This document shows positions 1 to 36,041 of a stretch of 36,041 nt of DNA, piece by piece. Position 1 is the stretch's first letter. Each line of letters begins with the position of its first letter. The stretch is from Gemmatimonadota bacterium (GTDB taxonomy: Bacteria > Gemmatimonadota > Gemmatimonadetes > Gemmatimonadales > GWC2-71-9). Where the stretch lies: positions 1 through 36,041 of the forward strand of contig JANLXK010000506.1 of assembly GCA_031365045.1 (NCBI GenBank), given 5' to 3'. The notes below the pieces were generated by a model, which saw nothing but the letters and a program-made list of their open reading frames with translations, ran no database searches and had not been told where the DNA came from. The translations under genes and the position numbers were made by a program.

Positions 1-2
1 CC

Positions 3-22
3 CACGACTCACGACCCACGAC

Positions 23-23
<1 letters not shown>
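3..23. repeat. Tandem heptamer array (CACGACT CACGACC CACGACC), probably one arm of a hairpin cut by the window edge
   Basis: Read directly. Three contiguous 7-nt units end at the TAG stop (23-25, minus strand) of the kinase gene. Any partner arm would lie left of the window. Confidence 0.7.
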
Positions 24-1053
<1,030 letters not shown>

Positions 1054-1054
<1 letters not shown>

Positions 1055-2487
1055 CAGTCGCGGTACCGGTTGCGGCCGTCACGCTTGGCCTGGTACAGAC
1101 GTTCGTCCGCGTGGGCGAGGAAGGCCTCGGGACGCTCGGTGGCCGCCTCGGGATAGGTGGCCACCCCGACACTGATCGTGACGTGGACGGAGGCGTCAGG
1201 CTCGCCGAAGTCGTGTTCGGCCACCCGCTTCAAGATACGCTCTGCGAAATTTCTCGCACCCAGGAGGTTGGTCTCGGGCAGGACGACCACGAATTCCTCC
1301 CCGCCGTACCGGGCCACCAGGTCCACGCCGCGCAGCTCTCGCCGCAGGATCGTGGCCAGCTGGCAAAGGACCTGGTCGCCCATCCGGTGACCGAAGGTGT
1401 CGTTCACCTTCTTGAACTCGTCGATGTCGAGCATCAGCACGGCGAGCTTGCTGCTGTACCGTCCCGCCCGCTCCAGCTCGGCGCCGAGGCGCTCGTCCAG
1501 CGCCCGGCGGTTGAACGTGCCGGTCAGGGGGTCGGTCTCGGCCAGGGCGCGGTACTGTGCGCTGTCGAGCCGGGCGGCCTGGAGATCGTAGGCCTTTTCG
1601 ATCGCGGGGACCGCCGAACGGAGCACCTCTTCTACGAACTGGGCGTCGCGCGCGTTGAGCGCCGACTCGTCGGCGGCCGACCGGAGGAAGAGGAGGCCGG
1701 GGGCGTGCCCACGCGGGCGGAAGGCGGCGGCCACGACCGCCCGGGTCGGGACGAACTGCCCGGTGGTCGCCCAGCGCCCACGGATCTGCTCAAAGATAGG
1801 GTCGGTGGAGACATCCGCCACAAAGACCGGCCGCTCGCTCTCGAGGGCCGCCTCGAGCTCCGGATAGTTCCGGAGGTCCACCCGGAGCTCGGAGAGGAGC
1901 GGGTTGTCGGCCGAGGCCATCACGGTCGCGGTACCGGTGGTGGCATCGACTGTGAGCACGGAGCACTGCCCGATCTTGAGTGCCCGGGCCACTCGGCGCG
2001 CCAGGATCTGGAACACCTCGTCGGGGCGGAGGCTCGCGGTCAGCTCCTGGACGATGGCGACCAGCTCGTGCCGGGTGCGGACGAGGGTCCGCGCCGTGTC
2101 GAGCTCGTGCCGCACCCGGAGGTGCGCCTTGATGCGGGCCAGGAGCTCGCGCACCCGGAACGGCTTGGCGATGAAGTCGCTCGCGCCGAGTCCGAGGGCG
2201 CGCACGGTGGCCTCCTCGGGCGGCATCGAGGAGATCATCAGCACCGGGAGGTCGCGTTTGCGGGGGTCGCTCTTGATCCGCTCGAGGAGCTGGAGCCCGT
2301 CCACCCGCGGCATCATGATGTCGAGGAGGAGCAGGTCTGGCTGTTCTACCTCGAGCCGTTCGATCAGCTCTTCCGCGTCGGGGACGGTAATGACCTCATA
2401 GCCATTCTCACGCAGGATCCACGACAGGGTCCGCGCGAGGGCGGCGTCGTCATCCGCCACGAGGATCCGCTGGCCGTTGGCACTCAT
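1054..2487 (-). CDS. Response regulator receiver - GAF-like - GGDEF diguanylate cyclase
   Basis: 477 aa. The N-terminal receiver domain has ILVADDD, LLLLDIMMP and AKPF. The C-terminus has RYGGEEF with an RGVD (RxxD I-site) 5 residues upstream. TGATG overlap with the upstream gene at 2485-2489. Confidence 0.9.
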
Positions 2488-3433
2488 CAGGCAGCGACCA
2501 GGTGGGCGAAAGTCTCGGCGTCGACGTTCCCGCCCGAGAGGATCGCCGCGGTCGGTCCCTCGGGTCGGATCTTCCTGGCGAGCAGAGCGGCCACGGTGAC
2601 CGCGCCCGAAGGCTCGATCACGAAGCCGAGTTCCTGCTGGAGGGCCCGCATCGCGGCCACGATCTCGGTGTCGGTCACCTGCGCCACTCCGGCGATCTGC
2701 ACCCGGATGATGGGGAAGGTGAGTTCGCCGATGGTCGGGGTGCGGAGGCCATCACAGATGGTATCGACCGTGGGGATGGTCGTGGGGCGGCCAGCGGCAA
2801 GCGCGGCGGAGAGCTTGGCCGCCCCGGCCGGTTCCACCGCCCAGACCCGGGCGTCTGGACGCGCGGCGTGGACGCCGAGGCAGGTGCCGGCAAGGAGACC
2901 GCCACCGCTCACCGGCGCGAGCACGTCGGTCACCTCGGGCCAGTCCTCGGCGATCTCGAGGCCGACCGTGCCCTGGCCTTCCACCACGTCGGGGTGGTCA
3001 TAGGGCGGGATCAAGACCAGCCCTTCCTCGCGCGTAAAGCGCTGGGCGCGCTCCAGCTGCTCGGGCGAGCGGATCTTGCCGGCGAGGACCACCTCACCGC
3101 CGAGCTTCTGGATCCCGTCGATCTTGATGCGGGGAGCGGACTCGGGCATCACGATGACGGCGCGCACGCCGAAATGCCGGGCCGCGAACGCGATCGCGAG
3201 GCCGTGGTTGCCCGAGGAGCTGGTGACGAATCCCCGCGCGCGATCGGCGGGCAAGAGTCGAGAGGCGGCGGTGAAGGCGCCGCGGATCTTGAAGGCCCCC
3301 ATCGGCTGGCGCTGCTCCGCCTTGAGCCGCACCGGGTGGCCGGTGATGCGCGCCAGGAAGGGCGCGTCGAGGAGGGGCGCACGTACGGCGACGCCTGCCA
3401 GCGCCGTGGCCGCCGCGCGGACCCCCTCCGCAG

Positions 3434-3437
<4 letters not shown>
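2487..3437 (-). CDS. PLP-dependent threonine/serine dehydratase (fold type II)
   Basis: 316 aa. GAFKIRGA carries the PLP lysine, SSGNHG is the Gly-rich phosphate loop, and the protein has catabolic-type length. Its GTG start overlaps the gyrA stop (GTGA at 3434-3437). Confidence 0.85.
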
Positions 3438-5968
<2,531 letters not shown>

Positions 5969-6084
5969 TTGACCCCCTAAATATAGCCGCCCCGAGGGTG
6001 GAAATCCACCTCGGAGTGCCTCTGTAAATTGTTACTGGACAATGACTTAGGTTGGCGAAATCGAGGTAACGAATTGCGGTGCGC

Positions 6085-6188
6085 GGAAACCCCAAAACCC
6101 CGAAGTCGGGCACTATCCTCAGCCATCCTGGCAACACCGCATCTGCCGATACCACCACAAGAACACTCTTTGGGGTTTGGGGGTTTCC
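6085..6188. repeat. Inverted heptamer arms GGAAACCCCAAAACCCCGAAG / CTTTGGGGTTTGGGGGTTTCC
   Basis: Left arm 6085-6105, right arm 6168-6188. 19 of 21 positions are complementary and the spacer is 62 nt. The right arm ends 3 nt before the stop of the mini-ORF 6192-6383 (minus strand). Confidence 0.85.
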
Positions 6189-6191
6189 TCG

Positions 6192-6383
6192 CTATGCCCT
6201 TCGCCTGGACCGGACCCTGATCTTCGGCAGGCGGAACTTCGGCCACCGGAAGCGCGGGCGCCGGAGCGGCATCAGCCTCAGCGGTAACACCGACCTCGCA
6301 CCGACGGTGCCGAAGATGGTGCCACCGGCCGTCGCGAGGGCGATGCTTCCGAAGCGAGTGTCGGTCGCGTCCGCGACCTGCAT
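6192..6383 (-). CDS. Possible small membrane protein (63 aa) with a glycine-zipper-like segment and a basic tail
   Basis: MQVADATDTRFGSIALATAGGTIFGTVGA... then a PRFRWPKFRLPKIRVRSRRRA tail. Third-codon positions are almost all G/C, as in the real genes here. GGAG lies about 12 nt upstream of the ATG. No homologue recognised. Confidence 0.3.
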   Translation of the reverse strand: MQVADATDTRFGSIALATAGGTIFGTVGARSVLPLRLMPLRRPRFRWPKFRLPKIRVRSRRRA

Positions 6384-6399
6384 CGCCGTGAGCGCTCCC

Positions 6400-6434
6400 C
6401 CTCTCCCTCCAGGAGGCGGGGCCGGAGGGAGAGG
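6400..6434. other. Perfect 11-bp hairpin CCTCTCCCTCC-N13-GGAGGGAGAGG
   Basis: Read directly. Lies between the two mini-ORFs. Similar in sequence to the hairpin at 14254-14281. Confidence 0.8.
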
Positions 6435-6453
6435 TCTGTGTGGAATGACAAGG

Positions 6454-6473
6454 GCGCGGGTGGCCACCCGCGC
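6454..6473. other. Perfect 20-nt palindrome GCGCGGGTGGCCACCCGCGC
   Basis: Read directly. Could be a hairpin or a dimeric protein-binding site. Confidence 0.8.
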
Positions 6474-6575
6474 TCTCGTACGCATCCGCATCTATATGGT
6501 AACGGCCAAGGGGGGCCGGAGGTGATCGTATTGGGTAACGCGTGTTGGGTATTGCTATCCCCGCTATCCCCGGGG

Positions 6576-6731
6576 TCAGTTCTGCATCCTGGGCTCAGTG
6601 CGCCTAAGGAGCACCGTGCCCACGGCCAGCAGGTCCGGGCGCAGGGGAGGATCGACGCGCCCCAGCACCGTTCCATCAGGGGCCAGGACGAGATAGCCGG
6701 GGGTCGGCTCGAAGCGCGTGATCATCACCAT
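6576..6731 (-). CDS. Possible small protein (51 aa), hypothetical
   Basis: MVMITRFEPTPGYLVLAPDGTVLGRVDPPLRPDLLAVGTVLLRRTEPRMQN with high GC3. A TATAAT on the minus strand (6859-6864) lies upstream. No homologue recognised. Confidence 0.3.
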   Translation of the reverse strand: MVMITRFEPTPGYLVLAPDGTVLGRVDPPLRPDLLAVGTVLLRRTEPRMQN

Positions 6732-6912
6732 GTCCGTATGATGCGAGGCTCCCCCCTTTGGTTGCGTGACGGAGTCCAAAGGCGCTTGAGGCGCGAGAGG
6801 CGCGTGATGGGCTACGGGCGGAGCCGAACCTCGAGCCGCTGCTGGCTTTGCGGTGCTTCATTATATGTAGCGTGCCGATGATGGTTCAGTGATGATCTAA
6901 GCGGCCGATGTT

Positions 6913-7008
6913 AGTGGGCCAGTGGGCCAGTGGGCCAGTGGGCCGGGGTCAGAAAAGACACACGCATCATTTGTTTCAGGTTGGGTCATCCGTGGCCGAC
7001 TGGCCGAC
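6913..7008. repeat. Tandem octamer (AGTGGGCC)x4 with an imperfect complementary array GTGGCCGACTGGCCGAC
   Basis: Array at 6913-6944, partner at 6992-7008. 7 of 8 positions per unit are complementary and the spacer is 47 nt. Lies upstream of the ECF sigma gene. Confidence 0.8.
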
Positions 7009-7086
7009 CTCCAGCCAACCCTTTTCACCGCCAGCGGTTCTACGGTTGTGCCAGGCGGATGCTGACCCAGACCTGACGGAGCTCGA

Positions 7087-7626
7087 GTGGACGAACGGCA
7101 ATTGATCGATGGCGTCCTGTCGGGCGACCCTGCGGCGGAACGACTCTTCTACGACCGCCATCTTGACCGGGTCTGGCGCCTGGCCTATCGCCTCACCGGC
7201 GATGGCGATCTGGCCCAGGACGTGGTGCAGGAGACCTTCGTCCGGGCCTTCAGCAAGCTTGACACGTTCCGGGGAGAATCGGCGCTTGCGACGTGGGTCA
7301 CCGCGGTGGCGACCACCACTGCCCTGAATGCGCTGCGGAAGGTGAAACGCTTCCGCGGTCACGTGGCCCTCGAAGATGCGCACCACCTGGCCCAGCCGGG
7401 TCGGCGCTCGGAGCCGGACCTCAAGCGACGGATGGCAGAGGCGATCGCGGCCCTGCCGGTGGGCTATCGGACGGTGTTCACGATGCACGACGTCGAAGGC
7501 TATACCCACGAGGAGATCGGCATCGCCCTGGGCGTGCAGACCGGGACCTCGAAGGCCCAGTTGTTCCGCGCACGCGCCCGCCTGCGCAAGGCGCTTGCCG
7601 ATTTCGCAGGAGAATGGATCGCATGA
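7087..7626 (+). CDS. ECF-type RNA polymerase sigma-70 family factor
   Basis: 179 aa. Region 2 reads DLAQDVVQETFVRAF. Region 4 reads YRTVFTMHDVEGYTHEEIGIALGVQTGTSKAQLFRARARLR. GTG start. ATGA overlap with the next gene. Confidence 0.9.
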   Translation: MDERQLIDGVLSGDPAAERLFYDRHLDRVWRLAYRLTGDGDLAQDVVQETFVRAFSKLDTFRGESALATWVTAVATTTALNALRKVKRFRGHVALEDAHHLAQPGRRSEPDLKRRMAEAIAALPVGYRTVFTMHDVEGYTHEEIGIALGVQTGTSKAQLFRARARLRKALADFAGEWIA

Positions 7627-8270
7627 CCGACGACCCGAAGGACGAACCCGTGCTCAGCCCCCGACTGCTCAATGCGGCGCGCGCGCACCTCGAGCCTCCG
7701 GCCCCTCCGGCCGAATAGCTCTGGCAGCGGATCCAGACGGCGAGGCGCCGAGGCGCCGAGACGGCGAGGTGGAAGCGGCCGCGGGTGTGGGTCCCCATCG
7801 CCATTGCCGCCACGCTGATCATCGGCATCGGGCTCGGCCGACTCTGGATCCCGATCAGTACGATCGTGAAGGGTCGCATCGCCACCACCCCCGATCCGAG
7901 CGTGACCGGCAACAAGGAAGATCTCTTCGCCCGCTACGCTGCCGAGCAGACCCTCGGCCAGGCGGAAGTGTTGCTGACGCAGTTCCGGGCCGATGCCGCC
8001 GGCGGCACCCCGGCCGCGACGAGCCCGGCCGACGCGCGAAAGCTGCTGCTTGCCACCCGGCTGTTGCTGGACTCGCCGTCGCTCACCGAGCCGCGGCTCC
8101 GCGGCCTGCTCGAAGATCTCGAGCTGGTGCTGGCCCAGATCGCCGCGGGGTCGACCCAGAAGGAAGACCGTGACGTGATCACCGATGGACTCGAACGGCG
8201 CGACGTGCTGCCGCGGCTCCGTGCCGCGATGCCCGTCGGGACCGGTGTACAGATCCCAGGAGCTCTCTGA
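7623..8270 (+). pseudogene. Anti-sigma factor interrupted by an in-frame TAG at 7716-7718 (alternatively two ORFs, 7623-7718 and 7785-8270)
   Basis: The ATG at 7623 overlaps the sigma stop (ATGA). Reading through the TAG gives ...PPAPPAE*LWQRIQTARRRG...WVPIAIAATLIIGIGLG (single TM) followed by a periplasmic domain, all in one frame. The PP..LW.RI segment is typical of anti-sigma factors that partner ECF sigmas. Confidence 0.65.
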
Positions 8271-8272
8271 CC

Positions 8273-9817
8273 ATGAAGACCATTGCCCTGTTTCTCGCGC
8301 TGACCGCCATCGGCCATCGACCGCTCGGCATCGTTGCAGCACCACGCACCACGCACCCCGCACCACGCACCTTCGTCGACCCGGAACAAGGGACACCGGC
8401 CGATTCCCTGCATCGTGCGGGGCAGGCGGCGCTCAACCGCGGCGACTACCAGAAGGCGGTCGACACCTACCGCGAGCTCCGGCGGCGCTTTCCCCGTTCG
8501 ACCCGAGCGGGCGACGGGCTCTACTGGGAGGCGTTCGCGCTCTACCGCCTCGGCGGGACCACCAATCTCCGAGTGGCGCGTGAGCGCCTGCGGACGCAGG
8601 AGCTGGATTTCCCGCGGGCGGCCACCCAGCGTGATGCCGGTTCGCTTCGGGTCCGGGTCGAACGGGACCTCGCCCGCGTGGGTGATTCCGAAGCGCAGGC
8701 GTGGCTCGATTCGCAGGGGGCGATCGCCGAGGCGTCCGCCGACGAAGCGGTGATCACCGATGCCGCGCCCGCCACCGCCGCCCGCGGTGCTGCCTCCTCT
8801 CGCGCGGCGTCGGCGGCGGCGGCGGCGAGTGCCCGGGCGGCCCGTGACGGGGCCCGCGCGGCCCGTCCGGCGATCGCCGGGGCCCACGCCGGTCGGCACA
8901 GTGGGGAGGACGAGACCGCCCCCGCCGGCTGCGATCAGGCCAAGTATGACGAGCAGATGATGGCGGTGCAGGCGCTGATGACGATGGACCGCGAGCGCTC
9001 GGTGCCGATCCTGAAGAAGGTGATGGCGCGGCGGGACGCTTGCAGCGCTGCGCTCCGCCGCCAGGCGGTGTTCATCCTGGGCCAGCAGGCGGGGGACGAC
9101 GAGTCCGTGGCGCCGATGATGCTCGACGTGGTGCGGAACGACCCCGATCACGAGGTCCAGAAGATGGCGCTCTTCGCCCTCGGGCAGACCCGCGATCCCC
9201 AGGCGATCCCGGCCCTGTCGGAGATCCTCAAGACCAGCACCGACCGGGAGCTGCAGCAGGGCGCGCTCTTCGCCCTGAGCCAGAGCGACGACCCGCGCGG
9301 GGTGCAGATCCTGCGCGACTTCGTCCAGCGCCCCGGGGTCTCGGACGACATGCTCGGTCAGGCAGTGCTCTGGCTGGGGCAGAAGGGGGGCGCGGAAGCC
9401 GCCTTCCTGCGACGGGTCTACCCGACCCTGCATTCCCAGCAGGCGAAACAGATGGTGATGATGACCCTCGCCCAGACCGGGGACTCCGAGAACGCCCAGT
9501 GGCTGATGGAACGGGTCCTCGACAAGAACGAGGATATGGACACCAGGAAGAGCGCGCTCTTCTTCGTCGGGACCCAAAGCGACGCCGTGAACGTCCGGCA
9601 GATCGTGGGACTCTATTCTCCCACCCTCGACCTGGAGATGCGGAAGCAGATCCTCTTCGTGCTGAGCCAGCGGCGGGAGCCGGCCGCGGTGGACAAGCTG
9701 CTCGACATCGCCAAGAACGACCCTGACCGCGACATGCGGAAGCAGGCGGTGTTCTGGCTGGGTCAGTCGGGCGACCCGCGGGCGGCGGACCTGCTGGAGC
9801 GGATGCTGGAGCAGTAG
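8273..9817 (+). CDS. Secreted TPR-like / HEAT-repeat (PBS-lyase-type) protein
   Basis: 514 aa with hydrophobic N-terminus MKTIALFLALTAIG. TPR-like segment YQKAVDTYRELRRRFP. Repeated ~31-aa units of the type DPDHEVQKMALFALGQTRDPQAIPAL. Starts 2 nt after the anti-sigma stop. Confidence 0.85.
   Translation: MKTIALFLALTAIGHRPLGIVAAPRTTHPAPRTFVDPEQGTPADSLHRAGQAALNRGDYQKAVDTYRELRRRFPRSTRAGDGLYWEAFALYRLGGTTNLRVARERLRTQELDFPRAATQRDAGSLRVRVERDLARVGDSEAQAWLDSQGAIAEASADEAVITDAAPATAARGAASSRAASAAAAASARAARDGARAARPAIAGAHAGRHSGEDETAPAGCDQAKYDEQMMAVQALMTMDRERSVPILKKVMARRDACSAALRRQAVFILGQQAGDDESVAPMMLDVVRNDPDHEVQKMALFALGQTRDPQAIPALSEILKTSTDRELQQGALFALSQSDDPRGVQILRDFVQRPGVSDDMLGQAVLWLGQKGGAEAAFLRRVYPTLHSQQAKQMVMMTLAQTGDSENAQWLMERVLDKNEDMDTRKSALFFVGTQSDAVNVRQIVGLYSPTLDLEMRKQILFVLSQRREPAAVDKLLDIAKNDPDRDMRKQAVFWLGQSGDPRAADLLERMLEQ
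8340..8371. repeat. Tandem heptamer (CACCACG)x4.5 inside the HEAT-protein CDS
   Basis: CACCACG CACCACG CACCCCG CACCACG CACC, read directly. Encodes APRTTHPAPRT just after the signal-like segment. Confidence 0.85.
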
Positions 9818-9836
9818 GAGTGCCTGATGCTTGGTG

Positions 9837-9870
9837 CCGGGTGACCGGTGACCGGTGACCGGTGACCGGC
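9837..9870. repeat. Tandem heptamer (GTGACCG)x4
   Basis: Four perfect units at 9841-9868, 24 nt after the HEAT gene stop. Same unit family as the arms at 33764-33944. Confidence 0.9.
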
Positions 9871-9956
9871 GAAGGAAACCGACAATTCAGCGATGTCACC
9901 CCGAGCGGAGCGAGGGACCTGCTCATCACCGGCCAGATACCTCACTTCGTTCGGCC

Positions 9957-10058
9957 CACCGGGACCCGGAGACCCGACGCACCGCCTTCTTCTGGCTCGG
10001 GCAGAGCGGGGATCCACGCGGGCTGCAGCTGTTCGAGGAGGTCCTCGCCGGCCGGTAA
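9957..10058 (+). pseudogene. Detached remnant of a terminal HEAT repeat
   Basis: Translates to RDPETRRTAFFWLGQSGDPRGLQLFEEVLAGR*. Compare the end of the upstream gene: NDPDRDMRKQAVFWLGQSGDPRAADLLERMLEQ*. It is in a different frame and is separated from the gene by repeat DNA. Confidence 0.55.
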
Positions 10059-10070
10059 GGGTAGAGCCTG

Positions 10071-10117
10071 AGGGGTGAGGAGTGAGGGGTGAGGAGTTGT
10101 CTCACTTCTCACTCCTC
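10071..10117 (+). repeat. Heptamer array (GGGGTGA GGAGTGA ...) folding with TCACTTC TCACTCC into a 17-bp hairpin
   Basis: Left arm 10077-10093 is GAGGAGTGAGGGGTGAG, the loop is 7 nt, and the right arm 10101-10117 is CTCACTTCTCACTCCTC. This gives 15 Watson-Crick pairs plus 2 G-U pairs, and the G-U pairs are possible only in plus-strand RNA. Confidence 0.85.
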
Positions 10118-10133
10118 CCTGCTTGCTTCCCAC

Positions 10134-10153
10134 ACGTTTCATTCCTGAAACGT
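10134..10153. promoter_or_regulatory. Perfect palindrome ACGTTTCA-N4-TGAAACGT, candidate operator
   Basis: Read directly. Lies about 100 nt upstream of the DUF5916-like gene start. Confidence 0.3.
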
Positions 10154-10248
10154 CACATCTCCTTCACATACCCGGTGCAACCCTTTCGGCCCGACCTCCG
10201 TCAGAGGAACAGATCAGTAGCACCCTGTCGTGAACATTCGAGGTCCCC

Positions 10249-12903
10249 ATGCTGACCGCTCTCCTCATCGTTGCGGCCCTGGCCGATACCACACACCCTC
10301 GCCGGAAACCGGTCGCGGACCCGAACACCCCCGCGGCGATCCAGGCCGTGCGACTGTCGGCGGCGGTCAAGGTCGACGGGGTCCTGGATGAAGCGATCTG
10401 GCAGGGGCCGGGGATCGACCGGTTCATCCAGCGCGAGCCTGCCCAGGACTCCCCCCCGACCGAGCGGACCGTAGTCTGGGTCGCCTTCGACGACGAGGCG
10501 CTCTACGTGGCAGCGCGGATGTACGACACCCATCCCGACTCGGTGAAGGCGTTCCTGGCGCGCCGCGACCGGTGGGCGGAGTCGGACCGGTTCAATGTGT
10601 ACGTCGACTCGTACAACGACGACCGCTCGGGCTTCTTCTTCGGCCTGAACGCCGCGGGCACGCAGTACGACGGCACGATGTACAACGACGAGTGGAGTGA
10701 CGATTCGTGGGACGGCGTGTGGACCGGGGCGGTGCACCGCGACGCCGAGGGGTGGACGGCGGAGTTCCGGATCCCCTATTCCGAGCTCCGCTTCCGCGCC
10801 GCCGACCAGCAGACCTGGGGCATCAACTTCAACCGCTTCATCGCCCGGAAGAATGAGCGGGACTATGTGGTGTTCACGCCGCGGAATGGGAGCGGCTACG
10901 TGTCGCGCTTCCCGGACCTCGTGGGGCTGCAGGGGCTCAACCCGCCCCGCCGCCTGGCGGTGATCCCATACGTCACCACGCGCACCACCTTCGCGCCGTC
11001 CGTGGCGGGCGATCCCTTCTTCGACGGCAGCTCGGCCGAGATGACGGTGGGGGCCGACGCCAAGGTCGGGATCGGGAGCAACCTGACCCTCGACGCCACC
11101 ATCAACCCCGACTTCGGGCAGGTGGAGGTGGATCCGGCGTTCGTGAACCTGAGCGACGCGGAGTTCGTCTTCCAGGAGAAGCGCCCCTTCTTCGTGGAAG
11201 GGTCGAACACCTTCAGATTCGGGTTCGGCGGCGCCAACAATTTCTGGGGATTCAACTGGGGCGGCGCGAGCTTCTTCTACAGCCGCCGCGTCGGACGCAC
11301 CCCCCGGGGTGGGGCGACCGCGGACTTCGTGGACTCCCCCGACGGGACCCGCATCCTGGGCGCGGCCAAGCTCACCGGCAAGGTGTTCGGCACCGCCAAC
11401 CTCGGCGTCCTCACCTCGCTCACGCGCCGCGAGTACGCGCAGACCAGTACCGCAGATGTCCGCGGCGAGACCGAGGTCGAGCCCCTCGCCTCCTACACGG
11501 TGGCGCGGCTGCAGAACGAGTTCCACAGCGGGCGCCAGGGCCTCGGCCTGATCGCGACCTTCGCGGGCCGCTCGTTCGACAACGACGCCCTCAAGGACGT
11601 GGTCAACAGCTCCTCGCTCGGCCTCGGCGTGGACGGGTGGGTGACCCTCGACCACGACGCGAAGTGGGTCCTGACCGGGTGGACCGGGTTCACCAACATC
11701 AACGGCACCGCCGACCGGATCGCCGCGGTACAGCGCGGGAGTGTGCACTACTTCCAGCGCCCTGACGCCACCGAGGTGAGCTACGACCCGACCCGCACCT
11801 CGCTCTCGGGGTGGGCGTCGCGGGTGCTGCTCAACAAGCAGAAGGGGAACTGGACTTTCAACGCAGCGGCCGCGGCGATCAGCCCCGGCTTCGACCAGAA
11901 CGACCTGGGTCTCAACTCGCGCGCCGACCTGCTCAACGCCCACATGGTGGTGGGGTACAAGTGGACCACCCCGTCGTCCTGGTACCAGTCCGCCCGCACC
12001 GACGGGGGCAGCTACCAGACGCGCGATTTCGCCTGGAACACCACATCGGTCGGCTACTTCGACATGGGATTCATCGAGTTCAAGAACTATTACAGCGTCA
12101 ACTGGAGCCTCTTCTACTCACCGTCGACGCTCAACAACCGCCTCACCCGCGGTGGGCCGATGCTCCGCTCTCCCCGGTCGCTGAGCTGGAACCTCAATTT
12201 CGGCACCGACTCGCGGAAGCGGCTCAGCGCCAGCACCTACGTGTCGCACGAGGGCACCCTCGCGGGGCTGCACGACGACAGCTGGAGCACCGGGGCCTTC
12301 CTCGAATACCGTCCGAGCACCAGCCTGAGCCTCTCGGCAGGGCCGGACCTGAGCCTCAACCAGACGGCGTACCAGAACATCGGTCGCTATGACGACGCGA
12401 CCGCCACCGAGACCTACGGCAGCCGATACCTCTTCGGCGACCTGGACCAGACCACCCTCTCAGCCAACATCCGGGCTAATTGGATCTTCTCGCCCCGGCT
12501 CTCGCTCGAAGTGTTCGCCCAGCCCTTCGTCTCGAGCGGCAACTTCACCCAGATCCGCGCGCTGAGCCGGGCCGGCGCCGAGGACCTCCTGGCCTTTGGG
12601 CAGGATGGCGCTTCCACGCAGACCGACGTGGCGGGCGACATCACCGTGGACGCGGACGGGGCCGGGCCGGCGCCGAGCTACAACGTCGGGAACCCCGACT
12701 TCACCTTTGCCTCGCTCCGGGGCAACGCCGTGGTGCGGTGGGAGTACGTCCCGGGGGCGACGATCTTCCTCGTCTGGACACAGGACCGCGCCTACGGCGA
12801 CAGCGAGGGGGCTTTCCAGCCCCGGAACTCGTTCCGCAACCTCTTCGACCAGAAGGCGCGGAACATCTTTGCGGTGAAGGGGACGTACTACTGGAGGCCG
12901 TGA
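10249..12903 (+). CDS. CBM9/DOMON-like N-terminal domain plus DUF5916-type large beta-rich envelope protein
   Basis: 884 aa with a signal-like N-terminus. VDGVLDEAIWQ...FIQREP...VWVAFDDEALYVAARMYD is typical of the carbohydrate-binding family 9-like domain that heads DUF5916 proteins. The C-terminus is aromatic-rich and barrel-like (...VKGTYYWRP). Confidence 0.8.
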   Translation: MLTALLIVAALADTTHPRRKPVADPNTPAAIQAVRLSAAVKVDGVLDEAIWQGPGIDRFIQREPAQDSPPTERTVVWVAFDDEALYVAARMYDTHPDSVKAFLARRDRWAESDRFNVYVDSYNDDRSGFFFGLNAAGTQYDGTMYNDEWSDDSWDGVWTGAVHRDAEGWTAEFRIPYSELRFRAADQQTWGINFNRFIARKNERDYVVFTPRNGSGYVSRFPDLVGLQGLNPPRRLAVIPYVTTRTTFAPSVAGDPFFDGSSAEMTVGADAKVGIGSNLTLDATINPDFGQVEVDPAFVNLSDAEFVFQEKRPFFVEGSNTFRFGFGGANNFWGFNWGGASFFYSRRVGRTPRGGATADFVDSPDGTRILGAAKLTGKVFGTANLGVLTSLTRREYAQTSTADVRGETEVEPLASYTVARLQNEFHSGRQGLGLIATFAGRSFDNDALKDVVNSSSLGLGVDGWVTLDHDAKWVLTGWTGFTNINGTADRIAAVQRGSVHYFQRPDATEVSYDPTRTSLSGWASRVLLNKQKGNWTFNAAAAAISPGFDQNDLGLNSRADLLNAHMVVGYKWTTPSSWYQSARTDGGSYQTRDFAWNTTSVGYFDMGFIEFKNYYSVNWSLFYSPSTLNNRLTRGGPMLRSPRSLSWNLNFGTDSRKRLSASTYVSHEGTLAGLHDDSWSTGAFLEYRPSTSLSLSAGPDLSLNQTAYQNIGRYDDATATETYGSRYLFGDLDQTTLSANIRANWIFSPRLSLEVFAQPFVSSGNFTQIRALSRAGAEDLLAFGQDGASTQTDVAGDITVDADGAGPAPSYNVGNPDFTFASLRGNAVVRWEYVPGATIFLVWTQDRAYGDSEGAFQPRNSFRNLFDQKARNIFAVKGTYYWRP

Positions 12904-12936
12904 GCCCTCCCCTCCGGGGAGGAGGTAGGAAGAGAT

Positions 12937-12996
12937 GAAGGTAGGAAGGTAGGAAGAGGCCCCCGTGCGGGTCCTGCTTCCTACCCTCCTACCTTC
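12937..12996. repeat. Inverted octamer arrays GAAGGTAGGAAGGTAGGAAG / CTTCCTACCCTCCTACCTTC
   Basis: 19 of 20 positions are complementary and the spacer is 20 nt. Preceded by a small CCTCCCC-TCC-GGGGAGG hairpin directly after the stop at 12903. Confidence 0.85.
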
Positions 12997-13035
12997 CTCC
13001 CTTCTCACCCCCCTCCGTCCGACCTACCTTCTGAC

Positions 13036-14142
13036 ATGCGCCACCCCTTCCTCCCCGCCCTCCCCTCGCTCTCGCTCGGGGCATGCCTCTGCCTGGCCTC
13101 CTGCGCCCCGCGGAAGCAGCTCCCGCCGCCGGTGTACGACCTCGTGGCCGCGGCCGACACGGTCCGCCTCTCCGACACCGAGATCGCTGACGCGATCTGG
13201 CTCGGCGGTGACCGCTGGGCCCTCCTCGCCCCGCAGGCCAAGACGGTGCGGATCATCGACTTCGCCACCCGGCGCGCGCAGGCGCTGGGGCGGCCGGGCA
13301 AGGACTACCTCGAGCCGTTCGCACTCTTCCGTGCCGGGGACACCCTCTACGTCGACGACTGGGGGAAGCGCCGAGTCACCGGCTGGTCGCTCGCCGGTGC
13401 AATGGTCTCATCACTCGAGGCCCCGGCACCCTTCCGCGGCGCCTTGCCGCGGGGACGCGATGCCGCGGGAGGGTGGTACGCCGAGTTGCGGCCGTTCCCG
13501 GGAGCGGATGGGAGCGGCAACCTCGATTCGGGAGTGGTGGTCCGCTGGAAGGAGGGCGCCACGAGCGACACCGTCCTGCGCCTCGCTCCCTATCAGCTCG
13601 AGCGGGTGACCCGGAATGGCGGGAGCCGGTACGAACGGCTCGTCTTCAGCGGTGTCGACCAATGGGGAGTGCGGCCGGAGGGGACGGTCTGGATCGCGCG
13701 GGTGATCCAGAACCTGCTCGAGACCTGCGCCCCCGCGCACGGAGACTGCGTGCGCGGGCCCCCGCTCCCGGACCAGGTGCTCGAAGTCACGATCCAGGAC
13801 CGCGACTATTTCCTGCAGGCCTTCCCCGCGGACCAACGCTCCCTCACCGAGGGGATCCCGTTCGCGATCGTGAAGCCGCCGTTCGAACACGCCTTCACGG
13901 CGGCGGATGGGGGGATCTGGCTCGAGCGGAGCCGGATGCTCACTGACAGCACGCGGAGCTACCGGTCTCTCCGCCCGGACGGCACCGCGCGGATGGAGGT
14001 CCGGATCAAGAACGCCCAGCGGATCCTCGGCGCCGACCCGGACCACCTGCTGGCGATCGACCCGCTGGTGCCGGGCCCCGGACATCGGGTGCTCAGGTAT
14101 GCGACGCCGGTGGTGGTGGATACGGCGACGACGAATCCGTAG
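13036..14142 (+). CDS. Hypothetical lipoprotein
   Basis: 368 aa with an N-terminal lipobox (LCLASC). No family recognised. Confidence 0.7.
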   Translation: MRHPFLPALPSLSLGACLCLASCAPRKQLPPPVYDLVAAADTVRLSDTEIADAIWLGGDRWALLAPQAKTVRIIDFATRRAQALGRPGKDYLEPFALFRAGDTLYVDDWGKRRVTGWSLAGAMVSSLEAPAPFRGALPRGRDAAGGWYAELRPFPGADGSGNLDSGVVVRWKEGATSDTVLRLAPYQLERVTRNGGSRYERLVFSGVDQWGVRPEGTVWIARVIQNLLETCAPAHGDCVRGPPLPDQVLEVTIQDRDYFLQAFPADQRSLTEGIPFAIVKPPFEHAFTAADGGIWLERSRMLTDSTRSYRSLRPDGTARMEVRIKNAQRILGADPDHLLAIDPLVPGPGHRVLRYATPVVVDTATTNP

Positions 14143-14199
14143 TCAAGATCGGGACCGTCCCGAGGCTTGTCCTGAGCGCAGCGAAGGAAGCGCCAGCGA

Positions 14200-14238
14200 C
14201 GAAGGACCTGGCTTGACGAGCTAGGTCCTTCGCTTTTC
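14200..14238 (+). terminator. Intrinsic terminator candidate
   Basis: CGAAGGACCT-N13-AGGTCCTTCG (10-bp stem) followed by CTTTTCC. Lies 58 nt after the stop of the lipoprotein gene. Confidence 0.6.
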
Positions 14239-14253
14239 CGCCTCACCCCCCGA

Positions 14254-14281
14254 CCCCCTCTCCACATACGTGGAGAGGGGG
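14254..14281 (-). terminator. 12-bp perfect hairpin CCCCCTCTCCAC-ATAC-GTGGAGAGGGGG
   Basis: Starts 6 nt after the stop of the minus-strand gene 14287-14991. There is no U-run, so terminator function is uncertain. Confidence 0.45.
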
Positions 14282-14286
14282 AGTTC

Positions 14287-14991
14287 TCACGACCGTGCGT
14301 CCTCCTCGAACGGGGGCTTCGCAGGCTCCGGCTGTTTCCGCCCTTGTTCGTACCAGCGGCGGGTGATCTCGCCGGCAAGCTCCCGGTTGCCGAGGCCGAA
14401 GGCGAGCCCGGTGGCGAGCGCGATGGAGCCGAGGATCAGGGTGAAGGCGGTAGTGACGATCTCGGGGGCGACGCCGACCTGCTGGATCGCCATGAACACC
14501 GCGATGAGGACCACCGCCGCCTTGGCCAGCTTGGCGAGGGTGTTCACCCCTTCGACCGTTCCCGCCGACGCGAGGATGACGCCACGGAGGAACTCACCGA
14601 GGATGATCCCGAGGATGATGATGACGATGCCGGCCACGAGGGTCGGGATGAAGTTCAGCATCATCACGAACATCTCGCTCAGCCGGTCGAGCCCGAAGGC
14701 GGCGCTCGACAGGAAGATCACCATCAGCATCACGAGCCAGAAGATGAGGCGGCCGACGGCCCGGACGGGATCGATGCCCCGACCGGTGGCACGTCCGATC
14801 GGGCCGCTCAATCCGCTCTCGCGGGCGGTCCGGTTGAAGTCGAGCCGGTCGAGGACACTGTCGATGAAGCGTTCGATCTGGCGCGCCAGGAGGTATCCGG
14901 CGAGCAGGATGGCGAGCGCCACGACGGCGGCAGGCACGATGCCGCCGAGGGAGGTGAGGCTTTCGCGGAGCCGGGCCAGGAGTTCGTTCAT
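14287..14991 (-). CDS. Membrane protein with conserved TM-helix repeats (MscS-associated type)
   Basis: 234 aa with several TM helices. The repeated pattern ...IVPAAVVALAILLAGYLLAR... and the loop RESGL resemble the TM_helix repeat found in mechanosensitive-channel relatives. ATGA overlap with the upstream gene. Confidence 0.6.
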   Translation of the reverse strand: MNELLARLRESLTSLGGIVPAAVVALAILLAGYLLARQIERFIDSVLDRLDFNRTARESGLSGPIGRATGRGIDPVRAVGRLIFWLVMLMVIFLSSAAFGLDRLSEMFVMMLNFIPTLVAGIVIIILGIILGEFLRGVILASAGTVEGVNTLAKLAKAAVVLIAVFMAIQQVGVAPEIVTTAFTLILGSIALATGLAFGLGNRELAGEITRRWYEQGRKQPEPAKPPFEEDARS

Positions 14992-16025
14992 GGGGAGACC
15001 TCGATGACGAGCTTGCCCGCCTGGGATCCGGCGGAGAGTCGGTGGAACGCGTCGAGCGCGTGCGCGAGCGGCACCGTGGAATCGACGACCGGCCGGAGGA
15101 GTCCCTGCGCGGCCAGCGCGGCGACCGTGCGGTATTCTGCGTGGCTACCCATCGTGGAGCCGAGGATGCTCCACTGGTGCCAGAAGAGCCGGCGGAGGTC
15201 GAATCCGGCCTCGGGCCCGCTGGTGGCGCCGCACACGACCACTCGACCGCCGCGCGCCAGGCAGCGGAGGGTGCGGTCCCAGGTGACCTGCCCGACGCTG
15301 TCGACGACGACCGGACACCCTGAGCGCCCGGTCAGTTCCTTCACGCGGGCCACGACATCTTCGGTCGCGTGATCGATGACCTCATCGGCGCCGAGTCGGC
15401 GCGCGAGCGCCAGCTTCTCGGTGGTGGAACTCGTCGCGATGACGCGGGCACCGAGGTGTTTGGCGATCCCGATGCAGGCCTGCGCGACCCCGCCGCCGGC
15501 ACCCCAGATGAGGACCGTTTCGCCCGCGCGGAGGCGGGCGCGGGTGAGCAGCATCCGCCAGGCGGTCAGCGCCGCGAGCGAGAAGGCGGCGCTCTCGGCC
15601 CATGACCATCCGGCGGGACGGGGGGCGAGATTGGCGGCCGGCACGGCGACGACCTCGGCGATGGTACCGGGAAGGTGTTCGCCGAGGATGCCGAAGCGGT
15701 CGCAGAACGGCTCGTCGCCGGCGCGACAGGCAGGGCAATCGCCGCAGCTCACGCCCGGATCGAACATCACTTCATCGCCGATCGCCACACCGGTGACGCC
15801 GGCGCCCACGGCGCTCACCACGCCGGCGCCGTCGGCGCCGACGATGTGTGGCAGCACCGGGGCACCGCCGGGTACGCCGGCCGCGACAAAGAGATCGAGG
15901 CGATTGAGAGCGGCGGCCCGGACCCGAACGTGCACCCACCCCGGCGCGGGAGGCGCGGGGGTGGGGATGTCGACCAACTGGAGGCGGTCGAGACCGCCGG
16001 GTGCGACGAGGACGAGGGCGCGCAT
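14988..16025 (-). CDS. Zinc-type alcohol dehydrogenase / quinone oxidoreductase (MDR superfamily)
   Basis: 345 aa with MDR-like layout: GroES-like N-terminus (VRVRAAALNRLD, GADGAGVV), a Cys-rich CGDCPAC segment and a Rossmann motif VLIWGAGGGVA. Confidence 0.9.
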   Translation of the reverse strand: MRALVLVAPGGLDRLQLVDIPTPAPPAPGWVHVRVRAAALNRLDLFVAAGVPGGAPVLPHIVGADGAGVVSAVGAGVTGVAIGDEVMFDPGVSCGDCPACRAGDEPFCDRFGILGEHLPGTIAEVVAVPAANLAPRPAGWSWAESAAFSLAALTAWRMLLTRARLRAGETVLIWGAGGGVAQACIGIAKHLGARVIATSSTTEKLALARRLGADEVIDHATEDVVARVKELTGRSGCPVVVDSVGQVTWDRTLRCLARGGRVVVCGATSGPEAGFDLRRLFWHQWSILGSTMGSHAEYRTVAALAAQGLLRPVVDSTVPLAHALDAFHRLSAGSQAGKLVIEVSP

Positions 16026-16051
16026 CGAGGGACCCGACCCGCGCCGGATGG

Positions 16052-18301
16052 CTAGAAAGTGGGGAAGGCCAGGGTCTCGCTCACGGGGGTGCGGACCGCC
16101 GTGGGGGTGCTTCCCGTCGCGATCGTCTGGACGTAGAGCACCGTCTTGGTCCTCTGGTTGCGGACATTCTCGAGCGGCTCGGTCGTCACGTAGGCCAGCG
16201 AGTTCCCGTCACGCGAGACCCCGAAGGCAGTGATCGGGTACGGTGTCACGGCGAGCACCGTCCGGACGTTGGTACCTTGTGCGATCCGGATGATCTGAAA
16301 TCCCCGGTCGTGGTCCGCCTCGACGAGTGTCACCATGTCGCCATTGGGGAGCCAGCGCACCTGCAGCTCCTTGTCCGGGGTCGCGGTGACGTTCCGCGGC
16401 GCGCTCCCCGCGATGTCCATCACGTAGGCATCCGGCTTCCGGTCCTTGGTGCCGATGAAGGCGACCCAATGCCCATCGGGCGAGACGACCGGCGACTCGG
16501 CGTTGGCGGGGGGCACCGTGAGGACGCGGCGGCCTGTGCCGTCCACGTTGATGATCGCCAGCTGGTCCCCTTCCCGGCGGGTGGTGACCGTGAAGAGGAT
16601 CCGCAGTCCGTCCGGAGTCCACGAGGGCGTGGTCTCGGGGAGGGTGTCGGTCGTCAGCGCGCGGGCGTTCCGTCCGTCGGCGTCCGCGAGCCAGAGATCG
16701 TAGTTCTTTCCGTCGGCGGTCACGCTGAACACGATGCGTCGCCGGTCGGGCGAGAGTGCCGGCGCAAAGAGCCGGCGTGTGTCGGTGTAGAGCGGGAGCA
16801 CCGAGTCGGGATGCGCCAGGCTGATCTGGTAGATCCCCGGGGTCCCGCGGAGCTTGCGGTCGGAAGTGAGGATGATGTCACCACTGACCACGGCGTCGAT
16901 GGTGTCGGCCCGCCCCCATGTGGCGCCGGCGACGATCATCGCACGCCCGGGCGCGAGGGCCTCGAACTTCCCCGTGGCGCTCACCCGTACCACTTCGGGG
17001 CGGTCGCTGGTCCAGGTCAGGTCGGGGGCGGGACCGAAATCGGTCCCCTGCTCGTCCTTGAGGTGCGCGGCCATCGTGAGCGTCTCGCCGCTCTTCATGC
17101 CGATCCGGTCCTGCGCCATGACCACCACGCCAGGGACGACATTGATGGTCCAGACTTTCGGCTCATAGCCGCGGACGGTCAGGAGCAGTGTCGTGGTGCC
17201 TTGGCGCTTGCCCGTGACCCGCCCGGTCGCGACATCGTAGCTTGCGACGTTCGAGTCGGACACGGACCACCGGAGCGGGGCCTCGGGAATGGGTGTAGAG
17301 TCGGCAGCTTCGGCCACCCCCTTCACCGCGCGGTAGCCGTGGATCGGCACGATGACGGGGCCGTCCGCGGGCGCGGGCGAGAGGGTGAAGTAGGCGATCA
17401 GACGGTGCACCGTCACCGGGACCCGGACCTCCTGGAAGTAGCCGGTCACGATGACCTCGACCTGCCCGGGGCTCCGCGCCTGCATCACGCCGGTCGGACC
17501 GACCTGCACGATGTTGGGATTGGTCGAGGTGAAGGTCAGCCCCGCCTCGAGCCGCCGGCTGTTCTGGGACGGCACCACCACCCGGACCGTATCGATCTCG
17601 TCGGGCGAAAGGCCGATCGACTTCCGCTGCATCTCGAACGCCACCGCGCTCACCTGGACCGGAGCGGTGGTGCTGAGCCCGTTGGCGAGCCGAGCCTCGA
17701 TGGTGCCGCCGCCGGCCGCGAGGCCGACGACCACGCCGTTGATCGAGTCACTGATGGAGATCGCGCCGGGCGCGAGGCTCCGCCAGATCGCGGACACCGG
17801 TCCCAGCGAGCTCCCGTCGGGGGCGATCGCCTTGGCGATCAGGCGCTGGCTCTCGCTCGGCACGAGGTAGATCGTGGCCGGGTCGATGATGATCCGACTG
17901 GTGTTGGCCGGGGCGGCGGGCAAGGTCCCCCCGACGCTCGGCGCCCCTCCGCCCACAGCGCCCGCGCTGCCGGAGACCGTCACCGGCACGGTGACGGAAC
18001 GGGTCCCCGCGCGCACTTCGACATTGGTGCTTCCGGCCGCGCGGCCGACGACCGCGCCATCGGCGTCGACGCTCGCGATCGCAGGCGCGGTGCTGCGATA
18101 GGTGAAGCGGGCCGTCGGGATGACGTTGCCGCTCCGGTCGAAGGCGGCGGGAAAGAGCGACTTCCGCTCACCGACACGCAGCGTGAGATTCTCGGGCGAC
18201 ACCTGCAGCTCGCTCACCGCCTGGGCGGCGGCGGCGCTGGCCAGCAGAGTGAGGACGCCCGCGACGGTCACGAGTCGGCGAAGCAGAAGCATGGCGAGCA
18301 C
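16052..18301 (-). CDS. Secreted protein with Ig-like (Big_2-type) domains and a C-terminal TolB-like PD40 beta-propeller
   Basis: 749 aa with a signal peptide ending AAAAQA. Repeated VxxG..Vtv Ig-like modules. The C-terminal repeats (LSPDRRRIVFS...DLWLADADG, PSWTPDG, VVSPDGHWVAF) are typical PD40/TolB repeats. The ATG at 18292 is a likelier start than the GTG at 18301. Confidence 0.85.
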   Translation of the reverse strand: MLAMLLLRRLVTVAGVLTLLASAAAAQAVSELQVSPENLTLRVGERKSLFPAAFDRSGNVIPTARFTYRSTAPAIASVDADGAVVGRAAGSTNVEVRAGTRSVTVPVTVSGSAGAVGGGAPSVGGTLPAAPANTSRIIIDPATIYLVPSESQRLIAKAIAPDGSSLGPVSAIWRSLAPGAISISDSINGVVVGLAAGGGTIEARLANGLSTTAPVQVSAVAFEMQRKSIGLSPDEIDTVRVVVPSQNSRRLEAGLTFTSTNPNIVQVGPTGVMQARSPGQVEVIVTGYFQEVRVPVTVHRLIAYFTLSPAPADGPVIVPIHGYRAVKGVAEAADSTPIPEAPLRWSVSDSNVASYDVATGRVTGKRQGTTTLLLTVRGYEPKVWTINVVPGVVVMAQDRIGMKSGETLTMAAHLKDEQGTDFGPAPDLTWTSDRPEVVRVSATGKFEALAPGRAMIVAGATWGRADTIDAVVSGDIILTSDRKLRGTPGIYQISLAHPDSVLPLYTDTRRLFAPALSPDRRRIVFSVTADGKNYDLWLADADGRNARALTTDTLPETTPSWTPDGLRILFTVTTRREGDQLAIINVDGTGRRVLTVPPANAESPVVSPDGHWVAFIGTKDRKPDAYVMDIAGSAPRNVTATPDKELQVRWLPNGDMVTLVEADHDRGFQIIRIAQGTNVRTVLAVTPYPITAFGVSRDGNSLAYVTTEPLENVRNQRTKTVLYVQTIATGSTPTAVRTPVSETLAFPTF

Positions 18302-18410
18302 CTGATCAAGAATTGGGAAGGCCGGAAATGGGCCGCCAGAAATATGCGCCGGGACCTGACCCCATGCAACCTGTTGTCAGGCAATGACATGGGGCGCAGA
18401 CAGGGCCCGC

Positions 18411-18420
18411 GGGGGGGGGG
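18411..18420. repeat. G10 homopolymer tract
   Basis: Counted directly: flanked by c at 18410 and a at 18421. Lies in the divergent intergenic region. Confidence 0.9.
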
Positions 18421-18455
18421 AGCGCTCACCGAGGAGCCTCCCAGCCGCCCCACTA

Positions 18456-18461
18456 TATAAT
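18456..18461 (+). promoter_or_regulatory. Perfect TATAAT hexamer (candidate -10)
   Basis: Sequence context is ctaTATAATgtag. No convincing -35. If functional, it would give a ~240-nt leader for the Lys-rich protein gene. Confidence 0.3.
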
Positions 18462-18705
18462 GTAGAGGCAGCGCGAAGACCCACTTCCTGGGACCTAAGT
18501 TGTTATCGAACAACAAGTTACATTGGTGGAGCCCACCTGGGGCCCCAGGACCTGTCGGGGAGGTGGAGACCAGGACGCAGACCGGTCGATCCTCCACCGC
18601 TTGCAGAACCGAACTCGTCGTGCAACTTATATCACGGACATATATGGGCGCGGGGATGCCCGTCACCATTGCGGCGGGGCACGCCGCAGTCACTCGGAGG
18701 GCGGA

Positions 18706-19017
18706 ATGATGGCCGAGCTGAACGAGATGGATATGGGGTGGTCGGGAGCGGGGTGGATGGATCCGGCGCCGATGTCGAGCACGCCCGAACCGGCGCCCGT
18801 GCCGGCCTGGACCCCGATGGCCGAACCGGCGAGGAAGCCCGCGGCCAAGAAGAAGGCGGCAAGGAAACCCGCCAAGAAGAAGGCGGCCAAAAAGAAGGTC
18901 GCCAAGAAGAGCGCGCGGAAGCCCGCCAAGAAGAAGGCGGCCAAGAAGAAGGCCGCCAAGCGGAAGCCCGCGAAGAAGGCCGCCAAGAAGAAGGGCGGCA
19001 AGAAGAAGCGGCGCTGA
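18706..19017 (+). CDS. Lys/Ala-rich histone-H1-like (nucleoid-associated) protein
   Basis: The ATG is preceded by GGAGGG. 103 aa with an acidic/aromatic N-terminal 40 aa, then a KPAAKKKAARKPAKKKAAKKK... tail encoded by imperfect tandem AAGAAGAAGGCGGCC repeats. Confidence 0.75.
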   Translation: MMAELNEMDMGWSGAGWMDPAPMSSTPEPAPVPAWTPMAEPARKPAAKKKAARKPAKKKAAKKKVAKKSARKPAKKKAAKKKAAKRKPAKKAAKKKGGKKKRR

Positions 19018-19083
19018 AGCGCATACCATACGGGCAGGGGGCGCGGACCACCGCGCCCCTCGCTACTCCCCGACCTGACCCCG

Positions 19084-20481
19084 ATGCGATCCTTCCTGCC
19101 CTGTCCCTCCCTGTCCCTGCAACTCCGCGTTCGTTGGCGCGGCTTGCTCGCGAGCGGCGTCCTGGCGCTGGCCGCGTGCAGTCCGCCCACCAAGGACCGG
19201 ATCGCGCTCGTCGGGGTGAACGTCTTCGACGGCACGGATGGTCCGACGCTGGAAGACCAGGTCATCATCATCCGGGGCACCAAGATCGAGAGCATCTCGC
19301 CCCGGGTCGGCTTTTCCATTCCGCGCACCGCGGAGGCCATCGACCTCACGGGGAAGTGGGTGATCCCCGGGCTGATCGATGCGCACGTCCACGTCGACCG
19401 GTGGTCGCTCCCGCGGTTCCTCGCCTTCGGCGTGACCAGCGTCCGTGACCTGCACCATCAGCAGGACTCCATCCTGGCGCTGCGCGAGGAAGCGGCACTG
19501 GGATCGATCCGCACCCCCCGGCTCTTCATCGCCGGGGCGATGATCGACGGCGAGCCGGCGTCGGTCCCCGGCGCCACCGGCGTCGCCGATGCCAACGCGG
19601 CCCGCCGTGCGGTGGACGAGCGCGCGGTCGCCAACATCCCGGTCGTGAAGACCTACACCCGCGTCACCCCGCCCCTCCTCAAGGCGATCGTCGACGAGGC
19701 CACTTCCCTCAACCTCCCGGTGACGGCCCACCTCGGCCTGACCGACGCGGTCTCGGCGGCGAAGCTCGGGGTGCACAGCATCGAGCACCTCACCGGCGTC
19801 CCCGAGGCGATCGGTCCGGCCGACAAGTACTACGCCGCGCACCGAAAGAGTTTCTTCGAGGGGTGGAACCTGACCGAGCGCGCGTGGGCGGGACTCGACT
19901 CGACTTCCCTCGCCCGCGTGGCCGGGCAGCTGGCCGAGCTCCACGTCACCCTCGTCCCGACCCTGGTGCTGCTCGACACCTGGAGCCGGCTGGATGACCC
20001 GTCGGTGACCACCGGGGCCGACCTGGCCTACGTCCCCCAGCGGATCAAGGAGGAGTGGGACCTCCCGAACTTCATCGCCGGCGCCGGCTGGGACGCCGCG
20101 ACCCTGACCGCCTTCCGCGCCGGCCGCGCCAACCAGGATCTCTTCCTGCGTGAATTCCGCGGCGCCGGTGGGATCATCGTAGCAGGGACCGACGCGTCGA
20201 ACCCGATGATCATCCCCGGCGCGAGCCTCCACCAGGAACTCTCGCTGCTGGTCCAGGCCGGGCTCTCGCCCTCGGACGCGCTCCTTGCGGCCACCGGGCG
20301 TGCCGCGGCACTGCTCGGCGCCGACTCGATCGGCGTGCTCGCCGCCGGCAAGGTGGCCGATCTCGTGGTGCTCGATGGCGACCCACGCTCCGACATCGCC
20401 AACACCCGGAAGATCCTCCGGGTGATGCTCGGCGGGGTCCAGATGCCGCGCGACTCGCTCGATCGGGTCGCACGGCAGTGA
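19084..20481 (+). CDS. Metal-dependent amidohydrolase family lipoprotein
   Basis: 465 aa. Lipobox LALAAC, metal site GLIDAHVHV, and later motifs (TAHL, IEH, AGTD) consistent with the amidohydrolase fold. Confidence 0.85.
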   Translation: MRSFLPCPSLSLQLRVRWRGLLASGVLALAACSPPTKDRIALVGVNVFDGTDGPTLEDQVIIIRGTKIESISPRVGFSIPRTAEAIDLTGKWVIPGLIDAHVHVDRWSLPRFLAFGVTSVRDLHHQQDSILALREEAALGSIRTPRLFIAGAMIDGEPASVPGATGVADANAARRAVDERAVANIPVVKTYTRVTPPLLKAIVDEATSLNLPVTAHLGLTDAVSAAKLGVHSIEHLTGVPEAIGPADKYYAAHRKSFFEGWNLTERAWAGLDSTSLARVAGQLAELHVTLVPTLVLLDTWSRLDDPSVTTGADLAYVPQRIKEEWDLPNFIAGAGWDAATLTAFRAGRANQDLFLREFRGAGGIIVAGTDASNPMIIPGASLHQELSLLVQAGLSPSDALLAATGRAAALLGADSIGVLAAGKVADLVVLDGDPRSDIANTRKILRVMLGGVQMPRDSLDRVARQ

Positions 20482-20819
20482 GCCTCGTCCGGCTCGTCCT
20501 CGCGGCCCTCGCGGTAACAGCATGGTTCGTCGCATGGGTGTTCGCGGCGCGGCGACTCCGACCTGACCCTCGGCCCCCCCGGTTCCGTTTCGAAGTGGTC
20601 GAAGCGATCCTCCTGACCATGTTCGGGGCGCTCTGGTTCGCCTCGCTCGGCCACGGTGCCTGGTGGGTGCTCTTCGCCGTGATCGGCCTGATGATCGAAG
20701 GGCCCGTCCGGCAACGCCACCGCAGCGAGCTCCCGGCCGAGCCCGCCCCGTGGCGTCCCCTGCTCCTCGGCACCCTCCGCGTCCTCGGCGCCGGCGCCAT
20801 CCTCTCGCTCCTCCTGTGA
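20478..20819 (+). CDS. Small integral membrane protein, hypothetical
   Basis: 113 aa with 3-4 hydrophobic helices. Its GTG start overlaps the amidohydrolase stop (GTGA). Confidence 0.6.
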   Translation: MSLVRLVLAALAVTAWFVAWVFAARRLRPDPRPPRFRFEVVEAILLTMFGALWFASLGHGAWWVLFAVIGLMIEGPVRQRHRSELPAEPAPWRPLLLGTLRVLGAGAILSLLL

Positions 20820-21541
20820 ATCAACGGCTGGCGGAATGGGCGCGGGGGCGGCGCACGCGCCCCGCGCTCCTCGTGCGCGCGATGCTCAGCACGGCGGAGC
20901 CCGGTGACACCGAGCTGAAGGCGTCGCTCGCCGGCTCGCTCGCCGCCGCGCCCTGTGCGCCCGAGCTCGTCGCACTGGCCTGGCGGGCGATCGAACTGAT
21001 GGACCTGGGGCCGGCGCCGGATGAGCGGATCGATGCGCTCCTCGTCGCGCTCCAGGCGCCGGCTCCTCCGATGCTCCCCCTGCTGATGCCCACCGGCGCA
21101 ATGATCATGGACGTCGACGCGGCCCTCCTTGCCGAGGAAGCGCTGGCCCTCCGGGCCCTCACCAAGGCGCGCAGGCTCGACCTCCCCGCGGTCCGGACGC
21201 GGCTCGATGCGATGGCGCGCCACGGGCCGGGGCTCGACGGTGCGACCCGGCGGGCATCGGCGCTGCACGGCATCGCCGCCGACGCGGTGCACTACCCCAC
21301 CGCCGTCGCGAAGCTGGTGGCCGAACTCGCGGCAGTGCAGAAGCGGGACGGGACCTGGGGAGAGCACGATCTCTTCCATGTCGGGCAGGCGCTGCTGGCG
21401 GTGGAGCACCCGGAGGCGGAACGAGCGCTCCGGCGGGGAGCCAAAGCGCTCGAGGCGCGTCAAGGGTCGGATGGCGGATTCGGGAGCGAGGAACGGAGCT
21501 GGATCGCGTGCCGGTGGCTCGTGCGGATACGCTCGCTCTAG
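20816..21541 (+). CDS. Hypothetical protein with prenyltransferase/terpene-cyclase-like repeats
   Basis: The GTG at 20816 overlaps the previous stop (GTGA). QKRDGTWGE and RQGSDGGFGSEE resemble alpha/alpha-toroid repeat motifs. The assignment is weak. Confidence 0.5.
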   Translation: MNQRLAEWARGRRTRPALLVRAMLSTAEPGDTELKASLAGSLAAAPCAPELVALAWRAIELMDLGPAPDERIDALLVALQAPAPPMLPLLMPTGAMIMDVDAALLAEEALALRALTKARRLDLPAVRTRLDAMARHGPGLDGATRRASALHGIAADAVHYPTAVAKLVAELAAVQKRDGTWGEHDLFHVGQALLAVEHPEAERALRRGAKALEARQGSDGGFGSEERSWIACRWLVRIRSL

Positions 21542-22026
21542 CCGCAGCCCGGCACGCTGTCGTGTTGAACGAACCGTACCGACCCCGCCCAGCGCGGTAC
21601 CTGTCCTAGATCCACTGGAGCCACTGTGACCGCGGCCGCATTGCAGGCGATCCTGTTGATTTCCGTGTAATGCACCACCAGGACGCCAGATTCGATCGCG
21701 GCACTGTCGAGAACGACATCCCGGGAAGGGGTCGGGTACCAGCCGGCCGCGACGTAGACGATCGACGAGTCACCGAAAGCGAGGCGGGGCCCGGTGGTCG
21801 GGGGTGGGGCCATGCGGCCCATCACCCTGCTGTAGAGACCGTCCCACTCATGCTGTCCCCGGACGATCCCGACCTCAGGCGATTCGATCACCGATTGATC
21901 GGTATAGGCCGTGGGTTGGGCGCGAAGCCTGGACAGGCCAATCGGGCCTTCGCCCGGGGCCACCGGAATGTCGGCAGTACAGGCGACCAGGAACGCCGCG
22001 AGGGTGAGGACGAGCAATCGGCTCAT
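21538..22026 (-). CDS. Hypothetical lipoprotein
   Basis: 162 aa with lipobox FLVAC. Convergent with the preceding gene, overlapping it by 4 nt (CTAG). Confidence 0.65.
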   Translation of the reverse strand: MSRLLVLTLAAFLVACTADIPVAPGEGPIGLSRLRAQPTAYTDQSVIESPEVGIVRGQHEWDGLYSRVMGRMAPPPTTGPRLAFGDSSIVYVAAGWYPTPSRDVVLDSAAIESGVLVVHYTEINRIACNAAAVTVAPVDLGQVPRWAGSVRFVQHDSVPGCG

Positions 22027-22088
22027 GCCTGTAGTGTCGCGTTGCAGGACGCCGCCTGCAAGCCCCCTGTCGGGACTATCTTCTAAAC

Positions 22089-22304
22089 ATGCGCTGGACC
22101 ACCGCCCGGATGGATCAACTCGAACGCGCGATCCGCGATGGCCTCCGCATCTCCCTGATGCGCCGGGGGTCGGAGCATATCGTCGTGGCGCGACGGCTCA
22201 CCACGGTGGGGTCGCGCGATGCGGTGATCGGCCTGGTGCCGATGACCGGCGCGGAACTCACGTTCGTGCTGGACGATGTCGAGGATTTCCAGTTGCTTGG
22301 TTGA
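22089..22304 (+). CDS. Hypothetical small protein (71 aa)
   Basis: ORF with genome-typical codon bias. No family recognised. Confidence 0.45.
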   Translation: MRWTTARMDQLERAIRDGLRISLMRRGSEHIVVARRLTTVGSRDAVIGLVPMTGAELTFVLDDVEDFQLLG

Positions 22305-22305
22305 G

Positions 22306-22435
22306 GGTCGTTGGTGAAAGGTCGTTGGTCATTGGTCATTTGCCTTTGATCGCTAGAATTATCTCCTTCACACCCTGCCCCGGTCGAATGCCGCACTCCA
22401 CCATCGCCTCGACCAATGACCAACGACCAATGACC
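22306..22435. repeat. Inverted heptamer arrays (GGTCRTT)n / (AAYGACC)n
   Basis: Left array 22306-22340, right array 22411-22435. The core is a perfect 18-bp complement: GGTCGTTGGTCATTGGTC (22320-22337) against GACCAATGACCAACGACC (22411-22428). The spacer is 73 nt. The right arm contains the rnhA ATG (22430). Confidence 0.9.
22332..22359 (+). promoter_or_regulatory. Candidate sigma-70-type promoter TTGGTC-N16-TAGAAT
   Basis: Read directly. The -35 falls in the left repeat arm and the -10 in the lower-GC spacer, about 70 nt upstream of rnhA. Confidence 0.35.
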
Positions 22436-23065
22436 GCTGCCTCGACCACCCCGATCGCCGTCATCCACCTCGACGAATCCTGCCTTGGCAATGGACAGGA
22501 AGGCGCCACCCCCGGGGGTGCCGGTGGGATCATCGAACTCCGCCACGGTGCGGGGATCGAGCGCCGCGACTTCTGGCTGAGCTCCCCCGACACGACCAAC
22601 AACCGGATGGCGCTGGCCGGGGCGACCGCGCTGCTCCGGATCCTGGCCGCCAAGGGACACCGGTTCCGGCTCCTCGCCATCTCCGACTCACAATATCTGG
22701 TGAAAGGGATCCGCGAGTGGCTGCCGGGGTGGGTCGCCAAAGGGTGGCGACGGCAGGCGGGGCCGATCGAGAACCTGGAGATGTGGCAGGAACTGCACGC
22801 CGCGCTCCGGCTCCACGACGCCAGCTGGTCGTGGGTGCGGGGACATCAGGGGCACCCGAAGAACGAGTATGCCAACGACCTGGCCGTCCGCGCCGCGAAG
22901 GAGCAGACCAGGGGGGACGGCGGCGCGGAGAGCGAATTCGCAGACTGGCTCGCGGCCGAGTGCGCCAGGAAGCGGTATGTGGGGTATGACCCGGACGCGG
23001 CGTTCGTCGCGCTCGAGACGAGGCTCCGGGAGGGGGCGCTGATCCCGCTGGCGTTGAAGGAGTAG
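22430..23065 (+). CDS. rnhA: Ribonuclease HI with a C-terminal extension
   Basis: IHLDESCLGNG (catalytic D/E region), ISDSQY and VRGHQGHPKNEYANDLA. The upstream in-frame ATG at 22388 would only add repeat-encoded residues (STNDQRP). Confidence 0.85.
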   Translation: MTAASTTPIAVIHLDESCLGNGQEGATPGGAGGIIELRHGAGIERRDFWLSSPDTTNNRMALAGATALLRILAAKGHRFRLLAISDSQYLVKGIREWLPGWVAKGWRRQAGPIENLEMWQELHAALRLHDASWSWVRGHQGHPKNEYANDLAVRAAKEQTRGDGGAESEFADWLAAECARKRYVGYDPDAAFVALETRLREGALIPLALKE

Positions 23066-23170
23066 GGAGTGGGAAGTTGGGAGTGGGGAGTCAGGAGGGG
23101 TGCAAGGCAAGGGCCCGTGCAGATCCGCACGGGCCCTTCCATATCAACCCTCCAAACTCCCGACTCCTAC
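23065..23170. repeat. Inverted heptamer arrays (GGGAGTN)n / (ANCTCCC)n enclosing a strong hairpin
   Basis: Left array 23065-23100 reads GGGAGTG GGAAGTT GGGAGTG GGGAGTC AGGAGGG. Right array 23148-23170 reads CCCTCCA AACTCCC GACTCCT. The arms touch the stop codons of the two convergent genes. Confidence 0.8.
23109..23138. terminator. Perfect 12-bp hairpin AAGGGCCCGTGC-AGATCC-GCACGGGCCCTT between convergent genes
   Basis: Read directly. There is no U-run on either side, so it is a possible bidirectional terminator or RNA-stability element. Confidence 0.5.
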
Positions 23171-24036
23171 TTCAGTCCATATCCCAGACCGAGTCGCACC
23201 GCCCACGCCGTACCCGGGTCGCCGTAGAGTTCGCCGGTGAGGCCGAGCCGGGCGGTGGGGATCCAGGTGGCGCCCCCGAAGAGGACGGTGCGGCGGTAAT
23301 TCCCTTCGATCTTCTGGTCCCGAAGTTGACCGAATCGATTCACGAAATCGACCTGGAAGCGGGGCCGGAGGAAGTTCACTCCCACACCGACATACGGCCG
23401 GAGCTTTCCGCGGGCGATGGGCCACCCGTAGGCGAGATCGAGCCCGAACGCGTTGGGCTTGTAGTGGTCGTTCGAGGGCTTGGCGCCTCCGGCACATTCG
23501 CTTGCACCGAGAGCGAGCGTGTCCTCCGCGATCTGGGCCTTGGTGCAGGTGATCGGGGCGCGGATCACGCCAAAGGTGGCCGAGCCGCGGACGGAGATGA
23601 TGCCGGTGGCGACCGGCACCGAACGGGCAAGCGCGACGCTGACCAAGTTGGCCTTCACGTCGTTCACCGTGACCGGGGGGATCCAGCTCAGCTCGAACGA
23701 GAAGCCGTCAGCGAGGCCGAAGATGACGCGGGGCCGCGGGAGGACCGTCATCAGGTTGACGTTCTCCGGTGGTTTTCCGGGATTGCAGAACGTCGGCGTC
23801 GCTGTGGCGGGATCGATCGTCGAAAGAGTACTGACTTCGAAGAGCACCATTGTGCTGTGCGGGCGGAGCGCCATCGGCGAGGCGGCTCGTCCGAAGGCTG
23901 TTGCGACGCCCCGGATGCGAAAGATCTCCGCCTCATTGGAGCTCACTGGCAGGTGGCCCAGAGTGCAGTCGGGACCCTGGGCGGCGAGGGGGGTGGCGCC
24001 GGCCAGCAGGGCGAGCGGGATCATCCAGTGACGCAT
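23167..24036 (-). CDS. Outer-membrane beta-barrel protein, hypothetical
   Basis: 289 aa with a signal peptide ending PLAAQG. Alternating-hydrophobic strands run throughout. Gly/aromatic-rich C-terminus. Confidence 0.7.
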   Translation of the reverse strand: MRHWMIPLALLAGATPLAAQGPDCTLGHLPVSSNEAEIFRIRGVATAFGRAASPMALRPHSTMVLFEVSTLSTIDPATATPTFCNPGKPPENVNLMTVLPRPRVIFGLADGFSFELSWIPPVTVNDVKANLVSVALARSVPVATGIISVRGSATFGVIRAPITCTKAQIAEDTLALGASECAGGAKPSNDHYKPNAFGLDLAYGWPIARGKLRPYVGVGVNFLRPRFQVDFVNRFGQLRDQKIEGNYRRTVLFGGATWIPTARLGLTGELYGDPGTAWAVRLGLGYGLK

Positions 24037-24054
24037 CGGACCTCCGAGGGTTGC

Positions 24055-24083
24055 TTGACGGCCCCTGTCGTGGTGCCTAACCT
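24055..24083 (+). promoter_or_regulatory. Candidate promoter TTGACG-N17-TAACCT
   Basis: Read directly. It would give a near-leaderless transcript for the GTG at 24096. Confidence 0.35.
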
Positions 24084-24095
24084 CCCACCACTCCC

Positions 24096-24806
24096 GTGAC
24101 CGACCTCCACCGACTCTTCCGCCGTCTCGTCGACGGCCTCATCGCCATCGACCCGGCGCGGCTCCATCGCCCGCTCACGGTGGCGGAGATGGTGCGCACC
24201 GTGGTGCCGTATCGGACCTCGCGTGCCGCGCTGGGACTCGACTCGAGCGAGGACTACGACCTGCTCATCCTCCGCCTGCTGAGCGGCGAGGGGGGCTACG
24301 TCGAGGTCCGGCCCGCGGAGGTCGCCGCGCGCGCGGCGGCGGAACTGGCCGGCACCAATCCTGACCCGGCGCTCTTGAGGGAATTTGGCGGTACCGAGGT
24401 CACTCTCGCTACCGCCCGCCTGGCGCAGGCGCTCGGCCCGGGCCCCGACGCCGCCTGGGCGCCCCCGGAAGAAGTCGACAGTGAACAGTCGCTCGAGACG
24501 CTCGAGGGAGACGCTGACACCGACGAAGATCCGGGGGTGATGGAGACCGGCCGCGTCCCCTGGACCGTGGACGCCATCACCGGGGGACGTGGCGGGGTCA
24601 TTCCGCTCCACACCGGAGCGGTGCCCGATGAAGGGACCCGGTGTGGCTACTGCGGCGGCCTCCTGCCAGCGGGGCGCCAGGTGAACTTCTGTCCCCATTG
24701 CGGCCAGAGTCAGACCTTCATCCGCTGCAGTGAGTGCGGCAACGAGGTCGAGTTCGGCTGGAAACATTGCGTCGCGTGTGGTGCCGGCGTCGGCGAACTT
24801 GACTAA
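24096..24806 (+). CDS. Double zinc-ribbon domain protein
   Basis: 236 aa. The C-terminus reads CGYCGG...FCPHCG...CSECG...CVACG (two zinc ribbons). The middle is acidic and low-complexity. Confidence 0.7.
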   Translation: MTDLHRLFRRLVDGLIAIDPARLHRPLTVAEMVRTVVPYRTSRAALGLDSSEDYDLLILRLLSGEGGYVEVRPAEVAARAAAELAGTNPDPALLREFGGTEVTLATARLAQALGPGPDAAWAPPEEVDSEQSLETLEGDADTDEDPGVMETGRVPWTVDAITGGRGGVIPLHTGAVPDEGTRCGYCGGLLPAGRQVNFCPHCGQSQTFIRCSECGNEVEFGWKHCVACGAGVGELD

Positions 24807-24816
24807 GTCGATCGAA

Positions 24817-25761
24817 ATGACCAGGGAACTTGCCGCCTGCCTCCTGACCGGCCTGCTGCTCGCTGCGTCTCGTCTCGCAGCTCAGGATACCACGACCGCG
24901 CGAGCCGACAGCGACCGGAACGTGATCCTGCTCGACATCACGGTGGACCCAAACGTGAACGAGCGACAGGTCGTGTACCTGCAGAAGGGGATCGTGTACC
25001 GAGCCTCCTTCTCGCAACCGGGCGTCATCCTCCGGGTGCGATCACGGAAGAACAAACAACTTCCCTTCGTCGTCCCCCTCTCGAATGCACCGGACGCATC
25101 AGAGAGCTCCGAGATCGAGATCTATCCTCAATCGGACGGTGACATCGAGCTGACTCCGGTGTTCAATGCCCGGGGGGTCCCGGTGACCTTCCGGCTCTGG
25201 CGTGATGTCAGGGCGACCGAGCGGGGGCAACGCGCGGCTGAAGAAGGGTGGTGGGAACTGGGCGTGGACGGGTTGGTGGGTTGGCACGGCGCATTCAACG
25301 CCGGGACGGCCGAGTCCTCGGGATCAGGGGCGACGTTCGGTGGGTGCTTGGGCGTCCGCAACGGGCTGGGGCCGCTTGGATTCATCAACGGCTGCATCTT
25401 CGGGTTCGAACGATTGAACAGTTCGACCACACCGGGGTTCTTCCTTTTCACCGAACCAGAGATCAGGCTCAGTAACGGCCGCCGGACCGACTCGGGGTGG
25501 AAGTTCGAATGGGGGCTGTTGATCCGCTATGCCGCGTTCGGCAGCGAGAACGACGGGGGGAACCTTGGTGGCGGCAACTTGGGCTACGGCGCTTACCTTG
25601 CCAGGGACCAGCGGGACCTCGACGGCCTCGGGTGGCGGATCACCCTGATGGGCCGGATGGACGGCGGTGAGCAGGGGACGATCGACGGGTTCGGAGTGGT
25701 CACCAAGACCACCCGGATCTGGGCCCCGGCGTTCCAGTTGGGTGTCGGGCGGTACCACTAG
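24817..25761 (+). CDS. Secreted hypothetical protein (possible small barrel at the C-terminus)
   Basis: The ATG at 24817 gives MTRELAACLLTGLLLAASRLAAQD (signal peptide). The C-terminal half is Gly/aromatic-rich. Lies 10 nt after the zinc-ribbon gene. Confidence 0.65.
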   Translation: MTRELAACLLTGLLLAASRLAAQDTTTARADSDRNVILLDITVDPNVNERQVVYLQKGIVYRASFSQPGVILRVRSRKNKQLPFVVPLSNAPDASESSEIEIYPQSDGDIELTPVFNARGVPVTFRLWRDVRATERGQRAAEEGWWELGVDGLVGWHGAFNAGTAESSGSGATFGGCLGVRNGLGPLGFINGCIFGFERLNSSTTPGFFLFTEPEIRLSNGRRTDSGWKFEWGLLIRYAAFGSENDGGNLGGGNLGYGAYLARDQRDLDGLGWRITLMGRMDGGEQGTIDGFGVVTKTTRIWAPAFQLGVGRYH

Positions 25762-25803
25762 TCGTTCTGCAACCCCGACCCGCCGTGCCGCTATCTTTAG
25801 CGC

Positions 25804-27009
25804 ATGCCAGCCGCCCGCTCTGACGTCGTATTCCTGAGCGCTGTCCGCACCGGATTCGGTGCGTTCGGCGGCGCCCTGAAAGACCTCTCGGCCACCGACC
25901 TGGGCGTCCACGCCGCCCAGGGAGCGCTGGCGCGCGCCGGCCTTCCCGCCGCCCAAGTCGATCACGTCATCGTCGGCAACGCGCTCCAGACCTCGGCTGA
26001 CGCGATCTACCTCGCCCGCCACGTGGGGCTCCGTGCCGGGTGCCGGATCGAGACCCCCGCCGTGACGGTGAACCGGCTCTGCGGCTCCGGCTTCGAGGCG
26101 GTCATCGAAGGGGCGCGCCAGATCCTCCTCGGCGAATCGAAGGTGGTGCTGGTCGGCGGGGCCGAGTCGATGAGCCAGGCACCCCACGTGCTCCGCGGTG
26201 CCCGTTGGGGATATCGTTTCGGCCAGACCCCGCCCCTCGAAGACACCCTCTGGGAAGCGTTGCGCGACCCGCAGTGCGGGCGCGCGATGGCGGAGACTGC
26301 TGAGGCGCTGGCGGTGGAGCACGGCATCAGCCGAGCTGACTGTGACGCCTATGCGCTCCGGAGCCAGCAGGGTGCGACGGCGGCGTGGAAGGAGGGACGG
26401 ATGGCCGACGAGGTCATCCCCGTCCCGCTCCGCGACCGGAAGACGAAGCGGGATGTGCCGTGGAGCGAGGACGAGCATCGCCGCCCCGACACCACCGCCG
26501 AAGGACTGGCCAAGCTGGCACCGGTGTTCCAGAAGAACGGCGTCGTGACCGCCGGCAATGCCTCCGGGATCAGCGACGGCGCGTCGATGCTGGTGCTTGC
26601 GCATGCCGACGTGGCCAAGGCTGCCGGACTGAAGCCGCTCGGCCGCCTGGTGAGCTGGGGCATCGCGGGGGTGGATCCCGGGATCATGGGGATCGGCCCG
26701 GTGCCGGCCTCGAAGATCGCGCTGGCCGACGGCGGCCGGTCGCTGTCCCAGATGGACCTGATCGAGATCAATGAGGCCTTCGCCGCCCAGTATCTGGCGG
26801 TCGAGAAGAGCCTCGGCCTCGATCGCGCCCGCACCAACGTCGACGGCGGTGCCATCGCGCTGGGACATCCCCTCGCGGCCAGCGGCGCTCGCATCACCAC
26901 CCACCTGCTCCACGCGCTCCGCCGCGCCAAGAAGCCGTTCGGCCTCGGCGCCGCTTGCATCGGTGGTGGCCAGGGGGCCGCCGTCATCATCGAAGCGTTC
27001 CCCGCTTGA
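25804..27009 (+). CDS. Acetyl-CoA C-acetyltransferase (thiolase II)
   Basis: 401 aa. VNRLCGSG carries the active Cys. Also [17 protein letters not shown] and CIGGGQG. Confidence 0.95.
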
Positions 27010-27019
27010 GGAGGATCTG

Positions 27020-27856
27020 ATGGGGTTCATGACCGTCGTCGCCGTCTTGGCGCTGGCCTACGTTCTCGGTTCGATCCGGGTCCTGAACGAGTGGGAGCGA
27101 GGGGTCGCGTTCCGTCTCGGACGCTATTGGGGCACGAAAGGCCCGGGACTCATCTTTCTTCCGCTCTTCCTCACCAAGATGCGGCGGATCAGTCTCCGTA
27201 CGGTGGTGATCGACATCCCACCGCAGGACGTCATCACCCGGGACAACGTGACCCTCAAGGTCAACGCCGTGCTCCAGATGCATGTGGCGAACCCCGAGTT
27301 CAGCGTCGTCAAGATCGAGAACTATCTCTACGCCACGAGCCAGCTCGCCCAGACCACCCTCCGGGCGGTGCTCGGCGAGGTAGAGCTCGATGAGCTCCTG
27401 GCCGACCGGGAGAAGATCAATGGCATCCTCAAGCGCATCATCGACGAGCACACCGACCCGTGGGGGATCCAGGTGACCCAGGTGGCGGTGAAGGACGTCG
27501 ACCTGCCGCAGGAAATGAAGCGCGCGATGGCGCGCCAGGCCGAGGCGGAGCGGGAACGGCGGGCGAAGGTGATCTCGGCGCAGGGCGAGTTGCAGGCGTC
27601 CCAGACCCTCACCGAGGCGGCCCGGGTGATGGCCCAGGAGCCGGGGGCGATGCAGCTCCGCTACCTCCAGACCGTCACCGAGATCGCGGCGGAGAACAAC
27701 TCGACCACGATCTTCCCGCTCCCGATGGAGCTGTTCACGCCGTTCCTGGCGGGACGGAAGGACGCGGCGTCGGCGCAGGTGCCGGTGTTCCCGGCCAGCC
27801 GTCCCGACTTTGCGCTCCCCAAGGTGACGGTGACCCCGACCCCCGAGAGCAAGTAG
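27020..27856 (+). CDS. SPFH/band-7 (stomatin-like) membrane protein
   Basis: N-terminal TM helix, then [17 protein letters not shown]...[13 protein letters not shown]...[17 protein letters not shown]...[19 protein letters not shown] lies 6 nt upstream of the ATG. Confidence 0.9.
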
Positions 27857-27860
27857 GCCG

Positions 27861-28688
27861 ATGCCCGGACTGCCCTCGAAGTTCGATCGCCAGCAGATGG
27901 ACCGTATCCTCCAACGGGCGGCGGAGCTGCAGGCGGGCGAGCGGGATCCCGGCGAAGCACTCTCCAAGGACGAACTGCTCCAACTCGGCCGGGATGTCGG
28001 GATCCCGGGCAAGTTCCTCGAGCAGGCGGTGATCGAGGAACAGACCCGGATGCCGGCCCAGGTGCTCGACGGCTTCTGGGACAAGGCCGCCGGGCCTGCG
28101 AGCGTGACGGCGATGCGGGTGATCCGCGGAGATGCGGCACAGCTGGAACGGTCCCTGATCGACTATATGGAAGAGGAAGAGCTCCTCACCATCGCGCGGC
28201 AGGGGACCGGGCGGCTCCAGTGGGAGCCGCTCAAGGGGTTCAACGCCGCGATGCGCCGCTCCAAGGCGATCCTGGGCGGCGGGACCAAGCCGTTCATGCT
28301 GGCGCGAGCCGTGGGGGTCAACGCCTCGTTGACCCCGCTCGAGACCGGATTCGTCCACGTGGCGATCGAGGCTGACTTGCGCGAGGCCCGGGGCCAATTC
28401 ATCAGCGGCGGGGTGGCGCTGGGAAGCCTCAGCGTCGTGGGCGGAATGGCCATGGCCCTCCTCGGGTTCCCGTTGCTGGCGATCCCCGTGGTCCCGGTGT
28501 GGCTCGCGCTCGGCTGGGGAGTGCTGCGGCGATATGGTCCGGTCTACCAGCGGACCCAGATGGGGCTCGAGCGGGCGCTCGACCAGCTGGAGCGCGGGAT
28601 CGTGAAGCCGCCGGTGCAGCTCGGGCCTGGTGCCTCGATCGTGGGGGCGGTGCTGGACGAGGTGCGGAAGGCTATCAGTAGTCGGTAG
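27861..28688 (+). CDS. Hypothetical membrane protein downstream of the SPFH gene
   Basis: 275 aa with a soluble N-terminal region and two TM helices near the C-terminus (GGVALGSLSVVGGMAMALLGFPLLAIPVVPVWLALGWGVL). Not NfeD-like as far as I can tell. Confidence 0.65.
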   Translation: MPGLPSKFDRQQMDRILQRAAELQAGERDPGEALSKDELLQLGRDVGIPGKFLEQAVIEEQTRMPAQVLDGFWDKAAGPASVTAMRVIRGDAAQLERSLIDYMEEEELLTIARQGTGRLQWEPLKGFNAAMRRSKAILGGGTKPFMLARAVGVNASLTPLETGFVHVAIEADLREARGQFISGGVALGSLSVVGGMAMALLGFPLLAIPVVPVWLALGWGVLRRYGPVYQRTQMGLERALDQLERGIVKPPVQLGPGASIVGAVLDEVRKAISSR

Positions 28689-28694
28689 ACTGAC

Positions 28695-28790
28695 GTCATT
28701 GGTCGTTGGTCATTGGTCGTTGGTCGTTGGTATTCGATGAGAGGACCATGAAGTGTACGGGGAGGGGCCAATGACCAATGACGAACGACC
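28695..28790. repeat. Inverted heptamer arrays (GGTCRTT)x5 / (AAYGACS)n, same unit family as 22306-22435
   Basis: Left array 28695-28731, right array 28766-28790. The best register gives 22 Watson-Crick pairs, 2 G-U pairs (plus-strand RNA only) and 1 mismatch over 25 nt. The right arm contains the hbd ATG (28771). Confidence 0.9.
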
Positions 28791-29664
28791 GAGTGCCTTC
28801 AAGACCATTGCAGTCATAGGGACCGGACAGATGGGGGCCGGGATCGCGCAGGCCTGCGCCGCCACCGGCGCCCACGTGATCGCGGTCGACCCCGACCACG
28901 CCCAGCGGGAGCGGGCCAAGCTCGGGATCGGGAAGTCGCTCGCCAAGCTGGCCGAGAAGGGGCTGGTGCATGATCCAGCGGGGATCGAGGCGCGGATCAA
29001 ATTCTCGGCCAAGATCGACGACGCCGAGCCGGCCGACCTGGTCATCGAAGCGATCGTCGAGGATATGGCGGCCAAGCGGGCGCTCTGGGAAGAGCTCGAC
29101 GTGATCTGCCCTCCCGACACGATCTTCGCGACCAACACCTCGAGTCTCTCGGTGGGAGAGCAGGCGGCCGCGACCGACCGCGCGGCAGCGTTCCTCGGTC
29201 TCCACTTCTTCAACCCGGTGCCGATGATGGCGCTGGTGGAGGTCGTCAGCACCGACGCGCTCGACCCGAAGGTGCTGGGGCGGGCCATCGCGCTGGTCCG
29301 CACGATGGGGAAGACCCCGGTCCTGGCGCAGGACACGCCGGGATTCGTGGTGAACCGGCTCCTGGTGCCGTACCTGCTCGATGCCGCCCGCGCGGCCGAG
29401 GCCAAGGTGGCGACCACCACCGACCTCGACGCCGGGATGAAGCTCGGCGCCGGCCACCCGATGGGGCCGCTGATGCTTCTCGACTTCGTGGGGATCGACA
29501 CCGTGGTGCGGATCGCCGACATTTTCCATCGCGCCTTCAAGGAGGAGCGTCACCGCGCCCCCGCGATCCTGACCGCGATGGTGGGTCGGGGAGAGCTCGG
29601 GAGGAAATCGGGGAAGGGATTCTACGATTGGACCGGGAAGGAACCGGTGGCGAGGCCGCTCTGA
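28771..29664 (+). CDS. 3-hydroxybutyryl-CoA / 3-hydroxyacyl-CoA dehydrogenase
   Basis: IAVIGTGQMGAGIAQ Rossmann motif, FATNTSSLS, HFFNP and a C-terminal 3HCDH domain. GGGGAGGGG lies upstream of the ATG at 28771. The GTG at 28753 is the longest-ORF alternative. Confidence 0.9.
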   Translation: MTNDERPSAFKTIAVIGTGQMGAGIAQACAATGAHVIAVDPDHAQRERAKLGIGKSLAKLAEKGLVHDPAGIEARIKFSAKIDDAEPADLVIEAIVEDMAAKRALWEELDVICPPDTIFATNTSSLSVGEQAAATDRAAAFLGLHFFNPVPMMALVEVVSTDALDPKVLGRAIALVRTMGKTPVLAQDTPGFVVNRLLVPYLLDAARAAEAKVATTTDLDAGMKLGAGHPMGPLMLLDFVGIDTVVRIADIFHRAFKEERHRAPAILTAMVGRGELGRKSGKGFYDWTGKEPVARPL

Positions 29665-30185
29665 TGACTGCAGGAGAGACGAGAAACGAGAGACGAGAAA
29701 CGAGATGGAGGCTCTCGTCTCTCGGGCTGTTGCTGTTGGTCGCCTGCGATCCTGGCACCACCCGCCCGGACCTGACTCCCTTCCCCGAGGCCCGCACGAT
29801 CGAGGTCCTCGCCGACCGCGACAGCGCCTTGAGCATACTGCAGTACGCACTTTCGACCGACAGTTTCCCGATCGCCCGGGTGAGCGCCCGCGATCACTGG
29901 CTCGAATCGCCCTGGTTCGACGCGCGGACCCTGGTACCGGCAGGCAGCCAGAACATCGGGGTAGGTGTGGTGAAGGTGCGCGGCTGGGCCGACCCATCGC
30001 GCCAAGGCACGTCCCTGCTCGTCGTCGAACTGGTCTACCGGCCGACGGTGGACCCGTCCGTGCCCACGCGAGAGCTGGAGCGCCCCGTCCCTGCGACCGA
30101 CTCGGTCTATGTCCGAGTCGGGCGGGTCCTGAAGCTGGTCGAGGACTCGGTCGGCGCCCACTTCGACGACAAGCCCCGCCAGTAG
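29664..30185 (+). CDS. Hypothetical lipoprotein
   Basis: Its ATG overlaps the hbd TGA by one base. MTAGETRNERRETRWRLSSLGLLLLVAC carries a lipobox, and its n-region is encoded by a heptamer array. Confidence 0.6.
   Translation: MTAGETRNERRETRWRLSSLGLLLLVACDPGTTRPDLTPFPEARTIEVLADRDSALSILQYALSTDSFPIARVSARDHWLESPWFDARTLVPAGSQNIGVGVVKVRGWADPSRQGTSLLVVELVYRPTVDPSVPTRELERPVPATDSVYVRVGRVLKLVEDSVGAHFDDKPRQ
29674..29723. repeat. Tandem heptamers GAGAGAC GAGAAAC GAGAGAC GAGAAAC GAGATGG plus the complement CTCTCGTCTCTC
   Basis: Array at 29674-29708, complementary segment at 29712-29723 (10-11 bp stem). Lies entirely within the 5' end of the lipoprotein CDS. Confidence 0.85.
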
Positions 30186-31239
30186 ATGGAACCGCTCACC
30201 GCCGAGGCCGAGCGTGCGTGGGTCGCCGCTACGCTGCCCAAGGTGTCGCGGACCTTCGCGCTCTGCATCCGGCTCCTGCCGGAGGCGCTGGAGCACCCGG
30301 TGGCGGTGGCGTATCTCCTCTGCCGCATCGCCGACACCGTCGAGGACAGCGCGCTCCTCTCCGCCTCGGAGAAATCCACCCTCCTCGCCGAATTCCGCGA
30401 CGCGGTCGGTGCTCCTCGGCCCGGAGGGCCGACCTCCCCAGGGCCGAGTGACGATGCCCCTCGCGTTCGCGCGACCTTCACCGGGGCCACCGCCGCTGAC
30501 GGGGTGCTGACCCACAGTGCGGACACTGCCCTTCGCGCGTTCCGGCGCCTGCCGACCGAGATGCAGGAGCGGATCCGGCCGTACGTCCAGGAGATGTGCG
30601 ACGGAATGGCGGAGTTCGCGCGGGCGCGAAGCGGCGGGGGAACTCTACGCCCTCCCCGACCTGGCCGCACTCGATCGCTACTGCTATTTCGTGGCCGGCA
30701 CGGTCGGGCACTTGCTCACCGGGCTCTTCACCCTGCATAGTGCCACGATCGACGCCCAACGACGCCAGCGCCTCGACGCCCTGGCCACGAGCTTCGGACT
30801 CGGCCTCCAGCTCACGAACATCGTGAAGGACGTGACGGTAGACCGGGAGCGGGGGTGGAGCTTCGTCCCCGCGGCGCTCTGTCGTGAGCACGGGATCACT
30901 CCCGAGGAGCTTTCCCGTCCCGAGCGCCGCACCGAGGCGATGCAGGTGATGCGGGTACTGAGCGCCAAGGCGCGGGCGCATCTCGATGACGCCCTGACGT
31001 ACTGCACCTCCCTGCCCCGCCGCGAGCACGGCATCCGGATGTTCTGCCTCATCGCGGTCTACCTCGCCATCCGCACCCTTCGCCTGGCCGAGCGCGATCC
31101 TCGGCTTCTGGATCGCGACCACAAGCTCAAGATCACCCGGGGCGACGTGCGCCGGACCCTCTTCACCACCGCCCTGGTGGCGCCGAGCAACGGGCTCGTC
31201 CGCGCGTACTATGGCGTGCTGGCCCGCGCGGGGACGTGA
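30186..31239 (+). pseudogene. Squalene synthase-like (farnesyl-diphosphate farnesyltransferase family) gene with a +1 frameshift near 30636-30640
   Basis: The N-terminal part in frame 0 (VSRTFALCIRLLP...YLLCRIADTVED...GMAEFARA) continues in frame +1 (ELYALPDLAALDRYCYFVAGTVGHLLTGLF...NIVKDVTVDRERG...). The switch lies in or next to a G5 run, and removing one G restores a single ORF. Confidence 0.8.
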
Positions 31240-32924
31240 CGCCCTCGACCCCTCCGATCCGTGGGCTCTTCCGGACCGATCCCCGCGCCCGAGCCGCCTA
31301 CGCCGAGGGAGCGGGGATCTATCGTATCCTTCCAATAGGGGTTGCGAGACCCGAAGACATCGATGACTTGGTACGGCTCATCCGATGGGCGACGGGCACC
31401 CAGACCTCGTTGATCCCCCGCGGCGCCGGGAGCGGGATGACGGGAGGGAATGTCGGTGAAGGTGTGGTCGTGGACCTGAACGGGATCGCGGAGCGGCCGC
31501 TGGAGATCGATCCGGTACGCCGCACCGCGCGGACCGGGGCGCAGGTGACGCTCGCGGAGTTGCACAGCGCCGCCGCCACACACGGGCTGAGGCTCCCTCC
31601 CGACCCCTCCAGCGGCGGCTGGGCGACCGTGGGCGGGGTGATCGCGACCAATGCGTCCGGACCGCGGACCTTGAAATACGGCTCGGTGCGGGGGTGGGTG
31701 GAGTCCGTGGAGCTGATACTGGCGTCGGGGGAACGGATCGAGCTCTCGCGTGGCGAGAAGATGCGATGGAGCTCGACCGTCCGGGCCGAGGAAGCATCAA
31801 ACGAGGTGATCCGCACCGCCTCGGCCCGGAGGGCCGAGCTCCAAGCGGGCTTTGACGCGTTGGGGGTCGAGACGATCGCGGCGCGTGACCTGATCCGTGC
31901 CCGCTTCCCCAAGGTCCGGAAGAACAGCACCGGCTACGCCCTCGACCAGTATCTCGCCAGCGGCGACCTCCTCGATCTCGTCATCGGCTCCGAAGGGACC
32001 CTCGGCATCGTCACGGCCGCCACTTGGCGGCTCGACGCCTTGCCGACCCACCGATCGGCCCTCCGGCTCACGCTCCGTCACCTCGAGGACCTCGGTGCGC
32101 TGACCCCGATGCTCGTCGCCCAGGGGGCGAGCGCGGCTGAGCTCCTCGACCAGACCTTCCTCCAGATAGTGCGCGACACCCCCGCCGCCCGCTCCCTCGG
32201 CCTGACCGGCGACGAGGAAGGGGTGGTGCTGGTCGAGTTCGAGGGCAGCACCAGCAAGGAGGTGAACGAGCTGGCAACCCGCACTTCGCACCTCGCACTT
32301 CGCACCGGCACCGCAGCACACCTCGCCCTCACCACGGCCGAGTTGGACGCCCTCATCAAGCTCCGGAAGTCGGCGAGCCCGATCCTCGCAGCGCTCCCCG
32401 GACGGCGTTCGCTCCAAGTCATCGAGGATGGGTGCGTGCCGGCGGAGCGGCTGGGGGAATACGTGGCCGCCGTCCGCCGGGCGGCGGGCGAACGGGGGGT
32501 AAAGGTCGTTATCTTCGGGCACGCCGGCGACGGGAATGTCCACGTCAATTCGATGGCCGACCTCTCCCGACCCGGTTGGGATGATGCTCTTCGGGGACTC
32601 TACGGGGATGTGACCGAAGCGATCCTCCGATTGGGCGGGGTTCCGAGCGGCGAGCACGGCGATGGCCGGCTCCGTGCCGGAGTGCTCGAGCGCATCTACG
32701 GCGCCGATGTGATGACGCTCTTCCGCCGGGTGAAGGAGAGCTTCGACCCCACCGGCATCTTCAATCCCGGCATCAAGCTCGGCCCCGCCGACGACCCGAT
32801 CCGGCGCCTGAAGATCGGCCCCGACGCCACTCCCCTCCCCGCCGACATCGAGCAGGGACTCCGGGAGATCGAGATGAGCGGGGGCTACGCCCGGGATCGA
32901 CTGGACCTGGCAGGTCCCATCTAA
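31236..32924 (+). CDS. FAD-binding oxidase/dehydrogenase (FAD_binding_4, GlcD-like)
   Basis: 562 aa. IPRGAGSGMTGG, GGVIATNASG and a C-terminal FAD-linked oxidase domain (GEHGDGRLR). Its GTG overlaps the previous stop (GTGA). Confidence 0.9.
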   Translation: MTPSTPPIRGLFRTDPRARAAYAEGAGIYRILPIGVARPEDIDDLVRLIRWATGTQTSLIPRGAGSGMTGGNVGEGVVVDLNGIAERPLEIDPVRRTARTGAQVTLAELHSAAATHGLRLPPDPSSGGWATVGGVIATNASGPRTLKYGSVRGWVESVELILASGERIELSRGEKMRWSSTVRAEEASNEVIRTASARRAELQAGFDALGVETIAARDLIRARFPKVRKNSTGYALDQYLASGDLLDLVIGSEGTLGIVTAATWRLDALPTHRSALRLTLRHLEDLGALTPMLVAQGASAAELLDQTFLQIVRDTPAARSLGLTGDEEGVVLVEFEGSTSKEVNELATRTSHLALRTGTAAHLALTTAELDALIKLRKSASPILAALPGRRSLQVIEDGCVPAERLGEYVAAVRRAAGERGVKVVIFGHAGDGNVHVNSMADLSRPGWDDALRGLYGDVTEAILRLGGVPSGEHGDGRLRAGVLERIYGADVMTLFRRVKESFDPTGIFNPGIKLGPADDPIRRLKIGPDATPLPADIEQGLREIEMSGGYARDRLDLAGPI

Positions 32925-32930
32925 GCGCAG

Positions 32931-33002
32931 GCGTGTTGGGTTTTGGGTGGTGTGTCATCACCCGCCCGCACCCCAACACTCAACACACAACACGCAACAC
33001 CC
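32931..33002. repeat. G/T-rich heptamers (GCGTGTT GGGTTTT GGGTGGT ...) facing A/C-rich heptamers (AACACTC AACACAC AACACGC AACACCC)
   Basis: Read directly. Complementary segments are GTGTTGGG/CCCAACAC and GGGTG/CACCC. Lies between the oxidase stop and the thyX start. Confidence 0.75.
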
Positions 33003-33009
33003 ACGGGCC

Positions 33010-33762
33010 ATGGAACGCATCTACTCCCCCACCGTCACCCTCCTCGCCAACCCCGCCTTCCATGAGCCGGCGCATCTGCCCGTGCACTGGAAGGATCCGG
33101 GCACCGACGGCGAGAAGCTCGCGGAGTTCGCCGGCCGGCTCTGCTACATGAGCCAGCACAACCCGGCCGAGCGCTCGACGGCCGAATATTTGACGAACAT
33201 CCTGAAGCAGGGGCACGGGTCGGTGTTCGAGCACTCGACCTACGTCCTCCTGCTCGAGGGGATCAGCCGGAGCTGCACCCACGAGCTGGTGCGGCACCGG
33301 GCGGGGTTCGGGTACAGCCAGCTCTCCCAGCGCTACGTGGATGAGAGCCGGGCGGCCTACGTCGTCCCGCCGGCGATCATCGGGGACCAGGCGCTGGAGG
33401 GGGCGTGGGCGGCCCAGATGGAATCGGCGCACGCCACCTACGTCGCCCAAGTCGAGGGACTGATGCAGAGATATGCATCGGTCGAGAACAAGATCCATCG
33501 GCGCAAGATGTCCCGGGAGGCGGCGCGGAGCGTCCTGCCCAACGCCACCGAGACCAAGATCGTGGTGAGCGCGAACCTCCGCGCCTGGCGCACGATGCTC
33601 GAACTCCGCCTCGGCGAGGGCGCAGAACTCGAGATCCGCCGCGTAGCAGTGGCGATCCTCGGCGTGTTGAAGGGCCAGGCGCCCGCACTCTTCGCCGATT
33701 TCGAGCTGTACGATGCACCGGACGGGACGAAAGCGGGGAAGGCCGGGTTCCACAAAGTGTGA
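33010..33762 (+). CDS. thyX: Flavin-dependent thymidylate synthase
   Basis: 250 aa. HGSVFEH, then RHRAGFGYSQLSQRY (ThyX signature region) and NLRAWRTMLELR. Confidence 0.9.
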   Translation: MERIYSPTVTLLANPAFHEPAHLPVHWKDPGTDGEKLAEFAGRLCYMSQHNPAERSTAEYLTNILKQGHGSVFEHSTYVLLLEGISRSCTHELVRHRAGFGYSQLSQRYVDESRAAYVVPPAIIGDQALEGAWAAQMESAHATYVAQVEGLMQRYASVENKIHRRKMSREAARSVLPNATETKIVVSANLRAWRTMLELRLGEGAELEIRRVAVAILGVLKGQAPALFADFELYDAPDGTKAGKAGFHKV

Positions 33763-33763
33763 G

Positions 33764-33944
33764 CGGTGACCGGTGACCAGTGACCGGGCCCCGATCGACC
33801 TTGATCGATGTCATCCGACCCTCCGACTCGACGCTGAGTGGAGGGTCGGACTCTTTTTTCCTCGAACGTCGATGAAATGGGGATCCGAAGGACACCGAAA
33901 TGCTCATTTCATCGCCCGGTCACCGGTCACTGGTCACTGGTCAC
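33764..33944. repeat. 181-nt composite element: heptamer arms (GTGACCR)n / (YGGTCAC)n enclosing two hairpins
   Basis: Left arm 33764-33788, right arm 33915-33944 (22 of 25 positions Watson-Crick). The interior holds the terminator at 33815-33860 and a 10-bp hairpin CGATGAAATG (33870-33879) / CATTTCATCG (33905-33914) that abuts the right arm. Confidence 0.9.
33815..33860 (+). terminator. Rho-independent terminator of thyX
   Basis: CCGACCCTCC (33815-33824) pairs with GGAGGGTCGG (33840-33849). The stem extends by ACTC/GAGT. It is followed by ACTCTTTTTTCC (T6). Confidence 0.85.
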
Positions 33945-34128
33945 AGAAAAACTCGTGCCACGAACTTGAAAAAAACTATTGCACCTTTGTCGGATATTTC
34001 TTAACTTGGTATCAGGAATTCGTCCGCGATGCTCGGCTCGCCTCCGCCAGGCGACTTTTTTGTAAGAGGATTTTCTGGGAATACGGATCGGACTAGCATA
34101 CAATCTCAAACCCGATGCGCCGGCCGCC

Positions 34129-35172
34129 GTGGCCGGGGCAGGATCCGATTCCCCCTCAGCTGACCCTCGCGCCCTTCGCTCCGACCTCGCCCAACCCGAC
34201 CTCTACGCCGAATGGGATGAGCCCGCTACCGTCGATGCGGTGGCCGCCGCCCTCGCCACCCTCGGCGAAGTGATCCGCCTCGAAGCCGACCAGTCCTTCC
34301 CTGAAAAGCTCCGCGCCGCCCGCCCCGACTTCGTCTTCAACATCGCCGAGGGGCTCTACGGCGTGAACCGCGAAGGCCACGTCCCGGCCATCTGCGAGTT
34401 CTACGGTATCCCCTGCCACGCCTCCGACCCCCTGACCTTGGCGCTCTGCCTCCACAAGGGGCGGACCAAGGAGATCCTGGCCCAGCGCGGCGTCCCGACG
34501 GCCCCGTTCGTGGTCGTGACCACCGCGGCCGAGGCCCGGAACGTCTCCCTCTCCTTCCCGCTCTTCGCCAAGCCGGCGTTCGAGGGGAGCGGCAAGGGGG
34601 TCAGCGTGAAGTCGCTCTGCCACCATAGAGGGGAGCTGGTGACCCAGGTCGAGCACCTCCTCGCCACGTACGACCAGCCGGTGGTGATCGAGAGCTACCT
34701 CTCCGGGCAGGAGTTCACAGTGGCAGTGATCGGGAACGGTGAAGAGGCCCGCTGCCTTCCGCTCGTGTCGTTCCGGTTCGACACGCTGCCCCCCGGTGCT
34801 CCGCCGGTCTATGGATACGAGGCGAAGTGGCTCTGGGACACGATCGAGAACCCGCTCGACATCTTCCAGTGCCCCGCCCCGGTCTCCGATGCCCTGGCCG
34901 AGCAGGTCCGGTCCGCGGCGTTGGCGGCCTACCGGGCGCTCGACTGCCGTGACTGGTGCCGGATCGACGTCCGCTGCGACGGCGCCGGCTCGCCGATGGT
35001 GGTGGAGCTGAACCCGCTCCCCGGCATTCTCCCGAACCCGCTCGACAATTCCTGCTTTCCCAAGGCGGCCCGTGCCGCGGGGATGACCTATGACGACCTG
35101 ATCCGGACGGTGGCCGACCTCGCGTGGCGCCGTATCAGTGGTCGGTCGCTCCTCCAGGAGGCGCGCGCATGA
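34129..35172 (+). CDS. D-alanine--D-alanine ligase-family ATP-grasp protein
   Basis: 347 aa. FNIAEGLYGVNREGHVPAICEFYGIPCHASDP, KGRTKEIL, FAKPAFEGSGKGV, VVIESYLSGQEFTV and RIDVRCDG...VVELNPLPG. The GTG start is uncertain. Confidence 0.85.
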   Translation: MAGAGSDSPSADPRALRSDLAQPDLYAEWDEPATVDAVAAALATLGEVIRLEADQSFPEKLRAARPDFVFNIAEGLYGVNREGHVPAICEFYGIPCHASDPLTLALCLHKGRTKEILAQRGVPTAPFVVVTTAAEARNVSLSFPLFAKPAFEGSGKGVSVKSLCHHRGELVTQVEHLLATYDQPVVIESYLSGQEFTVAVIGNGEEARCLPLVSFRFDTLPPGAPPVYGYEAKWLWDTIENPLDIFQCPAPVSDALAEQVRSAALAAYRALDCRDWCRIDVRCDGAGSPMVVELNPLPGILPNPLDNSCFPKAARAAGMTYDDLIRTVADLAWRRISGRSLLQEARA

Positions 35173-36041
35173 AGGTCGTGATCCTGTATGACCCGGGCGG
35201 CCCGCACTGGGACAAGAAGGACGTGGCCCAGGTGGCGGAGAGCGCGGAGGACATCCGCGACTGCCTGAAGGTCAAGGGACACCAGGTCGGGCTGCTGCCG
35301 ATCCGGCTCGGCGACTTCACCTGGATCGCCAAGGCCCGGAAGGCCGATGTGATCTTCAACCTCTGCGAAGGGCTCGACGGCCACTCCAAGTACGAGGACT
35401 ACGTCGTCGGGACCCTCGAGCTGATGGGAGTGCCCTACACCGGGTGCCGCCAATGGCCGGTCACGGTCTGCCACCGGAAGCACATCGCCAACACCCTGAT
35501 GGAGTCGGCGGGGATCCCGATCCCCCGCTCCGTCATGGCTCATTCGAACAGCCGCATCCCGATGGACTTCCCCCTCCCGGCCATCGTGAAGCCGGCGGCG
35601 GAGGACGCCTCCCTCGGCATCGATGCCGGGGCGGTCTGCACCAGCCGCCGGAGCCTCCGGAAGCGGCTGGCCGAGCAGCTGGAGCAGTGGGACGAGGTGC
35701 TGATCCAACAGTACGTGCCGGGGCGGGAGTTCAACGTCGGATTCGTCGGCAAGGAAGTGCTCCCGATGTCGGAGATCTGCTTCGACAACATGCCGGAGGG
35801 GAGCTGGCCGATCCTCACCTACGCCGCGAAGTGGGACGAGGGGAGCCCGGAAGATCTGGGTTCCATCCCCATCTGCCCGGCCGAGGTGAACGCCGAGACG
35901 GCCCGAAAGATCGTGGCGGTGGCGCGCCAGGCCTGGGAGCTGGTGTCGGGGGGCGAGGGGTACGGCCGGGTGGACCTCCGGCTCGATCCTGAAGGGCGCC
36001 CCTGGGTGCTCGAGGTGAATCCCAACCCCGACCTGAGCGAC
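35169..36041 (+). CDS. Second D-Ala-D-Ala ligase-family ATP-grasp protein (3'-truncated by the window end)
   Basis: Not in the supplied ORF track; translated by hand. The ATG overlaps the previous TGA (ATGA). MKVVILYDPGG...FNLCEGLDGHSKYEDYVVGTLELMGVPYTG...IVKPAAEDASLGI...LIQQYVPGREFNVGF...GRVDLRLDPEGRPWVLEVNPNPDLSD. The frame is open for 291 codons to the last base. Confidence 0.85.
   Translation, partial: MKVVILYDPGGPHWDKKDVAQVAESAEDIRDCLKVKGHQVGLLPIRLGDFTWIAKARKADVIFNLCEGLDGHSKYEDYVVGTLELMGVPYTGCRQWPVTVCHRKHIANTLMESAGIPIPRSVMAHSNSRIPMDFPLPAIVKPAAEDASLGIDAGAVCTSRRSLRKRLAEQLEQWDEVLIQQYVPGREFNVGFVGKEVLPMSEICFDNMPEGSWPILTYAAKWDEGSPEDLGSIPICPAEVNAETARKIVAVARQAWELVSGGEGYGRVDLRLDPEGRPWVLEVNPNPDLSD

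Follow-up and report, generated by a model that had tools for sequence, protein, structure and literature searches.

A tandem-armed repeat hairpin around the thyX terminator of a Gemmatimonadota bacterium: a large copy from a dispersed and rapidly replaced class

An over-representation of tandem heptanucleotides in intergenic DNA is exemplified by the cyanobacterial STRR heptanucleotide repeats and the prokaryotic long SSRs (5-11 nt). In Xanthomonas campestris and X. axonopodis, intergenic arrays of the heptamer GGGAATC were described (Rehm et al., 2015, PMC4692102). Each of these genomes has 70-75 convergent pairs of such arrays, one array per strand, from which stem-loops or cruciforms could form; between species the repeat type (single array or inverted pair) is usually kept and the array length differs. 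The GGGAATC repeats have no known function, and G-quadruplexes were proposed for them (PMC4692102). As far as Nostoc is treated by Rehm et al. (PMC4692102), its heptanucleotide arrays are mostly single and few of them form pairs. Another group of short repeats, the REP and REPIN elements associated with RAYT transposases (Bertels and Rainey, 2011, PMC3116915; PMC3733652; PMC8266576), has been assigned proposed roles in termination and mRNA stability.

The locus described here was found in the window, i.e. the whole stretch of DNA that was analysed (36,041 nt), which is contig C523 of a 2.79-Mb MAG in 567 contigs (G000); the relatives with which it was compared are labelled Gemmatimonadales. 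Like the Xanthomonas GGGAATC pairs, the repeats in this genome are intergenic, contain at least three tandem heptamers and occur as two close, convergent arrays with the G/purine-richer arm at the 5' side. They differ from them in that about 65 unit families occur here, against essentially one G-rich unit in Xanthomonas, that unit families switch at orthologous loci between genomes of the same genus, and that the core of one family, GTGACC, is fixed, with GATC at its centre. The unit GTGACCG contains no G-run, only a GG at the junction of two units, and the G-quadruplex idea put forward for Xanthomonas cannot apply to it, nor to a set of 65 unit families. The difference from the Nostoc STRR is one of phylum and of a G+C-rich genome, in which about a fifth of the arrays are, as a rule, paired around a core.

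With REP and REPIN elements the repeats share that they are short, high-copy intergenic palindromes, that inverted doublets give long hairpins and that the make-up of families differs among related genomes. Unlike those elements, they have arms that are tandem heptamer arrays instead of one imperfect palindrome, and many unit families coexist. In REP sequences one end bears a tetranucleotide tag, GTAG or CGTC (PMC3733652); this tag was absent from the 19 copies listed, the arms of which end in GTGA.../...TCAC. A link with RAYT was considered and rejected. No heptamer array or tandem-armed hairpin was present within 1.5 kb of the five PF01797 (Y1_Tnp) genes of the MAG, and these genes carry other, conventional G+C-rich REP palindromes in their flanks. 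The interior that the copies of a MITE inherit from their parent has no counterpart, as canonical copies share only GGC, GATC and GCC. The likeness to Rho-independent terminators is confined to an interior hairpin and its T6, of which the outer arms are no part. The literature search for such repeats in Gemmatimonadota returned no paper. The hairpins are best placed, as a further form, in the class of the Xanthomonas GGGAATC pairs and REPIN-like repeats.

Architecture of the module at the 3' end of thyX

The gene thyX, encoding a flavin-dependent thymidylate synthase (Pfam Thy1, PF02511, E 2.4e-54), occupies positions 32947-33762 of the plus strand in the ORF list. The module that follows it is a large copy of a repeat hairpin with arms of 7-base repeats. 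Its left arm consists of four tandem heptamers, GTGAGCG, GTGACCG, GTGACCA and GTGACCG (33759-33786, plus strand), the first of which includes the thyX stop codon TGA (33760-33762). The right arm consists of four inverted heptamers, CGGTCAC, CGGTCAC, TGGTCAC and TGGTCAC (33917-33944). The outer stem is extended inwards by a GGC (33787-33789), the invariant first interior triplet of the family, of which the partner is the GCC that closes the interior (33914-33916). By repeat search the arms were 32 nt long, 88% complementary and 124 nt apart, and both TRF and the repeat search gave 4.1 copies per arm. The module is flanked by thyX on one side and a ddl-like gene on the other and is intergenic. 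The first-pass annotation had described outer arms that close over an interior from position 33764 onwards. These arms are real and comprise 4 + 4 heptamers, but that start leaves the first, diverged unit (from 33759) outside. This outermost unit, GTGAGCG, is the form seen throughout the arm in relatives; GTGAGCG arrays take the place of the left arm at four thyX loci (L009 of genome G004, L002, L003 and L005).

In the window the pattern GTGACCNGTGACC, with at most one mismatch, matched nine times against 0.29 expected. A second site with GTGACCG units had been noticed at 9841-9868; the array is indeed present there, but it is unpaired. An assembly artefact was ruled out, since the arrays are 28 nt long and located mid-contig in 36 kb, and the architecture recurs in independent assemblies.

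The interior begins with a weak small hairpin with two GATCGA words (33793-33808), which was predicted by RNAfold and is not conserved in relatives. This is followed by the Rho-independent terminator of thyX (33814-33859, plus strand), composed of a G+C-rich stem of 15-16 bp (33814-33850), CTC and a T6 (33854-33859). The terminator hairpin lies 52 nt past the thyX stop codon and the T6 begins 4 nt after the stem. It has all the sequence properties of a Rho-independent terminator (G+C-rich stem-loop, U-tract, sense strand), and a strict consensus terminator scanner missed the 33814-33859 hairpin because of that scanner's tail and loop limits. A second hairpin (33870-33914), which is single-copy, has a perfect 10-bp stem of CGATGAAATG and CATTTCATCG (33870-33879 paired with 33905-33914) and a 25-nt loop with GGATCC; it adjoins the GCC closing the outer stem. 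Both the terminator and this perfect hairpin next to the right arm were found where the first reading of the sequence had placed them.

When folded as plus-strand RNA the whole module reached -112 kcal/mol, compared with -67.9 +/- 4.2 kcal/mol for shuffled sequences (z -10.5), and the minus strand reached -105 kcal/mol (z -8.2). Folding with and without the outer arms, as had been proposed, gave -52 kcal/mol for the interior alone, which implies that more than half of the folding energy of the module comes from the arms. The energies of the interior hairpins were -28.5 kcal/mol (z -4.7) for the terminator hairpin (33814-33850) and -17.6 kcal/mol (z -2.5) for the second hairpin. RNA cut at the T6 folded the terminator with or without the left arm, and the right arm begins only 57 nt downstream of the T6. 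As the right arm has not yet been made when RNA polymerase is at the T6, the outer stem plays no part in termination. The order of the elements therefore speaks against the earlier suggestion of a switch between closure of the outer stem and termination. The outer stem of about 31 bp would be able to close only in read-through RNA or in single-stranded or cruciform DNA, and it probably has no regulatory role that is specific for this locus.

A dispersed class of tandem-armed hairpins and its turnover

Exact arrays of at least three copies numbered 176 at period 7, against 12-40 at each of the periods 4, 5, 6, 8 and 10, one at period 9 and none at 11 or 12. In a tolerant scan of the MAG 294 heptamer arrays belonging to 65 unit families were found. 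An inverted partner was present within 350 nt downstream for 167 of the 764 loose period-7/8 arrays, versus 2 in control windows 1.5 kb away, and after de-duplication 165 hairpins were left, the arms of which are tandem repeats of 7 or 8 nt. Their median length is 100 nt and their arms mostly have 3-4 units; in length the thyX copy ranks at the 93rd percentile (top 7%). The G/purine-richer array formed the 5' arm in all 29 inverted pairs listed, a polarity that is the same whichever strand is read. Strand and context statistics were obtained with a crude GC3-based gene caller covering 74% of the genome. By this measure 75 elements are located between co-directional genes, 31 between convergent and 11 between divergent genes, and five inside genes. 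Convergent contexts are about twofold enriched (26% of the classified elements versus 13% of gene pairs), and in about half of the stop-side flanks the array starts at -5 to +10 nt from the stop codon, versus 13% of the start-side flanks. Arrays lie at the ends of many of the MAG's contigs.

A hairpin with a T-run was present in the interior of 16 of the 145 elements with an interior of at least 25 nt. Arms around a terminator as the general design of the class were thus dismissed as a minority arrangement. The whole element as a terminator was dismissed as well, since across the class T-runs almost never follow the outer arm; none follows the 3' arm of the thyX module.

Inverted pairs of GTGACC or GTGAGC units were found at no fewer than 19 loci in the MAG. 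The usual GTGACCN form has four units, a core of about 30 nt (GGC-N10-GATC-N10-GCC) and four inverted units. All eight tabulated 30-nt cores have GGC at positions 1-3 and GCC at positions 28-30, and seven of them have GATC at positions 14-17, the eighth having GATT; the remaining core sequence (the N10 parts) is unrelated among copies. The seventh position of the unit is variable in these arrays and often mismatched between the arms. The GGC and GCC are retained in the thyX copy, of which the interior is 128-130 nt instead of about 30 nt. As a class-wide feature the central GATC was rejected, because it is 1.3-fold enriched overall and central only in the GTGACC/GTGAGC family. Inspection by eye of the 25-nt flanks of 19 copies revealed no apparent direct repeats (target-site duplications).

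Arms were aligned without a G-U bonus, and transition mismatches were counted in the elements between co-directional genes. Mismatches that are G-U in the sense RNA numbered 65 and those that are G-U in the antisense RNA 69 (p 0.8), and the split per element was 24 sense versus 26 antisense. Hence, in elements between co-directional genes there was no sign that pairing is kept up in the transcribed strand. In the absence of a sense/antisense G-U bias the two G-U pairs of the thyX arms carry no weight. The symmetry of the mismatches is consistent with a symmetric process at the DNA level.

The interior of the thyX module (33788-33915) and each of its sub-hairpins gave only chance matches to the genome with blastn-short (best E 0.25) and no match in the thyX loci of 80 relatives. 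The interior is therefore single-copy and not conserved, contrary to the multi-copy, MITE-like distribution that had been considered. Rfam 15 covariance models run over the whole window gave nothing at the gathering score, and at E<=5 one chance-level match (E=1, 18 bits versus a cut-off of 40.6). In genomes of the same genus with 95-97% identical ThyX the interior cannot be aligned, and together with the Rfam result this disagrees with the proposal of a structured ncRNA folding as a three-way junction.

With two same-genus genomes the flanking DNA aligned at 90-100%, whereas the module itself was unalignable. Likewise, blastn of the window against the syntenic contigs of two same-genus genomes was interrupted exactly at the module and at the other elements of the window. 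At the thyX site of genome G006 (L001, ThyX 97% identical) the arms are GAGTGAG/AAGTGAG, with a hairpin of its own and TTTCTT; 3' of this new AGTGAGG-type element a degenerate GGTCAC remnant, ACCGGTCGGGTCATCCGTCACC, was found. The site in G004 (L009, ThyX 95%) has GTGAGCG arms and a terminator that runs from the last left unit through GGGC...GCCC and one right unit to the T6. In the comparison of G000 with G004, apparent orthology is limited to the T6 and some 15 nt behind it. A metagenome search for closer relatives yielded one locus at 90% identity with a short flank (L081), which has GTGAGAG-type arms, its own hairpin and a T-run. Across the order the thyX site is empty at 20 of 90 distinct loci, with the stop codon at 15-17 nt from a conserved promoter-like motif, and 49 of the 90 have a long inverted repeat. 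The arms of 28 of these 49 repeats are periodic and represent 20 different units (period 7 in 23, period 8 in three and period 9 in two repeats). On the ThyX tree the transitions between an empty and a filled site numbered at least seven. Empty sites read GTGTGAGCA or GTGTGAGAA (L016, L013), which is close to the GTGAG-type units of filled sites.

A sample of about 30 loci in two to four genomes was compared for orthology. Nearly all G000 elements had as their counterpart, at the orthologous site of a same-genus genome, a tandem-armed hairpin with a different unit, and a few sites were empty. One element that is absent in G004 is that at rnhA (22306-22435); the upstream stop codon and the rnhA start appear to overlap there (TCATGACC). 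In G000 the right arm of this element is (GACCAAT)n and ends in that ATGACC, i.e. at the rnhA start. The start of rnhA and the end of thyX suggest, as far as can be read from the sequences, that repeat units may be seeded from local sequence.

Counts of GTGACC and GTGAGC were made per genome with a pattern of three units and at most one mismatch. GTGACC matched 98 times in G000, 60 in G004, 17 in G006 and 9 in G002, and outside the genus almost never (0-3 per genome). GTGAGC matched 10 times in G000, 97 in G004, 30 in G006 and 67 in G002; outside the genus it matched 166 times in G020, 25 in G015 and 8 in G030, with at most three matches in a few others. Sixteen G006 elements, five GTGACC and 11 GTGAGC loci, were then mapped back onto G000. 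Four of the five GTGACC loci are still GTGACC in G000, two of them with conserved interiors (C289 and C140). None of the 11 GTGAGC loci is GTGAGC in G000, where four carry GTGACC on both arms, five fall in other families and the remaining two lack arrays. Together with thyX and a locus at C306:6813 (both compared with G004), this brings the total to at least six orthologous loci that have GTGACC in G000 and GTGAGC in relatives, the change being G to C in every unit and on both arms. The exception is the outermost left-arm unit at thyX, which stays GTGAGCG in G000, as expected if homogenization is weakest at the edges of an array. Independent mutation is not a plausible source of such a parallel switch, and a process acting between loci is therefore needed. 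Ectopic conversion between dispersed arrays, replacement by a family member and a trans-acting factor are equally candidates.

Possible explanations and significance

The thyX module is a large copy from a dispersed class of fast-evolving repeats, placed around an ordinary thyX terminator, and we consider it probable that concerted evolution at the DNA level keeps its arms complementary. The assignment to the class is much firmer than the mechanism. In the scheme that we propose, slippage would make the units uniform within one array and template switching from arm to arm (quasipalindrome correction) would keep the arms complementary; quasipalindrome template switching is an established mutational route (PMC7202029). 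An inter-locus step, by ectopic conversion or family-member replacement, would carry a unit variant to many loci. At thyX the usual core of about 30 nt would have been replaced by, or expanded to, the 130 nt that hold the thyX terminator and the second hairpin, and thyX transcripts would stop at the internal T6 and bear the left array only. Replacement of whole elements predicts a pattern identical to that of conversion between 28-nt arms. The stereotyped 4 + 4 units and the exact 30-nt GATC core resemble a recognized element or binding site more than the product of free slippage. In addition, the retention of a tandem-armed hairpin at nearly all orthologous sites and the position of the arms near stop codons could reflect selection for structure instead of mutation alone.

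A mobile origin was also weighed, in which a non-autonomous REPIN- or MITE-like element, served in trans by a putative enzyme, would have landed at thyX or replaced an earlier element there, with the terminator and the second hairpin as cargo or later insertions. Heptamer termini of a miniature mobile element had been envisaged from the outset, and the dispersed GTGACCN family with its stereotyped architecture, the copy number that differs strongly among same-genus genomes, the near absence of GTGACC outside the genus and the empty sites in relatives agree with it. So do the GGTCAC remnant beside the new element in G006 and the C289 and C140 copies, which G000 and G006 share together with their interiors, as would be expected of stable insertions. 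The single-copy interior does not, nor do the unrelated N10 parts of the cores or the flanks of the 19 copies, which by eye have no apparent target-site duplications. Moreover, the repeats beside the five Y1_Tnp/RAYT-like genes are REP palindromes of the ordinary G+C-rich kind and not heptamer arrays, and units often look locally seeded (GACCAAT from the rnhA ATGACC; GTGAG-type units from the thyX GTGTGAG, compare L013 and L016). A mobile origin has partial support for the family as a whole; as an account of this site it is doubtful. It is quite unlikely, in our estimation, that the arms of intergenic palindromes throughout the genome are written and rewritten by a dedicated system that acts in trans and in steps of 7 nt. 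Such a writer might be a recombinase or nuclease with sequence specificity, or else a templated polymerase. If it existed, a changed specificity or template would explain the step from GTGAGC to GTGACC on both arms at six or more loci, and the system would also account for the fixed 4 + 4 units and the central GATC core.

The hairpin could alternatively be selected as RNA. In read-through transcripts the stem of about 31 bp would then be a barrier to 3'-exonucleases or an RNase III site, and would shield thyX from the promoter region further downstream; REP elements have a comparable role in enterobacteria. This would fit the very stable fold, the presence of a long hairpin at the site in most lineages in spite of sequence turnover, and the abundance of elements between convergent genes and against stop codons. 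It is at odds with the sense-strand G-U pairs, which are not in excess over A-C mismatches, with the terminator upstream of the right arm, because of which most transcripts should lack that arm, with the elements between divergent genes and inside genes, and with the frequent mismatch between arms at the seventh unit position. We therefore regard selection on the RNA as unlikely. A structured ncRNA or riboregulator dedicated to the thyX locus and folding as a three-way junction is extremely improbable. The predicted multi-stem fold and its z-score are what speaks for it, but the energy of this fold comes mostly from repeat arms common to at least 19 other loci. Furthermore, it has no Rfam match, no promoter of its own, and neither conservation of sequence nor covariation even within the genus.

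As a single locus, the thyX module is ordinary for this genome and adds no RNA gene or riboswitch to it. In practice, repeats of this kind break assemblies, and their extreme folding z-scores can mislead searches for structured RNA. As a class, tandem-armed hairpins fill a considerable part of the intergenic sites of Gemmatimonadales, and their replacement at orthologous sites outpaces the divergence of the flanking DNA. The parallel change of the unit on both arms within one genus is hard to obtain by independent mutation. This raises the questions of whether tandem-armed hairpins act as DNA or as RNA, and of whether, besides RAYT/REP, there is in bacteria a process by which short palindromic repeats are copied or evolve in concert.

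Stop codons and array units

The arms of the heptamer-armed hairpins, intergenic palindromes found genome-wide, consist of tandem 7-nt (sometimes 8-nt) units. Next to genes with a TAG stop on contigs C161 and C306 of G000 (the 2.79-Mb Gemmatimonadales MAG that holds the window) and at the orthologous loci L196-L203, the arrays of three same-genus genomes all begin at that stop codon but are built of unrelated 8-mers (CGCACGGA, GCGCTGGG and GGCGGACA). At the thyX site, units of the TAGTC type are often seen in lineages with a TAG stop and units of the GTGAG type in lineages with a TGA stop.

The hairpin with GGTCATT/GACCAAT arms located 5' of rnhA (22290-22448) is missing in the same-genus genome G004. 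Only 22 nt are present there, and the stop codon of the upstream gene and the rnhA start seem to overlap (TCATGACC). The G000 repeat unit looks like a tandem duplication of the native ATGACC at this overlap.

Other palindromes and contig ends

A REP-like, non-periodic palindrome (GTCACCCYGAGCGRAGCGAGGGA followed by its inverted copy) was observed at 9896-9920 and recurs in several genomes. It was further present at the relatives' loci L110, L087, L062 and L075 and at the site in G004 and G006 (also same-genus) orthologous to 28695-28793, sometimes lying within heptamer-armed hairpins or replacing them. G000 contains five Y1_Tnp genes (PF01797, RAYT/IS200-like; C3:6012-6287, C331:4630-4863, C33:546-887, C66:1380-1712 and C440:8717-8947), and multi-copy G+C-rich REP palindromes, e.g. 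GGGCGGGCCTTTCAGGCCCGCC and CCGAGGGGCGGCCGCCTCGGCCGCCC, lie in most of their flanks. These flanking palindromes are a repeat system distinct from the heptamer hairpins.

Several G000 contigs terminate in heptamer arrays, most visibly in long (GCGACCC)n arrays. Examples are C485:8002-8057 (of 8058), C545:3-58, C446:16679-16706 (of 16740), C424:11721-11748 (of 11753) and C491:19148-19175 (of 19194). The fragmentation of the assembly is probably due in part to these arrays.

A conserved block downstream of thyX

The gene neighbourhood of thyX is ordinary, with a FAD-linked oxidase gene (PF02913/PF01565) upstream and two consecutive D-Ala-D-Ala-ligase-like ATP-grasp genes (PF07478; 34129-36041) downstream. 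Downstream of the thyX module lies a non-coding block (33973-34140) that is kept across 85 distinct Gemmatimonadales loci. Its first element is a promoter-like motif, CTATTGYRC-N17-TTCTTACTTTAG (TTGCAC 33979-33984, TAACTT 34002-34007), followed by about 40 nt of variable sequence and a conserved terminator (34038-34054, then T6 at 34056-34061). A second promoter-like motif, TTGGCA-N18-TWCAAT (TACAAT 34099-34104), has an almost invariant spacer (GTTCGGATCGGACT), and an invariant hairpin, GCGCCGGC-loop-GCCGGGGC, precedes the ddl-like gene. The block had no match in Rfam and showed no covariation, because its stems are invariant. It could combine a regulated promoter with either a leader or a tiny sRNA.
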